A DNA stretch of 64,000 bases from an uncultured virus (IMG/VR IMGVR_UViG_3300042366_001473) (taxonomy: Duplodnaviria; Heunggongvirae; Uroviricota; Caudoviricetes): the IMG/VR virus record IMGVR_UViG_3300042366_001473; one strand, written 5' to 3'. Shown here one piece after another: positions 1-64,000 of this stretch. The position numbers and the translations under genes are program-made. Within the stretch, counting starts at the first letter, position 1. Each line of letters opens with the position of its first letter. A model generated the notes under the pieces. That model worked only from the letters and a program-made list of their open reading frames with translations, made no database searches and had not been told where the DNA came from.

Positions 1-1366
1 TGAATGTGTTGGCTGTGGTTTGATTTAATGGGCCGCCAGAGGCATTTAGAATAATTGAGTTGTTGGCTTGACTGACGTCACCAGCATTAGATCCAATTGC
101 TATAGAATATGTACCTTGGCTTGAGTTACCAGCAAAGTTTCCAATGGCTACTGAACTATTACCTTGTGAGGCTATTCCAGCGCCGTATCCGACTGCTACT
201 GTTCGCTCACCCTGTGCTGAATTACCAGCATACGCTCCTATGGCCACTGCATAAGGACTTTGATTGGAAAATCCAGCTCGTTGCCCCACTGCTACTGATT
301 GAATACCTTGTGTGGTTAATCCGGCGCTGTCGCCAACCGCTACAGAATAAGCACCTTGTGTGGTTTGCCCGGCTTGCTTACCAACAGCAACTGATTGAGT
401 GCCTTGTGTGGTTGAGCCAGCACCAACGCCAATGGCCACTGTAACATTGCCTTGTGCAGACAATCCAGCACTAGATCCAATGGCTACTGATTGGATACCT
501 TGGGCATCCTGGCCAGCATATAATCCAATGGCAACTGATTGAGTACCTTGAGTATTTGCGCCTGCACCGTGGCCAATGGCCACTGCGTCATCACCTTGCA
601 AAGCAACACCGCCGCCGGCATTTTGTCCAATTGCCACTGCTGTTGATCCTTGGGTGGCGCCAGCATTTTGTCCAATTGCAACACTTTGATTACCTTGATT
701 GGTCAAACCAGCACCTTGGCCAATGGCCACAGAACTTATGCCTTGACCAGTATAACCAGCATTGTTACCAATGGCCACTGCTGAGACGCTTTGTACTTCG
801 TTGCCGGCATATTGACCAATGGCCACAGCGTCAGTGCCTTGTGTGGTTTGGCCACTACTGAGTCCAATGGCCACTGATCGAGCACCTTGCAAAGTTGTTG
901 CAGTAAATGCACCAATAGCCACGCCGTACTGGCCTTGAGCATCAAATCCAGTTGAGACACCAATGGCCACAGCACTCGAGCCTTGGGTGGTGTTGGCCCC
1001 GGAATTTTGTCCAATTGCAATTGCTGCTGAATTTTGGCCTCCCGCACCGGCTGCCTCACCCAGGGCTATGGCAGCATTGGCCTGGCCGTCAAATCCAGCA
1101 TTTTGGCCCAGGGCTATGATAGTGGGTCCTGCGGCACCATCTTTGTTGCTTAACAGTGCCCAGGTTGTTGCACCACCCGGTGTGGCCACTGCTGTTAGGT
1201 CGCCTAGAGCGTTGCCCACATACACAATGCTTGTGGTTTGATCTACTACCAGTTCGCCAGGTCTAGCATTGCCGTTGTAGTTGGCCAATGTCTCTTGAGC
1301 ATTGTCCTTCATTGCGGCACGTGAAATGCCGGTGATGTTGTCGTATGGTGGAGGTGGATTGGCCAT
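1..1366 (-). CDS. YadA-head-like beta-roll adhesin/fibre protein (runs off the left edge; not in ORF track)
   Basis: ATG at 1366; my translation MANPPPPYDNITGISRAAMKDNAQETLANYNGNARPGELVV... continues without a stop into ~15-aa repeats QGxxSVAIGxxAG, typical of trimeric autotransporter head repeats. Confidence 0.8.
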   Translation of the reverse strand, partial: MANPPPPYDNITGISRAAMKDNAQETLANYNGNARPGELVVDQTTSIVYVGNALGDLTAVATPGGATTWALLSNKDGAAGPTIIALGQNAGFDGQANAAIALGEAAGAGGQNSAAIAIGQNSGANTTQGSSAVAIGVSTGFDAQGQYGVAIGAFTATTLQGARSVAIGLSSGQTTQGTDAVAIGQYAGNEVQSVSAVAIGNNAGYTGQGISSVAIGQGAGLTNQGNQSVAIGQNAGATQGSTAVAIGQNAGGGVALQGDDAVAIGHGAGANTQGTQSVAIGLYAGQDAQGIQSVAIGSSAGLSAQGNVTVAIGVGAGSTTQGTQSVAVGKQAGQTTQGAYSVAVGDSAGLTTQGIQSVAVGQRAGFSNQSPYAVAIGAYAGNSAQGERTVAVGYGAGIASQGNSSVAIGNFAGNSSQGTYSIAIGSNAGDVSQANNSIILNASGGPLNQTTANTF

Positions 1367-1367
1367 G

Positions 1368-1976
1368 TTATGCTATTTGGTAAGTACCCGAGATATCAAA
1401 GTGTGCGCCTGATTGCCAGGCGCCTGTGGCTGGAGTGTTGAATTTCCAAACTAGATCAGTGGTGCTGCCAGAATAGTATAGTTTCATAACTGTGGTGCTG
1501 TCAACGACGTCTGTGATTCCAGCAATATGATACAGGGCAGGAGAACCAGCACCGGCTGTTTGATGCAGACTGCCGCCGGCCAGTCTAAATGTGTTTATTG
1601 CGGGTGTGGGCAGTGTAATCTGATATCCTGTGCTGCCAAAGTTGGTAACCCCTGTAAAATCCACATACACATGTATATACATCAGCGGACCCATACGCAC
1701 ATAGGATGCAGTGGCAGTGCCGCCAGCAAATGTGCCTGATCCGTCAGTGAACTGCGGGTTGAATGTTGTGGTGCTGGTAACACCAGATCCGTATGCAACC
1801 AAATTTAGATTTCCATTGACGTTGCCTACATAGATATCTTGTGTGAGTTGATTGACTACTAATTCGCTGGGGCGAGCAACACCGTTGTAATCGCCAATGG
1901 TTTCTTGTGCGTTGTCTTTCATTACAGCACGGCTTATGCCTGTGATGTTGTCGTATGGTGGAGGTGGATTGGCCAT
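1368..1976 (-). CDS. Virion fibre/adaptor protein sharing its N-terminal module with the 1..1366 gene
   Basis: N-terminus MANPPPPYDNITGISRAVMKDNAQET; beta-rich C-terminus ending FDISGTYQIA resembles fibre tip domains; GCTAAATA late motif at 1999-2006. Confidence 0.6.
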   Translation of the reverse strand: MANPPPPYDNITGISRAVMKDNAQETIGDYNGVARPSELVVNQLTQDIYVGNVNGNLNLVAYGSGVTSTTTFNPQFTDGSGTFAGGTATASYVRMGPLMYIHVYVDFTGVTNFGSTGYQITLPTPAINTFRLAGGSLHQTAGAGSPALYHIAGITDVVDSTTVMKLYYSGSTTDLVWKFNTPATGAWQSGAHFDISGTYQIA

Positions 1977-2018
1977 TTGCTAAATTTCTATGTTGGAATA
2001 TTTAGCAAAAAAAAACAA

Positions 2019-2405
2019 TCAGCGTGGGTAGCCTTTGAAGGCATTGACTGGGCTCTGAGTTGTTACAAACTTGGGTTCGTTGCTTTCAGGTGTGCTGACC
2101 AAGCGTTTGCCACCTGGAGTATCAGTCATTGCCAGCGCGGCGTCAATGATCTGTTCAATACCAGAATTCATTCCTGATATCACAGCATGCTCACCAAATG
2201 CTGTTTCTGCTGACCATTCAGGCATGTGTGGATTCACATTGTCTTTGCGGTATTCACTACGGGCACGGGCCAGCGCAACACCCATGCGATAAGATTTGTA
2301 TGGATCAGCTGCACTAAGTCCCGGCAGCGTATAAGTGTATTGCATAGGCTCTGCTGTTTCGGGAGGAAGCTCTTTCTGCTCGCGAATAAATTCTCTAGCT
2401 CTCAT
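2019..2405 (-). CDS. Putative internal head protein (paralog of 2402..2773)
   Basis: MRAREFIRE N-terminus resembles the T4 capsid-targeting sequence; C-terminus SPVNAFKGYPR. Confidence 0.55.
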   Translation of the reverse strand: MRAREFIREQKELPPETAEPMQYTYTLPGLSAADPYKSYRMGVALARARSEYRKDNVNPHMPEWSAETAFGEHAVISGMNSGIEQIIDAALAMTDTPGGKRLVSTPESNEPKFVTTQSPVNAFKGYPR

Positions 2406-2773
2406 CGAGGATATCCCTTGAAAGCTTTAACTGGACTGGTGACATGTACTGCAGGGTGTTCTTCGGAGTCAAGATCTCCTTTGTTGATATCTTGATACAC
2501 AGCGCCTGCTGCTTTGTAGGCCTGTTTCAACATGTCTTGTTCAACTTGTGTATAAGGAAAAGCTGCACGTTTTTTACCTATCCAGCTTTTTTCATCCATG
2601 TCTATGACATCATCAGAACCATCAGCCATGGCCACAGCCATCATCACACGATTGAGAGTATAATCACTGTTGGTTCGTTCAGCATCACCAAAGGTGTTTA
2701 GACCCACAGTAGCAGCTTGTCTACGTGTGCCTATTTTGCCGTCACGCTCAGTGATGAACTCCTGTGCTCGCAT
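2402..2773 (-). CDS. Putative internal head protein (paralog of 2019..2405)
   Basis: MRAQEFITE N-terminus; C-terminus SPVKAFKGYPR; ATGA overlap with the next gene. Confidence 0.55.
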   Translation of the reverse strand: MRAQEFITERDGKIGTRRQAATVGLNTFGDAERTNSDYTLNRVMMAVAMADGSDDVIDMDEKSWIGKKRAAFPYTQVEQDMLKQAYKAAGAVYQDINKGDLDSEEHPAVHVTSPVKAFKGYPR

Positions 2774-3102
2774 CAGCCGTTGCCTACACCGTTTTCGCCA
2801 GCGGCAGCAGAACTTGCTGTGCCTAATTCTTGTACAGTGAAATTAGAGCCTGTAATGGTCAACTGATTGCCCACACCCACATAGATGTCTTGACGACTGC
2901 TGGCTGGCACACTGACTGCATTGCTGTAGATATTGCCCACAGCGGATCCAGCATTGGCAGTGACGCCTGTGCCTGGATTTACATAGGTCAACTGAACTGC
3001 ATTGACCTGAAAAGTCACAGCAGTGTTGCCAGTGCTGATCCTGGCTTTGTCGGTGAACCAGGCCTGTGCCGATGCACTGGTATAAACGTTTGCTTGTGGC
3101 AT
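2773..3102 (-). CDS. Small beta-rich hypothetical virion protein
   Basis: 109 aa ORF, stop/start-coupled on both sides. Confidence 0.6.
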   Translation of the reverse strand: MPQANVYTSASAQAWFTDKARISTGNTAVTFQVNAVQLTYVNPGTGVTANAGSAVGNIYSNAVSVPASSRQDIYVGVGNQLTITGSNFTVQELGTASSAAAGENGVGNG

Positions 3103-3269
3103 TACTTGTTGCTTTCAGGCGGAATAGCGATCACTGGCTGAAACAAACGACGTGTTTGATCCAGTACACCAGGAATATCCACAGGCTGTTGTTTGTAGCC
3201 ATTGCTGGCAGGACTGTGTGGATTCATCACCGGTGGGTTTGTTAAATTTTCGTTGATTGGTTTGTACAT
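3102..3269 (-). CDS. 55-aa hypothetical protein (below ORF-track cutoff)
   Basis: ATG at 3269, MYKPINENLTNPPVMNPHSPASNGYKQQPVDIPGVLDQTRRLFQPVIAIPPESNK*, TAATG overlap at 3102; fills the operon gap. Confidence 0.65.
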   Translation of the reverse strand: MYKPINENLTNPPVMNPHSPASNGYKQQPVDIPGVLDQTRRLFQPVIAIPPESNK

Positions 3270-3273
3270 GATA

Positions 3274-5124
3274 TTATCCTTTGTATGCTCGCCACTGGTT
3301 GGTCAAATCAAAGATACTTTCTTTGACTTTTTCCAGGTCACCGTCACCGTCTAGGTCAGCTTCTTTTTTGCCAGCAGCACGAGCCTTGGCTAGATTGCCA
3401 GTGAACTTGTTGCCTTCGTCAGTTTTTTCTTCGTCAACTTCTTTTTTCTTGACGCCAGCCATTTCCATCATGCGTTTGATAGCATCTTCTTCTGCTTCAG
3501 CATAGCTGTGTTGGCGATCGTCTTGGCTAGCAATAACTGGCACAGTGGTTTGCCCTGTTGACTTGGGCTTGTTGATGCCACCGCTGTACTGAAATGGATC
3601 TGCACTGGTTTCTGTTTCTGTGGGATAGTCAGGTGCGTTTTCTGTGGCATCAGTGTCGCCATAAGCTTCGTCCATGCCTTGTTGAGCACAGTCACAGCCA
3701 GGTTGACCGCAACCACATGACGATTCACCGCTGCCTACACCGGCCATTTTCAGTATGGATGCCAATTTGACTGCATCTTCATCTGTGGCATTGACTGTGA
3801 GGTTTTTACCTGGACCACCATTCATTGTGTCATTGTTCATGCTCATGGTCACGCTCATTGACTCTGCGATCATTTCTTCAATTTCGCGATTGATGCTGTC
3901 GTAGATGCCTTTGCCGTAGCTGAAGCCGCTGCTGGCTGTGGGTGTGTCAGTGCCACCAGCTTCTTGTGTTTTTTCTTTTTTCTTCTTGGGAGCATCGTCG
4001 GACTTTTTCTTTTCAGGCAGGCCTTTGTGCTTGGTAGCTGCAAAGTCTTCTGCGTCTTTCTTGCCCATGCCTTTGGCTACTTTGGCAACTTCTTTGCTGG
4101 CAGGCTTTTCACCTTTTTGTGCAGCATGAACCATGCCCATAAAACGTTGTTGCTTCTTGCTCACAGCTTTTTCGTCCACTTGTTCAGCAGCCTTTTCTAC
4201 TGTGTAGCCAGCTTTCTTCAACATGGCCATGGCTTGTTTGATTTCATCGCTTTCGTTTTCGCCTTCGTTGGTCTTGCGGCCGCCTTTGTGCTTGGTAGCG
4301 CCGCCGGTCACACGCTCGGGTGCCTTGGCAGGACCTTTTGGACGACCACGACCACGCTTTTCACCGTCTGCTGGTTTGTCGTCATCAGCACCAACACTGA
4401 TACCAGCAGGATCAACTCGTCGAGTTACCTTGCGACCTGTAGCTGTGTGCTCAATATCGTGTTTGTGACCGCGTTCAACGCTGCCAACTCTTGGGGTGTC
4501 GGTACGTGGCTTCTTGTAGTTTGTGAACGGATTGAGATCTTCTTCTTCACTGGCAACAACTTGTTTCTTGCCACCCAGTGCGTTCTTCATGGCTTCTGCT
4601 GCTACATCACCCAGCATCTCGTCGACTTCTTTTTTGGCTCCAGCAATCTTGTCGGCAAAAGTGATTTTGTCCTTGGGCTCAGCTAATGCAGCAAAGCTCT
4701 TGGCCTTGGCTGGGCTCATTTTTTCTTTGATCTGTTTGGGATTTGGTTCTGCGCCGGGCTTCATGCCAGTTTGTGGTACGCCCATTTTCTTTTGTAGATC
4801 GCGAATCATGTCAGCATCGTCGCCGTGGCCTAGTGTGTTTAATGCACGACCGCCTAACTTTTTGGCAGCACTGCCTACTTGCTTGACCACATCGCCAAAG
4901 CCTTCTTCTACACTCTCGTCGTACTTGTTGTACTTGTCACGAATTGGATCCAGTGCCTTGCCTTCACGTCCAGCCTTGGCCAAGGCTTCCATGCCTTGTT
5001 TGCCGTACTTTTCGTAGCCTTTGGCAGCACGGCTCATGTCACGCTCATTGAGTTGTCCGTGTGTGGTGCTGGGCAGTTCACGAATGGCGTTTAGTTTGTT
5101 GTTTAGATCGTAAAAGAAACTCAT
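3274..5124 (-). CDS. Large charged internal head protein with AT-hook and DUF3008-like segment
   Basis: KRGRGRPKG AT-hook; KAVSKKQQRFMGMVHAAQKG...FAATKHKGLPEKK DUF3008-like; DLDGDGDLE motif; many hydrophobic-x-E sites. Confidence 0.6.
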   Translation of the reverse strand: MSFFYDLNNKLNAIRELPSTTHGQLNERDMSRAAKGYEKYGKQGMEALAKAGREGKALDPIRDKYNKYDESVEEGFGDVVKQVGSAAKKLGGRALNTLGHGDDADMIRDLQKKMGVPQTGMKPGAEPNPKQIKEKMSPAKAKSFAALAEPKDKITFADKIAGAKKEVDEMLGDVAAEAMKNALGGKKQVVASEEEDLNPFTNYKKPRTDTPRVGSVERGHKHDIEHTATGRKVTRRVDPAGISVGADDDKPADGEKRGRGRPKGPAKAPERVTGGATKHKGGRKTNEGENESDEIKQAMAMLKKAGYTVEKAAEQVDEKAVSKKQQRFMGMVHAAQKGEKPASKEVAKVAKGMGKKDAEDFAATKHKGLPEKKKSDDAPKKKKEKTQEAGGTDTPTASSGFSYGKGIYDSINREIEEMIAESMSVTMSMNNDTMNGGPGKNLTVNATDEDAVKLASILKMAGVGSGESSCGCGQPGCDCAQQGMDEAYGDTDATENAPDYPTETETSADPFQYSGGINKPKSTGQTTVPVIASQDDRQHSYAEAEEDAIKRMMEMAGVKKKEVDEEKTDEGNKFTGNLAKARAAGKKEADLDGDGDLEKVKESIFDLTNQWRAYKG

Positions 5125-5128
5125 GGTA

Positions 5129-5737
5129 TTATCCTCTTGGGTTGGCGCCAGTTGCTGGCTTGGGTTGACGCTTGATGTTGGTCATTGGACTTTTGTTGCC
5201 TTGTGGCAATTCGTTGGTGGTTTTGGCAGGCGGAGTTTTTTCTCCAGCAATGCTGAAACTGCTACGATAAGCGTTTTTTAACACAGCATGATCGTAAGGA
5301 CCAGTTGCGTAATCTTTGCTCAATGCTCGTTGTTGTGCATCGGGCGCCGGGTAATCAGTGTCGTCAATCAGGTCTTTGTTTTGATCAGCGATCTTTTTGT
5401 ATTCTTCTGCCATGCCTTCGTTGTAGTCACGACTGCTCATGACCACACGGTTTGGATCAATGCCCATGAGCTGTGCCAGTTGTTTGATCTGTGGCTCAAT
5501 AGCTGGGTATCGAAAGCTCACGTCAAACATGCTCACAGGCTCGTTTTTGTAGTTGGGGAAGTCAGTGGGGATAGCTTGAACAGGTGTAGTTTTGAGATCT
5601 GTCATGCTAGCTGGATCAAATTGGTCCAGTTTTTGTTTGAGCTGTCGTACAGCACCGGCATCTACTGTACCGCAAATTTTGATGCGATAGTCGTATGTGC
5701 GTTGGCTTTCAGCTAGGTAGTTGGCGAATGTTTTCAT
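5129..5737 (-). CDS. Putative head-associated protein
   Basis: MKTFANYLAE N-terminus close to T4 internal-protein MKTYQEFIAE; AATAAATA at 5755-5762. Confidence 0.55.
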   Translation of the reverse strand: MKTFANYLAESQRTYDYRIKICGTVDAGAVRQLKQKLDQFDPASMTDLKTTPVQAIPTDFPNYKNEPVSMFDVSFRYPAIEPQIKQLAQLMGIDPNRVVMSSRDYNEGMAEEYKKIADQNKDLIDDTDYPAPDAQQRALSKDYATGPYDHAVLKNAYRSSFSIAGEKTPPAKTTNELPQGNKSPMTNIKRQPKPATGANPRG

Positions 5738-5757
5738 TTCAATATCCTATGCTATAT

Positions 5758-6264
5758 TTATTCTTTTGTGTCGTTTTGCTTGTTGCCGCCGAGGATTCGT
5801 TGCAATAAATCATTACGACTCAGTATCATTCCTGTGCCTTGCTGCACAGGGTTTTCAGGTTCTTGCTTGCTGTCTAACACTGCTTGCTGTTGATCCAGGC
5901 GCATTTTTTTCATCTGCAGGTCAATCATCTTGAGTTTTTTGTCCAGCTTGGCTGTTTTGGCTGTGATGGCGTGGCCCAGCATGTTGCTGGCAACTGAGAA
6001 TATCTCGCTGGCAAACCGACTGTCGACCTGCATACCTAGATCCATTAGATCTTTGTAGCTGTCACGAGCCATGTCGCTGAGTGTGTCCATTTCAGAATCT
6101 GTGGATTCTAGTCCGCGCACTGCTGGCAGTGCTTCGTCAATTTTGTCTATGGCTGCGTCCAGTGCTGCCAGTGTTTCTCGACTGGTAGGCAAGTCAGGTA
6201 TGGCAGTGTCTACTTCTTGTGCAGTAGGCGGCAGATCAAACAGTTCTTCAAGTTTACGAGTCAT
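5758..6264 (-). CDS. Probable terminase small subunit (gp16-like)
   Basis: Helical 168 aa protein with SRFASEIFSVASNML...KLKMIDLQ and C-terminal SRNDLL, resembling T4-like small terminases; context. Confidence 0.55.
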   Translation of the reverse strand: MTRKLEELFDLPPTAQEVDTAIPDLPTSRETLAALDAAIDKIDEALPAVRGLESTDSEMDTLSDMARDSYKDLMDLGMQVDSRFASEIFSVASNMLGHAITAKTAKLDKKLKMIDLQMKKMRLDQQQAVLDSKQEPENPVQQGTGMILSRNDLLQRILGGNKQNDTKE

Positions 6265-6279
6265 GCCATATTTATGGCG

Positions 6280-6711
6280 TTAATTGGAGCCGTTTTTAAA
6301 CATGTCGTTTTCTGTGATCACTCGGAAGTGTAGCCCTTGGCGAGCACACCACTTCTGGGCTGCTGCCCATTTGGCATAATTGATGGCTACCACAGCACGG
6401 TCACGACTGCTCATTTTTGATTCAATCACGCTTTGCTTTTTGGGCTTGATTTCAATCAGTTCAGCTCGCATGGTATTGCCGCGAGTGCGATAAGTGATTA
6501 AAAAATCTGGCACATATATGGTTTGTTTGCCGGTGAGTGGATGACGATAAGGTATTTGCACAGCTTCTGATGCCCATTGCAACACATTGTCATTGCTGTC
6601 GCAAAAACGCATAAAGCTGAGTTCCCAGCCTGATCTGTATCGCGGGGTCTTGGTGCCCACATACTTGTCGGCATTTTGCACAGTGTAGAATCCTTGTGCC
6701 CACTTGCTCAT
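6280..6711 (-). CDS. gp4: Head completion nuclease gp4 (TnsA-like PD-(D/E)xK)
   Basis: YRSGWE..FMRFCD..VLQWASE..IPY..YVPDF..IEIKP..N.AKW.AA..F.VITE. Confidence 0.92.
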   Translation of the reverse strand: MSKWAQGFYTVQNADKYVGTKTPRYRSGWELSFMRFCDSNDNVLQWASEAVQIPYRHPLTGKQTIYVPDFLITYRTRGNTMRAELIEIKPKKQSVIESKMSSRDRAVVAINYAKWAAAQKWCARQGLHFRVITENDMFKNGSN

Positions 6712-7073
6712 TGAATTACGTTTCTTGCAGCATAAGCGTTGGGTACCACAGAAACCCCCACGCCCAATAGTGTGGCACGACTGCGAATCTGATTGAGATA
6801 ATAGGCCAACGAGACATTGAGATTGACTCCATTTATGCCCTGGAATTCTTGCAACAATGTCAGTGGAGGAATCTTGGTTTCTTCTGCTATTCTAAACAAC
6901 GACACTGTGAAGTTGCCAGCGGCCTGGCGATTATTCATGGTCTTCAAGAAGTAACTGTGAACAATATCGTATTCGGCCGCAGGAATGTTTACATCAAAGC
7001 TGTAGAACTGATCAAAAACTCTGACAGTTTGATCAATGTTGAAGTTGGTGTTGTTGACTGAACCTGTGGTCAT
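6708..7073 (-). CDS. Hypothetical protein
   Basis: 121 aa ORF with ATGA overlaps on both sides. Confidence 0.7.
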   Translation of the reverse strand: MTTGSVNNTNFNIDQTVRVFDQFYSFDVNIPAAEYDIVHSYFLKTMNNRQAAGNFTVSLFRIAEETKIPPLTLLQEFQGINGVNLNVSLAYYLNQIRSRATLLGVGVSVVPNAYAARNVIQ

Positions 7074-8239
7074 GGCGGGGGTCCTGGGGTTGGGCCTGTG
7101 GTGGGGCCTGGAGCAGCACGTTGCGGTGTTGGAATAAACACTCCAGTTGGTCTATTTAATATGGGTCTGATTGCTCCAGGCAAAGATTTAGAGATTTCGT
7201 TGATGCCCAAAGTTGTTGCTTCGCTTTTGGCAATGGCCGAAAGATTTTTGTTCTTGAATGTTTCACGTGTGAGCAGTGCTTTTTGTGTGGCACCAATCAA
7301 ACCGCCGACTGTGCCGCTTTGTAGGTCGCCCAAGATACCGTCGGCTGCGTCCAACAAACCGCCTTGGCCAAATATTGTGCTGTTGGCTCCGGGTCTGGCA
7401 ATTGGACTCAGTGTGGTATCGTAGTGTTCTGGACCACCAAAGCCTTGTATGTTTTGATCAGAGCGGCCGCCTCGACTCATAGCACCTTCGTAGTACTTCA
7501 CAGTTTCGTATTCCAAGGTCATGCTGTGTTGCATGGTGCCGTTGCCTTGACTGTAATCATAGGTGTCGTGATTCCAGCTCTTGATAATGGGGTTGATCAA
7601 AATGTACTCAGCAAACTTGCGCTGGTCCATTCCGTAAATTCTGATGTCTTTGAAAAATGCTGGTTTTCCGTTCACAGCTGATGTGCCGTTGGTCCAGCTT
7701 TCTCCTGAGTATCCCCAGGTTGGTACCTGTAGCGTGTCATTGTAGATGTCGCTGCGCGGATATCCAAATCCTGTACTTCTGTTTTGACTGGCGCCTGCAC
7801 TGCCGTTGGTGACGTTGGGTGCCAGGTACTGTTGAGCAGGATCATTGTAGTAGTAACTGAAGTAGTAGTACCACAGTCGTCGTGCATTGTCACCACCGTC
7901 GTCATGAAACGTCAAGTTGATAGGTTGGTATTCAAGTTTGGTCTGTACAAGTCGTTTTCGATTGTACTGATTCATTGTTTGTGTTTGAATGTTGTATCGT
8001 GGAAGATCTGCTGTTTTGACCAACAGACTCAGTTCAGTCACATCGCTGCTGCCAAACACACCACGTAGATAAGGAATCTCTCCAGTGTTGATAGAGAAGC
8101 TGACGTGAAAAAGAAACTTGAACCGAGGTTTGAGTTCGTATGCGTTGGTGGTAAAAGTACGACTTGCGTGACTGTAATCACGCAAGCCTTGCCCTGACCC
8201 AATAAACCCCTTAAGGAAGTTTTGGCCAAAATCTGCCAT
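7070..8239 (-). CDS. Tail-tube-like baseplate protein (gp54/gp48-like)
   Basis: VKTADLP...NQYNRKRLVQTKLEYQPINLTFHDD...MTLEYE tube fold; adjacent to tube gene. Confidence 0.7.
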   Translation of the reverse strand: MADFGQNFLKGFIGSGQGLRDYSHASRTFTTNAYELKPRFKFLFHVSFSINTGEIPYLRGVFGSSDVTELSLLVKTADLPRYNIQTQTMNQYNRKRLVQTKLEYQPINLTFHDDGGDNARRLWYYYFSYYYNDPAQQYLAPNVTNGSAGASQNRSTGFGYPRSDIYNDTLQVPTWGYSGESWTNGTSAVNGKPAFFKDIRIYGMDQRKFAEYILINPIIKSWNHDTYDYSQGNGTMQHSMTLEYETVKYYEGAMSRGGRSDQNIQGFGGPEHYDTTLSPIARPGANSTIFGQGGLLDAADGILGDLQSGTVGGLIGATQKALLTRETFKNKNLSAIAKSEATTLGINEISKSLPGAIRPILNRPTGVFIPTPQRAAPGPTTGPTPGPPP

Positions 8240-8252
8240 GAGCTAGTCTGCC

Positions 8253-8903
8253 TTATTGGCCTTGACCAGCACCAGTCACCGCGCCGGCAATGGTTTGTCC
8301 AAGTACAGTTCCAATGCCAATACCGCCTTGAGCCACGTCGCCAGCAACCTGGTTGGCGTTGTCATAAGCAATGGTCAAACTCACTGTAACAGGAGCACTT
8401 TCGCCGTAGTTGAGAGAACCGTAATCTGCTCCTTTGAGGTAGCAACCATACAATGCCCATGTTTCTAGAACCACTGGAGCAACAGCACCGTTGCCGCCGT
8501 CCAACACTTCAACTCGTGTGGTGAACTTGTAATCAACACCACTGGATGCTGAAGCCATTTCCAGGAAGTCCATTTGTTTCTGCATTTGCTCGCCTACCAG
8601 TCGGCTGACCTGACCTGATGCATCGTCGCGAATTTCTGTGGTGACGTCTGCCCAGGTGTGCTTGCCGGCCAACTTCAGTGTTGAGTTGTAGATCGGTAGA
8701 GTAATTTCTTCAAACGTCAAGTTGGGACGGGTGAAGCTCATGACCTGTTTGGTCATTTCTGTTGTGGGTTTTGACACACCAAAGTTTTCAAAGAACACGC
8801 GAAAGCGATACTTGAGTTTTGGCATCAACAGGCCTTGGGCACCGCCGCCAGCGGCGTCTGCTCCAACGGGTACTGTCATTTTGTTTAGTGATGCACTTGC
8901 CAT
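8253..8903 (-). CDS. gp19: Tail tube protein gp19
   Basis: PKLKYRFRV...LAGKHTWADVTTEIRDD...LETWALYGCYL...LTIAYD; directly after sheath. Confidence 0.88.
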   Translation of the reverse strand: MASASLNKMTVPVGADAAGGGAQGLLMPKLKYRFRVFFENFGVSKPTTEMTKQVMSFTRPNLTFEEITLPIYNSTLKLAGKHTWADVTTEIRDDASGQVSRLVGEQMQKQMDFLEMASASSGVDYKFTTRVEVLDGGNGAVAPVVLETWALYGCYLKGADYGSLNYGESAPVTVSLTIAYDNANQVAGDVAQGGIGIGTVLGQTIAGAVTGAGQGQ

Positions 8904-8921
8904 AAATTTCTCCTATATGTT

Positions 8922-8929
8922 TATTTACC
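8922..8929 (-). promoter_or_regulatory. T4-type late promoter (GGTAAATA) for tail tube gene
   Basis: TAAATA core immediately after the sheath terminator, followed by AGGAG RBS. Confidence 0.7.
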
Positions 8930-8930
8930 T

Positions 8931-8960
8931 AAAAAGAGAGTCCTTGCGGACCCCCTTTTT
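8931..8960 (-). terminator. Rho-independent terminator after sheath gene
   Basis: - strand GGGGGTCC-GCAA-GGACTCTC-TTTTT (GNRA loop). Confidence 0.85.
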
Positions 8961-11900
8961 AAGCGGCTGCTCCAGAAATTTCACCAGTGTTCTTGATACG
9001 CAATGGAATATAGATAAATTCCACAGCCTTCACTGGTTCAATGGCAATGTCGACCCATAGCTCGTTTCGATCGATACGTGCTGGAGTATTGTTGCTGTTG
9101 TCGCAGACCACTAGGTAGTCGTAAATTGCTCGCTTGGCTGTCAGGTCAATCATCAAGCTGTTGACAGTGTTGGTGATTTCCTGACGAGTAACTTCGTCGT
9201 TGGGTTCAAACAAGAACAACTTGCCAATCTGCTCCAGTCGTCCACGCAAGAACGCAACCAGTCGTGCAACGTTGATACGATCCAGTGCGGTGGTAGTCAC
9301 AGTGGTAGTTTTGTTACCAAAGTTGGTGATACCTACACCTGGAATAAACGTGATTGGGTTGATGTTGCGTTCATACAAGATGTCACGCAGTGCTTGTCCC
9401 ATGCTCAACTGCACAAATTCGCCAGTTGCGCCGTTGATGTAACCAATAGCCAGTGCATTGTCCACCACGCCACGACGTGTACCAGCTGGAGCCAACCATG
9501 GATAGCTTACAGCATCGCTGCGCAGGATGGTGCGTACCATCATGTGACTTGGAGGAGCAACCACGGTGTTGCCGCTGAGGTCTGTGGTCTGGCAGCTGGG
9601 GTAGAATGCGCCAGCATAGTTGCTGGTTGCAATCTGACCGTCTTCAGTGACCAATCCCAGTCCATTGTTGTTGGTAGCCCAGTTCACAAGACTTGTGCCA
9701 CTTGGATCCAGTCGCATTGGAGTATCTGCTACCACAAACAATGTGTTGCTGCGCTCGTTGCTGAGTGCAATCATGTTGGGAGTAAGCTCAGGATATGCGG
9801 GTGTAGCAATCAAGTTGAAGTCAACTTGTTCTTCTCGAATGCTCAAACTGGTGTCAATTCCTGACTTCAATGCTGCCACAATCATTTTGCGTTGTGCCTG
9901 ACGTCCTGACCACATGCTGCCATCATCTTTGTTGCCGCTGGCAGTTAACCAAGTGTTTTTCACACTAGGTAGAGTATCGTCAGGGAAGCTCGTGGCATTG
10001 AAATAGTTTTCTTGGAAACTCTTGACGTTGTAGCCACTACGACGTGTGTTGAACAACAGCATGCCCTGTGGATACAGTGCAGGATCAGGTGCATCAAGAT
10101 CCAGGTAATTGCTGGTCAACAAGCTTTCGATAGTTGGGAAAGGATCGCTGATTGGATCAGTAGTTCCGTTGCCGGCCCAACGTGCGTCTGCAAACAGCAC
10201 GCCATTTTCAGTGACCTGGTCTGTGGTGTCGATTGAAACCCATTGGTTTTCTCCAGCAACAGCTTGCCAACGATAAATTGCAGGATAGTTTTCTAGGTCG
10301 CTGGAATCGATCCAAAGATCACCAAATTGCAATGGGCTTTCACTGGCGTCATTTTGTGTAGTTGGTGCTGTGGCAGCAATGATAGGACCGCTGGCGTTGG
10401 TCTCGCTGAGGTCAAAACCACGAACATCATTGACAACGTTTTGATAGCCTTGCCAGGTGCCATTGTCCTGAATCATGATGTCAACATCGCTAACAGAACT
10501 GTAGAACCACAGTCGTCCATCTGCTGGATCAACATCTGGTGCAGTGTCGCTGGCTGTGTATGTAAATTCAGGTGTACCAACCCAATTACTCAATGTTAGT
10601 TGAGTAGCCGACAATCTACCTTGACGAACCAACGGAGTAACCAACGTAAATCCTGCAGCAGTCAGTGGCGTTCCGATAACATTCTCGACTACCATGGTTC
10701 CGCCTTGACTGTGTGTCAACACAATGTTTCCTGCTGAGTTAACACTGGCACTGACATTAGGTATGTTAGCTGCACTAACCGCAGCAACAAAAGCTGCTGG
10801 AGTTGTTCCGCCCAACGTTGCTGTTCCAAGAACTGAGGTTGGTGTGGCTGACGCTTGACTGGCTCGAATAGTAAAACTATTTCCTGAAACAAAAGTTGGA
10901 TTGGCCACAGTACCAGTGACCACTGTTGCGCCCAATACATATCGACTTAGAATTTCGTATGATGCAGTTTGATTGGGAGTAGTTGCATAAAAATATGGAT
11001 CAACGTTGACATACGTGGTGCCAACTGGAATGTTTTTTCCGCCTCCACTGGGGTCAAGACCGCTCAATGCCGCAAAGTCTCCAATGTATGCATTGCTGGT
11101 TTGTGCAACCCAATCTCCCAGCACTGTACTGTATTTTTTGATCACTACATTTATACCGCTGTTGGCAGCACTCATGTTGTTCCATACAGATCCTGTGGGG
11201 CGCGGTGTAGCATCGGTTGTTCTCCAGCGTGGTACTTGATAACTGTAAGACGGAAGGTATATAGGGGCACGATAATCACCTGCTGTGATCCCCAAACTGG
11301 TCAGCAGTGCTGCACCGTTGTTGCCGCCTGGTTCAATTGCAACTACGCCACCGTTGAGACTGGAACCATCGCTGGTAGATGTTGAATCTGCGTACAGTGT
11401 AAGTTTGCCGCTGACTGCTTCTGCACTAACACCCTGGATTGTGGCTGCGTTAATGGCTGCTGCCAAACCAGCCACAGTGTTGGTGCTTGGTACTGCTACA
11501 AGTGTGCCATTGATAAAAAGATTGTAACCTACAACCAGACTAGACGGGCTAGCGGTACCTGTCAATGTAGGCCACGAGTCTTTCCACCCGTCATCACCAA
11601 TTTGCACCCAGGAGTTGCTGGAATTTTTGTAATAGCCAAATATAATTTCTCCGATAGCAACCATTGCATAGTCGCCAATGCTGCCCACCGATGATAGTGG
11701 TGTGTAATCTTCTGCATCAGCATCGACAACTTCAGCAGGGTCAGTGATCACAATAGGAGTTTTGACAGTGAATGTTCCAGTAGTTTGGTTCCATTCTTGG
11801 ATCCCCCACACAGATTCAGATATGTCAAGCCAAGTAGTATTGTTGGCAGGCTCACCCACTGGACGATTCAAACTGGCAGTTAGTTCTGTCAAGTCAATGT

Positions 11901-12237
11901 CAACACGCTGAACATAAGCACGGTTAGTGACACCCAGTGAAGAATAAGCAGCCAACAAGCCGTATTCATTGAGTTCATACCCGTTGATCGGGGTACCATT
12001 GGTGGTGTTGTAGAAGAACGGTACACCAAAAGTTGCAGCCAAATCGCGTTGGCTGGTAATTAGATAAGTTTTGTTTGCGTTGGCAGCCAATGTACCGGCA
12101 GCAACGGTAATACCGTCAGCGGATACTTTGTCTTGTGCAGTTGCAACCAAGAAGTAAGGCACTGAATTAACAGCACTTGGAATATATTGACTTTCGTCAA
12201 TTACTGTTACTTCTACGCCGGGTGATACTAGAGCCAT
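8959..12237 (-). CDS. gp18: Tail sheath protein gp18
   Basis: MALVSPGVEVTVIDES N-terminus; PWLAPAGTRRG, INPI, DRINVARL, FEPND, CDNSNNTPARIDRNEL, IEPVKAVEFIYIP. Confidence 0.97.
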   Translation of the reverse strand: MALVSPGVEVTVIDESQYIPSAVNSVPYFLVATAQDKVSADGITVAAGTLAANANKTYLITSQRDLAATFGVPFFYNTTNGTPINGYELNEYGLLAAYSSLGVTNRAYVQRVDIDLTELTASLNRPVGEPANNTTWLDISESVWGIQEWNQTTGTFTVKTPIVITDPAEVVDADAEDYTPLSSVGSIGDYAMVAIGEIIFGYYKNSSNSWVQIGDDGWKDSWPTLTGTASPSSLVVGYNLFINGTLVAVPSTNTVAGLAAAINAATIQGVSAEAVSGKLTLYADSTSTSDGSSLNGGVVAIEPGGNNGAALLTSLGITAGDYRAPIYLPSYSYQVPRWRTTDATPRPTGSVWNNMSAANSGINVVIKKYSTVLGDWVAQTSNAYIGDFAALSGLDPSGGGKNIPVGTTYVNVDPYFYATTPNQTASYEILSRYVLGATVVTGTVANPTFVSGNSFTIRASQASATPTSVLGTATLGGTTPAAFVAAVSAANIPNVSASVNSAGNIVLTHSQGGTMVVENVIGTPLTAAGFTLVTPLVRQGRLSATQLTLSNWVGTPEFTYTASDTAPDVDPADGRLWFYSSVSDVDIMIQDNGTWQGYQNVVNDVRGFDLSETNASGPIIAATAPTTQNDASESPLQFGDLWIDSSDLENYPAIYRWQAVAGENQWVSIDTTDQVTENGVLFADARWAGNGTTDPISDPFPTIESLLTSNYLDLDAPDPALYPQGMLLFNTRRSGYNVKSFQENYFNATSFPDDTLPSVKNTWLTASGNKDDGSMWSGRQAQRKMIVAALKSGIDTSLSIREEQVDFNLIATPAYPELTPNMIALSNERSNTLFVVADTPMRLDPSGTSLVNWATNNNGLGLVTEDGQIATSNYAGAFYPSCQTTDLSGNTVVAPPSHMMVRTILRSDAVSYPWLAPAGTRRGVVDNALAIGYINGATGEFVQLSMGQALRDILYERNINPITFIPGVGITNFGNKTTTVTTTALDRINVARLVAFLRGRLEQIGKLFLFEPNDEVTRQEITNTVNSLMIDLTAKRAIYDYLVVCDNSNNTPARIDRNELWVDIAIEPVKAVEFIYIPLRIKNTGEISGAAA

Positions 12238-12262
12238 AGTGGGTTCCTTTTTAAGTTACAGA

Positions 12263-12270
12263 TATTTATA
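12263..12270 (-). promoter_or_regulatory. T4 late promoter TATAAATA for sheath gene
   Basis: Perfect TATAAATA on - strand 25 nt upstream of gp18 ATG, AAGGA RBS between. Confidence 0.85.
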
Positions 12271-12319
12271 GGTATATTGAAAAAACCGCCCTCTATGTTG
12301 CCCTTTGCAAAGGTCCACC

Positions 12320-12327
12320 TATAAATA
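12320..12327 (+). promoter_or_regulatory. T4 late promoter TATAAATA for HNH gene
   Basis: Perfect TATAAATA 4 nt before ATG 12332. Confidence 0.8.
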
Positions 12328-12331
12328 CCTC

Positions 12332-12679
12332 ATGAAAAGACCCACTTGTCCTGTGTGCAATCAACGTGCTTGTGCCATAAACTACCGACGCGACGAAGTT
12401 GTGCACTATCGCAGTCGTTGCGAGAACTGTGTTCGCAAAAGAAAAAAGTTGCCCAAAAGAAAACCCAGCTGGGAGTCAGCTGGGTACAAGAAAAAAATGC
12501 AGTGTGATCGTTGTGGTTTCAAGGCACGATATTCGGCCCAAACTCTAGTGTATCATGTAGACGGGAATCTCGCCAACTGCGATATAAAAAATCTCAAAAC
12601 GGTGTGTCGTAACTGCGAAGTCGATTTATCAAAATCTGATTCGATATGGCGACCTGGTGATTTGCAACCAGACGGCTAA
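12332..12679 (+). CDS. Zn-finger HNH endonuclease-like protein
   Basis: CxxC pairs; YHVDGNLANCDIKNLKTVCRNC HNH-type motif; ATG at 12332 preferred over TTG 12305. Confidence 0.75.
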   Translation: MKRPTCPVCNQRACAINYRRDEVVHYRSRCENCVRKRKKLPKRKPSWESAGYKKKMQCDRCGFKARYSAQTLVYHVDGNLANCDIKNLKTVCRNCEVDLSKSDSIWRPGDLQPDG

Positions 12680-13163
12680 CCAGCTCACGAGTGTTGCGCT
12701 TGAGATCCGATAGTGTACCGTTGTTGTCAATCACATAATCAGCCATCCAAATTTCCAGGCTCATGCTGGATTTGTCCTCTGTAGGCAAGTGATCACTACG
12801 ATCTACCCAAATAGCATAATCAAACACATTGGTATTCTTCATGGCATGGAATTCTGCTTTGTTGCGTAGGCCGCAATAGATTTCGTTTTCAGCAAAAATT
12901 TCTCTGCCCAGTCTAGCATAATCGTCTCGGCAGTATTCATGAATCATGTTGTACCATTCAGCACGATGATTGTGTCGATCTTCAAAGCACTGCTCGTAGC
13001 TGGTATACCCATACTTGGGTGCTAGTTCGGTATAGATAAACTTTTCAGCACAAAAGTCCGAACTAGATCTAAAATTATACCCAAATTCTTCACGTAGAAT
13101 ATCACACACAGTGTCTTTGCCGTGGCGTGCGTTGCCAATAATCAGAAGTTTGGGTAAGGTCAT
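12594..13163 (-). CDS. Deoxynucleoside monophosphate kinase (T4 gp1-like)
   Basis: IIGNARHGKDTV P-loop; ADYVIDNNGTLSDL C-terminal motif; ATG 13163 overlaps the upstream stop (ATGA). Confidence 0.75.
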   Translation of the reverse strand: MTLPKLLIIGNARHGKDTVCDILREEFGYNFRSSSDFCAEKFIYTELAPKYGYTSYEQCFEDRHNHRAEWYNMIHEYCRDDYARLGREIFAENEIYCGLRNKAEFHAMKNTNVFDYAIWVDRSDHLPTEDKSSMSLEIWMADYVIDNNGTLSDLKRNTRELVSRLVANHQVAISNQILINRLRSYDTPF

Positions 13164-13684
13164 TTGAGTGAAGTCACGTTGAGGTGTTGTAGAGTGCGTT
13201 GCAGCATGCCAATCTGTCTGCGGCAATCCTCTAGGGCATGATGGCTAGTGGGTGGCATGGGTTGATCAGGCCACAGGCTGAACACTGTACGACTGTCCCT
13301 GACCATGTAGTACTTCCAGGGCAAGGGCTTGTGATAGCTCTTGTAGGCATGTTCCAGGATATTCATGTCGTATGTGGGACCTTGTGCCCAGATTCTGTTG
13401 GAGTGCCAAATCAACCGGCCTAGCTCGTCCAGTGCTTGATCCAAGGGCACACGGTGCTGTTCACCAAACGCTTCTTCACGTGCGTGATCTGGCTGGGTGG
13501 CCCACCACTCAATTGTGCCTTGATCAATGTCCCGTGTTTCTTGACTTTCCAGTGTGATTCGGGCATAGTAAGATTGCTCATAATACCCTGTGTCAAAGGG
13601 ATCAAAGCTCTGGGCAGCAATGGTTAGAATACAGGTGTTGGGACCAGTTGCCAGTCCTTCGAGATCAATCATTAAATCAGCCAT
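13160..13684 (-). CDS. DEDDh 3'-5' exonuclease (DexA/ExoVIII-like)
   Basis: MIDLE, WAQGPTYDMNIL, RDSRT, HHALEDC motifs. Confidence 0.85.
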   Translation of the reverse strand: MADLMIDLEGLATGPNTCILTIAAQSFDPFDTGYYEQSYYARITLESQETRDIDQGTIEWWATQPDHAREEAFGEQHRVPLDQALDELGRLIWHSNRIWAQGPTYDMNILEHAYKSYHKPLPWKYYMVRDSRTVFSLWPDQPMPPTSHHALEDCRRQIGMLQRTLQHLNVTSLK

Positions 13685-13690
13685 GCACTG

Positions 13691-13719
13691 ATTATAGCAT
13701 GTTTATGACTGAAGGTCAA
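13691..13719 (-). promoter_or_regulatory. Sigma70-type early promoter
   Basis: TTGACC-17nt-TATAAT with extended TG; -10 ends 6 nt before ATG 13684. Confidence 0.8.
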
Positions 13720-14431
13720 TGTTCATGGCTAACTTGAGCCAGTCAATCATGGCATTTCGAGTAGGATGATAACCATCAGTTTCCAACCGGTTGTGTTGTT
13801 TGGCCCATTCATAAGGAGCGTCAAATCTGGTAAATTTTTTCCAGTCAACCATGGAGTACAACGGTGATGCGGTATCCATAATTCCATGCGAATGTTCTTC
13901 AGTTTCTTGAGGAATACTGCGCTGAGTATCGTATATAAATGCCATTTGATAAGGTACACCTGATTTTTCCAACACAGCCTGGCACGAAATTATGCTCAAC
14001 AGTGTCATTTCTGTTAGGTAAGTGCTGCCTGATTCTGCGCCTAGATACTGGGTACGAAAAAATTGTCTCAAGGACTCTGGGGTGCCTGACTCGCTTGTGC
14101 CTGACCCACAGATGCCGCCTGAATGATACCAGGACATGCTGCCCACTGGGCAACTTGCTGCCCAAGAATCTTTGCCATTGGGAGGATAAGTTTTGTGTAG
14201 TTCTTGGCTGATAGGGAAATCCAGGCGGTTAATGCCAGACCACACCACAACTACTTTATCGTAGGTGTCTTGACTGAGTTGATAGATTGTTCTAGCTGCT
14301 ATAGCCTGGTTACCTGACCCTGGTGACGACAGCACTTGATATTTTTTAGAGTCAACATGATAGTCGTCATTGTTTAGTCTATAATTCAATCTGTCCACAA
14401 AACTGCAACCTACCAGCAGTGTTTTGCTCAT
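13703..14431 (-). CDS. SGNH/GDSL-hydrolase-like protein
   Basis: LVGCSF, GSGN, WSGINR, DGYHP blocks; start at 14431 via TGATG coupling with gp13. Confidence 0.6.
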   Translation of the reverse strand: MSKTLLVGCSFVDRLNYRLNNDDYHVDSKKYQVLSSPGSGNQAIAARTIYQLSQDTYDKVVVVWSGINRLDFPISQELHKTYPPNGKDSWAASCPVGSMSWYHSGGICGSGTSESGTPESLRQFFRTQYLGAESGSTYLTEMTLLSIISCQAVLEKSGVPYQMAFIYDTQRSIPQETEEHSHGIMDTASPLYSMVDWKKFTRFDAPYEWAKQHNRLETDGYHPTRNAMIDWLKLAMNIDLQS

Positions 14432-15198
14432 CAGCCAATTACCCAAGTAAGTGGCTGGCTCCCGTCTACATAGTTTTTGAGATCTTCCAGCAGTTTGTCT
14501 ATGGCCGCTTGGCCTTCTGATTTCATGGCTGCACCATTGAGACTGGTTCCACCTTGTGGACCAGCAATGCTGGCAAACTTTTCACGAGCTTCACCAATGA
14601 TCAATTTGGCGTTGGCCACCATGTAGTCCTTGATCCATTGCTGGATCTGATAGTCACTGAGCAAGGTAATTTCAGGCTTGAGGTTGTAGGTCCAAATCAA
14701 CACAGCTTCGCCAGTGGCTTTGGGGTCACGGATCAGCTGTAGTTTTTTGGTCACTGGATTGTATGTGTAGTTCATGTAGCCGCCAAACATACGTGCTGCA
14801 AGTTCAACATACTGACTGTAGAAATCATAGGTAGCAAGTCCACCTGCCACGTTGAAGTTCATCAAATAAACGTTCAAACTGGCCTGGCTAAACGGGTCAA
14901 AGTTAGATGCATAAGGACCAGTGGCATCGCCAAAAGTTCTTCGAAAAATTTGCCGTACACTGATAACTTCTTGCGGCAACTGATAGATGTTTTCATCCTT
15001 GACCAATCGCATGAAGATATAGCTTTCTTCATAGGCATTTTGTGCACGTTGACGGTATGTGCCAATTGTTTTTTGATAAGCGGCTTCGTAGTGTTCGGGA
15101 TCTAGCTCAATGTCAACAATTTGCGAGCCCAGCTGAAGTTGTACATAATCAATAAGATTTTGTTTTAGAGTAGTTAGGGTATCTTGTTGCTGTTCCAT
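14431..15198 (-). CDS. gp13: Neck protein gp13
   Basis: LIDYVQLQLGSQIVDIELDPEHY...WIKDY...IGEAREKF...GPQGGTSLNG. Confidence 0.88.
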   Translation of the reverse strand: MEQQQDTLTTLKQNLIDYVQLQLGSQIVDIELDPEHYEAAYQKTIGTYRQRAQNAYEESYIFMRLVKDENIYQLPQEVISVRQIFRRTFGDATGPYASNFDPFSQASLNVYLMNFNVAGGLATYDFYSQYVELAARMFGGYMNYTYNPVTKKLQLIRDPKATGEAVLIWTYNLKPEITLLSDYQIQQWIKDYMVANAKLIIGEAREKFASIAGPQGGTSLNGAAMKSEGQAAIDKLLEDLKNYVDGSQPLTWVIG

Positions 15199-15216
15199 TG
15201 GATTTACCTTGTGCTG

Positions 15217-15882
15217 TTATTTATTGCGTATCCAATGTGCTAGCTTGTTGGCAATTAATTCGTGCCCCAACTGATTAGGATGTGCAAAATTAGGACGTAT
15301 GTAAGGGTTGTTTTCAATATTGATCAGGTGCTCGCCGTTGTGCGCCGATGCACCAAACCAATCGCCGGCTGTTTCCTGCCCGCCGGCCCAAATTTTATCA
15401 GTATCAACCATGGGCAGCCAGTGAGTATATTTTACCCATCCTGAGAAATAGTAATCGCTGATGTTGTGCAGTTTACACCACTGTTGCAGTGCTGTTATTG
15501 CAAGACTGTTTCTCATGACAGCAACATCGTCAGAATAAAAATGTAAATAATTTTTTGCAAAAACTTCCCTGGCTTCTTTGTTCCAATTTTGCCTTTCGGG
15601 ACCGTGAATGTTGAATCCAGCGTCTGTTGGAAAATAAAATGTACGGTGGGGATTGGTTAGAAAAAACACAGCAACAACACGGTGATCCGGGTCCCATTGC
15701 TGTTGCAAGTAATTTTGTAACTGCAAAATCATGTGCTCGTTGCTGGTACCGCCTTGTCCGTAGTTATAAAACTGGTCAAACCCCAACTGCTGGCACAGTA
15801 TTTCCCCATAACGAGGAACGTTTGGTTCTAATTCAACTCCTTGAGGCCAACTGTCTCCAAAGGTTACCAATACCTGTGTCAT
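15217..15882 (-). CDS. SGNH/GDSL-hydrolase-like protein
   Basis: TFGDSWPQG, NYGQGGTSN, HPNQLGHELIA blocks. Confidence 0.7.
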   Translation of the reverse strand: MTQVLVTFGDSWPQGVELEPNVPRYGEILCQQLGFDQFYNYGQGGTSNEHMILQLQNYLQQQWDPDHRVVAVFFLTNPHRTFYFPTDAGFNIHGPERQNWNKEAREVFAKNYLHFYSDDVAVMRNSLAITALQQWCKLHNISDYYFSGWVKYTHWLPMVDTDKIWAGGQETAGDWFGASAHNGEHLINIENNPYIRPNFAHPNQLGHELIANKLAHWIRNK

Positions 15883-16850
15883 TATTCAAATCCACTGGTG
15901 CTACCTGCTTTTTTTAGTGTGGCAAATATTGCAGTGTTTTTTTCATCGTGCATGAATTCAGGGCAAAATTTACACTGCGGAATTGTTTGATCAATTTTGT
16001 GAAGGAACGTGGCACCACGTTCAACATACTCATCAACCTGCAACGGCTTATAACTGTTGATCAAGTGTCGATCTTGGTCGGATATGTCAAGCTGGTGTTG
16101 GGCATCAAACTCAGGAAACAATGCCACTGGCCCGCATTTATACAATGCACCATGTATAAAATGATAACATTTAAACATGGCAAAACCGCAGCCTTTGTGC
16201 GCCAATTCAGGATCACTGTTGTGCAGTGTAAATTTTCCGTTGGCGTTCAAGTACACCGAGGCACGATAAAAACTATCATACTCCCAAATTGGTATCCTCA
16301 CGTCATTGCTGTCAACGAATGCATGTGTAGCACCAAAGGTCATTGCGTTATTAACATTGGCTGGGTCACTGTGATGATAGTACCTAACGTCACCGTGTAA
16401 AAATTTCTTTACTTCATCAAAACAACGATCAAGGTCATTGCGATTGTGCAAACTTACACCTATCCAATTTTTGATCCCAAGCTTGTTGGGGTTGACTGGG
16501 TTGACCAATCGATTGTACAACCCTTTGACGCTGTTTAAGCGGGTGCCATTGGTCAGAATCTGTGTTGAAACATTCCACAGTCGATTGATACCATCAATCC
16601 AATCTAGAATTGTTGGATTCAACAAAGGCTCGCCGCCAAGGATAGTAACTCGTTGTAGCTTTATGTGCTGAGCCCATTTTTCGTAGATACTTTGATAGTC
16701 GCTCCACTTTTGGTATCCTTTGAACTCGTGATTGTTGAAACGATTGCAATTGAAACAATTCAAGTTACAGACATTTGTGATGTAAAATTCAACATTGTGT
16801 ACAAGGCGACGAGGATCGTCTGGATTCTCGTCAATGAGCAGCATGGTCAT
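15882..16850 (-). CDS. Radical SAM protein
   Basis: CNLNCFNC (CxxxCxxC), LGGEP, TNG, C-terminal Cys residues; GGTAAATA 5 nt before ATG. Confidence 0.9.
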   Translation of the reverse strand: MTMLLIDENPDDPRRLVHNVEFYITNVCNLNCFNCNRFNNHEFKGYQKWSDYQSIYEKWAQHIKLQRVTILGGEPLLNPTILDWIDGINRLWNVSTQILTNGTRLNSVKGLYNRLVNPVNPNKLGIKNWIGVSLHNRNDLDRCFDEVKKFLHGDVRYYHHSDPANVNNAMTFGATHAFVDSNDVRIPIWEYDSFYRASVYLNANGKFTLHNSDPELAHKGCGFAMFKCYHFIHGALYKCGPVALFPEFDAQHQLDISDQDRHLINSYKPLQVDEYVERGATFLHKIDQTIPQCKFCPEFMHDEKNTAIFATLKKAGSTSGFE

Positions 16851-16858
16851 GCAGGTAT

Positions 16859-17995
16859 TTACCAGCTTTTGAGAATGATCAAATTCTCTGTACCGCGGCC
16901 GTTGAACGGTGTTTCTGTGGTGGTCAAGTCCTTGTAGATCTTTCTGGCAGCTGGTTTGCCTGCGGCATTCATGGCTTTGAGCACGTCTGCTGGCTTACGC
17001 AGAGTTTTTTGCTGACTTTCTACTGTGCTAAATCCAATAATAGCATTGCTCTTTACAGTAAATGCTTGCGCATGGCTGTCAGCAACAATATGGATCAGCT
17101 TGCGTTTTTTGGTATCGTACAACCAGGCCTCAGACTTGTCCACAAGACTTGCAGCCGGCAATCCTTTGAGCTTGAGCTCTGCAAACTCTGTGATATGTTT
17201 GAACTTTGCGGCACGTTTTTCTGGACTCACTGCTTTGACTGCTCTTGGCTTGCGCTCGACCTTTTTGATCTGCACATAGGCGCCGCAGTCAGAAATCACA
17301 AGCTCGCAGAACTTTACACAGTTCCGTAACTGCACCTTGCTCAGGTAGTTATAGCCTTGAACCAAGTCTGCATCTTTGCCTGTTACTGCCTCATCAAACT
17401 CTGTGAGTTTACGGGTCCAAATTTGACGGATGTCGTTTACCATTTGTGGTGCAATGTTCATTGAACGCATCAGCGCCACGGGTTTGTAATCAGCACTGAG
17501 TTTGGCACCTGACGCAACAAAGTCATCAAACAAGCCATCTAACTCGCCAGCACACTCAGACACTTTTTCACGCAGTCGGTCCTGGATAGTGATTTTTGGT
17601 ACTGTGTCCTCAACTACCACTTCCTCTAAGACTTCATCTTGTTTGGATTCCAATATCTCTGCTAGCAAGTTATCCAATTTGATCTGCTCCGAATCCGTGA
17701 GTTCTAGTCCCACCATGCTCATGCGGCACAGCCAGCCTGTGGTCAATCGGATAGAGCTGTCTGGAATGCGTTTGAGTGTACGAACGTCTGCTTTGCGACC
17801 ATGCAATTCTAAATAGTTTACAATCATCTCGCGAGCATCTTTTTTGCCGTAGAAATAGTTGTACCACGAGAAAGCATGACTAAAGGCACTGATGCGATTG
17901 TCGGTGGGTTGTGTTTTCCAAGTGGGTTCCATGCCCATGGCATTGGTATCAGCACTACGAGGGTTCAATGGCTTGACGGGTTTGGTTGCAATCAT
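16859..17995 (-). CDS. Hypothetical phage protein (early)
   Basis: 378 aa ORF with AAGGA RBS, downstream of sigma70 promoters. Confidence 0.75.
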   Translation of the reverse strand: MIATKPVKPLNPRSADTNAMGMEPTWKTQPTDNRISAFSHAFSWYNYFYGKKDAREMIVNYLELHGRKADVRTLKRIPDSSIRLTTGWLCRMSMVGLELTDSEQIKLDNLLAEILESKQDEVLEEVVVEDTVPKITIQDRLREKVSECAGELDGLFDDFVASGAKLSADYKPVALMRSMNIAPQMVNDIRQIWTRKLTEFDEAVTGKDADLVQGYNYLSKVQLRNCVKFCELVISDCGAYVQIKKVERKPRAVKAVSPEKRAAKFKHITEFAELKLKGLPAASLVDKSEAWLYDTKKRKLIHIVADSHAQAFTVKSNAIIGFSTVESQQKTLRKPADVLKAMNAAGKPAARKIYKDLTTTETPFNGRGTENLIILKSW

Positions 17996-18004
17996 AATTG
18001 TTCC

Positions 18005-18292
18005 TTACTTAGTCTTGGGCAAGTGTTTTACAGCGTCAAAAAGTTTGGCGGCACGTTTAACATCAAAATTCTTGTGCTTGTACATCCAGGCTTTTTTGCG
18101 CTCTGCCACTTCCAGTGCCTCTGCCAGGCGCCATTTAGTGTCAAAGTCTGCAGACATTATTATACGGCTCATGTCCACAATGTCCAATGCATACTCCACC
18201 CATTTTTCCGTAGCTTTTACTTTGTCATAGGACTGTATAAAGCCCTTGCCTTTTGGACCTGTGTATTTTGCAACAAAGTTAGCGGCTTTCAT
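18005..18292 (-). CDS. Small hypothetical early protein
   Basis: AGGAG RBS; consensus sigma70 promoter upstream. Confidence 0.75.
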   Translation of the reverse strand: MKAANFVAKYTGPKGKGFIQSYDKVKATEKWVEYALDIVDMSRIIMSADFDTKWRLAEALEVAERKKAWMYKHKNFDVKRAAKLFDAVKHLPKTK

Positions 18293-18320
18293 AACATACT
18301 CCTAGAGTGGTTAAGCATGT

Positions 18321-18349
18321 ATTATAGCAAAGATTGATTTTGATGTCAA
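18321..18349 (-). promoter_or_regulatory. Consensus sigma70 promoter overlapped by a 12-bp inverted repeat
   Basis: TTGACA-17nt-TATAAT with extended TG. Confidence 0.88.
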
Positions 18350-18367
18350 TCTTTGCTGGTGTTGTTT

Positions 18368-18613
18368 TTAGAACACAGTACCGCGAAACTGCTCGTAATC
18401 GTAGAATGCTACTAAAGTACTATCTCGGAAGTAAACTGTGATACCGCCCAGATCCTCGCGAGCGTCCCACTTTGTCTGCTCCAAAATAACATTGGTTGCA
18501 CGTACCTCTAGCTCGTCTGTTAAGTCCTCGCAACTTTGAAGAGCTTCTGCCTCATAATCTAAAGTGTATACTTCAGTACTATTAATTTGTGCGCTTTGTA
18601 CATCTGTTAGCAT
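18368..18613 (-). CDS. Small acidic hypothetical early protein
   Basis: AAGGAG RBS; own sigma70 promoter. Confidence 0.7.
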   Translation of the reverse strand: MLTDVQSAQINSTEVYTLDYEAEALQSCEDLTDELEVRATNVILEQTKWDAREDLGGITVYFRDSTLVAFYDYEQFRGTVF

Positions 18614-18640
18614 TGTGGCTCCTTGTGTAGTTAAGTGCTA

Positions 18641-18669
18641 ATTATAGCAGTTTGGGAATATCCAGTCAA
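18641..18669 (-). promoter_or_regulatory. Sigma70-type early promoter
   Basis: TTGACT-17nt-TATAAT with extended TG. Confidence 0.82.
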
Positions 18670-18678
18670 CCAAAATAC

Positions 18679-18686
18679 TATAAATA
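18679..18686 (+). promoter_or_regulatory. T4 late promoter TATAAATA for gp14-gp15-NUDIX operon
   Basis: Perfect TATAAATA 5 nt before ATG 18692. Confidence 0.82.
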
Positions 18687-18691
18687 ACAAC

Positions 18692-20002
18692 ATGCCACGC
18701 CTAAGCCTATACCGTCCCAATCGAACCCGAGATTACCAGTTTTTGGATCGCACTATCTCCGAAATGTACACTGTTGGCGGGGCAGATATGTATGTTCACA
18801 AATATCTAGGACCACAAACTGGCGGTGAGGATTCGGCATTTTCGGGCAACGCAGACGCCACCCAGCCAGTGTACGACGAACTGAATCCACTGAACATACA
18901 GGACTTGCTGTTGCTGGAAAACCGGGATCGTGTGTACGCTCCTGACATCTATGTCATGCGAGGAGTATACAATCAACAAGATGTGGACTTTGACCTAACA
19001 CAGTTTGGCTTGTTTTTGAACAATGATACCCTGTTTATCACGTTTCACTACAACGACATGATAGACACGTTTGGCCGAAAACTCATGACCGGCGATGTGC
19101 TGGAACTGCCCAACCTGCGAGATTTTCATCCGCTGAATCCTAACTTGCCGCGAGCTTTGCCCAAGTATTATGTGATACAAGACGCTGCTTTTGCCAGCGA
19201 GGGATTTAGTCAAACATGGTTGCCTCACTTGTGGCGTGTCAAAGCCACCCCGCTCACAGACGCACAAGAATACAATTCAATCACAGACAAGCCAATGGTG
19301 CAAGAAAACATCTGGGACAACGGAAACTTTTATCCCACTGGCACTGTGGTCAACTATGGCGATGTGTATTATCAGGCCACTCAGAACGTACCTGCTGGCA
19401 CAAACATAACCAATACCAACTTTTGGACTGTGTACACTCCTGACACCATCAGTGATATACAAGGCACCAGACAGAAAGACTACGAAATCAACGATGCTAT
19501 CTTGGTCCAGGCCGACGTTGAGGTTCCGTTGTCAGGCTATGATCCCACAAAGTTTTATATTTTGCCTACCAATGAGCTGCAGCCTGCTAATCCTGAAGGG
19601 CTCACAGCAGATAATACAACCACAGTAGACGGCACACAAGGCGGCATGAACGTTACTCCCAAAAGTGACGGGTACACTGTGGGTTATCTCACCGGCGATG
19701 GTATTGCACCCAATGGATTGCCTGTTACTCCTGGTGTGAGTTTTCCACTCAGTCCTGTGGCCGGCGACTACTGCTTACGGCTGGATTACAGGCCCAATAG
19801 ACTGTTCCGTTATGACGGAGCACGTTGGATCAAGATTGAAGACAAGGTTCGCACTGATCTCAACAACGGCCCAGACAACAAAACACTGCGTAGTAGTTTT
19901 GTCAACAACGACACCACAGTCAACACCACAGACCGAGGCGCTATTCCAAGTCGTCAGAGTCTCAGTGAAATTCTTAAACCTCGCGCCGACAACGGCGGTT
20001 AA
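18692..20002 (+). CDS. gp14: Neck protein gp14-like, extended
   Basis: MPRLSLYRP...LLENRDR...FDLTQFGLFLNNDTLFITFHYNDM...GDVLELP; precedes gp15; ATG 18692 preferred over GTG 18635. Confidence 0.7.
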   Translation: MPRLSLYRPNRTRDYQFLDRTISEMYTVGGADMYVHKYLGPQTGGEDSAFSGNADATQPVYDELNPLNIQDLLLLENRDRVYAPDIYVMRGVYNQQDVDFDLTQFGLFLNNDTLFITFHYNDMIDTFGRKLMTGDVLELPNLRDFHPLNPNLPRALPKYYVIQDAAFASEGFSQTWLPHLWRVKATPLTDAQEYNSITDKPMVQENIWDNGNFYPTGTVVNYGDVYYQATQNVPAGTNITNTNFWTVYTPDTISDIQGTRQKDYEINDAILVQADVEVPLSGYDPTKFYILPTNELQPANPEGLTADNTTTVDGTQGGMNVTPKSDGYTVGYLTGDGIAPNGLPVTPGVSFPLSPVAGDYCLRLDYRPNRLFRYDGARWIKIEDKVRTDLNNGPDNKTLRSSFVNNDTTVNTTDRGAIPSRQSLSEILKPRADNGG

Positions 20003-20013
20003 GGAGAATCAAA

Positions 20014-21414
20014 ATTCAAAGTTATTTTTATGACGAACAAATACGTCGATTCCTGTTACAGTTTACACGAATCTTTTCAGGGTTCCAAATTGAATACGGA
20101 CGCGACGACGCTGATCCCAATGCTGCCGCACTGTTGCGTGTGCCCATCCGCTACGGAGATTCTAGTCGTCAGGCACAGACCATACTGCAAGAAAACTCAG
20201 CCAGCAGTTTGCCATCTACTCCACTGATGACATTTTACATTGCGGCACTGAACTATGATCGTCCCAGAATGCAAGAACCTTACTTTGTAAGCAAGGTCAA
20301 TGTGCGCCAACGTACCTACGATACCGAAACTGAAACTTATGAAACCACTCAAGGCAATGCGTTTACCATAGAACGTCTGATGCCTGTGCCGTATGCGCTG
20401 ACCTTGAACCTGGATGTTTGGACCAGCAACACCAATCAAAAGTTACAGTTGGTGGAACAAATACTGACCTTGTTCAATCCCAGTTTGGAAATACAAAGCA
20501 CTGACAACTTTCTTGACTGGACCAGTTTGAGTGTGGTTGAACTAGAAAGTGTAAACTGGAGCAGTCGAACTATCCCTGTGGGCACAGAAAATCCCATTGA
20601 CATTGCCACACTGAGATTCAATTTGCCAATTTGGATCAGTCCACCTGCCAGGGTCAAGAAACTGGGCGTGGTTGAACGAATTGTGGCCAGCATGTACGAT
20701 GCACAAGGCGACTTGATCAACGCCATTACCAACAACGATTTGTTGCTGGGCACACGTCAGGTAATCACACCCTACAACTATGCCACTGTGCTGATTGGCA
20801 ACAAACTACAGTGTTTGCAGCAACAGTACCTGGCTGCAGAGCCTGACAACGACAGTTTGCAAGAAACTGTGATTGTGCCCGACAGCAACTTGATGTGGCC
20901 TGCTGTGATCAGCTTGTACGGTGCTCTACGTCCAGGCATCAGTCAAATCAGACTGGAACAACCTGATGAATCAGAAGTTGTGGGCACTATTGTGGTAGAT
21001 CCCAACGATGAAAGATTCTTGCTGGTAGACATAGACGTTGACACTGTGCCACAAAACACATTGCCGCCCATTGATGCCATTATCAATCCGCAGGCCACTG
21101 GGCCCAGAACCGAAGACTCTTCCATAGCTGGTGTCAGGTATTTGTTGACTGAACCTACTGGCAACGGTGAAAATATTGGGCCAGCTTCGGCCTGGGTTGG
21201 CGAAAATGGGCGACCACTGATAGCCGAAGCCAACGACATAGTTGAATACATGGCATCTGGTTTTTGGCGTGTGGTGTTCAATGCATCATCACAATCTGCC
21301 AGCCAGTATGTGACCAACATAACTACAGGTACACAATATTACTGGACTGGACAAGAATGGATCAAAAGCTATCAAGGAGTGTACCCCGGGGGAAAATGGA
21401 GACTGGTTCTGTAA
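20014..21414 (+). CDS. gp15: Tail terminator / sheath stabilizer gp15 (probable ATT start)
   Basis: (I)QSYFYDEQIRRFLLQFTRIFS...VPIRYGD...MPVPY...QKLQLVEQILTLFNP; AAGGAG 7 nt before ATT 20014. Confidence 0.85.
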   Translation: MQSYFYDEQIRRFLLQFTRIFSGFQIEYGRDDADPNAAALLRVPIRYGDSSRQAQTILQENSASSLPSTPLMTFYIAALNYDRPRMQEPYFVSKVNVRQRTYDTETETYETTQGNAFTIERLMPVPYALTLNLDVWTSNTNQKLQLVEQILTLFNPSLEIQSTDNFLDWTSLSVVELESVNWSSRTIPVGTENPIDIATLRFNLPIWISPPARVKKLGVVERIVASMYDAQGDLINAITNNDLLLGTRQVITPYNYATVLIGNKLQCLQQQYLAAEPDNDSLQETVIVPDSNLMWPAVISLYGALRPGISQIRLEQPDESEVVGTIVVDPNDERFLLVDIDVDTVPQNTLPPIDAIINPQATGPRTEDSSIAGVRYLLTEPTGNGENIGPASAWVGENGRPLIAEANDIVEYMASGFWRVVFNASSQSASQYVTNITTGTQYYWTGQEWIKSYQGVYPGGKWRLVL

Positions 21415-21839
21415 GAGCTGTGGGCGTTTGGTTTCGCAGTGCTGACACTGGACGCTATCTCTATTTGTTGCGCAACGATGCCAAACACCCTGGCTCTTGG
21501 GGCTTGCCTGGTGGCAAGGTAGAGCCCAGCGAAACGTTGTTGGGCGGTATGGAACGCGAATGTGTGGAAGAACTGGGATTTTTTCCTGACTATCAACATC
21601 TTGTGCCGTTGGAAAAATTCACCAGCGCCGACAGTCAATTTGAATACAATACCTGGGTGTGCAGTGTGGCCACAGAATTCACTCCAACATTGAATCACGA
21701 ACACCTTGGCTATGCCTGGATTGATCGCGGGCACTGGCCAAGGCCCATGCATCCTGGGCTGTGGAACACTGTGAATGTTGAAGCTGTGCAAGGCAAGATA
21801 GACACTGTGGAGCGTTATCTTGCCTCTTTGGCCGTTTAG
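21396..21839 (+). CDS. NUDIX hydrolase
   Basis: WGLPGGKVEPSETLLGGMERECVEELG Nudix box; LNHEHLGYAW; ATG 21396 overlaps the end of gp15. Confidence 0.9.
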   Translation: METGSVRAVGVWFRSADTGRYLYLLRNDAKHPGSWGLPGGKVEPSETLLGGMERECVEELGFFPDYQHLVPLEKFTSADSQFEYNTWVCSVATEFTPTLNHEHLGYAWIDRGHWPRPMHPGLWNTVNVEAVQGKIDTVERYLASLAV

Positions 21840-24800
21840 GCCTGGCTTTCAAAGTACTGCAACTGAATTTCAGACACAGGATTGGTAGCCGTTACCAATG
21901 CAGTGAGCTGAATTGCCAGCAGTTCAGGACCGTTGGGGTAAACACCTTGCCCTGGAACAGCACTGGTCCCTACCTGTTTCACTGAACTCAGATCCAGTGT
22001 GCCCGAGTTGGTGGTACTGATTGGGATAGCAAACAGTCGTTCGCCACCGTTCAATTCACTGGTAATAGCAGCAACTGTGAGGTTTAGATCGTTGGCAGGT
22101 GTTGATCCTCCAATGACGTTGCCTAAAATTCTCAAGGTATCCGCAACAGCATATCCTGTGCCGGGATTCTGCACAGTGATTTGCACAGTGTTGTTGTTGT
22201 AAGTTGTGCCTGTTCGTGTCAACTGCACAGTGATGTTGGCACCCGATCCTGAACTGGATATCACACCTGGAGTCAAGTTTGCAAATGTTCTAGTGGTAGA
22301 AAACGTTGGTTTTGTACCTGATTCAATAAGGCCACCTTCTGTGCCAAATGGAGATCCTGTAAGGCCACCAGTGCTTTCGTCGGTGTAGGTAGGAGCAGTA
22401 GAAAATTCACACAGGCTGGGCTGAAAGCCACCGCCCAGGTTGTTGATGCCAGCCCAGGCAGTGTTGGCAGCATCAATGTTGCTGGGGTTCAAGATACCTT
22501 CTACCAAATAACGACCGGCTGTGATGTTTATGATCATGTTTTTCATGGTAACTTGAGCACGGTTGATTAGGTCACGATCGCCTAGCTCTCCAATCAGGCC
22601 ATTGCTGACACTGGGGCTTAGTCGCATACAAAATGCCACTTGCTTCTGTCCAATAGTTGCCGGCAAACCGTAGTTCACGCGGTTGAATGTGAACTGATAG
22701 CCTTCGTCACCATCAAAGTTGCCGTCCATGATCACTGAACTACCCCAGTGATTTACCAGTGGCGTACAAGTATTTGAGATCAAAATAACACCAGTGTTGG
22801 CAGCATGGCTGGCGGCTGCCGAGCTGGTAAAACTGCGGTTAGCGCCTTCTACCCATTGCGAAAATGTTGCTGCTCGTGTGCAACCAGTCAAATTGTTGCC
22901 AGTCTTGCCCGAGTACTTGACGATTTCGCTGTCGATCATCACGTACACAGGATATGTCACACTGGCTGCAGGATAGTCGGTGGCATCAACCAAAGTAATA
23001 GTGGACTGGCTGCTGTCGATGGCACTGGCCAATCTGTTTACCGGTGTTTCGTTGATGGCTTCATATCGTGCAGGCAAATTGCCTGAACGCATGTATGCTT
23101 CGTTGTTGATGTTGTTGTTGGGACGACGATGTGCTGGAATCATAACACCATCTTGCCCTCGAGCCATCCACTGCACATAGCCTGCACCGTACCATGAATA
23201 CTCTACACCCAACATCTGCATTTTGGTGGAGTCAAGAGTGTATCCGCTGGGACCTGTGCCATCCAATGGATCAATGTTGAAATCTGGTTGACGAACACGA
23301 ATCTCTTGTCGTAAACACATTTTTACACGATTTTGATTTGATACTCCGCGATACACTGGTACCACAGTCATGCGTTGCTCGCTGGGAATACTAGTGACAG
23401 TGTGTGTCATACCACGGATAACCACAACGTCTCCGTTGTTGAGTTGTTCTTGGAAACGACAAGTTTCGTTGCCTACCACCAAGTTGGAGCCTACACCCAC
23501 TGATACCAAGCCAGCTACCTGGAATGTGGAACTGCGCTGTACTGCATTGATACTTTGGCCATCACATTCCCAATACAAACCGTTTTGATCATCAAAGATA
23601 CCAGCTCGAACGCTTGCTCCGTGCCAGGCTTCCACGTTCACACGAGGTTGTGATCCCAGTACCGGTGTGGTTGAACCCAGTGTGTCTTGTGCATCAACAG
23701 TGAAGCTGAGATCACTTAAAATGTCAGTAATCACATAACCTGGGTAGTTGTATCCTGAAGTTGTAACTCCCGACAGCGCAATCTCTGCGCCAGGATTTAG
23801 TCCATGAGGCAAATCGGTAACTATGGTAATAGTGCTGTTGGGCACAGTGTTGGAGGCAGATACTGCAATAACATCAAATGTTGGTTTCAGCATGGTACCT
23901 GATGTAAACAAAATTCCTTTACCTGATTGATAACGGAAATATTTTTTAGTCTGTCGTACAGCAGCAGCGCCACGAGTTGGCGTTCCGGGTCCCAACACAA
24001 CACCGCCGTCAAACGGTCTTGGCAAGAATGTGGCATTGCTGCGAACGTTGATTATGCCCAATATTGATCCAGACACCGCAGCACCAGTTTTGGCAGTGTA
24101 GGTAAATGTGTTGTTGCTGGGCACACTCACGATAAAGAAACTGCCCAGGCCATACACATAGTTTGTGCCAGCAGTTAGGTTACACAAAATTGGAGTTCCT
24201 GGTACCAGTCCGTGAGCATATGTTGTGGTCACAGTGATTGTGCTGGGGTTGGCTCCATTGCTGGTAATGCTGAGTATGTCCAGATCAGCTCCTGTAAACG
24301 GAAATGCTGCTCGAATCACAGTGTCTGACCGGTTCAACGGATAACCCAAGGCAACAGCAGGGTCCAAGTGCGGATAATAACTGAAGTTGTTGCTGTTGAA
24401 TCCCAGAGCACTCAAAATGTTGGTACCGTCAGTGGAAGTGCTTTCTGAGCTCAGTACTGTGCAGTACTCTCCTTGTCCTGCGATAAAACTATTGTCGGGC
24501 GCATTGACAGCGGTCAACGGAACGTTGGCATCGGTACTGGCATTGTATACACCGGTCATGCGTACCATTAAACTGCCAACTCCAGCAGCGGTCAGAGCGG
24601 TTGAACCAAATGCTGATCTAGAAATTGTTTGCTGTCCGTTGACTGCAGAGCTTATGGCAGTGTGTTGAACCAATTCAACGTTGGCACTGCATCGTTGAAT
24701 GATAGAACCTATTTCTGCAGAATTCACACTGGGAATGTTGTACCAGCCACGGGCCACGTCTATAGAAGTGCCGCTGTCAACTCTGAGTACTCTGGCTATT

Positions 24801-25804
24801 TCAATAGCTGGAACCACATACACTGCATTGCCTGAGTTGATGTTGGCTCCTGCACCGTTGGTGTTGTTGGACTGTCGGACCACAGTGAGTGTGTTGGTGC
24901 TGACGTTGGTCACTGCCATGACTTCGTATACATTGGCGGTGTTGGTCAGTGCAATGATATAACTGCCGTCTACTATGCCTGCAGTGGATGCGTCGGTGAC
25001 TACTACTGTGGTAGTGGCTGTGCTGCTGATTGTGGTGGCAATAGTGGTTCCACCTGAAGCTGGACGCGGAATAATCAACACGTTGTCGCCTGCAGAAAAT
25101 CCTGTGGAACTGCTGACAGTGATTGCTCTTTCCTGCGGACTGGGCACGCGAGCAGTGGTAAATGTGCTGGTCAACGGAACTATGTTGCCCTGTGTTTGAC
25201 TGATCAACAGTGCAAAATCGTTGGCTACCCATTGTGTTGAACCAGGGTTGGCCAATCTCACAGATGTATCAACGTCTGATGTAATCACATCATCACCTGA
25301 AATCAATGACACATAGCCGTTGGTGCCAAACACAATGTCAGATCCTGTGTTTTCATAAAAACCAGGAATGTTGTTGTTGACCGAATAGTTCTGCCACTTG
25401 GTGTTTTGCAAACCATATTCAAAGTCAGCGTCAATCAAGGCCTGTGGGTTGGCAACTCTGCTGCGTCCAATAGCGTCCATTTCAAACGACCAGGGCTTGG
25501 TGGTCATGCTTTGAGCTTCTACCCAGATTGCCAGCTTGTCTGCAGCATTCATCAGGCTGGTGTCAGCGTTCAATGTCAATGTGGTAACACCGTCGTAGGC
25601 TGTGGGAAACTGTGCTGTGGTACCTGCTGCCCAGGCCACTGTGCCGCCCAACACAGGGTCACCAAAATTGTAGATATTGATGTTGTCTGTGGTGTTGTAG
25701 ATGGCTAGAAATTCTTCTAGATTTACACGCCCCTGCACCTTGACAGTACCCAAACCTGAGGTACCAGGTGTAAAAACGTATTGATTAACTCGTTGACGTG
25801 CCAT
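21836..25804 (-). CDS. Large virion structural protein (baseplate/fibre-associated)
   Basis: 1322 aa beta-rich; DADFEYGLQNTKW and RQTKKYFRYQSGKG motifs seen in T4-like virion proteins; repeated TITVTT..HGL modules. Confidence 0.65.
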   Translation of the reverse strand: MARQRVNQYVFTPGTSGLGTVKVQGRVNLEEFLAIYNTTDNINIYNFGDPVLGGTVAWAAGTTAQFPTAYDGVTTLTLNADTSLMNAADKLAIWVEAQSMTTKPWSFEMDAIGRSRVANPQALIDADFEYGLQNTKWQNYSVNNNIPGFYENTGSDIVFGTNGYVSLISGDDVITSDVDTSVRLANPGSTQWVANDFALLISQTQGNIVPLTSTFTTARVPSPQERAITVSSSTGFSAGDNVLIIPRPASGGTTIATTISSTATTTVVVTDASTAGIVDGSYIIALTNTANVYEVMAVTNVSTNTLTVVRQSNNTNGAGANINSGNAVYVVPAIEIARVLRVDSGTSIDVARGWYNIPSVNSAEIGSIIQRCSANVELVQHTAISSAVNGQQTISRSAFGSTALTAAGVGSLMVRMTGVYNASTDANVPLTAVNAPDNSFIAGQGEYCTVLSSESTSTDGTNILSALGFNSNNFSYYPHLDPAVALGYPLNRSDTVIRAAFPFTGADLDILSITSNGANPSTITVTTTYAHGLVPGTPILCNLTAGTNYVYGLGSFFIVSVPSNNTFTYTAKTGAAVSGSILGIINVRSNATFLPRPFDGGVVLGPGTPTRGAAAVRQTKKYFRYQSGKGILFTSGTMLKPTFDVIAVSASNTVPNSTITIVTDLPHGLNPGAEIALSGVTTSGYNYPGYVITDILSDLSFTVDAQDTLGSTTPVLGSQPRVNVEAWHGASVRAGIFDDQNGLYWECDGQSINAVQRSSTFQVAGLVSVGVGSNLVVGNETCRFQEQLNNGDVVVIRGMTHTVTSIPSEQRMTVVPVYRGVSNQNRVKMCLRQEIRVRQPDFNIDPLDGTGPSGYTLDSTKMQMLGVEYSWYGAGYVQWMARGQDGVMIPAHRRPNNNINNEAYMRSGNLPARYEAINETPVNRLASAIDSSQSTITLVDATDYPAASVTYPVYVMIDSEIVKYSGKTGNNLTGCTRAATFSQWVEGANRSFTSSAAASHAANTGVILISNTCTPLVNHWGSSVIMDGNFDGDEGYQFTFNRVNYGLPATIGQKQVAFCMRLSPSVSNGLIGELGDRDLINRAQVTMKNMIINITAGRYLVEGILNPSNIDAANTAWAGINNLGGGFQPSLCEFSTAPTYTDESTGGLTGSPFGTEGGLIESGTKPTFSTTRTFANLTPGVISSSGSGANITVQLTRTGTTYNNNTVQITVQNPGTGYAVADTLRILGNVIGGSTPANDLNLTVAAITSELNGGERLFAIPISTTNSGTLDLSSVKQVGTSAVPGQGVYPNGPELLAIQLTALVTATNPVSEIQLQYFESQA

Positions 25805-25807
25805 CTT

Positions 25808-26197
25808 TTAAACTCCAAATATGATTTGATTCGCAGTAAGTCTTGCCTGCGTGCTTGTACTAAATTTATCGTAACTGACTGCGCCAGTTGCAATTTTGCT
25901 GTTGGTCACCGTGGCATCGCTGGGGACACCAGTGAACAGGGTATCGCCCATGAGTATGCCAAAGAACGGTGTTAGAGATGCTGGGGGTGCAGAAAAGCTA
26001 ATGGTTGATCCAGCAATTGAAAAATCAACTCCGGGATTCAAAGGTATGTCGTTGAGCACCACCATCATTGCAAACACAGTGGGAGGTGTAAATGCTGTAC
26101 CTCCTACAGTGATAGGAAAACTTGTGGTTGAGCCATCAAAGCTCAACGCATCCATTTTTCTGTACTGACCAATTTGCGGTGTGTTACCTATATACAT
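25808..26197 (-). CDS. Small virion structural protein
   Basis: MYIGNTP..FDGSTTSF..P..DFSIAGSTISFSAPP module typical of T4-like fibre adaptors. Confidence 0.65.
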   Translation of the reverse strand: MYIGNTPQIGQYRKMDALSFDGSTTSFPITVGGTAFTPPTVFAMMVVLNDIPLNPGVDFSIAGSTISFSAPPASLTPFFGILMGDTLFTGVPSDATVTNSKIATGAVSYDKFSTSTQARLTANQIIFGV

Positions 26198-29100
26198 TTA
26201 TAATCTTCCTACTACAACTTCAATTACACCACTGGTTCCATCAAAGTCTGCCAATGCTTTACCAATCACAGACCCCAATGCAGGTGTTGCACATGCTTGT
26301 GCTTGGCCGTTGCCAGCAGCTACCATCATGTCTCCTTTGCGTACTGTGCCTGTTACTCGGGTAGGAACTCGACCAGTCAACGCAACTGCCACTGGATGTT
26401 CGCAGTCAATGGTAGAATTCATCAAGTGCGCTGGATCCGTAGACACTACACCTGCAATTCTTGTGTCACCTGCTGCGTTGGCAACAGTGACTTCTGCTGT
26501 GCCACCAAATATCAACACAGTGCCTGGTTCGTACACAGCATCAGCAGAATAATTTTCTGCCAAGTCAGCATAACGTGCAGAAGTTGCAGTTGCTGTAATT
26601 ACTCCAGCACTAAATTCTCCACTTGCCCCACGTGCAACAATTGCACCTGCGGTGTTTGCGCTAGTTGCAGTAGAACCCAACGTGATAGAACCTGTGCTTG
26701 CGTTTACGGTGATGCCGCCGCCACCTGTTAAAGCAGTTACACCTGTGTTGGTAATAGTAACGCCCGTGCTGCCATTGTAACTGGTACCGCCGAGGCCTGT
26801 GCCAATTGTGAGTGTACCTGTGGCAGTGGCTGTGATTGTGCCTGATGCACCTAGTGCAATTGCAGTACCATTAACAGTTATGCTAGCGTTAGCCAATCTA
26901 GCCTGAGCCAGTGTGCCACTAGAAATGTTGGTAGCACTGATACTGGTAACGTTGGCTCCTGATCCATTCAATGTGCCAACAAAGTTTCCTGATGTAGTAT
27001 TACCAGTCACTGCCAATGCAGTCAACGTACCAACTGAGGTTATGTTGGGTTGTGCTGCTGTGGTCACAGTACCTGCTGTGGTAGCTGAAGTAGCACTGGT
27101 TGCAGTAGCTGCTGAACCTGATATATTACCTGTAATAGTTGCAGTTACAGTCAACCCTGACAGTGTACCAACTGAAGTAATGTTGGGTTGTGCTGCTGTT
27201 GTCACAGTACCAGCTGTAGTAGCACTTGTTGCAGTACCAGCTGATCCTGTTATATTACCTGTGATGGTTGCAGTTACCGTCAACCCTGACAATGTACCAA
27301 CAGATGTTATGTTGGGTTGTGCTGCTGTTGTCACAGTACCTGCCGTTGTGGCTGATGTAGCTGCTCCAGTCAATGCACCCACAAATGTAGTTGATGTCAC
27401 ACTAGTCAAACCAACCACAGTGGTCACAGTTGCACCAAGTGTGAGTGCTGTACCGCCCAGTGTTACTGCGGCATTGGCCAATCTAGCTTGTTCCAGTGTA
27501 CCAGAACTAATGTTGGTAGCACTGATGCTGGTAACGTTGGCACCTGATCCATTTAGTGTACCAACAAAGTTGCTTGATGTAGTGTTACCGGTCACTGCTA
27601 GTGCAGTTAATGTACCAACTGAAGTAATGTTGGGCTGTGCTGCTGTGGTCACAGTACCAGCTGTGGTTGCACTTGTTGCGGTAGTAGCCGATCCAGCAGA
27701 AGTAGCAAAAGTAGCGTTGGCCACAGTACCTGTGACGTTGGCCCCAGTAATTGCACTCAATCCTGATCCGTTGCCGTTGATATTGGCACCAGTGATGTTG
27801 CCTGTGGCACTGATCAATCCTGTAACAAATTGTCCAGTGGATGCAATTACTACTACGTTTGAAGTTCCTGCTACCGTAGCTGTAAGGTTTGCATTTAGGA
27901 TAGAACTAAAATTAGTAGAGCCATTGACAATCTGTGTTGGGGTAGCTGGATTCAACGGAGTTGCCGCACCTGCAGCAGCAGTTGCCAAATCAATAAACAC
28001 GCCGCGTGCTGTGCCACCAGTTTCAAAGAATCGTATTCTATTCTGATAAACGTCTATGTTTACACCACCACTCAATGTAGTGTTTGCGGCTGCAAGGGCT
28101 AGTTGAATCTCTCCTCCTTCGTCGCCTGCTGAGTTAGTTGATCTTAAAACATTACCATTGACCGTGCCAGTGGCTGACATTGATCCAGCAGTGTTTATAT
28201 TACCACCAGTGATGTTGCTAGTTGCTGTAATCAACCCTGTTGTGATCAAATTGCCGCTGGTGATGTTGCCTGTAGTAGCCAATGCTCCCAGCACGTTGCC
28301 AATCAGGCTCAAACCTGTGGCAATCACATTACCTGCACTGACGTTGCCTGTGGCAGTAACATTGCCTGTACTGCTGACTATGGCTCCAATCACTGCTTGT
28401 GTGGCCAACACGTTGCCACCACTCACATTACCTGCACTGACTATGTTGCCTGTGCTGCTTATTGTGCCTGCAGTGGCTATGTTGCCACCTGTGATAGTAC
28501 CAGTTGCACTCACTGTGCCACCTGCACTGACCAATCCAGTGGTTAATATGTTACCGCCTGTGATATTGCCGCCTGCACTTACTGTTGTGCCTGCTGCTAC
28601 AGCACTCACCGCATTTAAGTTGCCACCGTTGGTATTACCAGTGGCTTGAATTGATCCTGTGGCAGTGATCAAGCCGGGTGTGCTGATGTTGCCGCCCACA
28701 ATGTTGCCTGTGGCGCTGACAATACCAGCTGTGTTGACGTTGCCTCCGGTGACGTTGCCTGAACCACTGATAGTTGTGCCTGAGATATCAGCGCCTGTAA
28801 TAGCACCCGTTGCTGAGATCAGACCGCCGGTGATCAAGTTGCCACCTGTAATGTTGCCAGTAAAAGTACCAAATCCTGTGGCAATTACGTTGGCTCCTGT
28901 GACCAAGTTGCCTGTAGCAGTGATCAACCCACCTGTAATTAAGTTGCCGCCAGTGATGTTGCCTGCTGCACTGATTGTGGTGCCTGCTGCAACACTGCCT
29001 GCATTTACAGCACCAGTTGCCGAAACCAAGCCTGCTGTGTTGATGTTGCCACCTGTGATGTTGCCCACGGCACTTATAGTAGATCCAGCAACAATAGTGC

Positions 29101-30568
29101 TGGTTGCGTTGACCGCAGACACAATGTTGCCAGTTAGGCTAATACCAGCGGCATTTAGGTTGCCTGCTGTGATGTTGCCGGTGCTCAAGTTTAGACTTGT
29201 ACCAGTGATAGCAGCACCAGTTATGGCACCTGTAGCACTGATTAAACCACCTGTATTGATGTTGCCACCTACTACGTTGCCTGTGGCCGTAACACTGCCA
29301 GAATTCACAGCACCAGTTGCGCTTACAAGTCCGCTGGTATTGATGTTGCCACCAGTGACGTTGCCTGTTGTGCTAACAACAGAGCCAGATATTGCACCGG
29401 TTGCTACTACTGCACCACCAGTGATCAAGTTGCCACCAGTGACGTTGCCTGATGCACTGAGTGTTGTGGAATTTACTGCACCAGTTACTGTGGCGCCAGT
29501 TGATGACACATTGACAATGGTTATGCCGTTGACGTTGGACAGTATGTTGCCGTTTATGGATGGTATAACAACTGCGCTGTTGCCATTGCTGATGTTGGTG
29601 GTGTCGGTAGATATACCTGTCAGCAAACTACCATTGCCCAAAAGATATGTACCTGTTACGTTGCCTGTGGCCGATAGCCCAGCCACAATCAAACTGTTGT
29701 AGTTGAAACTGGCATCACCTGTGTCCACTGTGGTGCCGGGCTTGACTGTTAAGTTACCAAACAATTTCCATTGATCGTCTGTGATATCTCGAAAAATACC
29801 AGCATATCGTGTGACTCCATCGTCGTATTCAGTAATAATACCCGAATCAAAGCTGTCACCAGGGTTGGCGTTGGCCAAGAAAATAAATGGATCGTTGACT
29901 TCCAGGCTGTCAGTTCCGGTGGTTCGGAATACACCGTTTACAGTAAAATCGCCCACACAGGTAATGTCGCCGCCAACGTTAACGTTGCCAACTATGCCTG
30001 CACCGCCAGCAACTTGTAATGCTCCCGAAGCAACACTGGTACTTTGTGTAGTGTTTGTGACATTGACAATACCACTGGTATAGATGTTGCCAGTCACGCC
30101 TACACCGCCGGATACAGTGAGTGCACCCGTGACATTGCTAGTAGATATAGAATTGCTGCTGAAGTTAACTCGCTCAGTGCCAGCCACAGTAACAGCCATG
30201 TCAGTGGCAGTAGGCCAATACAAACCAGTATTGTTTGCAGCTACAGAATATAGTCCAGGTGCACCAACTGTTCCTGATGGAAATGCAGTGGCCTGTAGTG
30301 TCAATGAGTTAAGAGCACCAGCTCTAAACGTAACTGTGATGTTGTTGGTACCAGTTGCTGGAGCACTAGTAAACAACAGTGTGGTGTTTTGAGCAGAGAA
30401 ATCAACCGTTGGTCTTTGAGGGACGTTGCCTATCAGTACATCCAGATCAGATGCTGATGCTACTGCTCGAGACAGTGTAAACTGAGTGGCCGCACTGTTT
30501 CCGCTGAAGAACTGAGTACTGGTATTCAGTAACTGTGTGTTGGGATCAAGACCAAGATAGCCGCTCAT
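26198..30568 (-). CDS. Long tail fibre/spike with C-terminal intramolecular-chaperone (Peptidase_G2-like) domain
   Basis: SATGNITGGN and TAGTVTTAAQPNITSVGTL repeats; C-terminal YADLAENY...AGVVST.P..LMN...VALTGRVP...KGD...IGKAL. Confidence 0.8.
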   Translation of the reverse strand: MSGYLGLDPNTQLLNTSTQFFSGNSAATQFTLSRAVASASDLDVLIGNVPQRPTVDFSAQNTTLLFTSAPATGTNNITVTFRAGALNSLTLQATAFPSGTVGAPGLYSVAANNTGLYWPTATDMAVTVAGTERVNFSSNSISTSNVTGALTVSGGVGVTGNIYTSGIVNVTNTTQSTSVASGALQVAGGAGIVGNVNVGGDITCVGDFTVNGVFRTTGTDSLEVNDPFIFLANANPGDSFDSGIITEYDDGVTRYAGIFRDITDDQWKLFGNLTVKPGTTVDTGDASFNYNSLIVAGLSATGNVTGTYLLGNGSLLTGISTDTTNISNGNSAVVIPSINGNILSNVNGITIVNVSSTGATVTGAVNSTTLSASGNVTGGNLITGGAVVATGAISGSVVSTTGNVTGGNINTSGLVSATGAVNSGSVTATGNVVGGNINTGGLISATGAITGAAITGTSLNLSTGNITAGNLNAAGISLTGNIVSAVNATSTIVAGSTISAVGNITGGNINTAGLVSATGAVNAGSVAAGTTISAAGNITGGNLITGGLITATGNLVTGANVIATGFGTFTGNITGGNLITGGLISATGAITGADISGTTISGSGNVTGGNVNTAGIVSATGNIVGGNISTPGLITATGSIQATGNTNGGNLNAVSAVAAGTTVSAGGNITGGNILTTGLVSAGGTVSATGTITGGNIATAGTISSTGNIVSAGNVSGGNVLATQAVIGAIVSSTGNVTATGNVSAGNVIATGLSLIGNVLGALATTGNITSGNLITTGLITATSNITGGNINTAGSMSATGTVNGNVLRSTNSAGDEGGEIQLALAAANTTLSGGVNIDVYQNRIRFFETGGTARGVFIDLATAAAGAATPLNPATPTQIVNGSTNFSSILNANLTATVAGTSNVVVIASTGQFVTGLISATGNITGANINGNGSGLSAITGANVTGTVANATFATSAGSATTATSATTAGTVTTAAQPNITSVGTLTALAVTGNTTSSNFVGTLNGSGANVTSISATNISSGTLEQARLANAAVTLGGTALTLGATVTTVVGLTSVTSTTFVGALTGAATSATTAGTVTTAAQPNITSVGTLSGLTVTATITGNITGSAGTATSATTAGTVTTAAQPNITSVGTLSGLTVTATITGNISGSAATATSATSATTAGTVTTAAQPNITSVGTLTALAVTGNTTSGNFVGTLNGSGANVTSISATNISSGTLAQARLANASITVNGTAIALGASGTITATATGTLTIGTGLGGTSYNGSTGVTITNTGVTALTGGGGITVNASTGSITLGSTATSANTAGAIVARGASGEFSAGVITATATSARYADLAENYSADAVYEPGTVLIFGGTAEVTVANAAGDTRIAGVVSTDPAHLMNSTIDCEHPVAVALTGRVPTRVTGTVRKGDMMVAAGNGQAQACATPALGSVIGKALADFDGTSGVIEVVVGRL

Positions 30569-30900
30569 TATGTGATTTCCATAATGCTCATCACAACATC
30601 AACACTGGATGCTGCACTGCTTTGAACGTAGATGCTGTCTCCTGTTTCTAACACAACCTTTTGATCGCCGCCAACCACAACCAAACTGGAACCTGAACTG
30701 ATTGGCGCTGTGGAAACAATGCTTGTGTTGGCCGCACCGTTGTAGAGAAAAACATTGGCCGAAATTGCACTGCCCGAAGTGTTGGTCACAGTAAGTCCAA
30801 TTACCACTGTGGTAACATTTGCGCCTACTGTGTAAGTTCCTACCTGAATAGCAGAATTACCTATTCCTCTACTTAGTTTACGTTTGAATGTGTTTGCCAT
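30568..30900 (-). CDS. Small fibre-associated protein
   Basis: MANTFK...VVIGLTVTN...GDQKVVLETGDSI...DVVMSIMEIT; between fibre genes with coupled stop/start. Confidence 0.7.
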   Translation of the reverse strand: MANTFKRKLSRGIGNSAIQVGTYTVGANVTTVVIGLTVTNTSGSAISANVFLYNGAANTSIVSTAPISSGSSLVVVGGDQKVVLETGDSIYVQSSAASSVDVVMSIMEIT

Positions 30901-30903
30901 GTT

Positions 30904-33900
30904 TTATCCTAATGCAATTGCCAGTGCTACTGCGTCACTTACTGTGGCCGCCTGCTGTCCAGCAATATTTATGGTTCCTGAAACTGACGCATTGCCTGCT
31001 GTTATGTTGCCAGTTGTGTTGATTGCCGATGTTGTATTGAGTGTGCTGACAACATTGCCGCTTAAACTCAATCCTGTGGCGTTTAAGTTGCCACCTGTGA
31101 TGTTGCCTGTGGCAGTGATTACACCACCTGTGGCTATGTTGGCACCAGTGACGTTGCCTCCAGCACTCAAAATTCCGCTGGTGTAGAACGCACCAGCATA
31201 CACATTGCCGCCGATGCCTGCGCCGCCTGCTACTTTGAATGCTCCGCTGGTTGTGCTGTTTGAAATTTCAGTACTCTTGACATTGGCCAGTGTCACAATT
31301 TCCAGTGTCACAATATTGCCAAGGCCTGTTATGCTGAGATTGGCACCATTGATGTTGCCCACTGCACTGAGCACGCCCAAAGAGTTTACATTGCCACCTA
31401 TGACGTTGCCAATTGCGCTGACAAATGTGTTTGCAGTAGCACTTTGTACGTTGATGTTGCCTGTGACTGCAATATTGCCAACATCAAGTTGTCCAATTAC
31501 AGCACCTGTGGTAATGACGTTGCCGCCTGTGATGTTGCCAACAGCACTGATACCTGCGCCAGTGTTGATATTGCCTGTGGCAGTTACAAGTCCACCTGTG
31601 GCAATGTTGCCGCCTGTGATGTTGCCAACAGCAGTTATTGTGCCTGTTGCACTGACTCTACCACCCGTATTGATGTTGCCACCAACCACATTGCCAATTG
31701 CACTCACAGTGCTGCCAGATTCAACGGCAGCACCACTCACTGTGCCTGTGTTGGTAATGATGTTGCCTGCAACGCTGACACGACCTGATACGTTGACGTC
31801 GCCGCCATTGTTGGTGGCAAATGTTCCGCCAACGCTGAGTGCATTGGTTATACTGTCGTATACCAAACCAGAGTCACTGCCTATAATGCCATTGTTGTTG
31901 AACAACACTTGAGTGTTGCTGCCAGGCAGACTAATGTTACCCTGTAAGTTTCCAATGAATGTGGTAGCAATAACATTGCCGCCTGTGATATTACCAGCCG
32001 CAGTGATCAATCCTGCAGTACTAAAATTGCCTGCTACTACGTTGCCTACAGCACTGATCAATCCTGCTGTGTTTATGTTGCTGCCAGTGACGTTGCCAGT
32101 GGCAGTGATTAGCCCAGCAGTTGTAATGTTGCTGCCCGTGACGTTGCCGCCAGCTGTGACAGCACCTGTGCTGCTGACAGAACCTGCGGACACAATATTG
32201 CCACCTTGTATATTGCCAGTCACAGTGGCCAAGCCTGCAGTAGTAATGTTTCCGCCAGTAACGTTGCCAACAGCAGTAACTGTGCCTGCGCTGCTGACAG
32301 AACCTGCGGACACAATATTGCCACCACGTATGTTGCCTGTGGCACTGACTAGTCCTGCAGTGTTGATGTTGCCACCAGTGACGTTGCCATTTACGCTGGC
32401 AAAACCAGTGTTTACCACAATGTTACCAGCACTGACAGTTAGGTTAGTGCCAACTGTGGTTGCAGCGGTACTTTCAATGTTGGTGCCAGTGATGTTGCCA
32501 CTTACTCTCAACGGAGTAATAACGTTGCCACTCAAACTTATGTTGGTGGTGTTGACGTTTGCACCAGAAATGTTGGCAGTTACGTTTAAAGAGCCAACTA
32601 TAGATCCTGACAATTGCAAGTTGCTGGTAATCACTGTGTCGTTGGTCACTATGTTGCCAGTTGCAGTCATGATGCCAGCTGTGGTGATATTTGCACCAGT
32701 GATGTTGCCACTTGAGCTCAATGATATCAACGTACCAACTGATGTAATGTTGGGTTGTGCGTTAGCAGTTATAGTACCTGCTGTAGTAGCATTGTTTGCT
32801 GAAGTAGCAAATGTAGCATTGGCCACAGTACCTGTGACATTGGCACCGGTGATGCTGCTGAGTCCTGATCCATTGCCGTTGATGTTTGCACCAGTGATGT
32901 TGCCTGACGCACTCAATGATGTCAATGTACCAACTGATGTAATGTTGGGTTGTGCGGCTGTGGTAACTGTACCAGCTGTGGTTGCACTAGTAGCACTACC
33001 TGCTGATGTAGCAAAAGTGGCGTTGGCTACAGTGCCTGTGACATTAGCACCAGTTATTGATGTCAGGCCTGATCCATTGCCATTGATATTTGCACCATCA
33101 ATATTGCCTGAAGCACTCAATGATGTTAGTGTACCAACACTTGTGATATTGGGCTGTGCTGCTGTGGTCACAGTACCTGCTGTGGTTGCACTAGTAGCAG
33201 ATCCAGCTGAAGTAGCAAAAGTAGCATTGGCCACAGTACCTGTGACGTTTGCACCAGTTAATGAGCTAAGACCTGATCCGTTGCCATTGATGTTTGCACC
33301 AGTAATATTTCCAGTTGCTGAGATTACCCCGCCAGTGATAATATTACCGCCAGTGACATTTCCACTTGAACTCAATGATGTCAATGTGCCCACACTAGTA
33401 ATGTTAGGCTGTGCATTTGTGGTCACAGTACCTGCTGTGGTTGCACTAGTAGCAGATCCAGCTGAAGTAGCAAAAGTAGCATTGGCCACAGTACCTGTGA
33501 CATTGGCGCCAGTTATTGATGTTAATCCAGATCCGTTGCCGTTGATATTAGCCCCATCAATGTTGCCTGACGCACTCAATGATGTTAATGTGCCAACTGA
33601 GGTAATGTTGGGTTGTGCTGCGGTGGTCACTGTGCCAGCAGTTGTGGCTGTTGTTGCTGATCCCACTGTACCCGTGACATTGGCTCCAGTGATGCTGCTG
33701 AGTCCAGATCCGTTGCCATTGATGTTGGCGCCAGTGATATTGCCACTTGCGCTCAATGTTTGTGCAACAACATTACCAACCACAAATGTTCCGTAGCTGT
33801 TGACTGTTACAATCTCGTTGGCAATGCTGACATTGCTGGCTGCAATCAAATTACCTGAAGCATTTTGATATCCAATAAAAGCAGAATTTTCTGCGGTACT

Positions 33901-36900
33901 GTAGTACCAAAGTTGTTCGCCACGATCTTTGCCGTCGTTGACTGTGAGAGGAGCGTTGTTTGCACCTCTTCCTAGCCCAATAATTGGATCCTGAACATTG
34001 AGACTTTCAATGTTGACTGAAATAGTGTTGCCGTTGACCACTAGGTCTCCGCCGATCACAGCGTTGCCAGTTGTTTCTAATGTAGTTGCAGTAACTTGTC
34101 CAGCAGTGTTGATGTTGCCACCAACAACGTTGCCACTGACACTGAGTGCAGTCAAAGTACCAACGCTAGTCAAACTGCTGAACAACACATTGGAACTCAG
34201 TGTGTTGCCAGTTAAGGCAGCAGCATTTACACCAGATGCTGTTACACCAGTTAGTTGACTGCCATCACCAAAATAATATGCTGCTGTGATGTTGCCAGTG
34301 GTGTTGACATTGGCTGTTGAATTTAGAGGTCCAATCACATTTCCACTCAAACTCAAATTGCCGCCTGTTACGTTGCCACTGACACTGAGTGAGCTCAATG
34401 TGCCAACAGATGTTATGTTGGGCTGTGCAGCAGTAGTCAGTGTACCAGTAAACAGGTTGGCAGTTATGACGTTGGCACCAGAGATATTTCCACCAGTACC
34501 ACCTCCACTTACAATGTTGCCAGTTACATTGAGTATGCTCAATGTGCCAACTGATGTAATGTTGGGCTGTGCATTTGTGGTCACTGTGCCTGCTGTGGTA
34601 GCTGCGGCCACTGTGCCTGTGACATTGGCGCCAGTGATTGATGTTAATCCAGAACCATTGCCATTGATGTTTGCACCAGTGATGTTGCCACTTGAACTCA
34701 AACTTGTCAATGTGCCAACACTTGTGATATTGGGCTGCGCCGCTGTAGTCACAGTACCTGCTGTAGTTGCAGATACAGCCGAAGTGGCATTGGCCACGGT
34801 GCCTGTGACGTTGGCGCCAGTTATGCTGCTGAGTCCAGATCCATTGCCATTGATATTGGCACCAGTGATGTTGCCACTTGAGCTCAATGATGTCAATGTG
34901 CCAACACTTGTGATATTGGGCTGTGCGGCTGTGGTTAATGTACCAGTTAGATTTCCTGCTGCCAAAGTGCCAACAACAATTGCGCCTCCTGAGTGGAATG
35001 TGCCAACTGTGGTTCCTGCTACACCAATTGTGGTGTTGCCGTTCAATGCAACCGCAACGTTGGATGTTCCGTTGACGATACTAGTTGGCGTTCCGCCAGC
35101 TGATATACCAGTTAGTAAACTACCATTACCAATAAAGAAGTTGGCAGCGATATTGCCTGCTGATGTAATATTACCTGAAGCAGTTATCAATCCAGTTGTA
35201 GTGACATTGCCACCAACCACATTGCCAGTGGCACTTAAAGTAACTGAAGAAATAACATTAGCACCAGTGATGTTGCCCAGTGATCCGCTGGTTGAAATAT
35301 TGCCAGCAGTGACGTTGGCGGTGGTTGTAATGTTGGCAGTGGTATTGATTGCACTGATCACGTTGCCACTCAAACTCAATCCTGTGGCATTCAAATTGCC
35401 ACCAGTGATGTTGCCAACAGCACTAAATGCACCCGAAGCTGTAACTATACCTGTGCCGTTTGGTGCCAATGCAATATTGCCGTCGCTACCTGTACTAATT
35501 GTTAGAGCACCAGTGTCTACAATATTACCAGTGACATTGATGTTTCCGCCGTTGATGTTGCCTGTAGCACTAACAATTCCGCTGGCGTTGATATTAGCGC
35601 CACTGATGTTGGCAGTTGACAATATTGGATTAGAACCAAGTGCAGCCAAATTAGCAACAACGTTGGCGTTGCCATATGTTGCTGCTAGACCAGTTAACAA
35701 ACTACCATTACCAATGAAGAACCCACCTGCAATGTTGGCAGTGGTTGTAATGTTGGCAACAGTGTTGATGGCACTCACAACGTTGCCGCTCAAACTCAAT
35801 CCTGTGGCATTTAGGTTACCACCAGTGATGTTGCCTGTAGCACTCAATGATGTCAATGTACCAACTGATGTAATGTTGGGTTGTGCGGCTGTGGTAACTG
35901 TACCAGCTGTGGTTGCACTAGTAGCAGATCCAGCTGAAGTAGCAAAAGTAGCATTGGCCACTGTACCTGTGACATTGGCCCCAGTTATTGATGTCAATCC
36001 AGAACCATTGCCATTGATATTAGCACCTGTGATGTTGCCACTTGAACTCAATGATGTCAATGTGCCAACACTTGTGATATTGGGTTGTGCGGCTGTGGTC
36101 ACAGTACCAGCAGTAACAGCCGAAGTAGCATTGGCCACTGTACCTGTGACATTGGCAGCAACAATATTGGTCAATCCTGAACCATTGCCAACAAATCTGC
36201 CTGTTTGTGCAATCACATCCACTGTGGCAATGATGTTGCCCCCAGTGACGTTGGCAGTAGTGGTCACTACTCCTGTTAAGTTAGGAAGGCTGCCAGTATA
36301 AGTTGGCAAGTATGCAGCAACTTCTGTGTTGCCATAAGATCCAGCAATTCCTGTTAGCAAACTACCATTACCAATAAAGTAATTGCCAGTTACGTTGCCT
36401 GTAGCACTAACTTGTCCTGCAGTGACCACGTTGCCACCTATGACGTTGCCAGTAACAGTGGTCAGGCCGCTGATCACTGCATTGTTGGCCACAACGTTGC
36501 CTTGTGCAGACAGCACACCCAGCACTGCCAGCACATTTGAATCTTTGTTGTAAGTCAACCCAGCTACTGCATCAGCGTTGCCATTGGTGTTGAACAAAAC
36601 CTGTGTGTTGGCTCCGGGCACCACAATGTTTGCTGTGATATTGCCGGCAAAATTACCTACAAAGAATCCTGAAGTCACAATGTTGCCAGAAGCACTGACA
36701 ATACCTTGTGTGGTGATATTTCCACCAGCAACATTGCCAGTAGCTGATACCAACCCTGCAGTGTTGACGTTGCCACCAGTGACGTTGCCAGTAGCAGTAA
36801 TCAATCCACCTGTAGACACGTTGCCACCTGTGACGTTGCCACCTGCAGATATCAAGCCAGCAGTGTTGACGTTCCCACCAACTACGTTGCCAGTGGCGCT

Positions 36901-39900
36901 TACGCTGCCTGAATTTACTGCACCAGTGGCTGATATCAAACCAGCTGTGTTGACATTGCCGCCAGTGATGTTGCCTGTGGCTGACAACACAGTGCCAGTC
37001 ACAGACTGAGTTACGTTGACATTGTTAGCAACAACGTTTGCTGTAGAAGTAATAGCACCTGTTGCGGTGATCAATCCACCAGTGATCAAATTACCGCCAG
37101 CTACATTGCCAGTTGCACCAATCAATCCTGTGACACTTAGATTGCCGCCTGTGATATTACCTGTGGCTGAGATCAATCCACCAGTTAATACATTACCACC
37201 TGTAACGTTGCCAGCCACGCTCAAGGGAACGTTTTGTACCTGTACAAGCACGTTGCTTACGACGAGATTGTTGTTTCCGCCAGCACCAATATTGACAGCG
37301 TTGCCAGGATTTGGTGCAGAGATATTTGTAACTGTTAGGTTTGTACTAGTAACATTGAGTATATCTCCTGTTGTTCCCTGGATGTTGCCAAAAATATTGT
37401 TGCCGGTGATGTTGCCAGTTGCACTGATCAATCCTGTGGCATTTAGGTTACCACCGCTGATGTTGCCAGAACCTCCTATTGTGCCAGCGCCAAATGCCAC
37501 ATTACCATTGAAATTTGCGCCATTGATATTGCCGCCGGTTATAGTGCCTGATCCAACAGTTAAGTTACCAGCAGTGACATTGCCCGACGCACTCAAGTCG
37601 ATCAGTATGCCTACACTGGTAATGTTGGGCTGTGCATTTGCGGCTACTGTACCAGCTGATGTGGCAAATGTGGCATTGGCCACTGTGCCTGTGACGTTGG
37701 CACCTGTGATTGATGTTAATCCAGCGCCGTTGCCAAAGAATGTTGAGTTAACATTGCCGCCATTGATATTACCTGTTACGCTCAATGATGTCAGAGTACC
37801 AACAGATGTTATGTTGGGCTGTGCCGCAGTAGACAAAGTACCAGTAAACAAGTTGGCAGTTACAACATTGGCACCAGAGATATTTCCGCCTACCCCAGCT
37901 CCACTTACAATGTTGCCACTGACACTGAGTGCAGTCAACGTTCCAACACTTGTGATATTGGGCTGTGCATTTGTGGTCACAGTACCTGCTGTGGTAGCTG
38001 ATCCAGCTGATGTAGCGAATGTGGCGTTGGCCACTGTACCTGTGATGTTGGCACCTGGAATACTTGTTAGGCCTGCACCTGATCCAAAATATGTTGAAGC
38101 AGTAATGTTGCCTGATGCACTCATGCGACCAAGATTTACATTGCCTGTGCCATTGGGTGTCAACACAATGTTGGCATTGGCAGCAGAAGTTTGTAGATCC
38201 AGCTGGGCTGAATCAATGATAGCACCGCTCAACAACAAATTGCCACCAGTGATGTTGCCAGTGCCCACACTCAGTGCAGTCAATGTACCAACTGATGTTA
38301 TGTTGGGTTGTGCATTTGTTGTGACTGTTCCAGCAGTGGTAGCCGATGTAGCTGATCCAGCTGATGTAGCGAATGTGGCGTTGGCCACTGTACCTGTGAC
38401 ATTGGCGCCAGTTATTGATGTTAATCCAGATCCGTTGCCAATTATGTTGCCACCTGAGATATTGCCAGATGTAATGATATTTGATGTTACTGTGCCACTG
38501 GCCAAGTAGTCAGCAACATTGGCATTGGCATAGCTGGTTCCAGCTGTAATGCCTGTTAAAAATGCACCATTGCCTAAAATATATTGTCCACTGATGTTGG
38601 CCGTGGTCGTAACATTGCCTTGCAAACTTGCTAGATTACCAGTGTAAGTTGGAAGATATTCAGCAACGTTGGAGTTACCGTACGCTTTAATAGTGCCGCC
38701 ACCTTCAATAATAGCAGTGCCGCCTAGTGGTGTGGTCAGCGTAAATGCTGTTGTGTTGGCTGAGATAGTGGAATCGTTGAGATAAATGGTGTTACCACTT
38801 AGGTACAAGTCGTTCCATGCTCGAGTTGGCGAACCAAGGTTGTAAGTGACATTGGCTACAGGCGTCAAGTTACCGGCAAATTCAACACCTGTGGGCGTGA
38901 ACACTGCCACGTTACTGACGCCATTTACTGTGGCGACCAAATTACCGTTGGCCCCAGCTACACTCAACACTGTGGTACCATTGGCGATTTGGCTTACAGC
39001 AACATTGGAGCTCACTGTGACGTTGGTTAAAAATCCGCCGTCGCCAAGAATGAATGCGCCTTGTACATTGCCTGTGGTACTGATCAATCCGGTGGCGGTT
39101 ATGTTGTTTGCGCCAATATTGCCAGAATATGTGGGCAAATATGCAGCCACATTGGCATTGCCGTAGGTAGCAGGCAATCCGGTTAACAAGGCACCATTGC
39201 CTAGAATGTAGTTGCCTGTGACGTTGCCAGCAGCACTAATCTGGCCTGCTGTGATCAAGTTTGCACCTGACACATTGCCATTGCTGGTTAAATTACCAGG
39301 ATTTAAGTTGCCTGTATATGTAGGAAGGTATGCAGCAACGTTGGCATTGCCGTAGGTGGTTGTTATGCCAGTTAGCAAACTACCATTACCCAAGATAAAA
39401 TTACCTGTGACATTGCCCGTGGCACTGACTTGTCCTGCAGTGATCAAGTTTGCACCTGACACATTACCATTGCTGGTTAAATTACCTGGATTTAAGTTGC
39501 CTGTATATGTAGGAAGATATGCAGCCACATTGGCATTGCCATAACTTGTAGCAATTCCAGTTAATAAACTACCATTACCAATAAAGAATTGACCAGTGAC
39601 GTTGCCAGCAGCACTGACTTGTCCTGTAGTGATCAAGTTTGCACCCGATACCACACCTGAACTTACCAGATTGCCAGGATTTAAGTTACCTGTATATGTG
39701 GGCAAATATGCAGCCACATTGGCATTGCCGTAGGTGGTTGTTATGCCAGTTAGCAAACTACCATTGCCCAAGATAAAATTACCCGACACATTGCCGGTGG
39801 CACTGACTCGTCCAGCAGTGACTACGTTACCACCTGTGACATTTCCGCCTGCACTGACCTGTCCAGCTGTGACTACGTTGCCACCTGTGACATTTCCGCC

Positions 39901-40137
39901 TGCACTGACTTGTCCAGCTGTGACTACATTACCACCTGTGACGTTGCCTGTGGCTGACACAGACGTTGCTGTTAATGCAGTAAATCCACCTGTGCTGGGA
40001 GTGACATTGCCCACTGGTATGTTGTTGATAGCACCAAGAGTTTTTAGTGCCCAACCTGATCCATTCCATATCCAGGTTTTGCCTGCAAATGTGTAGGACT
40101 GGTTCAGTACAGGGTTAAGTGGAAAGTTCAATGGCAT
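30904..40137 (-). CDS. Giant (3077 aa) repetitive fibre protein with chlorovirus-glycoprotein-like repeats
   Basis: Repeats SATGNVTGNYFIGNGSLLTGI, YGNANVAAYLPTYTGNL, AQPNITSVGTL; AATAAATA motif at 40158-40165. Confidence 0.8.
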   Translation of the reverse strand: MPLNFPLNPVLNQSYTFAGKTWIWNGSGWALKTLGAINNIPVGNVTPSTGGFTALTATSVSATGNVTGGNVVTAGQVSAGGNVTGGNVVTAGQVSAGGNVTGGNVVTAGRVSATGNVSGNFILGNGSLLTGITTTYGNANVAAYLPTYTGNLNPGNLVSSGVVSGANLITTGQVSAAGNVTGQFFIGNGSLLTGIATSYGNANVAAYLPTYTGNLNPGNLTSNGNVSGANLITAGQVSATGNVTGNFILGNGSLLTGITTTYGNANVAAYLPTYTGNLNPGNLTSNGNVSGANLITAGQISAAGNVTGNYILGNGALLTGLPATYGNANVAAYLPTYSGNIGANNITATGLISTTGNVQGAFILGDGGFLTNVTVSSNVAVSQIANGTTVLSVAGANGNLVATVNGVSNVAVFTPTGVEFAGNLTPVANVTYNLGSPTRAWNDLYLSGNTIYLNDSTISANTTAFTLTTPLGGTAIIEGGGTIKAYGNSNVAEYLPTYTGNLASLQGNVTTTANISGQYILGNGAFLTGITAGTSYANANVADYLASGTVTSNIITSGNISGGNIIGNGSGLTSITGANVTGTVANATFATSAGSATSATTAGTVTTNAQPNITSVGTLTALSVGTGNITGGNLLLSGAIIDSAQLDLQTSAANANIVLTPNGTGNVNLGRMSASGNITASTYFGSGAGLTSIPGANITGTVANATFATSAGSATTAGTVTTNAQPNITSVGTLTALSVSGNIVSGAGVGGNISGANVVTANLFTGTLSTAAQPNITSVGTLTSLSVTGNINGGNVNSTFFGNGAGLTSITGANVTGTVANATFATSAGTVAANAQPNITSVGILIDLSASGNVTAGNLTVGSGTITGGNINGANFNGNVAFGAGTIGGSGNISGGNLNATGLISATGNITGNNIFGNIQGTTGDILNVTSTNLTVTNISAPNPGNAVNIGAGGNNNLVVSNVLVQVQNVPLSVAGNVTGGNVLTGGLISATGNITGGNLSVTGLIGATGNVAGGNLITGGLITATGAITSTANVVANNVNVTQSVTGTVLSATGNITGGNVNTAGLISATGAVNSGSVSATGNVVGGNVNTAGLISAGGNVTGGNVSTGGLITATGNVTGGNVNTAGLVSATGNVAGGNITTQGIVSASGNIVTSGFFVGNFAGNITANIVVPGANTQVLFNTNGNADAVAGLTYNKDSNVLAVLGVLSAQGNVVANNAVISGLTTVTGNVIGGNVVTAGQVSATGNVTGNYFIGNGSLLTGIAGSYGNTEVAAYLPTYTGSLPNLTGVVTTTANVTGGNIIATVDVIAQTGRFVGNGSGLTNIVAANVTGTVANATSAVTAGTVTTAAQPNITSVGTLTSLSSSGNITGANINGNGSGLTSITGANVTGTVANATFATSAGSATSATTAGTVTTAAQPNITSVGTLTSLSATGNITGGNLNATGLSLSGNVVSAINTVANITTTANIAGGFFIGNGSLLTGLAATYGNANVVANLAALGSNPILSTANISGANINASGIVSATGNINGGNINVTGNIVDTGALTISTGSDGNIALAPNGTGIVTASGAFSAVGNITGGNLNATGLSLSGNVISAINTTANITTTANVTAGNISTSGSLGNITGANVISSVTLSATGNVVGGNVTTTGLITASGNITSAGNIAANFFIGNGSLLTGISAGGTPTSIVNGTSNVAVALNGNTTIGVAGTTVGTFHSGGAIVVGTLAAGNLTGTLTTAAQPNITSVGTLTSLSSSGNITGANINGNGSGLSSITGANVTGTVANATSAVSATTAGTVTTAAQPNITSVGTLTSLSSSGNITGANINGNGSGLTSITGANVTGTVAAATTAGTVTTNAQPNITSVGTLSILNVTGNIVSGGGTGGNISGANVITANLFTGTLTTAAQPNITSVGTLSSLSVSGNVTGGNLSLSGNVIGPLNSTANVNTTGNITAAYYFGDGSQLTGVTASGVNAAALTGNTLSSNVLFSSLTSVGTLTALSVSGNVVGGNINTAGQVTATTLETTGNAVIGGDLVVNGNTISVNIESLNVQDPIIGLGRGANNAPLTVNDGKDRGEQLWYYSTAENSAFIGYQNASGNLIAASNVSIANEIVTVNSYGTFVVGNVVAQTLSASGNITGANINGNGSGLSSITGANVTGTVGSATTATTAGTVTTAAQPNITSVGTLTSLSASGNIDGANINGNGSGLTSITGANVTGTVANATFATSAGSATSATTAGTVTTNAQPNITSVGTLTSLSSSGNVTGGNIITGGVISATGNITGANINGNGSGLSSLTGANVTGTVANATFATSAGSATSATTAGTVTTAAQPNITSVGTLTSLSASGNIDGANINGNGSGLTSITGANVTGTVANATFATSAGSATSATTAGTVTTAAQPNITSVGTLTSLSASGNITGANINGNGSGLSSITGANVTGTVANATFATSANNATTAGTITANAQPNITSVGTLISLSSSGNITGANITTAGIMTATGNIVTNDTVITSNLQLSGSIVGSLNVTANISGANVNTTNISLSGNVITPLRVSGNITGTNIESTAATTVGTNLTVSAGNIVVNTGFASVNGNVTGGNINTAGLVSATGNIRGGNIVSAGSVSSAGTVTAVGNVTGGNITTAGLATVTGNIQGGNIVSAGSVSSTGAVTAGGNVTGSNITTAGLITATGNVTGSNINTAGLISAVGNVVAGNFSTAGLITAAGNITGGNVIATTFIGNLQGNISLPGSNTQVLFNNNGIIGSDSGLVYDSITNALSVGGTFATNNGGDVNVSGRVSVAGNIITNTGTVSGAAVESGSTVSAIGNVVGGNINTGGRVSATGTITAVGNITGGNIATGGLVTATGNINTGAGISAVGNITGGNVITTGAVIGQLDVGNIAVTGNINVQSATANTFVSAIGNVIGGNVNSLGVLSAVGNINGANLSITGLGNIVTLEIVTLANVKSTEISNSTTSGAFKVAGGAGIGGNVYAGAFYTSGILSAGGNVTGANIATGGVITATGNITGGNLNATGLSLSGNVVSTLNTTSAINTTGNITAGNASVSGTINIAGQQAATVSDAVALAIALG

Positions 40138-40193
40138 ATGGTTAAATCCGTTTTACATATTTATTTTTTTTCAAAGCTTTGGTTTTGACTCCA

Positions 40194-41711
40194 TTAGCTG
40201 GTCATACTGCCCCGTGTTGCGCTGTTGAACGGCATGTACAAATATCTATTGGCAGCACCTTGTAGACTGTTGAAGTTGCTGTAGCCGCCTGTGGTGGGAT
40301 TGGCCAATGCGTTTTTTTGTGAGGTGCTGGCAATAAAACTTTTGGCTTCTGCAGGCGTCATTCTGGGCCGTGCCTGCAATACACAGGCCAACACACCAGT
40401 TACCTGTGGGCAAGCCTGACTGGTACCTGACACTTTGTTCAAATAATAGGCGGAGTTTCTAGGATCACGTACTGCAGCGGTAACATAGGATCTGTTGGCA
40501 TATGCGCCCATGATTAGGTTGCCCGGGGCAAACACATCAATTCTAGGTCCTGTTTCACTAAAATAAACTTTTTGTTCTGATATGCTGTCAATGGCGCCAA
40601 CACAAATCATTGCCGGAGCACTGGTGGGACTGCTACCTCGATGGTAGTAGTTGATGGTTCCGCTACTATCTCTCCAAAAATTATCGTAGTCAATGCCGCC
40701 AGGCACATCAATTTTGTGTCGATAATTTCCAGCTGCACCTACTAAAATAACACCTGCAGCGGCACAAGACTGTACACTGGCGGTGATATAACTATAGGTA
40801 GCAGGAAAAACTTGAAAGACTTGACCATAAGTGCTGTTTGGGGCAAAACTAAAATAATTTGTGCCACGCCAAGTGGTAGAGACCATTGAGCTGTAAGGCC
40901 CTCTCCAGCCCCAACTGTTGGTACAGATTGTGGGTCGAGTATTGCCATTGGCTATTTTTTGCAAGTGAAACGCTCTAACCAAATCAAAAGCAATATCACT
41001 GTTGATTGCGTTAAGATAAGCACCTGTTTGTATGCTAGGGCCAGCAAAAATTCTAATAGAATAAATTGCTGCGCCACTGGCCCAGCCACAGGTATTGCCC
41101 ACAGCAATACTGGCACAGTTGGTACCGTGACCGTCGCTGTCACCTAGATATCCTCCAATGCTGGCTGAACTTGGTGTGCCTGATACTCCCAAACTGGCCC
41201 AATCAAAATCTACAACTCTGGTGCCACCTGTGCCGTCGTCGTTGACTGCAAATTCTGGATGGCCTGCTTCTACTCCAGAATCAACCACTACAACATCAAC
41301 CCCTGTGCCATCAAGATTGTAATAGAAAGGTTCCAACACGTTTGATGTGTTGGCAAAATTGTTGGTAGGAGTGTTGCACCGCACCAGCCCCCAATTTTTC
41401 ATTGCTGATGTTGTGGTGTTGCTTTTGTTGTAATCACGAGGAGGACGCTGAGCATGAAATCCTTTGCTGACATTGGGATTCTGTTCAGCTGATAGTTCAA
41501 CATCAAGTATCCGAGGATCCTGGCGCAGTTGATTGGCTTCAGAATCTGACAGCAAAAAATGAGCACAGTATTCGTTGAACGGGCGTTCATTGACCACATC
41601 AACATTTCTGGTGGGTACAAAATTATCGCCCAGTCCATTGGTTGTGAGTTCATGCCAGAGCCCTGTATCCCACACATTGGGATCATGCACAGTTACAACA
41701 TATTCTTTCAT
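40194..41711 (-). CDS. Subtilisin-like S8 serine protease with N-terminal propeptide
   Basis: VVVVDSG (Asp), HGTNCAS (His), AAGN (oxyanion Asn), SGTSQACP (Ser); start at MKEYVV, ATG 41711. Confidence 0.92.
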   Translation of the reverse strand: MKEYVVTVHDPNVWDTGLWHELTTNGLGDNFVPTRNVDVVNERPFNEYCAHFLLSDSEANQLRQDPRILDVELSAEQNPNVSKGFHAQRPPRDYNKSNTTTSAMKNWGLVRCNTPTNNFANTSNVLEPFYYNLDGTGVDVVVVDSGVEAGHPEFAVNDDGTGGTRVVDFDWASLGVSGTPSSASIGGYLGDSDGHGTNCASIAVGNTCGWASGAAIYSIRIFAGPSIQTGAYLNAINSDIAFDLVRAFHLQKIANGNTRPTICTNSWGWRGPYSSMVSTTWRGTNYFSFAPNSTYGQVFQVFPATYSYITASVQSCAAAGVILVGAAGNYRHKIDVPGGIDYDNFWRDSSGTINYYHRGSSPTSAPAMICVGAIDSISEQKVYFSETGPRIDVFAPGNLIMGAYANRSYVTAAVRDPRNSAYYLNKVSGTSQACPQVTGVLACVLQARPRMTPAEAKSFIASTSQKNALANPTTGGYSNFNSLQGAANRYLYMPFNSATRGSMTS

Positions 41712-41713
41712 GA

Positions 41714-43246
41714 TCAGATTGCACCGTTGCCAGATATTTTGAGCCAGGCTGTACCATTGTACCATACAGGGCAAGCACCTCCTGACGCATCACTGCAAAA
41801 TGCAATTGACCCCACAGCAATTCCACCCAACGCATTTAGTTGTGCTCGGGTTTTGCTGGGCAGTGAGACCACATTGCTAAAAGTAACTTGTCCCACAGTG
41901 TTTAAATTGATATCGTTGCCGCTGGCAATTACCACAGGTCCTGCGCCTGTAAATATCAAGTTAGCAGTGGACACAATGTTGGCTGTCACAGTATTGAATG
42001 TGGGATCTGAAGGATATGCTCCGCCGCCACCGGCTATACCTGTCAACAAACTACCATTTCCAATGAAATAATTGCCTTGAATATTGCCAACTGCTGTGAC
42101 GTTGCCTGATGCGCTGACTCGACCTGTGTTGACGTTGGCTGACTGTACATTGCCTGTGACTGACAATGTTGCAAATGTTGGGTTGGTATTTTGTACTGCA
42201 ACATTGGCACCATTGAATTGCAGTACACTTCCGCTGGTTGACAACCGTTGATTACCAATATAAACATTGCCGGTGCCAACATATAAATCTTTCCACTGGC
42301 TACTCGAAGTACCAATGCTGTAAGTATTGCTGTTGACTGGAACAATGTTGGATGAAACTGCTGTCAAATCTGTAGCACCACCAGACCCTCCATCACTGAA
42401 AGATTGGTATGCTTCCATCTCAGCCCAAACATTGCCTATGTTATCATTGAAGTAGATGTATTGAACTGCAGAATTACTGTCAATCCAAATATCACCTTGC
42501 AACACGTTTTCAGTAGGAGGTGTTGCACTAAAAGTCAAATTGCCACCGTTGGTCGACAAAACGCCGGTCAGGAATCTACCATTGCCCAAAAAGTTGGTAC
42601 CTGATATGTTGGCACTTGAAGTAATAGCCCCAGTCACGCTCAGAGTAGAACTACCGGTAATTGCTCCATTGGCGTTTATCTCGCCACTGGCATTGATTGT
42701 GCCAGCAAACAAGTTGTTCCATTGACGATCAACATTGCCCAAATTGTATTGAGAATTTGCGGATGGCAACAAACTACCAGCAAATGTAGCAGCAGTTTGG
42801 CCGATTACCACAGTGTTGCTGTTGCCACCAATAGTGATAACCACGTTGCCATTCAACTGCGGGATGGCCACGTTGGATGTGCCGTTGACAATAAAGCTGC
42901 CTGAATCTGCAGTAATGCCGGTCAGCAATGCGCCATTGCCCACAAAGTACTGCCCATAAATGGTGTCAAATTGTGCAGAAGGACTACCAAGGTCGTACAC
43001 TGAATTGATACCTGGCAGCACAGTGCTTTCAAAGTTTACTGTGCCAATACCATTGGCTTCTATGATCAGATTCTGATTCAGTCCAGTGGTAGAAATAACA
43101 TTGTTGGATATCCGAACATTGCTGCCCACAGGACCTGCTGTCCAAATTTGTGTAAAGTTATTGTTTACATCCGTAAACGCCTGACGCAACGGCTCCCCAG
43201 TTCCATCGTTTGCTGCTGCGCCGGTGTCGATTATTTGTTGTGCCAT
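41714..43246 (-). CDS. Baseplate/fibre protein with T4 gp9/gp10-like N-terminus
   Basis: IIDTGAAANDGTGEPLRQAFTDVNNNF N-terminus; YDLGS..W repeats; GNGSLLTGI repeats; GGTAAATA at 43269-43276. Confidence 0.7.
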   Translation of the reverse strand: MAQQIIDTGAAANDGTGEPLRQAFTDVNNNFTQIWTAGPVGSNVRISNNVISTTGLNQNLIIEANGIGTVNFESTVLPGINSVYDLGSPSAQFDTIYGQYFVGNGALLTGITADSGSFIVNGTSNVAIPQLNGNVVITIGGNSNTVVIGQTAATFAGSLLPSANSQYNLGNVDRQWNNLFAGTINASGEINANGAITGSSTLSVTGAITSSANISGTNFLGNGRFLTGVLSTNGGNLTFSATPPTENVLQGDIWIDSNSAVQYIYFNDNIGNVWAEMEAYQSFSDGGSGGATDLTAVSSNIVPVNSNTYSIGTSSSQWKDLYVGTGNVYIGNQRLSTSGSVLQFNGANVAVQNTNPTFATLSVTGNVQSANVNTGRVSASGNVTAVGNIQGNYFIGNGSLLTGIAGGGGAYPSDPTFNTVTANIVSTANLIFTGAGPVVIASGNDINLNTVGQVTFSNVVSLPSKTRAQLNALGGIAVGSIAFCSDASGGACPVWYNGTAWLKISGNGAI

Positions 43247-43304
43247 AGGTATACAAGTCCTCTAGTTGTATTTACCAGAAGACTTGCTTTAAATTTCTTG
43301 GATA

Positions 43305-46300
43305 TCAGTCTCTGCCAACCACTATTTCAATGGTGCCAGTTGCGCCACTGAAGTTCTGTAGGCTCTTGCCAATGATTGTGCCAGCAGATGCACTCTTGAC
43401 TGCTCGAGCATGCCCGTCTGCGGCCGACACCAGCAGATCACCTTTTTCCACAGGACCAAACACCTTGCACGGTACTCGTCCTTGCAATGCCAGTTTCACA
43501 GCATAATCGCCTGTGAGTCCTGAGTTCATCAAGTAGCTAGGATCAGTTGAAACTACCCCTGCAACTCTATGATCTGCATCTGTAGTTGAAATAGTCACTT
43601 CTTTGTTGCCGCCAAATATCAGCACAGTGCCAGGCTGATAAGGTTGATCTGCTAGGAATTTTTCAGCCAAGTCAGCATACAGAGCTGATGTTGCTCTAGC
43701 AAATACAGTGTCAAATGCCGAACCTGCTGCACCAATGTTGCCTACTCCGTTGGTACCAGTTTTGGTAATGCTGCTTAGACTTACTAAACCTGCAGTGATC
43801 AAATTACCACCAGTGATGTTGCCAGATACGCTGAGTGCGCTCAACGTGCCAACTGATGTGATATTGGGCTGTGCAGCAGAGGTCACAGTACCTGCTGTAG
43901 TAGCTGAAGTAGCACTACCAGCACTGACTGCAAATGTGGCATTGGCCACGGTACCTGTGACATTAGCGCCTGTAATACTGCTGAGTCCAGAGCCGTTGCC
44001 GTTGATGTTTGCGCCAGTGATATTGCCACTTGAACTCAACGATGTTAATGTACCCACACTTGTGATATTGGGCTGCGCTGCGGTAGTCACTGTACCTGCA
44101 GTGGTTGCACTTGTTGCGTTGGTTGCGTTGGTTGCGTTGGCCGCGTTGGGCACGGTACCTGTGACGTTGGCTCCTGGTATTGACGTAAGTCCTGCACCAG
44201 ATCCAATAAATTGTCCACTTGTTTGTATATTTCCAGTGGCGCTGATCAAACCTGTGGTGTACTGTCCAGTAGTTGCCCATACTACAACGTTTGGTGTTCC
44301 GCCAACTCCAACAGATATATTGCCGCCTGAACTGAGCACAGTTACGTTACTGGTGCCAAAGTTGATGTTGGCCACAGATGTGATAACTCCAGTCAGCAGC
44401 GCACCATTGCCCAGAATGTAATTCCCAGTCACGTTGCCTGTGGCAGTGATCAATCCTGCGGTGATTAAGTTACCACCAGTGATGTTGCCTGTTGCACTGA
44501 CCAGGCCACCAGTGTTGATGTTGCCACCTGTGATGTTGCCAGTGGCACTGATTGTGGTAGACGCAGTCAATGATGCAGTTGATGTAATACCTGTGGTGGT
44601 TAAGTTGCCACCGGTGACGTTGCCAGTGCCCATGCTAAGACCTGTGCCTGAGGCAGTTAATGTTGCACTGCCCAATTTAATACTGTTACCTGATAGATAC
44701 AAATCTCGCCAGGCTTGTGTAGCACTGCCCAAGTCATAAGTGACGTTGGCACTGGGCAATAAATTACCCAACACATTACCGCTCAAACTCAATCCAGCAG
44801 CTAACAAATTACCACCCGTGATGTTGCCAGTTGCCGAAATCAACCCACCTGTTAACAAGTTGCCACCTGTAATATTGCCAGATGCACTCACAAGGCCGCC
44901 GGTGATATTGCCAGCTACGCTCAACGCACTCAACGTGCCCAAAGACGTAATATTAGGTTGGGCAGCGGCACTGACTGTGGCAGAATATCCTGAAATGTTG
45001 ATGGTATATATGCCAGTTAGTCGGTCGCTGGGCACTGTGCCTGTGGTCAAATTGCTGGCGTTGGCCACACCAATTACAGTGTTGAAATTGCCAATGGTAG
45101 CATTGACGTTACCACCGTCGATGTTGCCTGTGGCGCTGACCAAGCCTGCAGTGGTAATGTTGCCACCAGTGACATTGCCTGTGACTGACACTAATCCTGT
45201 CACAGTCATTGTGTTAGTGGTAATAATTACCACGTTGGAAGTTCCAGCTACGTCACCAGTGATGTTGCCACCTGAGCCACGAATAGTCCAGTTTGAAGTA
45301 CCGTTGGCCAACTGAGTCACTGCCACATTGGCAGCAATAGTGATGTTTGACAAAAATCCGCCATCGCCAACAAAAAATGATCCTGCAACAACGTTGCCTG
45401 CTGCAACAACTAATCCAGTTGAATTAACATTGGCACCTATGACGTTACCAATTGCACTGACTTGGCCACCTGTGTTGATATTGCCACCTGTGACGTTTCC
45501 GCCTGCTGATACTGTGGTCACAGCAGTTACAGAATTTGTGTTGGCCACACCTCCTACATTGAGGTTGGCTCCTGTTATGTTGCCAGAAGCACTCACTGTA
45601 GTAGCAAATATGTCAGTGGTAGTTAAGTTACCTGTAGCACTAATAACACCGTCGCTGACCAAATTTCCACCACGGATGTTTCCTGTGGCAGTTACTCCGC
45701 CGGCACCGGCACTGATCCCTGTGGTTGCAGAAAGATTGTTGGCCACAACGTTGGCAGTAATTGCCAAATTACCACCAGCAATATTTGCTGCACTTGTAAT
45801 GTTTCCAGTGGCACTTACTAGCCCTGCAGTAATAAAATTACCACCAGTGACGTTGCCAATAACTGTGGCAGTACCACTGACATATGTGTTGCCAGAAACT
45901 GCAAATGTATGCAATGGGGCTGTGTTGGCAACACCAACATTGCCTACATCGTCAATTGCAAATTTTGCAGTGGCTGCTGCACCATCTGTGGACGTCAAAA
46001 CTTCATATCTTGCATTTCCAGTGGCACTGGTTGCAATGGATCTAACTGCTGTTGTTACTCTTGCTCCAGGTGCAGTATCGCTGGTAAACCATTCCACAGC
46101 ACCTAACACCGTGTTTGTGGTGATTGTGGTATCTGTATCGTTGAATCTAAACGTGGGCTGGCCAAGGCTGGCGTCTCTGGTAATTGAAACATTACCTGTG
46201 GTATTTAAATTTCCAAAAGAAACGTTGCCCGCAATAACCCCGTTGACCTGTAGATTGCCAATGACTGCGTTTCCTGTTACGTTGGCATTTCCAGCCACAC

Positions 46301-46574
46301 TTATACCATCAGGAGCAATCACCATCACATTGCTGACACCACCCACACTGATATTGGCATTGCCGTTGGCCTGTTGAATTTCAATGGATGTTGTGCCGTT
46401 GAATATTTTGTCACCAGCAATGTTACCGGTCAAGCTAGCATTGCCACTCACACTCAGATCGCCGTTGATAACCACTGACACTGCATTGGCTGTGGGGCCA
46501 ATGAACGAAACCGAAGAGTTAGCAGTCAGGGTTTCAAAAACAATATTACCGGTGGCACGCTTGTAGGTAGACAT
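43305..46574 (-). CDS. Tail fibre/spike with C-terminal intramolecular-chaperone (Peptidase_G2-like) domain
   Basis: Same repeats and YADLAEKF...VAGVVSTDPSYLMN...IIGKSL C-terminus as 26198..30568; CATAAATA at 46592-46599. Confidence 0.8.
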   Translation of the reverse strand: MSTYKRATGNIVFETLTANSSVSFIGPTANAVSVVINGDLSVSGNASLTGNIAGDKIFNGTTSIEIQQANGNANISVGGVSNVMVIAPDGISVAGNANVTGNAVIGNLQVNGVIAGNVSFGNLNTTGNVSITRDASLGQPTFRFNDTDTTITTNTVLGAVEWFTSDTAPGARVTTAVRSIATSATGNARYEVLTSTDGAAATAKFAIDDVGNVGVANTAPLHTFAVSGNTYVSGTATVIGNVTGGNFITAGLVSATGNITSAANIAGGNLAITANVVANNLSATTGISAGAGGVTATGNIRGGNLVSDGVISATGNLTTTDIFATTVSASGNITGANLNVGGVANTNSVTAVTTVSAGGNVTGGNINTGGQVSAIGNVIGANVNSTGLVVAAGNVVAGSFFVGDGGFLSNITIAANVAVTQLANGTSNWTIRGSGGNITGDVAGTSNVVIITTNTMTVTGLVSVTGNVTGGNITTAGLVSATGNIDGGNVNATIGNFNTVIGVANASNLTTGTVPSDRLTGIYTINISGYSATVSAAAQPNITSLGTLSALSVAGNITGGLVSASGNITGGNLLTGGLISATGNITGGNLLAAGLSLSGNVLGNLLPSANVTYDLGSATQAWRDLYLSGNSIKLGSATLTASGTGLSMGTGNVTGGNLTTTGITSTASLTASTTISATGNITGGNINTGGLVSATGNITGGNLITAGLITATGNVTGNYILGNGALLTGVITSVANINFGTSNVTVLSSGGNISVGVGGTPNVVVWATTGQYTTGLISATGNIQTSGQFIGSGAGLTSIPGANVTGTVPNAANATNATNATSATTAGTVTTAAQPNITSVGTLTSLSSSGNITGANINGNGSGLSSITGANVTGTVANATFAVSAGSATSATTAGTVTSAAQPNITSVGTLSALSVSGNITGGNLITAGLVSLSSITKTGTNGVGNIGAAGSAFDTVFARATSALYADLAEKFLADQPYQPGTVLIFGGNKEVTISTTDADHRVAGVVSTDPSYLMNSGLTGDYAVKLALQGRVPCKVFGPVEKGDLLVSAADGHARAVKSASAGTIIGKSLQNFSGATGTIEIVVGRD

Positions 46575-47162
46575 TTACAGATCCTTTGTGTTATTTATGC
46601 GGTTTAGAAAGTCTGCCATTGGCATGGTCGCAAGGTTGGGCACACCATTGAGTTCCAGTATGTCTGCGGTGGTTTCTCCTTGCACTCTAAAAAAGTTTGT
46701 TTTGGGGAAATCTTGCATTATTTGTGCCAACTGTCGAGCCCAGTTGCCTGCGTAGGTCGGGCGTGCTGAGCTTTTTTTGTAGAATTCTGTGTCAGCATAC
46801 ACATTGTTGAATTGATTATGATCTTTGGGACCCATGTCAAACCCCACTAGGTACACAGCAACATTTTGGTCTCGGGCTGCTATACCCACTGCGATAGGTC
46901 CAGAACTGTAGCCGTAGTAACGTTGTGGAACTTGTTGTGCACCCAGGCCAGGAATAGGCTTGCGAGTGTACATTCTGTGTTGAGCAGAATATCCTGATTG
47001 TTGTATTGCTGTGCTGATAGGAGTGTCTGTGCTGACCAATACATCAGGCACAAAATCTCTGTACAAGGCATTGCACCCGTAGATTTGTCCCAGATGTCGT
47101 AGAGTGTTTAGATCTACCTGCTGTCGGCTTACGCCATTGCCCAATACAAATGCTCTGCTCAT
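46575..47162 (-). CDS. Maf/DUF115-like (sialyltransferase-like fold) protein
   Basis: AFVLGNGVS, IYGCNALYR, PDVLVSTD, SSG, VYLVGFD motifs. Confidence 0.55.
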   Translation of the reverse strand: MSRAFVLGNGVSRQQVDLNTLRHLGQIYGCNALYRDFVPDVLVSTDTPISTAIQQSGYSAQHRMYTRKPIPGLGAQQVPQRYYGYSSGPIAVGIAARDQNVAVYLVGFDMGPKDHNQFNNVYADTEFYKKSSARPTYAGNWARQLAQIMQDFPKTNFFRVQGETTADILELNGVPNLATMPMADFLNRINNTKDL

Positions 47163-47195
47163 AAAAAATCCTCCCAGTATGTATCTGAGAGGATT
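47163..47195 (-). terminator. Terminator-like hairpin containing the next gene's SD
   Basis: - strand AATCCTCTCAG-ATACATA-CTGGGAGGATT-TTTT-ATG. Confidence 0.65.
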
Positions 47196-47210
47196 CAGGA
47201 TTAGTAGATA

Positions 47211-47915
47211 TTACGAAGTAAAGTTCTCTACAATTGCCAAACTCACGCGGTTTTGTTGTCCACTTACGTTGGCAGCACCTGTAGTACCTGACTTGACTTC
47301 ATAGCCTTCGTCGCTGAAGAAGTTGGTCAAATAACGAACCGGGGGTGTGCTGTAGTCCAGAGCAAACTTGTTGGTCAGCTTGCTGATCAACTGTGCAGTA
47401 CTGTCGCCTGTGCTGAATGTGATGTTCATGTTGCCTACAGTGAGTGCTGTGTCAGCTTCGTTGGCCAACACACATGTACCTACGTTTTGCACAGTACCTG
47501 TGCCTGCACCCGCTGCAGTTGCAGTGAATACATCACCAACTGCTGCATTTGAATCGCTGGCTCCGCATGCTGCCCAGTCAGTGGTACCCACACTCAAAAT
47601 ACGATATGCTTGACCTACAACCATGTCTTCGTCGTTGACCGCTGTGACAGTGGCCACTTGATACTTGGTAGTGCCTTTTTGTGTGATGATGTATGCATCA
47701 GCTTCAGATGCTGTGCCTACAATAAATGCACGGCATTTGACCACAGGAAACGCAGCAGTAGCTACGCTAGCATTGGCACCACCCACAACACCCAGATACT
47801 CTGTACCATCAAATGTGGTAGGATCGCTGGGATAAATTGGATTGGTCAGTGCGCTAAACGGATTGAAACCGATGTCACTGGTAGTAGATTTTTTAATTTT
47901 TAGAGGACGACCCAT
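47211..47915 (-). CDS. Probable virion structural protein (possibly capsid decoration)
   Basis: Strong AAGGAG RBS, own late promoter CATAAATA (48008-48015), Ala/Thr/Gly rich. Confidence 0.55.
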   Translation of the reverse strand: MGRPLKIKKSTTSDIGFNPFSALTNPIYPSDPTTFDGTEYLGVVGGANASVATAAFPVVKCRAFIVGTASEADAYIITQKGTTKYQVATVTAVNDEDMVVGQAYRILSVGTTDWAACGASDSNAAVGDVFTATAAGAGTGTVQNVGTCVLANEADTALTVGNMNITFSTGDSTAQLISKLTNKFALDYSTPPVRYLTNFFSDEGYEVKSGTTGAANVSGQQNRVSLAIVENFTS

Positions 47916-48056
47916 TTGTTTTCTCCTTAAAGAAGTCCGATGCGGGTTCTAGCCGCTACGCTGAGGGTGTTAACAACAGCATAAAACGCACGATTGCGTT
48001 GCAGATATATTTATGGAAAATGTCAAAAGCTCAGGCAGCACGCATTAAATATCAGT

Positions 48057-49205
48057 ATGGAAACAGAATTTTTAATTGAACAAGGCAATCAACATCGCAC
48101 CGATCGCCAATATCACGAAGCACTCAAATGCTATGCATTGGCGTTTGTGCAAGATCCAGAATCGGCAGCGGCCTGGAACAACTACGGCAATGTAACCAGA
48201 GAAATGGGTTATCCTGCTAGATCTGTACCGTTTTTGCAACATGCATTGGTGTTGGAACCCAACAATGTCACTGCACAATTCAATTTGGCAGTGGCCTATC
48301 TGCTGCAAGGCGACTACAGTCGCGGTTGGCCAGCATACGAAGCTAGATGGAACTACGAGCATCTTGCTGGCACAGAACCCAAGTATCAGCAGCCACGTTG
48401 GCGCGGTCAAGATCTACGAGACAAAACCATTCTTGTGGTAGGCGAACAAGGACACGGGGACAACATTCAGTTTGTGAGATTTTTGTGGAACTTGCATCAA
48501 ATGGGTGCAAAAGTCAAACTACAAGTCACTGACGGTTTGATTCCGCTGCTGAGTCGCAGCAATATCATACACCAAGTAGGTAGATATACCGACGACATGG
48601 GCGAGTTTGATTATTGGGTTCCTATCATGAGCATACCCGGTGTGTTGGGCATCACACTAGATATACTGGCAAAACCTGTGAGTTATCTCAATGCTGATCC
48701 TGCACTGGTTCAACAGTGGCAAGAACGTCTGGGTCCAAAAACACGCATGAGAGTAGGTCTGTGCTGGAGCGGACGTCGAGACTCATGGCTCAATCAACAC
48801 AAAGCCATGCAGTTTGATGATGTTGTTCGCATGTTGAAAGACAACCCGCAATACGAATGGATCAATCTACAGTGTGATGCCACTGAAGAAGAAACTGCTG
48901 AACTTCAACAGTTGGGTGTCAAAATGTTTCCTGGTTGTGTGTCAAGCTTTGCAGAAACTGCTGCACTGATCATGCACATGGACGTTGTGGTCAGTGTGGA
49001 CACTGCTGTGGCTCACTTGTCTGGTGCACTGGGCAGGCCGCTGTGGTTGATGATCCAACGCTACAGTACTGATTGGCGATGGTTGTTGGATCGCGACAGT
49101 TCCCCTTGGTACTCCACAGCACGACTGTTTAGACAATCTGATTACGGAGATTGGACCAGCGTTGTTAAAAAAGTTAGCCAATATCTATCGTGGTTCAAGG
49201 TGTAA
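48057..49205 (+). CDS. TPR-repeat glycosyltransferase (GT-B, GT9-like C-terminus)
   Basis: TPR helices (AWNNYGN, AQFNLA), EQGHGDNIQFVRF, VGLCWSG, DVVVSVDTAVAHLSGALGRP, DWRW, SPWY; ATTAAATA 5 nt before ATG 48057. Confidence 0.88.
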   Translation: METEFLIEQGNQHRTDRQYHEALKCYALAFVQDPESAAAWNNYGNVTREMGYPARSVPFLQHALVLEPNNVTAQFNLAVAYLLQGDYSRGWPAYEARWNYEHLAGTEPKYQQPRWRGQDLRDKTILVVGEQGHGDNIQFVRFLWNLHQMGAKVKLQVTDGLIPLLSRSNIIHQVGRYTDDMGEFDYWVPIMSIPGVLGITLDILAKPVSYLNADPALVQQWQERLGPKTRMRVGLCWSGRRDSWLNQHKAMQFDDVVRMLKDNPQYEWINLQCDATEEETAELQQLGVKMFPGCVSSFAETAALIMHMDVVVSVDTAVAHLSGALGRPLWLMIQRYSTDWRWLLDRDSSPWYSTARLFRQSDYGDWTSVVKKVSQYLSWFKV

Positions 49206-49273
49206 TATAGTACAATACACCTGTATCCAATACAAGATACTATAAAAAGCAAAGTCGTTAAACTATATTACTT

Positions 49274-49320
49274 AATCCGCGCCACTCCTGAATTGACTTG
49301 TCAGAATGTGCGGATTTTTT
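49274..49320 (+). terminator. Hairpin plus T-run after TPR-GT gene
   Basis: AATCCGC...GCGGATT followed by TTTT. Confidence 0.55.
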
Positions 49321-49328
49321 ACGGCCAA

Positions 49329-49356
49329 CAAAAAAGCACCCGAAAGTGCTTTTTTG
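49329..49356. terminator. Bidirectional terminator after gp23
   Basis: CAAAAAAGCAC-CCGAAA-GTGCTTTTTTG. Confidence 0.85.
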
Positions 49357-49382
49357 GTTGCTTGTGAAAAGCCTTGCAGTGA

Positions 49383-50579
49383 TTAGCTGAAAGACAAGTT
49401 CTGTACAGCGATCTCACCAACGTAGTCGCCAGCGTTGCCGAAGCTGCTAGCAGTGTTGGTCAATTCGATGTAACCATAGCGAGTCATGAAGCTCACAACT
49501 GGTTCAAATGTTGACGGATCCAGAACAACACCGCTGCTCATCAATGGGATGTATGGGCAGTAGAATGCAGGAGCGTCAGCTTCTGAAGAACCCTTATAAC
49601 CAACCAACACAGGAGTTGTGTCGCTAGCATAAGAGTCAACAAACACACGCATAGAACCGTTGAGGGTACCAGCAAACTTGGTGTTTGTAGGAGCTTCGAA
49701 AGTACCTTCTGTGGTACGAGCAAAAGCACTAGTAGTTGCAGATTGCAACACTGTCAAAGCGGCAGAGCTAACAACAGCGTAGTTACCAGCGCCACGACGT
49801 GTACGCTGAGCGATCAAGTTAGCAACACGGTTGATCAGAACAGCCAAAGCAGCGTGCTCGTCACCAACGAATGTAGCAGTACCAGAAACAGTAGCCTGGT
49901 TGTATGTGAACTCAGTAGAAGCCAAGCTGCGTAGGGACAGGAGAATCTCCTGGTCAATTTCAGCTGTAATTTCTTGTGCCAGAGCAGCCATGATTTCGGC
50001 TTCAACGTCAATACCGTGCATTGCTTGAGCATCTTGGGCACTTTCAAATGTCCAACGTGCTTGCAACTTACGTGTCTTGGCTTCAACAGCTTGCTTCAGG
50101 ATCTGGACGGAAATTTGCTTACCGCCGTTACCTTCCATACTAGCAGTAGAACCGCCAGTGTAGCTAGTTGCTGTAGTTGTGTCTTTAGGCACAGTAGAGT
50201 AAGCAGTAGCAATTGTGAATGGGCTCAAGGCTTCTTGGCCAGCTGTTACGCTGGTTGCTGCCAATGAGTTATCAGTCAAGCTTTGGGCATAACGCACACG
50301 CAGAGTGTGGATTTGACCAACTGGGCCAGTCATGGGCTGAACGCCAACCAACTCGTTAGCAATAACGGTTGGCATAACACGACGGATCACTGGCAGAATC
50401 ACACGGTTAAGTGTGGCAATGTTGCCAGCAGATGTAGAACCTGCGGAAGCGTTTTCCTTCAAGTACTTACGGGTATTTTCTAAAATAACACCCATGCTGT
50501 TGCGCTTGGTGCCGTTCAGACCTTCAAGCAGAGCTTCTTTGGTCTCGCCCCAGCGGCTTTCAAGTAGTTCTTGCGACAT
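49383..50579 (-). CDS. gp23: Major capsid protein gp23
   Basis: LVGVQPMTGPVGQIHTLR, KTRKLQARWTFESAQD, EIDQEI, TRRGAGN, FYCPYIPL, FMTRYG. Confidence 0.98.
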   Translation of the reverse strand: MSQELLESRWGETKEALLEGLNGTKRNSMGVILENTRKYLKENASAGSTSAGNIATLNRVILPVIRRVMPTVIANELVGVQPMTGPVGQIHTLRVRYAQSLTDNSLAATSVTAGQEALSPFTIATAYSTVPKDTTTATSYTGGSTASMEGNGGKQISVQILKQAVEAKTRKLQARWTFESAQDAQAMHGIDVEAEIMAALAQEITAEIDQEILLSLRSLASTEFTYNQATVSGTATFVGDEHAALAVLINRVANLIAQRTRRGAGNYAVVSSAALTVLQSATTSAFARTTEGTFEAPTNTKFAGTLNGSMRVFVDSYASDTTPVLVGYKGSSEADAPAFYCPYIPLMSSGVVLDPSTFEPVVSFMTRYGYIELTNTASSFGNAGDYVGEIAVQNLSFS

Positions 50580-50601
50580 TTAAGTCTCCTATATAAAAAG
50601 A

Positions 50602-51693
50602 TTATAAACCTGCCAAACGCTTGAGGTCGATCACATTTCTGCGGTCATCCGGATCTTGCTGTGTTGGAACAGTTTTATCTCCAGTCACTGACGAAACAGA
50701 TTCAACAATTACCTTTTGGGTTCTTGCGGAACGGTCTTCCATCACTGCAGGGAGATATTTTTCGAATGCGTTTTTCAGACGAGCTGTTTGTACGCTTTCG
50801 AGCAAATTACGCATTACATCGGCTTTTTCCCGGTTTAAGGGATTCAGCAATTCGGCCATGAGTTCTTTACGCTCATTGCTGTCACGAAGAATACGCATTT
50901 CGCGTTCTTTGGACTCAACCAAGACTTTCGCCTTTTGGGTGAGTTGAATGGCTTCCGCCAACTTGCGATCTTTGTCGGTCAGCATATTGTACAACTTCTT
51001 GACTTCGGCTTTCTCATTGAGATGAGTAGCTCCAAATTCAGCTGCATATGCTTCAAAGATACGACGACCAAAACTGTTCTCTCGAGCAGCCTTGATGTCT
51101 TCTTGCAATTGTGTTAGTTCTGCCTTAAGGTGGTGGCTAACGGCTCGGCTCATCTTTTGAGCACTTTCTTTTACAAAACGTGCTTTGAGACCTTCCAATT
51201 GTGTGCGTGCTTCACGAACCAAACGAACCTTGGTTTCCACCATGTCGCGCTTGTCAGCAGCAAACTCTTGAATTTCTCGAGCCAGAGCATGCACCACAAA
51301 GTTCTCAAGCTTGTTGAGTCCTTCAGTATGCATTTTACGATCTTTGCGCAGTTCGCTAATTTCTTCAGCCAATTTCTGAACCATGAAGCCATTGAACTTC
51401 TGTGCTGATTCTTTCATTTTGCCTTGGAACTTAACACGATCTTCAGCAATTGCACGCTTCTCAGCTGCAACTTGTTGAATCTCATTGGCAAGACCATCAG
51501 TTACCATCTTATCTAAGGCTTCGACCATGACTGTTTTGTCATGTTCGTAGCGTTGCGCAAATTCCTCGCGGAGTTCTGCACGTACTTGCTCGCGGGCTTC
51601 ATTCAACTTAGATTCCCAAGCCTCGTTTAATTCTCGGCTTACGTCTTCGTTGATCAGGCCGCTGTCGAGCAAAGGTTTGATTGCATCAAACAT
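50602..51693 (-). CDS. gp22: Prohead core scaffold gp22-like
   Basis: Coiled-coil, Glu-rich; between protease and MCP. Confidence 0.8.
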   Translation of the reverse strand: MFDAIKPLLDSGLINEDVSRELNEAWESKLNEAREQVRAELREEFAQRYEHDKTVMVEALDKMVTDGLANEIQQVAAEKRAIAEDRVKFQGKMKESAQKFNGFMVQKLAEEISELRKDRKMHTEGLNKLENFVVHALAREIQEFAADKRDMVETKVRLVREARTQLEGLKARFVKESAQKMSRAVSHHLKAELTQLQEDIKAARENSFGRRIFEAYAAEFGATHLNEKAEVKKLYNMLTDKDRKLAEAIQLTQKAKVLVESKEREMRILRDSNERKELMAELLNPLNREKADVMRNLLESVQTARLKNAFEKYLPAVMEDRSARTQKVIVESVSSVTGDKTVPTQQDPDDRRNVIDLKRLAGL

Positions 51694-51705
51694 TCCTGAT
51701 TCTCC

Positions 51706-52344
51706 TTAGATTTTAAGTTCTCGGATAAGGCGCTTTACTTCCTCGGCCAAGTACTTCTGCACTTTGTCGCCTTGACCAGCTTCGCGAGCCATTTCCATCA
51801 CGCGGTGACCATGTCTCATGTTCATGAGACCTTCGTACACTGCTGTGGGATAAGCATTTGGTGCGCTGGGTTGAGCAACTACATCAATAGTGACTATTTC
51901 AAAGTCACTAACATGTCCTGTTCTGTCGTCTACATTGCCGGAACCACGACTGCTAACTCCCAGCTTGACACCACTTTGCAACAAAGTTTTGATCAAGTTG
52001 CCCATTGGGGTTGGGAGAATTTTTAGCTTGCCGCAGCCTGCATGACCGTCCATCCACATTCCTTCAACTGAGTGACACACTCGATCAAGATTGATCTTGA
52101 GATCATCGGGATGGTCCACTTCACCTAGCACAGAGTTACCACCACGAATTTGTTCATTGATGGTTTCTACTGCTTTGATGATTTCGTGGCGTGGATAGAT
52201 ACGTTCATTTGCGTTGCGCTTGTCGCCTTCAATGCAAATGCCTTTGAGATAGAGATTCTTACTGCCGTTAATGTCGGCTTCTTCCAGGACCTGTATATTG
52301 GCCTGGCTGAATGTAAGATCTTCTCTTAGGTATCTAGATGACAT
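51706..52344 (-). CDS. gp21: Prohead protease gp21
   Basis: RNANERIYP, LGEVDHP, TPMG, LGVSSRGSG, DVVAQPSAPNA. Confidence 0.96.
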   Translation of the reverse strand: MSSRYLREDLTFSQANIQVLEEADINGSKNLYLKGICIEGDKRNANERIYPRHEIIKAVETINEQIRGGNSVLGEVDHPDDLKINLDRVCHSVEGMWMDGHAGCGKLKILPTPMGNLIKTLLQSGVKLGVSSRGSGNVDDRTGHVSDFEIVTIDVVAQPSAPNAYPTAVYEGLMNMRHGHRVMEMAREAGQGDKVQKYLAEEVKRLIRELKI

Positions 52345-52348
52345 TTAA

Positions 52349-53209
52349 TTAACCTTTACGGCCGCCTGGTAGCGGGCTCTTGGCGTTAACACCAGTAGCT
52401 TGAGCTAAATGTGGCTTGGTAGCAGGCTTGAGATCTTTCATACCAGCGCCAGCTTTGTTCTGGAAGTCACCGATAAGGTCTTTGGTCTGATTGCTGTAAG
52501 CGCCAGCAGCATCATGCTTGCCGCCCATTGCTGTTCCAGTGTGCACTGGCTTGGCAGCCATACCAGCAGCGCCACTATTGGCAGCAACTGTAGACTTCTT
52601 GTTTACACCGCCTTCTTCAGCTGTGACTGGTTTTGGTGCAGCTTTGAGACTAACAGCTTCTGCCATTGGAATCATTTCTTCTGTGTCATCCACAGCAATT
52701 GCGTCACCACCTGCGTCTGGGACAAAATCGTCGCCGTCGCCCATGTCGTTGCCGCCTGCATCGCCAGACATTAATTCTTCAAATTCGGCCATCAACTGGT
52801 CCAATTTGTCTTCTAAATTCATGATGTCGTCTTTGGTAGCTGCTTCGTCGCTGCCGCCCATGTCGTCTCCCATGTCGGCTGCGTCGCCGTCGCCCATGTC
52901 GTCGCCCATGCCATCATCGTCGCCCATTTCATCGTCGCCTTCGGCTTCCATGTTCATGTCGCTTTCTTCTTCCATTTCGACATCGTCGATCAGGCTGTCA
53001 GCAGCATCGCCGCCCATGGCGCCTTCTTCGAGTTCGTCTTCAGCTGCTTCGTCGAGGTCTTCGGCGGCAGCTTCATCAATCTCTTCTTCGGCCATGATAT
53101 TTTCATAAATCTGGCGGCTTTTTTCAACCACGATGTCGTGGAAAAGCTCGCGAGCTTTTTGTTCTTCATCATTGATCACGTATTCGATCAACTGTTCAAA
53201 TCTGTTCAT
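52349..53209 (-). CDS. Acidic prohead core protein (gp67/gp68-like)
   Basis: Very acidic D/E/M/G low complexity; between portal and protease; TGTAAATA at 53241-53248. Confidence 0.65.
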   Translation of the reverse strand: MNRFEQLIEYVINDEEQKARELFHDIVVEKSRQIYENIMAEEEIDEAAAEDLDEAAEDELEEGAMGGDAADSLIDDVEMEEESDMNMEAEGDDEMGDDDGMGDDMGDGDAADMGDDMGGSDEAATKDDIMNLEDKLDQLMAEFEELMSGDAGGNDMGDGDDFVPDAGGDAIAVDDTEEMIPMAEAVSLKAAPKPVTAEEGGVNKKSTVAANSGAAGMAAKPVHTGTAMGGKHDAAGAYSNQTKDLIGDFQNKAGAGMKDLKPATKPHLAQATGVNAKSPLPGGRKG

Positions 53210-53313
53210 AGAGAAAACTCCTGTAAGTAAAGTGTATTGTTATTTACAATGCGAGAGAAAAATACGCGGTTTAATCGGCTAAAAAGGCCATAAATTGCCA
53301 ATTATGATCAAAA

Positions 53314-53532
53314 TTACGCAATAGGTTGTGGTGGTGGTGCGTACTGTTGACGAATTTTCTTGAGCTTCTCTTTGTATTCAAAAGATCGCACATCATTCAT
53401 CTTTCGTAGCTTGTTGAGCTGTCGCAAAGTCAAGCGAGTTTTGCGCAAGTCGTTTTTGGTAACTTGTGCATTGTCTTGACTTACGTCTTGATAAGCTTCG
53501 GGTGCTTTTTTCCAGAATTCTTGTAGCAGCAT
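53314..53532 (-). CDS. Small basic head-module protein
   Basis: 72 aa, RKTRLTLRQLNKLRKM; CATAAATA 5 nt before ATG. Confidence 0.7.
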   Translation of the reverse strand: MLLQEFWKKAPEAYQDVSQDNAQVTKNDLRKTRLTLRQLNKLRKMNDVRSFEYKEKLKKIRQQYAPPPQPIA

Positions 53533-53540
53533 GACGTTAT

Positions 53541-55337
53541 TTATGCTGTTGGTGTAGCACCTGTGGCACTGGCTGGGACTACGCCGCCGGGGCCTCCTGG
53601 CGCAGCGGCCGCATCAACTCCGGGTGTGCCCGGTGTGCCCGGTTCCATGCCGGCCATGTCAGCACCTGTTTCAATGTCACTTTCGAGCCCGCCAGGTGTG
53701 ATACCCACACTGCGAAGATCCTGTCCAGAGTTGGTCTGCATCTCTGGTTGATCGCGTTCTTCTTGCCACATTTCTTCGTTTTCTTTGATTTCGTCTTCTG
53801 TGAGGCCAAGATAGCGTTTGAGCAAGAATCGTTTGCTCATGTAGGGCAGTTGTTCCAGGCTTGTAAATGCTCCAATACGTGTGGTATCCAGTTCGGCTTG
53901 ACGATAGCTAGCAAAGTTCTGTGGCGGATTGAATTTTAGCGTGAACAAACTGGAATCAATGTTGAAACCACGCCATTTCATGAACATCTTGAATTCATCG
54001 TCTAGCTTTTGTGCTATGTGTCCTTGCAGGCGCTCACAGTACTGGTTGAAACGATACTCTTGAATCAGTGCAGTGCCCACTTTGCCGTCGGCCATGCTGC
54101 GGTCTGAATCATCAGGACCTGTGGGCAAATAGCTAGATGGCACACGCAGACCACGAGCCATTTTGTTGTTGAAATACTTCAAGTCGTCGATTTCGCCCAG
54201 ATTTTGTCCGCCTGGCAAGGTTTCTACACTGCTGCCGCGACCGTCTTGAGTCTGGGGGAAAAAGTAATCTTCGTTGATGCTGAGCGGGTTGTAGCTGGCA
54301 TCCATCATGTTTTGTCCGCCGCCTGTGACAGTGGGGATTCGTCGCTGATGCATTTCGTTTTTTACACGTTCCACAAACTGCATGGCCAAGTGGCTGGGCA
54401 TGCTGCCCACGTCAATCTTGAAGATTCGTCGTTCAGGAGCACGGCTCACACGATAGATAAGAATACTGTCTTCCAGCAGTTCTTTTTGCTTGAATACCTT
54501 GTAGATCTGTTCCAGCACACTGCGTCCAAAAGGCCAAAATACGTCCAGTCCTTCGTTTAGGCTCATGTGCACCACGTGCTTGGCATCCAAGCAAGTTTCG
54601 TTCATGGCTGTCATGAAACGGCTGTTGCCCACGCCGCCACCTGTGCCACCGTTGGGCATGGTGTAGTTTGCACTGCCGCTGATGCTGCCGGTCACAGGGT
54701 TGGTCATGTAGTCTGTGGTGGTTTTTGCTGCCACAGTCATGTTTTGGAAATTGGGGTTGATGTCACGAATCACATACTGCTCGGGACGCTTGCCTTCGCT
54801 TTCGTTCACAATGATACGTGCAACCTTGCTCATGTCCACCCACATCATTTCAAATGTTTCTGGGTCACGCACAAAAACTTGATCACCGTACTTGATGGTG
54901 TTGCGGAACAGTTTGAAAATTCTGTTGTCTAGTTGATTGATTTTTACCCACTGCTGCAACTGTTTGCGAATGATGCTGACTTCGTTGTCTGTGGGCTTGT
55001 CTTTGTAATCTACTGCAAATGGTGTGCCATTGTCATCGTTGATCTGTGTGGAAAATTCAGCAATGATATCCAGGCATGCATTGATTTCTGAATCCATGTC
55101 CATGTTTTCGTACTGATTGTATCGTTCCACACGGTTGGGATGGCCTGAATAAACTTCGGGCAATCTGCTGGCATAGTTACGAAACACAAAGTCTGCAGGC
55201 ATACCGCCTGAGCCGTCGTTTTTTCCGTAGCCGGGCAGGCCGTATTGATTGGTGCCGCTGATGGGGCTCATCACGCCTGATGTGTCTGCTACTTTGAAGT
55301 ATTTGCGCCAGCCGCCGCTTGATCTAGGTTCTGCCAT
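53541..55337 (-). CDS. gp20: Portal protein gp20
   Basis: LEDSILIYRVSRAPERRIFKIDVG, EDYFFP, LPGGQNLGEIDDLKYF..K..RGLRVPSSYL. Confidence 0.97.
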   Translation of the reverse strand: MAEPRSSGGWRKYFKVADTSGVMSPISGTNQYGLPGYGKNDGSGGMPADFVFRNYASRLPEVYSGHPNRVERYNQYENMDMDSEINACLDIIAEFSTQINDDNGTPFAVDYKDKPTDNEVSIIRKQLQQWVKINQLDNRIFKLFRNTIKYGDQVFVRDPETFEMMWVDMSKVARIIVNESEGKRPEQYVIRDINPNFQNMTVAAKTTTDYMTNPVTGSISGSANYTMPNGGTGGGVGNSRFMTAMNETCLDAKHVVHMSLNEGLDVFWPFGRSVLEQIYKVFKQKELLEDSILIYRVSRAPERRIFKIDVGSMPSHLAMQFVERVKNEMHQRRIPTVTGGGQNMMDASYNPLSINEDYFFPQTQDGRGSSVETLPGGQNLGEIDDLKYFNNKMARGLRVPSSYLPTGPDDSDRSMADGKVGTALIQEYRFNQYCERLQGHIAQKLDDEFKMFMKWRGFNIDSSLFTLKFNPPQNFASYRQAELDTTRIGAFTSLEQLPYMSKRFLLKRYLGLTEDEIKENEEMWQEERDQPEMQTNSGQDLRSVGITPGGLESDIETGADMAGMEPGTPGTPGVDAAAAPGGPGGVVPASATGATPTA

Positions 55338-55353
55338 GGTGACTTATTTACCG

Positions 55354-58300
55354 TTAGTTTGATGCCAGCTGTGCCATTCTTTGACTGGCTACGGCTGTGG
55401 TCTGTTGACTACGAGACATGCTTTCCAACAACTGAATCATGCGTTGCTGAGATCCACTTTCTTTCATTATTTGGATAGAATCGACCAACTCTCGCATCAC
55501 CTGTGCCATTTCTTTTCGCATATCACTCATTTGCTGTTCCATGTTTTTGTTGGATAATACTAGTTCGTCCAGGGCAGGCATCATCACAGGCACAGCACCA
55601 TTTTTCAGCGGTATCACTGCTTCTTTGCCATGCAACACAGCAGGATATCCAGACATCGGGCCTTGGAACATGCCACCATCTTTGGCTTTGGGAACGTCTG
55701 TTAGTGCAGTCAACACTTCCTGACGACTAATAGTTGCTTTGTTAGTTCCAACCCCTCGATAATAACTCATTCCGTCGGCTAGCGGGAATCCTGCCCATAC
55801 TTGTGCAATAGCATCGGCCATTTGGTCTGCAGACATCTTGCCACTTTGAAATTTTGGCCAACCTTTTTCATTAAGCAATGCAATGGCCAGTTTGTCTTGT
55901 GTGCTTGGAGAAAATGTTTCGTTTGGGTTTACTACACCTCGAGTTAACAAGGTACGGAGTGTTTCTTGTATTATTTGATACTTTCCAACTGCTGTGCTCT
56001 CATGTCCTGCACGAACCATTTTACCTTGAAAATCCTGAACTTCTGCAATAGTCATATTGGTTAAGTCGGGGTTTATTTCTCCCCCAACCAATACGTTGTA
56101 GTTGCCGCGACTTTCTGCACGACCTATTAGGTCCAATATTTTAATAATAGATGCAGTAGGCTTTTCGGCTGTTGCTGGGTTTGCACCAGGTGGCATTGGT
56201 GGCAAAGGTGCAGGATTATTTGGGGTAGAACCCGGAGCAGCAGGCTTTGCAGCTGGTGCACTAGACGGAGCAGCAGGCTTTGCAGCTGGTGCACTAGACG
56301 GAGCAGCAGGCTTTGCAGCTGGTGCACTACCCGGAGCAGCAGGCTTTGCGGCTGGTGCACTACCCGGAGCAGACTTTGCGGCTGGTGCACTACCCGGAGC
56401 AGCAGGCGGTGTGGTGGTTGCTGGTGCACTACCTGGAGCAGCAGGCGGTGTGGTGGTTGCTGGTGCACTACCTGGAGCAGCACCTGATTTTGAACGTTTA
56501 TGTGCATCTTCAAGACGACGTCTATTTTCTTCAGCTTTTTTTCCTAGATCAGCAGCATTTTTTGCCTTGTCTGCATCATCCTTCTCTTTTTTCAATCTTT
56601 TAATTTCAGCTTCAGCTTTATCTTTTTCAACATTTGTCTTGGCCTCTGCTAGCTTTTTCTCTTGTTCTTTTATCTTGTCCCCGACCTCTTTAATTTTTGC
56701 ATCGGCCTGATCCACCTTGGCTTGTGCAGCCTCCGGCGTAGGCGGAAGACGCACACCTGATTCCACTGGTACGCCACCAAACGTGGGTGTTCCGCCAGGC
56801 ACAGGGTTTGCACCCACTGCTGAGCCAAAGATAGCAACTGCGTTTGCAAAAGCCTCGGATGCTGCTTTGTTGATATCTGCTGCAGAATTAAAGGTCGCAA
56901 TACCTTGTTCCATGATTTGTGCAGCAGCTTGCTGTGCACGACCTGCGCTGACCATTAGAGTAAGATCGCCGCCGGGCTGTTTGCGTTTCTTTTCTTCCTG
57001 TTTAAGGTAGTTAGTAATTGCTTCTGGACCTGTGAACCCTGCCTTGGCGGCTTCTTGTGCTAGTGCGTTTTGACGCTTGACAGAATTGTCCATGCCAACA
57101 ATACCTGTTTGCAATGCGTCAATGCCGCCGATCAATCGGTTGGTACCTGCCAATGACTGCAAATTAAGATCAGCATTTTTGGCCAGGTGTTCCAGGATCT
57201 GCTGATCAGTGATGTTGGGCTGAGCCAGTATTTCTGATATTCTGTAGGTTTGCTCTGCTGCTATTGCTTCTGGGGTGGTCAGTGCTCCTTGGCCTGCTGC
57301 CTGTTGCAAAATACCAAGAAAGCCTTTTTCGTCGCCTAGGCTTTTGGCAATAGCTGCTGCTCGTTCAGCAACTTTCAATTGAGCCATGTCTGCGGTATCG
57401 CCACGTTGCTGCGCATCTATCAAGGCTGCACGGAATCTAACTTCGGCCATTGCAGCTTCGCGTGCTTCTTGTTGTTCACGTCGGGTAGCGCCAGTGAGTT
57501 GTGCTGCTTGATCTAATTCGTGTACAAATCTAGCAGATTCTTCAATGAGTTTTTCAGTGTTCTTTAACTGCAGCTGGCCAGTTCTGGCCTGAATGCTCAT
57601 GTACAACAAAGCAGCTTCTCGCTGTTCTTGTTGAGTGATACCCATGATTTCAAACGTTTGGCCAATATCGCTTTTGACCAATGCACCCGAAACTTCAGCA
57701 AATCTCTTGGCTCCAACACCTGCTGTTCCGCCCAACAAGGCCAGTTGCTTGTTGTTTTTACTCAACATTTCTTGAAACTGCGCTGCATCCGCTGTGGTCA
57801 TGTTCAGCGTGTGCATTAGGTCCAGAGTGCCTTCTAGTCCACCAGTTAAACTAACACCTGCGCCGCTGGCGTCGTTGAAACTTTTTACCAGGGTGTCAAG
57901 CTGCTTGGCTCCTATCTCGTTGAATTTAAGTGCAGCTTTGCCAGCAGCTGATCCTAGCCCAAACACTGCTGCACCTGCCATTCTGGCACCACGAGTCAAT
58001 ATTCCAACAGGACCAGGAATAAAAGACAACACCGTCAGCAAAGTACCTATACTACTTGCTACGTTCAATATTGGTGTGGCAAAATCGTTGAGTGCTTTGG
58101 CAGACAGTTGCGCACCACGTTCACCATTGATCAAGCCTGATGCAAATGTGGTCAAAGATTTTGTGGTGCCGCTGAGACCAGCACTGAACAATTGTAGACC
58201 TGACTGTGCTGTTAAACTGTCTCCTCCAAGATTCAAGAACTTGTTTTTCAATATCTCAGCACTGCCCCCTGTGCTGCTCAATGAATCAAACAAATCTTTG

Positions 58301-58764
58301 CTGCTGCTAGAGGACCTACGGTTTTGTTCTATGCTTAGTTTGGTATTACGATTGCGTTGTTCTGCTTCGTACTTGGCTCTTTCTTTGTCTTCTTGCTCAC
58401 GTCCTTGCTGCGACAGATTGTTTCTACGAGTTGCTTCCTTAATTGCTTCTTCTCGAGCCTTGCTTTCTTTTTCCAAAGCATCAGTGACTTTTTGGCGTTC
58501 TTTGTTTTCTTCTTCTATGTTATCTGCAGTTTTTTCCACTGCTTTGGCAAACTTTTTGACAGCTTCTTCTTCGTCACGACGTGTCTTTTTGGTAGTATCC
58601 AATTTGACTGCTAGTTGACCCAGGGCCACAACCATTCGATCTACACCTCGAGTCATTTTGTCAGCAGGGCTGTCCACAGTTGCGCCAGGAGGTTTGCTCA
58701 TTCCTTGCAGCACCGGAATCAGTTGACGCATCTGTTCAACTAGGTCTCTTAATTCTTGATCCAT
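55354..58764 (-). CDS. Tape-measure-like protein with C-terminal lysozyme/lytic transglycosylase domain
   Basis: Long Ala-rich helical region; LDLIGRAESRGNYN...TAVGKYQII..TL...FSPSTQDKLA lysozyme-like motif; GG..GP..GY...LHGKEAVIPL. Confidence 0.75.
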   Translation of the reverse strand: MDQELRDLVEQMRQLIPVLQGMSKPPGATVDSPADKMTRGVDRMVVALGQLAVKLDTTKKTRRDEEEAVKKFAKAVEKTADNIEEENKERQKVTDALEKESKAREEAIKEATRRNNLSQQGREQEDKERAKYEAEQRNRNTKLSIEQNRRSSSSSKDLFDSLSSTGGSAEILKNKFLNLGGDSLTAQSGLQLFSAGLSGTTKSLTTFASGLINGERGAQLSAKALNDFATPILNVASSIGTLLTVLSFIPGPVGILTRGARMAGAAVFGLGSAAGKAALKFNEIGAKQLDTLVKSFNDASGAGVSLTGGLEGTLDLMHTLNMTTADAAQFQEMLSKNNKQLALLGGTAGVGAKRFAEVSGALVKSDIGQTFEIMGITQQEQREAALLYMSIQARTGQLQLKNTEKLIEESARFVHELDQAAQLTGATRREQQEAREAAMAEVRFRAALIDAQQRGDTADMAQLKVAERAAAIAKSLGDEKGFLGILQQAAGQGALTTPEAIAAEQTYRISEILAQPNITDQQILEHLAKNADLNLQSLAGTNRLIGGIDALQTGIVGMDNSVKRQNALAQEAAKAGFTGPEAITNYLKQEEKKRKQPGGDLTLMVSAGRAQQAAAQIMEQGIATFNSAADINKAASEAFANAVAIFGSAVGANPVPGGTPTFGGVPVESGVRLPPTPEAAQAKVDQADAKIKEVGDKIKEQEKKLAEAKTNVEKDKAEAEIKRLKKEKDDADKAKNAADLGKKAEENRRRLEDAHKRSKSGAAPGSAPATTTPPAAPGSAPATTTPPAAPGSAPAAKSAPGSAPAAKPAAPGSAPAAKPAAPSSAPAAKPAAPSSAPAAKPAAPGSTPNNPAPLPPMPPGANPATAEKPTASIIKILDLIGRAESRGNYNVLVGGEINPDLTNMTIAEVQDFQGKMVRAGHESTAVGKYQIIQETLRTLLTRGVVNPNETFSPSTQDKLAIALLNEKGWPKFQSGKMSADQMADAIAQVWAGFPLADGMSYYRGVGTNKATISRQEVLTALTDVPKAKDGGMFQGPMSGYPAVLHGKEAVIPLKNGAVPVMMPALDELVLSNKNMEQQMSDMRKEMAQVMRELVDSIQIMKESGSQQRMIQLLESMSRSQQTTAVASQRMAQLASN
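56232..56481. repeat. In-frame 30-bp and 39-bp tandem repeats encoding a Pro/Ala linker
   Basis: GGAGCAGCAGGCTTTGCAGCTGGTGCACTA-type units (SAPAAKPAAP) and SAPATTTPPAAPG x2. Confidence 0.9.
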
Positions 58765-58776
58765 GTTTTTGCGGCC

Positions 58777-58802
58777 TATAAATAGTTATAGTCATATTTA
58801 CC
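58777..58802. promoter_or_regulatory. Face-to-face late promoters
   Basis: TATAAATA (+) 58777-58784 and GGTAAATA (-) 58795-58802. Confidence 0.75.
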
Positions 58803-58814
58803 GCGAGAAAATCC

Positions 58815-59651
58815 ATGAATTCCAATCCCTTGAGTCAATACTTTAGGCAACCCGCTATCTTTATTCGGTTGCCCAGTCAGGGCAAATTTTACCCTGCCAA
58901 CGCCATTGAGCACACAGTCAACGGCGAATATCCTGTGTTACCCATGACCACCATGGACGAAATCACATATCGTACACCCGATGCCTTGTTCAATGGGCAA
59001 TCAGTGTGCAGTGTGATTGAGAGCTGTATTCCCAACATCAAAGATGCCTGGGCTGTGCCCAACGTTGATCTAGATACCATGCTGGTGGCCATACGCATTG
59101 CTACCTATGGCAACGATCTTGACATCAATTCTACCTGCCCTGGATGCGAAACAGAAACAGAATATACCATGAATCTCACACAGGTTCTCAGCAATATCCA
59201 GGGCATGGATTACTCACAAAGTTTGAAAATTGGAGATTTGGAAATTTATTTTCAACCCATGAGCTACAAACAAATGAATGAAAATTCACTGACTCAGTTT
59301 GAAGAACAACGTGCCCTGCAGTCCTTGACTGAGATGGATCCAGAAAACAAAGATCGTGTGAAACAGTTGTCCGACGTGCTGAAAAAAATCAACAATATCA
59401 CTACCCGAGCACTGGCTCAAAGTATTGCCCTGGTCAAGACACCCACTGCACAAGTTTCCAACGAAGAACACATTGCAGAATGGCTGGGCAACTGCGATCG
59501 CAACATGTTTGGCCAGATCAGAGATTTTATCATTGCCAACAAGCAAAAAAGTGAATTGCAACCCATGCACATTCAGTGCAGCAACTGTAATCATCAATAC
59601 GATCAACCATTTACCCTGAACATGACTGATTTTTTCGCGGGCGCCTCCTGA
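58815..59651 (+). CDS. gp26: Baseplate hub assembly protein gp26-like
   Basis: IRLPSQGKFYP, PMTTMDE, DLDTMLVAIRIATYG, CPGC, CSNC, terminal DFF. Confidence 0.8.
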   Translation: MNSNPLSQYFRQPAIFIRLPSQGKFYPANAIEHTVNGEYPVLPMTTMDEITYRTPDALFNGQSVCSVIESCIPNIKDAWAVPNVDLDTMLVAIRIATYGNDLDINSTCPGCETETEYTMNLTQVLSNIQGMDYSQSLKIGDLEIYFQPMSYKQMNENSLTQFEEQRALQSLTEMDPENKDRVKQLSDVLKKINNITTRALAQSIALVKTPTAQVSNEEHIAEWLGNCDRNMFGQIRDFIIANKQKSELQPMHIQCSNCNHQYDQPFTLNMTDFFAGAS

Positions 59652-59689
59652 TCCAAGACAACGAACAGGTTGTCAACACTGTTGATAAA

Positions 59690-59866
59690 ATGGAAAAGGA
59701 GGCCAAGCAGATCAAGGACGAAATGTTCAGGATTTGCTGGAGCATGCGTGGTGGTATCACTTTGGATCAAGCCATGCAGTTGAGTTATCGTGATCGAGAA
59801 AGCATTGCCGAATTGATCAAAAGCAATTTGGAAACAACCAAAAAATCTGGGCTGCCTTATTTTTAA
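59690..59866 (+). CDS. gp51-like baseplate hub assembly protein (58 aa from ATG; possibly made as a frameshift extension of gp26)
   Basis: MEKEAKQIKDEMFRICWSMRGGITLDQAMQLSYRDRESIAELIKSNLETTKKSGLPYF*; TAATG overlap with next gene; not in ORF track. Confidence 0.7.
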   Translation: MEKEAKQIKDEMFRICWSMRGGITLDQAMQLSYRDRESIAELIKSNLETTKKSGLPYF

Positions 59867-60369
59867 TGAACTTAGAAACTGTAAAACAAGACATAGAACG
59901 CTGGATTGTGAACTTTGTGGAAGTTCCGCATCCCGCCCTGGGAGGGTTTTCTCCGTGTCCGTATGCTCGCAGTGCAAGACTCAAAAATAGCTATCAGGTA
60001 TTCTTGGGCACTGACCCATACTATGATCTCAAACATCGTGCACGGCATGGTATAGGCCTCAGCGAAGTCATAATATATGCATACGATCCTGATCAATGGT
60101 CTCATGACCTGTTTGCCAGCAGCCTTGATCATGCCAACAAAGATTTTTTGTTGGCTGCTGATTTATTGGCCTTAGAAGATCATCCCAAAGATGTTGAAAT
60201 AGTCAACGGAGTTTGCATGAATCAAGGAACCTATGCACTGGCCTTGGTACAAAGTGTCAGCGACCTAAACACCAAGGCTCAGCTTATGGCACGCAAAGGA
60301 TTCTATGACACATGGCCTGAAGATTACTTGCAGTCCCTGTTTCAGCATCGTCAGGATCCGCGCACATGA
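59866..60369 (+). CDS. Hypothetical protein, DUF1415-like
   Basis: W...FV....L....PCPYAR N-terminus, EDHP motif. Confidence 0.5.
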   Translation: MNLETVKQDIERWIVNFVEVPHPALGGFSPCPYARSARLKNSYQVFLGTDPYYDLKHRARHGIGLSEVIIYAYDPDQWSHDLFASSLDHANKDFLLAADLLALEDHPKDVEIVNGVCMNQGTYALALVQSVSDLNTKAQLMARKGFYDTWPEDYLQSLFQHRQDPRT

Positions 60370-60800
60370 CCTATCAGTTTGCACGTATTGATTTGTCGAA
60401 AACCAACTATGAGCCTACTGTGAAATGGCAGTACCTGCGCGAACCTGATATTACTCAGCTGAACAGCATCTACAGAGATTACTGCAAATACAAACATTTT
60501 GCCAGTGTAATGCCCATATTTGATAGCCGTTACACTGATCCAATGACTGATGTGATTGGATACTATGACGGAGACAAGCTGGCAGCATTCAGCTTGATCA
60601 AACGCTACGACGAAAAAAACGCCCTGTGCGATCAATTTGCATGGAACTACAACAATCCCCGACTACGGTTAGGGATAGAAACACTAAAAACAGAGTGTGC
60701 CATCTACAAAGCACAGGGATTTGAGTATCTGTATCTTGAACAAGCACACCTGTACAAACAAAGCATAGACGGCTTTGAATTATTAGGACCACTGGAGTAA
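60366..60800 (+). CDS. ATE_C/Bpt-like GNAT (aminoacyl-tRNA-protein transferase C-domain-like)
   Basis: YYDGDKLAAFS...QFAWNY..P...LG...L..E....K..G.EYLYL...YK....GFE. Confidence 0.6.
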   Translation: MTYQFARIDLSKTNYEPTVKWQYLREPDITQLNSIYRDYCKYKHFASVMPIFDSRYTDPMTDVIGYYDGDKLAAFSLIKRYDEKNALCDQFAWNYNNPRLRLGIETLKTECAIYKAQGFEYLYLEQAHLYKQSIDGFELLGPLE

Positions 60801-60802
60801 CT

Positions 60803-61138
60803 ATGGACATCTACACAATATGGGCCAACAAGGCCGGAGACATTTCAGACCTTGAATGGGTCAACGGAATGAAGAGCTTTTTTGATCATCTGAAGTCTGA
60901 GGGCAAACTGGAAAACTATCGTATCACACGCTGCAAGATGGGTTTTCGTAGCATAGCAGACATGCCTGAATGGATGATACTTATGGAGTTTACAGACATG
61001 GCTCAAATGGACAGTGCTTTCAAGAGGGTAGCACCATTGGAAGGCGAACTGGAAACCAAACACCGTAGCTTCAATCAGTTTGTAGCAGGTGACATCCAGC
61101 ATGCTTTGTTTAGGGACTGGCCTGATCAAAATTTATGA
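60803..61138 (+). CDS. DUF6614-like dimeric alpha/beta-barrel protein
   Basis: HL...G....YRITRCKMG...EW.I.MEF.DMAQMD.AF; GGAG RBS. Confidence 0.55.
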   Translation: MDIYTIWANKAGDISDLEWVNGMKSFFDHLKSEGKLENYRITRCKMGFRSIADMPEWMILMEFTDMAQMDSAFKRVAPLEGELETKHRSFNQFVAGDIQHALFRDWPDQNL

Positions 61139-62169
61139 GTGTGTATTGCATTACTAGTGCATACCCAGTAGGGTGCACTTTTTTTGATTGGTCTATTCAT
61201 TTCTTGTCCGGGCAGACACATCACTACAATATACATCAACAACAGTGGTTGGAATTGCCCAATGATCCTGTGCAAGAACTCAATGCCCATGGGTATAAAA
61301 AAAATCATCCCATGGGCTTTGTTAACACACAAAAATTTATAGAGTCCTTGTTGTCCATGCCGCAACACCAACTGTATTCCGCATACCCATACCCATTGAA
61401 ACTTGTTGTTGCAGTAGATGAAAAAAATATACCAATATCTGATATTGGTATACCTTCTGTTAGATCACAAATTTTTCAATACATAAGTCAAGACTTTGAT
61501 CAAGTGTTTGAATTTTGCAATCTTCGCAATGCAAAGTTAATATACATTGGAAATCATCCAAATATTCAACTGTACCATTTAGAACCGCGAGCATTAGAAG
61601 GAGAAACAATTGATCATCAACCATACAACAGTGTCAGAGAATTAAAACAGCACCGTCAAGAATTATTTTTTAAAGACAGCATCGACTCGTGGACAGACTT
61701 AGGACTAACAGATATATGGGACCAACGAGAACAACAGGCACTAGATTCAAGACCTTTTTACTATCAAGAGTTATATTTAAAAAATATGACATATCCTCAC
61801 TTGTGGATCAACTGCCAGGAGTTGTGGTACCGCGGCGAGCAAGCGGTTCAAAAGATGTTGAACTATTTGAGTTTAGAGATGGTATCAGAAAGATTAGCAG
61901 CATGGAGACCCATATACGCAAAGTGGCAAACCAAACAATTGAATTTGCTGAGTTTCTGTTACAATTATCAGCACATAGTTGACAGCATTGTCAACAACTG
62001 GTATTACGAGATTGATCTAACATTTGATCAAGAAGTAGTGATACAGCACTGTTTGATATATCAACACAATCTAAATCTCAAAACTTGGAAATTGTCAAAG
62101 TTTCCAAACAACACACAAGACTTGCACAAATTGCTAGAACCCAACACACATCCAGTGGCCAACTATTGA
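61135..62169 (+). CDS. AT-rich hypothetical protein (possibly sulfotransferase/P-loop-like)
   Basis: 344 aa ORF, ATGA overlap; N-terminal ITS..PVGCTFFDWSIHFLSG. Confidence 0.55.
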   Translation: MSVYCITSAYPVGCTFFDWSIHFLSGQTHHYNIHQQQWLELPNDPVQELNAHGYKKNHPMGFVNTQKFIESLLSMPQHQLYSAYPYPLKLVVAVDEKNIPISDIGIPSVRSQIFQYISQDFDQVFEFCNLRNAKLIYIGNHPNIQLYHLEPRALEGETIDHQPYNSVRELKQHRQELFFKDSIDSWTDLGLTDIWDQREQQALDSRPFYYQELYLKNMTYPHLWINCQELWYRGEQAVQKMLNYLSLEMVSERLAAWRPIYAKWQTKQLNLLSFCYNYQHIVDSIVNNWYYEIDLTFDQEVVIQHCLIYQHNLNLKTWKLSKFPNNTQDLHKLLEPNTHPVANY

Positions 62170-62612
62170 GAACTGCTACGCAGTTCTTGGTGTATCGCTG
62201 TCGCTCACACCAGTTGTTGAATCAAAGAGCGAAGCGATTAAATGCTTCATCCAGATCTTATGGTCACACTTTGCCCGCACAGGGCAAAGAAACTTCATCC
62301 GAGTCGGGCAAGTCACTTAGCGTTACAGCATTGCAGAGGCGGTTGTCCGGTACCTCGAGCTGCGTCTTTATCACAACGGCGATTTGTATCACACACGCTA
62401 ACATGCATACAAACGTGTACTATCACTAGTACGTCTTTTTCCCTTTTAAAATTCTGTTCAAACAATCAAATCGCAGGTGTTGAGCGATCGTGGTCCTGTC
62501 AAGGATACTGATTGAGTGCTCGCGGCAGCGGCGAGGCTTCGGATCCCTGCGACACTGGGCCCAGGTTTCTACTGTTCGGCACACGAGGTTGACCTGTGCA
62601 AGTCTTGACTGC
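62169..62612 (-). ncRNA. Candidate large structured non-coding RNA (or replication origin) downstream of GIY-YIG gene
   Basis: ~440 nt without a credible ORF in a gene-dense genome; at least nine hairpins read by eye. Confidence 0.55.
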
Positions 62613-63047
62613 TTAACTGTGTAGTTTGTTGATTATGTGACTGCCGTGCACACGAACCTGAATGTGTCCGTTGTACCAGTCTTGGGATTCTAGCACTCGT
62701 CGTGAAAATTGTTCTCTTGCTTCGATATAGCTGCATTCTGATTTAGATTTACAGTAATAAAGTATTTCTCGTTTGAAGTTGTCTTTGCCTTGAGATTCAA
62801 CATCCCGGGAGAGCTCTGGGCTGCTACCGTAATAGTCCTGCCAGTCGCTGTCCACCTTGGTGCGAATCTTTTTTTTCTTCTTGGTGCCGTTTTTGAGTTT
62901 GACTGTTCGTTGAGTTGTTTTTGAGAACTTGGCTAGTTTTTTGCCTATGTATTTGCGATCGGTTCTGATGTTGGTGATTAGGTACACAAAGCCCACACAA
63001 TCTTCTGGGAGAGTTTCCACCGGTTGATTGTTGTATAGCCATGTCAT
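62613..63047 (-). CDS. GIY-YIG (Seg-like) endonuclease-domain protein
   Basis: GFVYLITN...RKYIGKK...WQDYYGSS...F.REIL...E...YNG.I. Confidence 0.88.
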   Translation of the reverse strand: MTWLYNNQPVETLPEDCVGFVYLITNIRTDRKYIGKKLAKFSKTTQRTVKLKNGTKKKKKIRTKVDSDWQDYYGSSPELSRDVESQGKDNFKREILYYCKSKSECSYIEAREQFSRRVLESQDWYNGHIQVRVHGSHIINKLHS

Positions 63048-63080
63048 TGCATATAATTTATGATTGCTGCCAGGTTGCTT

Positions 63081-63719
63081 TTAAATTTTGTCTGTTAATA
63101 TTTGTATAAATCTTTTGGGGTACGAAGTTCTGGTATGAAAATTGTCACTGGAGTGTAATACATTTCGTTGGAATGAAAACAAGTTACCAGGTTTCCAGGG
63201 ACGACTTACATATCGAAGACTCAAATACTCTCGGTCTTCATCCCAACAATGGCTTAGGTTGTTTTGCCAAAAGTTTTGATCCACTGGATTTGTTGTTTTT
63301 TTATTGGTCTGTTTGAACTTATAAAAATCGTTGTGTTCGGCAGTTTGATCAAACAGTATCGTACGACTGTCGCAATTGCTCAATGCAATAATGACCGAAT
63401 AATAAGGGCGCCCAACATTGCTGGATCTAACATAATCAGTGTGAACATCCCAGGGCAAAGATAATTCTTGAAGCACCAGTTCAGACACACGATATTCGCC
63501 GAGCAGATTGTCTAATTTTGGTTTTATGATGCTGACAGCTTGATCAGATTGATCCCATGGCTGTATGGCCTGATTGGCAATTAAACTACCTTTGGTAAAT
63601 CTTCCACCGTTGGAATAATAAGGAACCATTTGCCATTTTTCAACTGCTGCGTTTACTTGTTCAAGCTCAATAGCAGTTAAAAAATTTTCAATCTCAATTA
63701 TTTCTTTCAAGGTATTCAT
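63081..63719 (-). CDS. 2OG-Fe(II) oxygenase-like protein
   Basis: IENFL N-terminus, VHTD (HxD), distal LHSS, KRFIQ. Confidence 0.65.
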   Translation of the reverse strand: MNTLKEIIEIENFLTAIELEQVNAAVEKWQMVPYYSNGGRFTKGSLIANQAIQPWDQSDQAVSIIKPKLDNLLGEYRVSELVLQELSLPWDVHTDYVRSSNVGRPYYSVIIALSNCDSRTILFDQTAEHNDFYKFKQTNKKTTNPVDQNFWQNNLSHCWDEDREYLSLRYVSRPWKPGNLFSFQRNVLHSSDNFHTRTSYPKRFIQILTDKI

Positions 63720-63721
63720 AG

Positions 63722-64000
63722 TCAATTGGTAAGATAACCTACAGCATAGTTCTGATCAACTAAATTACAATGGCATTTTTGTTCACATTCAACCCAGGCT
63801 TTGCCTTGATTGTCGAATGTATCAAACAGTTTGGACCAAACTGGGTCATTCAGGACCTGATCCAGTGACCTAGATTTCAAATCCAACTTGCTTCTATGTA
63901 TCTGATGAAAACTATCTTTAAAATGTATAGTTTTTCGATCTGTGCTGATACTGTGGTATGGATAGCTGACCCAACTACATGGATGCAGTATTCCGTCGGC
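63722..64000 (-). CDS. C-terminus of a radical SAM SPASM/twitch-type protein (partial)
   Basis: My translation ADGILHPCSW...SLDQVLND..W...ECEQKCHC...TN*. Confidence 0.6.
   Translation of the reverse strand, partial: ADGILHPCSWVSYPYHSISTDRKTIHFKDSFHQIHRSKLDLKSRSLDQVLNDPVWSKLFDTFDNQGKAWVECEQKCHCNLVDQNYAVGYLTN

Follow-up and report, generated by a model that had tools for sequence, protein, structure and literature searches.

Comparison of homologous junctions gives strong support to a programmed -1 ribosomal frameshift at the 3′-end of the single PF12322 gene of this uncultured giant phage, a putative tail/baseplate-hub assembly chaperone gene. We assign this reading, which the initial annotation had put forward as probable, a probability of roughly 85%. 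The gene is found at 58815..59651 (+ strand) of the window, by which is meant the whole stretch of 64,000 nucleotides analyzed. The source record comprises 349,369 bases and is rated 97% complete, and one PF12322 gene is present in it.

Slip site and reading frames

The gp26-family gene encodes a protein of 278 amino acid residues, which is the short form and the equivalent of TAC-N. Its open reading frame ends in GAT TTT TTC GCG GGC GCC TCC TGA, and the slippery heptamer T TTT TTC noted by the initial annotation is present at 59630..59636 (+ strand), in the X XXY YYZ phase. The 0-frame stop follows four codons past the heptamer, at 59649-59651. Immediately 5′ of the heptamer the -1 frame contains a TGA (59627-59629), so that this frame opens exactly at the heptamer. 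It reads FFRGRLLIQDNEQVVNTVDK, remains open for 78 codons from the re-read Phe-Phe to the stop (59630..59866, + strand), passes into the ATG at 59690 and terminates at TAA 59864-59866; the open frame claimed from the heptamer into the downstream ORF is therefore confirmed. These codons constitute a C-terminal extension, of which gene callers recover only the last 58, from ATG 59690, as a 58-residue ORF (59690..59866, + strand). No GGAG-like Shine-Dalgarno sequence is found upstream of this ATG, and the stretch 3′ of the heptamer, GCGGGCGCCTCC, is GC-rich, both as originally described. The label “gp51-like” given to the small ORF is justified by position; its sequence shows no detectable homology to the tail of T4 gp51. 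The gene that follows, 59866-60369, has its ATG (59866) overlapped by the stop codon of the extension; it has a weak match to DUF6875 and matches phrog_28122. The overlap suggests translational coupling of this third gene to the pair.

Two products are predicted, a short form of 278 residues and a long form of about 350. In the proposed mechanism most ribosomes would read T TTT TTC in frame and terminate four codons on, yielding the short form. A fraction would pause at a hairpin starting 6 nt downstream; both Phe-tRNAs would slip back by one base, to TTT TTT, with translation going on for 76 more codons in the -1 frame to give the long form. The latter, with a C-terminal extension of four predicted helices, would have the role of T4 gp51 (TAC-NC) or lambda gpGT, and the short form would match T4 gp26 (TAC-N). 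The two products would thus share an N-terminal part, to which the long form adds a C-terminal domain. Slipping on the ribosome and the ratio of the two forms are both inferred. Both forms presumably chaperone the tape measure protein and the tail tube, a role suggested by the protein family and by published work.

Conservation of the slip site

A first sample of relatives consisted of 62 IMG/VR loci fetched with the 278-residue protein. The search for both parts of the gene covered the window, these loci and the GenBank sequences of Atu_ph07, PA5oct and Phosso. Fifty-six sequences, namely the window and 55 loci, contain a recognizable second part, which in 56/56 lies directly downstream in the -1 frame. 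Ten loci gave no match to the second part. The contigs of L005 and L058 end inside the gene, and those of L008 and L015 just past the heptamer, which is present in both; PA5oct is too diverged for tblastn, and the signal is present on direct reading. The remaining five, L061-L065, are weak matches and were excluded from every count. They belong to a 336-residue family, end in ...AGELL and have no slippery run. Their weak similarity to the gp26-like protein covers its residues 19-98 (33% identity, E about 1e-4); they may be distant in-frame relatives or unrelated.

After addition of 121Q, XaC1 and Xoo-sp13, this sample provided 42 distinct junctions of 132 nt. T TTT TTC is found in 41 of them and T TTT TTT in one (Xoo-sp13). 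Thirty-seven of the 42 align gapless, an alignment that omits the most divergent junctions (Phosso, XaC1, PA5oct, 121Q and Xoo-sp13); within it the heptamer and the next G are invariant columns, and column identity averages 67%. In Phosso and Xoo-sp13 the spacing to the conserved core of the extension is different as well.

The second sample contained 80 loci fetched through that conserved core. TTTTTTCG is present in all 61 distinct junctions that need a -1 shift. Six further distinct junctions have both parts in one frame, and the T run occurs in none of them; they read ACTTTCCG, CGTTTTCG, CAATTTAG, ATATTCCG, CAATTTCG and TATTTTCG. One truncated locus is unclear yet carries the run, and three loci are without a usable motif. 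Both samples together comprise 106 distinct junctions, 98 of which have TTTTTTCG where it is expected; since the loci are related, these are not to be counted as independent events. Eight junctions depart from this: the six in-frame types, Xoo-sp13 (T7) and Phosso, whose run lies one codon earlier; the last two are slippery variants. The seventh base is C in 98/100 slippery junctions, and the run never exceeds seven. Conservation of the heptamer and of the open -1 frame, which the initial annotation had proposed as a check, is thus seen in every frameshift-type relative examined. As judged from these alignments, an in-phase X XXY YYZ site has been maintained against synonymous change.

A predicted hairpin downstream of the heptamer

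The heptamer is followed by a 6-nt spacer (59637..59642, + strand) and then by a predicted stimulatory hairpin at 59643..59703 (+ strand), with an outer stem of 7 bp that pairs GCCUCCU (59643-59649) with AGGAGGC (59697-59703). Folding of 59637-59706 gave a minimum free energy of -23.9 kcal/mol (z -3.54), and one of 200 shuffles was as stable; the 143-nt context has a z of -3.17. The helix score of the window itself is reached by 21/200 shuffles. ATG 59690 sits in the loop, 5 nt before the 3′ arm. The two arms are CCUCC-like and AAGGAGG-like, resembling an anti-Shine-Dalgarno and a Shine-Dalgarno sequence, respectively.

Among the relatives the 5′ arm starts at a constant place (alignment columns 25-27), 5-7 nt past the heptamer, and the distance to the 3′ arm varies by clade. 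At 23 of the 37 junctions no more than 2/200 shuffles reach the uninterrupted anchored helix; three of the 37 (L053, L007 and L014) have no anchored helix better than shuffles. An anchored helix score of at least 19 is found at 63 of 96 distinct junctions versus 46 of 1152 control places in the same genes.

Three classes of helix can be recognized. They were drawn up from the best helices, and their members are related to one another; each of these points favours structure, and the following figures are to be read with that in mind. Class I (15 sequences) has 86.1% of its cells paired, four compensatory pairs and ten cells changed on both sides (0/500 shuffles), with slid controls at 23-58%. 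Class III (nine sequences) has 93.2% of cells paired, six compensatory pairs and 14 cells changed on both sides (0/500 shuffles), with slid controls at 37-53%. For class II, to which the window belongs (six sequences), the values are 85% of cells paired, two compensatory pairs in one lineage and four cells changed on both sides, with slid controls at 33-45%; covariation in this class is weak. The overall pattern points to a stimulatory structure downstream of the slip site, with covariation that is less marked in the window's own class.

The hairpin bears on the first alternative, in which the polymerase adds an extra U within the T6 run, bringing both parts into a single frame on some of the mRNAs, and the ribosome does not slip. 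The conserved element is indeed a homopolymeric T run, as transcriptional slippage would have it, but six T residues are short for slippage by RNA polymerase. Moreover, the conserved C at the seventh base and the limit of seven on the run fit re-pairing of tRNAs on X XXY YYZ better than a requirement for run length, and a covarying hairpin 5-7 nt downstream has the spacing typical of ribosomal stimulators. The title of the 2022 study on the T4 genes, as given in the part of PMC10274946 available, also concerns separate genes and not slippage. We therefore regard transcriptional slippage as very unlikely.

Codon choice and coding constraint

In the bodies of 38 distinct homologous genes Phe is encoded by TTT 314 times and by TTC 85 times (of 399). 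At the junction the two Phe codons are TTT then TTC in 38/38 genes. The codon before them ends in T in all 38 (AAT 27, AGT 7, GAT 3, ACT 1), and codons for the same residues in the gene bodies have T as third base in 31-69%. An in-phase T TTT TTY is found at the junction of each of the 38 genes and at just one other place across all of them. The run at the junction is accordingly more than chance or a conserved Phe-Phe.

Past the slip site the 0 frame has tails of differing sequence (AGAS, GAAS, DQAS, A, V, G, E and others); it ends 1, 4 or, in XaC1, 13 codons past Phe-Phe, and its residues are unconserved. The -1 frame, by comparison, keeps FFR-x-[RKT]-[LIV]-[LIV] (FFRxRLL) from its first codon. 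The invariant residues of the extension are F1, F2, R3, W37, M39, R40, G41 and N66, and nearly all relatives retain the length of 78 codons. To judge from these patterns, the coding constraint changes frame at the slip site.

A second, very improbable alternative involves two ordinary genes and no recoding, with the 58-residue ORF starting at ATG 59690 and the T run kept for the sake of Phe-Phe. This ATG exists, and an independent product of 58 residues may be made from it; gene callers report the protein, the matching codon is ATG in several relatives, although it is often another codon in other loci, and T4 gp26 also ends in Phe-Phe, without a slippery run. A T run kept for Phe-Phe is difficult to reconcile with the junctions, where the synonymous TTC TTC, TTC TTT and TTT TTT are unused save for one T TTT TTT, which is still slippery. 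A start at ATG 59690 is at odds with conservation at the amino acid level, which begins at the heptamer, 20 codons upstream of this ATG; whether it would begin upstream was the other comparison suggested at the outset. The first 30 codons of the extension, which precede the conserved core, contain no ATG at 21 of 40 loci whose extensions are distinct, and at 12 of the 40 they are free of ATG, GTG and TTG alike. Finally, homologues exist in which the two parts are fused in frame, and these are without the T run.

PA5oct (NC_071039) has a 75-codon -1 extension after its baseplate hub gene (L002:4834-5058), which contains no Met and carries no annotated feature; this conserved domain could not be made without a frameshift.

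The least credible alternative is termination at TGA 59649-59651 and reinitiation on a non-canonical codon (CTG 59648-59650 overlaps the stop, the window reading CTGA there) to give a separate protein of about 72 residues: an ATG or TTG does overlap the upstream stop in Phosso, Atu_ph07, P0020 and P0050, but residues upstream of the restart point (FFR-x-R-L) are conserved in the -1 frame, the 0-frame stop moves between the three positions given above as the heptamer stays in place, and the invariant heptamer and the fused homologues are left unexplained.

Protein family and structure

The 278-residue protein matches PF12322 (T4_baseplate) with 63.8 bits (cut-off 24.5; E 2.4e-17), residues 61-274 aligning with profile positions 42-218 of 219. 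It also matches phrog_150, “baseplate hub”, at 2.6e-17. The 58-residue ORF matched no Pfam or PHROG family. Its homologues carry no family on record, and the relatives of T4 gp51 carry PF28602, a family outside the Pfam set scanned, so that the scan of T4 gp51 itself gave no match to it.

A model of the short form has a pLDDT of 87.2 and a pTM of 0.82. The long form was modeled on P0138, a natural in-frame homologue used in place of the trans-frame protein of the window (pLDDT 91, pTM 0.87); its extension is predicted to consist of four helices, residues 266-341. Against BFVD this model gave 70 matches at E up to 0.001, the best at 7e-17, with names such as “baseplate hub assembly protein, T4-like,” “baseplate hub subunit,” and “baseplate hub assembly chaperone.” No solved chaperone fold was recovered from the PDB by Foldseek (best E 0.47), VIA-align wide returned generic helical hairpins only (Z about 8), and two profile searches of PDB sequences revealed nothing below E 0.7.

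The extension was also compared with the C-terminal part of T4 gp51. With hhalign, a profile of the extension gave a probability of 5% against T4 gp51, aligned to the wrong region, and a profile of the fused proteins gave 11% against the single T4 gp51 sequence. The phrog_150 match reaches the tail positions in one of seven fused homologues. A PHROG scan of 33 extension sequences yielded scattered weak families only, and a word-based search with the T4 gp51 tail returned three close T4 relatives, too few for a profile.

Fused homologues and gene duplication

A profile search with the extension recovered 490 proteins at E up to 0.001. Among the best 150 of these are about 20 proteins of 319-351 residues with the extension at their C-terminus, and PF12322 is present in all seven fused homologues tested. 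Alignment of the fused homologues with the short form of the window (probability 100%, E 2.3e-45) stops exactly at Phe-Phe; past this point the reading frame of the fused homologues goes on into the residues for which the window uses its -1 frame.

At four of the six in-frame loci a second, paralogous short N-type gene adjoins the fused gene. These four (L072, L073, L075 and L076, all from IMG/VR) have lost the T run, and the paralogue is directly beside the fused gene; L071 and L074, also from IMG/VR, have no second copy within 6 kb.

In T4 the genes 26 (208 aa) and 51 (249 aa) lie side by side in divergent orientation, and both products belong to PF12322 (215.6 and 177.5 bits, respectively) and phrog_150. 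T4 gp51 spans about 45 more profile positions than gp26 at the C-terminal end. The Phe-Phe at the end of gene 26 is encoded by TTC TTT, and the -1 frame of this gene is closed. Frameshift and duplicated gene thus alternate among the relatives. Loci with differing frames have the slip site, and it has been lost where the two parts are fused and the short form comes from a duplicate, a pattern which argues for selection on a set ratio between the short and the long chaperone.

Relation to known tail assembly chaperones

Tail assembly chaperones act in two forms, the short TAC-N and the long TAC-NC, and the TAC-N genes of T4-like phages are known to contain poly-T slippery sequences, according to the accessible part of PMC12846349; some T4-like phages have a short gene and a fused long gene in place of frameshifting, as stated in the text available from PMC10274946. 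The same two sources, so far as available, credit Vladimirov, Gautam and Davidson (Virology, 2022) with identifying gp26 as the short and gp51 as the long tail assembly chaperone in T4-like phages. The case in the window is a well-supported further example of a T4-like tail-chaperone frameshift already reported in 2022 and offers no new principle. The literature search, which drew on partial texts, retrieved no published report of this frameshift in giant phages; the “frameshift” in the accessible part of PMC7412058 refers to dnaX.

The gene of the window is of the same family as T4 gp26 and gp51 (PF12322, phrog_150), and both systems have a short form and a C-terminally extended long form. 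As in T4-like phages described in the available part of PMC12846349, the short gene carries a poly-T slip site at its end, and the two-gene alternative of T4 is seen likewise at the four in-frame loci with a paralogue. The window differs from T4 in lineage, belonging with giant phages of 290-490 kb (121Q, XaC1, Xoo-sp13, PA5oct, Atu_ph07 and Phosso) and their uncultured relatives, and in its extension, which has 76 residues compared with about 48 in T4 gp51 and did not align with it. The description of the source as a “T4-like phage” is accordingly correct for its structural genes, which are T4-like, but a 349-kb giant phage is not a classical T4-like one.

Xu, Hendrix and Duda reportedly described, in 2004, a conserved -1 frameshift in the genes for tail assembly chaperones of long-tailed phages. 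The gpG/gpGT pair of lambda resembles the window in that two products arise (here by prediction) from one gene through a -1 shift at X XXY YYZ near the end of the short frame, in the extra C-terminal domain of the long form, and in that the gene adjoins the tape measure gene (a probable one in the window). In contrast to lambda, where the gene is upstream on the same strand, the gene of the window is divergent from the tape-measure-like gene. Its short form, with 278 residues and CxxC pairs, is much larger than lambda gpG, and the searches described above found no sequence or fold similarity to solved chaperones. The gpE/gpE+E′ gene of P2 encodes the chaperone of a contractile-tail phage and undergoes a -1 frameshift on a T-rich slippery run. 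It has in common with the window a -1 frameshift (predicted for the latter), a T-rich run and a tail chaperone gene of a myovirus; the gpE family appears unrelated to that of the window in the searches run. The analogy drawn by the initial annotation between lambda G/GT and gp26/gp51-type genes fits the published literature.

A broader proposal can be advanced only tentatively, at somewhat under even odds. For giant T4-related phages (the lineages of 121Q, PA5oct and Atu_ph07 and hundreds of uncultured ones) the frameshifted gp26/gp51 pair may represent a state both ancestral and dominant, unannotated in all GenBank records examined. Its stimulator may be an unusual long-range hairpin with a 5′ arm fixed 5-7 nt after the slip site and a 3′ arm re-recruited about 40 to 85 nt away by clade, and lineages may have repeatedly swapped the frameshift for duplication, as in T4. 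The prevalence in giant phages and the hairpin would be new if Vladimirov 2022 covers neither these phages nor the hairpin.

T4-type phages were thought to be without the tail-chaperone frameshift of nearly all long-tailed phages, and this apparent exception is removed; a core structural gene of giant phages also gains a corrected annotation. The two arrangements, frameshift versus fused gene and duplicate, represent a natural experiment, and the combination of a fixed 5′ arm with a wandering 3′ arm offers a convenient system for studying the evolution of frameshift stimulators.

Genomic context and annotation in related phages

The closest named phages, at 28-32% identity, are the giant phages Phosso, Atu_ph07, PA5oct, 121Q, XaC1 and Xoo-sp13. 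There are 95 matching records, all at less than 60% identity. Six of these GenBank records were opened, and none has an annotated frameshift; the second ORF is a “hypothetical protein” in the five that annotate it and is uncalled in PA5oct. The pieces of the extension in GenBank are truncated, with 40 residues in Atu_ph07 (L001:4825-5052) and 52 in XaC1 (L068:3819-4034).

Adjacent to the chaperone gene, on the opposite strand, is a gene for a protein of 1136 residues (55354..58764, - strand), probably a tape measure protein with a lysozyme-like domain, followed by a T4 gp20-type portal gene (53541..55337, - strand; PF07230 at 4.6e-104). The nearest entries to the 1136-residue protein in a protein atlas are tape-measure clusters (0.90-0.91, 119 shared features), which we treat as a lead. 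Residues 850-1040 match lysozyme chains at E about 1e-3, and the syntenic gene in 121Q, XaC1 and PA5oct is annotated as “virion structural protein.” The divergent arrangement next to a tape-measure gene claimed for the pair is therefore correct as to adjacency and orientation, and the identity of the neighbour as tape measure comes from these leads. Just before its lysozyme-like domain the protein contains Pro/Ala/Ser-rich tandem repeats (window 56100-56520), with units such as APGSAPAAKPA and PAAPGSAPATTTP.

Follow-up and report, generated by a model that had tools for sequence, protein, structure and literature searches.

IscB and its omegaRNA (HEARO) are encoded at loci that combine a nuclease gene with the gene of a guide RNA, and GOLLD and ROOL are large, ornate RNAs carried by phages and other mobile elements; to our knowledge, a rule of two identical boxes has been described for neither GOLLD nor ROOL. 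The T4 nuclease SegB is longer than the protein described below and includes a DNA-binding part. According to its description, SegB is encoded in a tRNA cluster, recognises the DNA of a conserved tRNA motif and drives the inheritance of itself together with the tRNA genes, and it is missing from related phages (PMC2330249). The RNA motif Polynucleobacter-1 was published in 2010 with 141 positions and 16 representatives, and that paper rates it as a likely cis-regulator (Weinberg et al., PMC2864571); both the accompanying alignment file and Rfam, in which it is RF01718, type the motif as 'Gene; sRNA'. In a full-text literature search, the name Polynucleobacter-1 was found solely in the paper describing it.

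A locus sharing features with each of these lies in the window analysed here, a stretch of 64,000 nucleotides from an uncultured Caudoviricetes virus (IMG/VR record IMGVR_UViG_3300042366_001473). Like segB, its GIY-YIG gene stands directly beside stable RNA in a T4-like phage and the two are inherited as a block, but the protein has nothing beyond its catalytic domain and is missing from none of the informative relatives. As at the IscB/omegaRNA loci, a nuclease gene on mobile DNA adjoins a large structured RNA, whereas here nuclease and RNA each also occur alone, the nuclease belongs to a different family, and the RNA has no terminal variable guide, its variable parts being two internal identical heptamers for which no target was found. 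With its several hundred nucleotides, many helices and pseudoknots, and its carriage by phages and islands, the RNA recalls GOLLD and ROOL, although it matches neither Rfam family. Polynucleobacter-1 is matched over its whole model, with covarying P1–P6 and in the same habitat (fresh water, Burkholderiales), but here it makes up merely the first third of an RNA of about 440 nt, no same-strand gene follows it in the window, and relatives designated types B and C join the same 3′ domain to a different 5′ domain.

The RNA lies in an ORF-poor gap of 443 nt (62170–62612) between two converging ORFs, the nuclease gene and a gene for a 344-aa protein. The original prediction had called this the only long intergenic gap and had placed its start right at the GIY-YIG stop codon. 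The ORF list shows four other ORF-free gaps in the window (18293–18634, 53210–53540, 49206–49382 and 3103–3273), of which the present one is nonetheless the longest; the RNA does abut the nuclease gene, starting 9 nt past its stop codon, but the genes are convergent and the gap is 3′ of both. The 344-aa gene is without a Pfam or PHROG match and has homologues (29–56% identity) in a minority of 80 related loci; those in L053 and L054 are on the opposite strand and sit between nuclease and RNA. A 214-aa gene, compared with the related loci, is found in this genome alone. ARAGORN reported no tRNA or tmRNA, promoter and terminator scans gave one site each, not above shuffles, and the 2.6-kb region had no blastn match among cultured phages.

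Table 1. Features of the locus, listed from the nuclease gene to the convergent gene (positions in the window).
Feature	Position	Strand	Remarks
SegE-type GIY-YIG nuclease gene, 144 aa, catalytic domain only	62613–63047	−	PF19835
Whole structured RNA, ~436 nt (P1–P15, PK0, PK1, PK2)	62169–62604	−	conservation and covariation
5′ domain = Polynucleobacter-1 motif (RF01718), P1–P6 and PK0	62460–62604	−	full-length cmscan match
PK0, 5′ pseudoknot	62602–62604 with 62591–62593	−	
P1	62579–62599	−	5/5 pairs changed on both sides
P3	~62519–62535	−	3/5 pairs changed on both sides
P6	~62470–62488	−	3/6 pairs changed on both sides
P7, hairpin with GUGA-type tetraloop	62417–62432	−	5/6 pairs changed on both sides
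P8, long hairpin	62382–62414	−	changed on both sides: P8a 8/8, P8b 3/4
PK1, P8 loop with downstream strand	62396–62401 with 62317–62322	−	6/6 pairs changed on both sides
3′ domain core (P10, P11, PK2)	62325–62377	−	
PK2, second strand inside invariant loop GGUACCGGACAACCGCC	62373–62377 with 62342–62346	−	
P10	62359–62363 with 62325–62329	−	4/5 pairs changed on both sides
P11	62353–62356 with 62336–62339	−	originally listed stem 62336–62356
Box 1, GGAUGAA after CUC	62294–62300	−	module GUGAC-N6-8-CUC-box
P12, hairpin between the boxes	62269–62289	−	
Box 2, GGAUGAA after UCU	62246–62252	−	second module
P14, hairpin with internal loop and GNRA-type tetraloop	62188–62212	−	6/6 and 2/2 pairs changed on both sides
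P15, terminal hairpin	62169–62187	−	7/8 pairs changed on both sides
Convergent accessory gene, 344 aa	61135–62169	+	outside the conserved unit

Comparison of homologous sequences indicates that the gap encodes a single large structured non-coding RNA of about 436 nt on the minus strand (Table 1). Among 106 distinct homologues, 66 of the 108 proposed pairs have changed on both sides, and slid controls pair far less. A formal count for the 3′ domain in 35 sequences found 91% of the alignment cells paired as against 39–50% when slid, with 26/38 pairs changed on both sides, a value reached by none of 500 shuffles. Every stem listed in the original prediction maps to a helix that covaries in the 106 homologues, and is in this sense real. 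Since G-U far exceeds A-C (cell counts of 168:2 in P6, 168:4 in P8b, 72:1 in P10 and 69:0 in P13), the structure is read as RNA on the minus strand; this and the covariation bear out the predicted structured RNA on the nuclease strand. The fold energy of the single sequence is not unusual: the minimum free energy is −133.7 kcal/mol as against −128.7 ± 5.7 for 100 shuffles (z −0.87), of which 22 fold as well as the native RNA. The proof of structure is thus comparative and not thermodynamic. The RNA and the nuclease gene are conserved together at 70–88%. As the similarity runs from the nuclease gene to P15, usually ending at both borders, and PK1 ties P8 to the 3′ domain, the 5′ part and the 3′ domain can be regarded as one unit. 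Weak evidence comes from contigs of lake and freshwater RNA libraries in which stretches of the RNA and of the nuclease gene are represented, in some cases with 1–3 differences; DNA may be present in these libraries. A search across runs gave shares of at most 0.13, and in the four runs compared, all of them assembled contigs, the cover is confined to 62202–63051; missing cover outside this stretch is uninformative.

The first 145 nt of the RNA form the 5′ domain, matched by cmscan to RF01718 at 79.1 bits (gathering score 37, E 4e-15) over model positions 1–141 of 141, with one copy in the 349-kb genome. Its helices are kept here through compensatory changes in P1, P2, P3, P4 and P6 (5/7 pairs changed on both sides in P2 and 4/6 in P4). 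The supposition that the element belongs to no known RNA family has therefore fallen for this part, and such a match is among the outcomes that the original prediction had itself named as counting against it. The Infernal search of Rfam that had been proposed, with the group I intron and RNase P in mind, matched RF01718 and neither of those two at E up to 10; below RF01718 it gave merely two noise matches at E ≤ 10, to snoRNA families.

The remaining ~290 nt (P7–P15) are an uncatalogued continuation, matched by no Rfam family, and are equally conserved. They contain two pseudoknots, PK1 and PK2, and two tandem modules, each ending in the same 7-nt box. PK1 is paired in 95% of cells as against 11–40% with the partner slid, and in a bacterial copy the pairing is kept with other letters (CCACUUA/UAAGUGG). 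PK2 is likewise spelled in several ways: type A has GUUGU/ACAAC, type B shares GUUGA/UCAAC with L070, L060 has GUCGU/ACGAC, and the bacterial copies have GUUUC/GAAAC. P12 is nearly invariant within type A (1/8 pairs changed on both sides; 4/7 in A2), and in types B and C as well as in the bacterial copies another hairpin, paired throughout, takes its place. P15, the last conserved element across all types, overlaps the stop codon of the convergent gene (62167–62169). At the other end, a GCAGU(U/C)AAG stretch is conserved at the border with the upstream ORF. A candidate long-range helix, LR1 (GAAGC with GCUUC), would link the 5′ and 3′ domains; it is paired in 77% of cells with little covariation. 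Another proposed helix between the box regions, P13, is invariant in types A and B and cannot form in type C or in the bacterial copies, and it was dropped.

The direct repeat GGATGAA(G) noticed in the original prediction is real and corresponds to the two boxes. Box 1 is identical to box 2 within 105 of 106 RNAs, yet the letters differ between RNAs, in at least 13 variants. The identity holds as well in 9/9 type B rows, in the type C RNA L069, and in 9/9 rows of the alignment from the bacterial genus, the phage-like L271 included. Box 2 gives 0.88 of 0.94, 0.56 of 0.56 and 1.37 of 1.37 bits of information on box 1, as against at most 0.36 bits from the next best column. On a tree built without the box columns there are 31 changes per box label, and independent pairs changed in the same direction in 10.8/11, 5/5 and 9/9 cases and never in the opposite direction. 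The boxes appear to be short, variable, single-stranded elements. The search for a guide-like segment pointed to the two variable boxes, whose complement was found neither in cis nor in the flanks and shows no genomic enrichment: a reverse complement within the RNA or the nuclease mRNA was found in 0/106, complementarity elsewhere in the genome was nowhere above chance (best E-value 1.9), and the heptamer itself is not enriched (one strand has 26 occurrences where 26.5 are expected, the other 12 where 19 are expected). A third copy at a fixed place was not found. A rolling template or repeat ORF is unsupported by the spacing of the boxes (47–61 nt, divided 33, 39 and 34 among the remainders modulo 3), and the idea of CsrA-like GGA sites was rejected as many variants lack GGA. 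Because the boxes change only together, no other RNA column tracks them, and the rule is kept in types A, B and C as well as in bacteria, they could be twin specificity elements, whereby the RNA would hold two copies of one nucleic-acid sequence, as a bridge or decoy, or the boxes would pair like-with-like in parallel; we consider this quite unlikely, and we know of no natural RNA in which parallel pairing of a base with a like base is a conserved element. On the bridging or decoy reading, the RNA would be a re-programmable RNA of mobile elements, with the GIY-YIG nuclease in phages and recombinases in islands as candidate effectors.

The nuclease matches the SegE_GIY-YIG family (PF19835) at 116.8 bits (cut-off 25, E 9e-34) over residues 3–129 of 144 and profile positions 1–123 of 123, so that the domain fills 127 of the 144 residues. 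PF19835 alone was matched: there is no second Pfam domain and hence no separate DNA-binding domain, as had been predicted for this 144-aa protein. The basic insertion described in the same prediction is inside the PF19835 profile, all of whose positions are matched; what the protein does have, in an AlphaFold2 model (pLDDT 72), is a long basic β-hairpin. The best structural matches of the model were the catalytic domain of I-TevI (1ln0_A; Z 5.3, rmsd 3.1, 71 aligned) and the GIY-YIG enzyme PD-T4-3 (Z 5.1); Foldseek with the model gave nothing at E ≤ 0.001 and a PDB sequence search gave nothing. Y22, Y33, G35, R93, E109 and N126 are invariant in 18 nuclease sequences, and the Tyr, Arg, Glu and Asn residues among them may correspond to the conserved Tyr, Tyr, Arg, Glu and Asn with catalytic roles in GIY-YIG enzymes. 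The protein is phrog_447, with weak matches to PHROG homing-endonuclease families. Seg-type homing enzymes are expected to carry a DNA-binding domain and to be patchily distributed, and neither trait is seen here.

Within this phage lineage, the predicted tight linkage of RNA and nuclease is confirmed: the nuclease lies upstream of the RNA in 72/72 loci found through the RNA that have at least 440 nt of upstream DNA. Conversely, of 79 records found through the nuclease, 50 have RF01718 and 23 more have the 3′ domain (73/79). Such counts would also suit a functional pair. As the phage contigs are close relatives of one lineage (the DUF6614 neighbour is 83–93% identical), these counts are not independent either way. 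Other ORFs stand between nuclease and RNA in 7/72 loci, and in L049 and L048 the RNA abuts the stop codon of the inserted ORF; in the phage lineage the RNA starts no more than 9 nt beyond the stop codon of whatever ORF precedes it. Beside the nuclease gene, the 5′ domain is swapped among types A, B and C.

RNA and nuclease each occur without the other. The small nuclease family is present once each in 494 cultured-phage records; in the three of these that were inspected, 148, 0 and 87 nt lie downstream of the nuclease gene and the RNA model R1 matches nothing. On the other side, in one bacterial genus RF01718 exceeds its cut-off in 17 of the 151 genomes, and a GIY-YIG gene accompanies none of nine bacterial island copies (0/9). 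Eight full-length bacterial copies were aligned and keep the architecture over ~460 nt, and the ninth, L266, is cut off 181 nt past the 5′ domain; this distribution, with the architecture kept and the nuclease missing, argues for the autonomy of the RNA. A divergent ORF of ~145–160 aa lies ~190 nt upstream in 8/9 bacterial loci, which leaves room for a promoter of the RNA's own. DUF6641 is a neighbour family of the bacterial copies, and the element lies between tyrosine-recombinase genes; a search of the phage genome for DUF6641 gave no match, but neither did its control, so that this negative carries no weight. Model R1 missed one bacterial copy, L259, as too diverged, and its architecture was taken by eye and alignment; in a pattern scan of the genome collection, 54 of the 56 matches are chance.

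How, then, are nuclease and RNA related? According to the original prediction, the RNA would form a particle with the nuclease or give it specificity; more broadly, the 144-aa protein might bind the RNA, which would guide it or restrain it in the manner of an RNA antitoxin. The two genes abut on the same strand, with the nuclease upstream in every informative locus and at least the 3′ domain in 73/79 nuclease-first records, the protein consists of the catalytic domain alone, whose predicted structure includes a long basic β-hairpin, and the boxes look short, variable and single-stranded. Against this, the three inspected phages (of 494 records) have the nuclease and no such RNA, nine bacterial loci have the RNA and no nuclease, and ORFs are interposed in 7/72, so that nuclease and RNA are not always together as in an RNA-guided system. 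Moreover, no column of the nuclease alignment follows the boxes (74 pairs; the best gives at most 0.28 of 0.94, 0.17 of 0.49 and 0.48 of 1.43 bits on the box state), and a target-like complement of the box was found neither in cis (0/106) nor by enrichment of the heptamer in the genome. Separate occurrence, inserted ORFs, the lack of column–box tracking and the lack of a target-like complement leave RNA guidance unsupported, and a nuclease–RNA particle seems unlikely. It is also improbable that a selfish Seg-like GIY-YIG gene, by cutting nuclease-less alleles in or near the RNA gene, swept the lineage and dragged the RNA region along. The precedent of SegB in the T4 tRNA cluster (PMC2330249) would fit, as would a hot spot at which a 214-aa gene is unique to this genome and a 344-aa gene occurs in a minority of related loci, the swapping of 5′ domains A, B and C beside the nuclease gene, and the weak PHROG homing-endonuclease matches; the protein, however, has no DNA-binding domain, a nuclease-less RNA allele was seen in 0/72 informative phage loci where patchy presence would be expected, no broken copies were noticed, and a single-copy family widespread in T4-like phages is more like a resident gene.

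A first helix 1–9 nt past the stop codon and a hairpin at the very 3′ end could belong to a cis-acting 3′ untranslated region whose sole role is to stabilise or control the nuclease mRNA, for example by blocking 3′ exonucleases or by coupling to translation termination; yet 436 nt with three pseudoknots and invariant loops exceed the needs of a stabiliser, and the RNA is kept behind other ORFs and, in bacteria, with no preceding ORF at all, making this account very unlikely. The size, the pseudoknots, the GNRA loops and the invariant unpaired stretches resemble those of catalytic RNAs, and with the conserved GCAGU(U/C)AAG at the junction with the upstream ORF they might suit a ribozyme that frees itself from the transcript or catalyses some other reaction; as Rfam yields neither a ribozyme nor an intron or RNase P family at E up to 10, and the minus strand offers no exon context, we judge a ribozyme highly improbable. 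A group I intron carrying a homing ORF was discarded: Intron_gpI is not matched at E up to 10, the minus-strand ORF upstream is terminated by a stop codon of its own, and there is no further ORF behind the RNA on that strand. Concerted change of direct repeats is typical of protein-bound iterons, and a bacterial copy sits between tyrosine-recombinase genes, as might suit an origin, packaging or recombination site acting as DNA; the marked surplus of G-U over A-C on a single strand, the covariation of loop-to-strand pseudoknots and the strand-specific match of an RNA covariance model render such an element extremely unlikely.

We lean, with somewhat better than even confidence, towards a structured RNA that is autonomous, occupies the 3′ end of the transcription unit of the nuclease, and is neither a guide nor a cofactor for it. 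The RNA would be the 3′-terminal part of a transcription unit beginning with the GIY-YIG gene, and the terminal hairpin P15 would account for co-transcription and protection of the 3′ end while also closing the convergent gene. Such an RNA would be an autonomous module of mobile elements rather than a cofactor made for the nuclease, and its linkage would reflect synteny conserved within a single phage lineage, at a hot spot of recombination, and perhaps reinforced by a Seg-like nuclease that favours the inheritance of its own neighbourhood, as in the case of T4 SegB. The RNA would probably work in trans, the folded molecule offering a pair of identical heptamers, both single-stranded, to a partner that binds in two copies.

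Polynucleobacter-1, known since 2010 as 141 positions, now becomes the head of a multi-pseudoknot RNA of about 440 nt, the most constant part of which is the uncatalogued 3′ domain, and this longer RNA changes what is to be modelled, searched for and tested. The rule that the boxes change like with like provides a sharp and cheap experimental handle. Jumbo phages abundant in fresh water commonly carry the RNA, as do islands of a single bacterial genus, and the result carries a caution that a neighbourhood of nuclease and RNA need not mean an RNA-guided system.

The window corresponds to positions 73034-137033, read on the minus strand, of a virus record of 349,369 bp whose completeness is rated at 97%. 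The record carries a gene for a T4-type baseplate hub and some very long ORFs, the largest of 3,077 aa. The original prediction called the gap holding the structured RNA the only long one; it is the longest ORF-free gap in the window, but 18293-18634 (342 nt) and 53210-53540 (331 nt) are also ORF-free in the ORF list, and Rfam gave no match that reached the gathering score in either of them. Elsewhere in the window, a full-length freshwater-2 RNA motif (RF02980; 70 bits versus 49.9) lies directly upstream of a minus-strand ORF (47211-47915; 234 aa, no Pfam family), from which a TPR/glycosyltransferase-like gene (47994-49205) is divergent.

The sequence observation behind the original prediction is confirmed and more sharply defined. 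The element in this gap belongs to a known candidate RNA family, of which it is a much enlarged form. Its 5′ domain matches the Polynucleobacter-1 motif at full length (79.1 bits versus a gathering score of 37), and a catalogued family is present in what had been put forward as a candidate nuclease-associated RNA system. Rfam at E up to 10 over 61900-63200 gave nothing else of note, and ARAGORN found neither tRNA nor tmRNA. As described in Weinberg et al. (2010; PMC2864571), Polynucleobacter-1 has 16 representatives, from Burkholderiales and fresh water/estuary samples, and both its RNA nature and a cis-regulatory role are graded as probable. A full-text literature search for the name returned this paper alone.

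Features of the locus (window positions)
Feature	Position	Strand or place	Remark
ORF, 344 aa	61135-62169	+	No match in Pfam and PHROG
Gap, 443 nt	62170-62612	Between convergent ORFs	No convincing ORF
ORF, 144 aa (nuclease)	62613-63047	-	Convergent with 344-aa ORF
Structured RNA	62604-62169	-	~436 nt
RF01718 match	62604-62460	-	5′ domain
Box 1	62294-62300		GGAUGAA
Box 2	62246-62252		GGAUGAA
Freshwater-2 motif	47913-48001	-	RF02980
PK0		5′ tail with P1 loop	Pseudoknot in the helix list for 106 RNAs
PK1	62396-62401 with 62317-62322	P8 loop	Both sides changed in 6/6 pairs
PK2	62373-62377 with 62342-62346		Invariant in most type A RNAs

The nuclease has 590 confirmed relatives among viral contigs. 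In the best 80 of their loci, DNA similarity to the window (70–88% identity) typically extends from the nuclease start codon to ~62170 and ends at both of these edges. Compensatory change was found along the entire gap in an alignment of 28 distinct homologues, for which RNAalifold gave 93 pairs, 43 of them changed on both sides. When helices defined on the window sequence were followed through 106 distinct full-length RNAs, both sides had changed in 66 of 108 pairs; the stems of the original prediction all lie within this helix list. PK1 is paired in 95% of cells versus 11–40% with its partner slid, and PK2 occurs in forms other than that of the window (type A) as GUUGA/UCAAC, GUCGU/ACGAC and GUUUC/GAAAC. 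In a formal count for the 3′ domain, the remaining ~290 nt, using 35 sequences with type B and one bacterial copy among them, 91% of cells are paired versus 39–50% in slid controls, and 26 of 38 pairs are changed on both sides; none of 500 shuffles reached the observed value. G-U cells far exceed A-C cells (P6 168:2, P8b 168:4, P10 72:1, P13 69:0; ~766 to 210 overall, leaving out P11, which was mis-mapped in that count), and therefore the folded strand is the minus strand, as RNA. The window sequence alone folds no better than its shuffles (z −0.87).

Among 79 records found via the nuclease, 50 contain RF01718 (36/40 and 14/39). In 23 of the other 29, the 3′ domain is kept downstream of the nuclease gene, and four contigs end too early to tell; for loci L072 and L077, neither RF01718 nor the 3′ domain was found in the sequence covered. 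Type B has a different ~200-nt 5′ part swapped in for the Polynucleobacter-1 domain and keeps P8/PK1, P10, P11, PK2, the two modules described below, P12, P14 and P15 with many compensating changes, and type C loci match the 3′-core model weakly (19–30 bits). Since the 3′ domain is kept where the 5′ part differs, the constant part is the uncatalogued 3′ domain. Parts of the RNA and the nuclease gene are covered by near-identical or related contigs from lake/freshwater RNA libraries, such as a 178-nt contig over 62449-62615 (3 differences) and others over 62225-62374 (1–3 differences); as assembled contigs that possibly include DNA, they indicate presence only.

The 144-aa protein belongs to PF19835 (SegE-type GIY-YIG; E 9e-34), residues 3-129 covering profile positions 1-123 of 123, and is thus a GIY-YIG domain alone, the minimal nuclease that had been proposed. 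It also matches phrog_447, oddly labelled "NAD synthetase". A structure model built with 18 relatives (pLDDT 72, C-terminus poorly predicted) suggests that the basic stretch forms a long β-hairpin. The closest structures are weak matches of the right kind, the I-TevI catalytic domain (Z 5.3) and PD-T4-3 (Z 5.1), followed by T4 EndoII and UvrC (Z 3.0); no significant match came from Foldseek or from a search of PDB sequences.

When viral contigs were scanned for a 3′-domain pattern, at least 120 stretches matched, and 119 of those listed hold the RNA. Among the matches listed, the nuclease gene lies upstream on the same strand in all 72 loci for which 440 nt or more of upstream DNA is available: within 60 nt in 63 and at 61–300 nt in two, while the other seven have an inserted ORF of no Pfam family and a distance above 300 nt. 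Because these contigs are one lineage, the counts reflect stable synteny at a variable spot rather than many independent associations. Identity of the convergent DUF6614 gene is 83–93% in most loci, homologues of the 344-aa gene occur in only a minority of them, and a 214-aa gene is unique to the window's genome. Accessory ORFs of 265–356 aa that match no Pfam family come and go near the RNA, among them the window's 61135-62169 gene and those in the nuclease-RNA interval of loci L053/L054, L048, L049 and L062; in L053 and L054 a 29%-identical relative of the 344-aa protein lies there on the opposite strand. The RNA always starts right after the last ORF's stop codon, which in most relatives falls within a conserved GCAGUUAAG stretch. 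At 62605-62620 (-) this junction motif is briefly duplicated at the nuclease stop codon, as AGTTAAG then CAGTCAAG, and because of the duplication the window's RNA starts 9 nt past the stop, versus 1–2 nt in most relatives.

Is the RNA a guide for the nuclease, as the original prediction suggested? Each part occurs without the other. By tblastn, 494 cultured-phage records each have a single copy of the small nuclease, in every case with less than 60% identity; most are cyanophages, and Melnitz, ACP17 and phiM12 are among the others. In three inspected regions the gene encodes 140–146 aa and is followed by gaps of 148, 0 and 87 nt, and the 3′-core model has no match. Conversely, 17 of 151 genomes from one bacterial genus, which has genomes of about 2 Mb and is probably the genus after which the motif is named, have an RF01718 match above cut-off, as does one of 151 sampled across its family; none of nine bacterial copies has a GIY-YIG gene. 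Eight aligned full-length copies keep the ~460-nt architecture, whereas the ninth, L266, breaks off 181 nt past the 5′ domain. In 8/9 a divergent ORF of ~145–160 aa lies ~190 nt upstream, an interval large enough for a promoter that serves the RNA itself; the product of this ORF is a possible partner protein. An opposite-strand upstream ORF is seen at L259, L266-L269 and L272-L274, and that of L264 is DUF6641 (PF20346). One copy is part of an island close to a tRNA-Met gene; the island also encodes two tyrosine recombinases, a cytosine methylase and a DUF6641 protein. The tenth locus, the phage-like L271, does have the nuclease, at 56% identity. Within the genome collection the phage form was found only in two metagenome-assembled bins, titled Bifidobacterium and Flavobacteriales (L250, L205), whose contigs are most likely mis-binned phage contigs. 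Together with the box results below, the RNA-guided interpretation is not supported.

In the 3′ domain, two modules, GUGAC-N6-8-CUC-box and GUGAC-N6-7-AUCU-box, flank hairpin P12. Box 1 and box 2 have the same sequence in 105 of the 106 RNAs, where eight variants occur, and in 9/9 type B rows; both are ACAUGAA in the type C locus L069 and GCAUAAU in L271, and bacterial copies carry AGCGAAA, AUCAAAA, AGAGAAA or AACAAAA twice. AGCGAAA, the commonest bacterial box, is also the P14 3′ side in the same RNAs (L267, L268, L270, L273, L274). On a tree built without box columns, each box has 31 label changes, and when phylogenetically independent pairs are compared, box 2 goes with box 1 in 10.8/11, 5/5 and 9/9 and never against it. 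Mutual information of box 1 is high only with the same box 2 position (0.88/0.94, 0.56/0.56 and 1.37/1.37 bits), versus at most 0.36 for the next best column. Recombination can carry both boxes at once because they are only ~50 nt apart; at least 13 variants each still need a double change. The box complement occurs in none of 106 RNAs or nuclease mRNAs, nor does the flanking DNA hold one at a constant position; the genome shows no enrichment of the heptamer, no nuclease residue tracks box state and box-to-box spacing has no codon periodicity. Two readings remain: either a single trans partner recognises both boxes, or the boxes make like-with-like contact with one another, for which they would have to run parallel.
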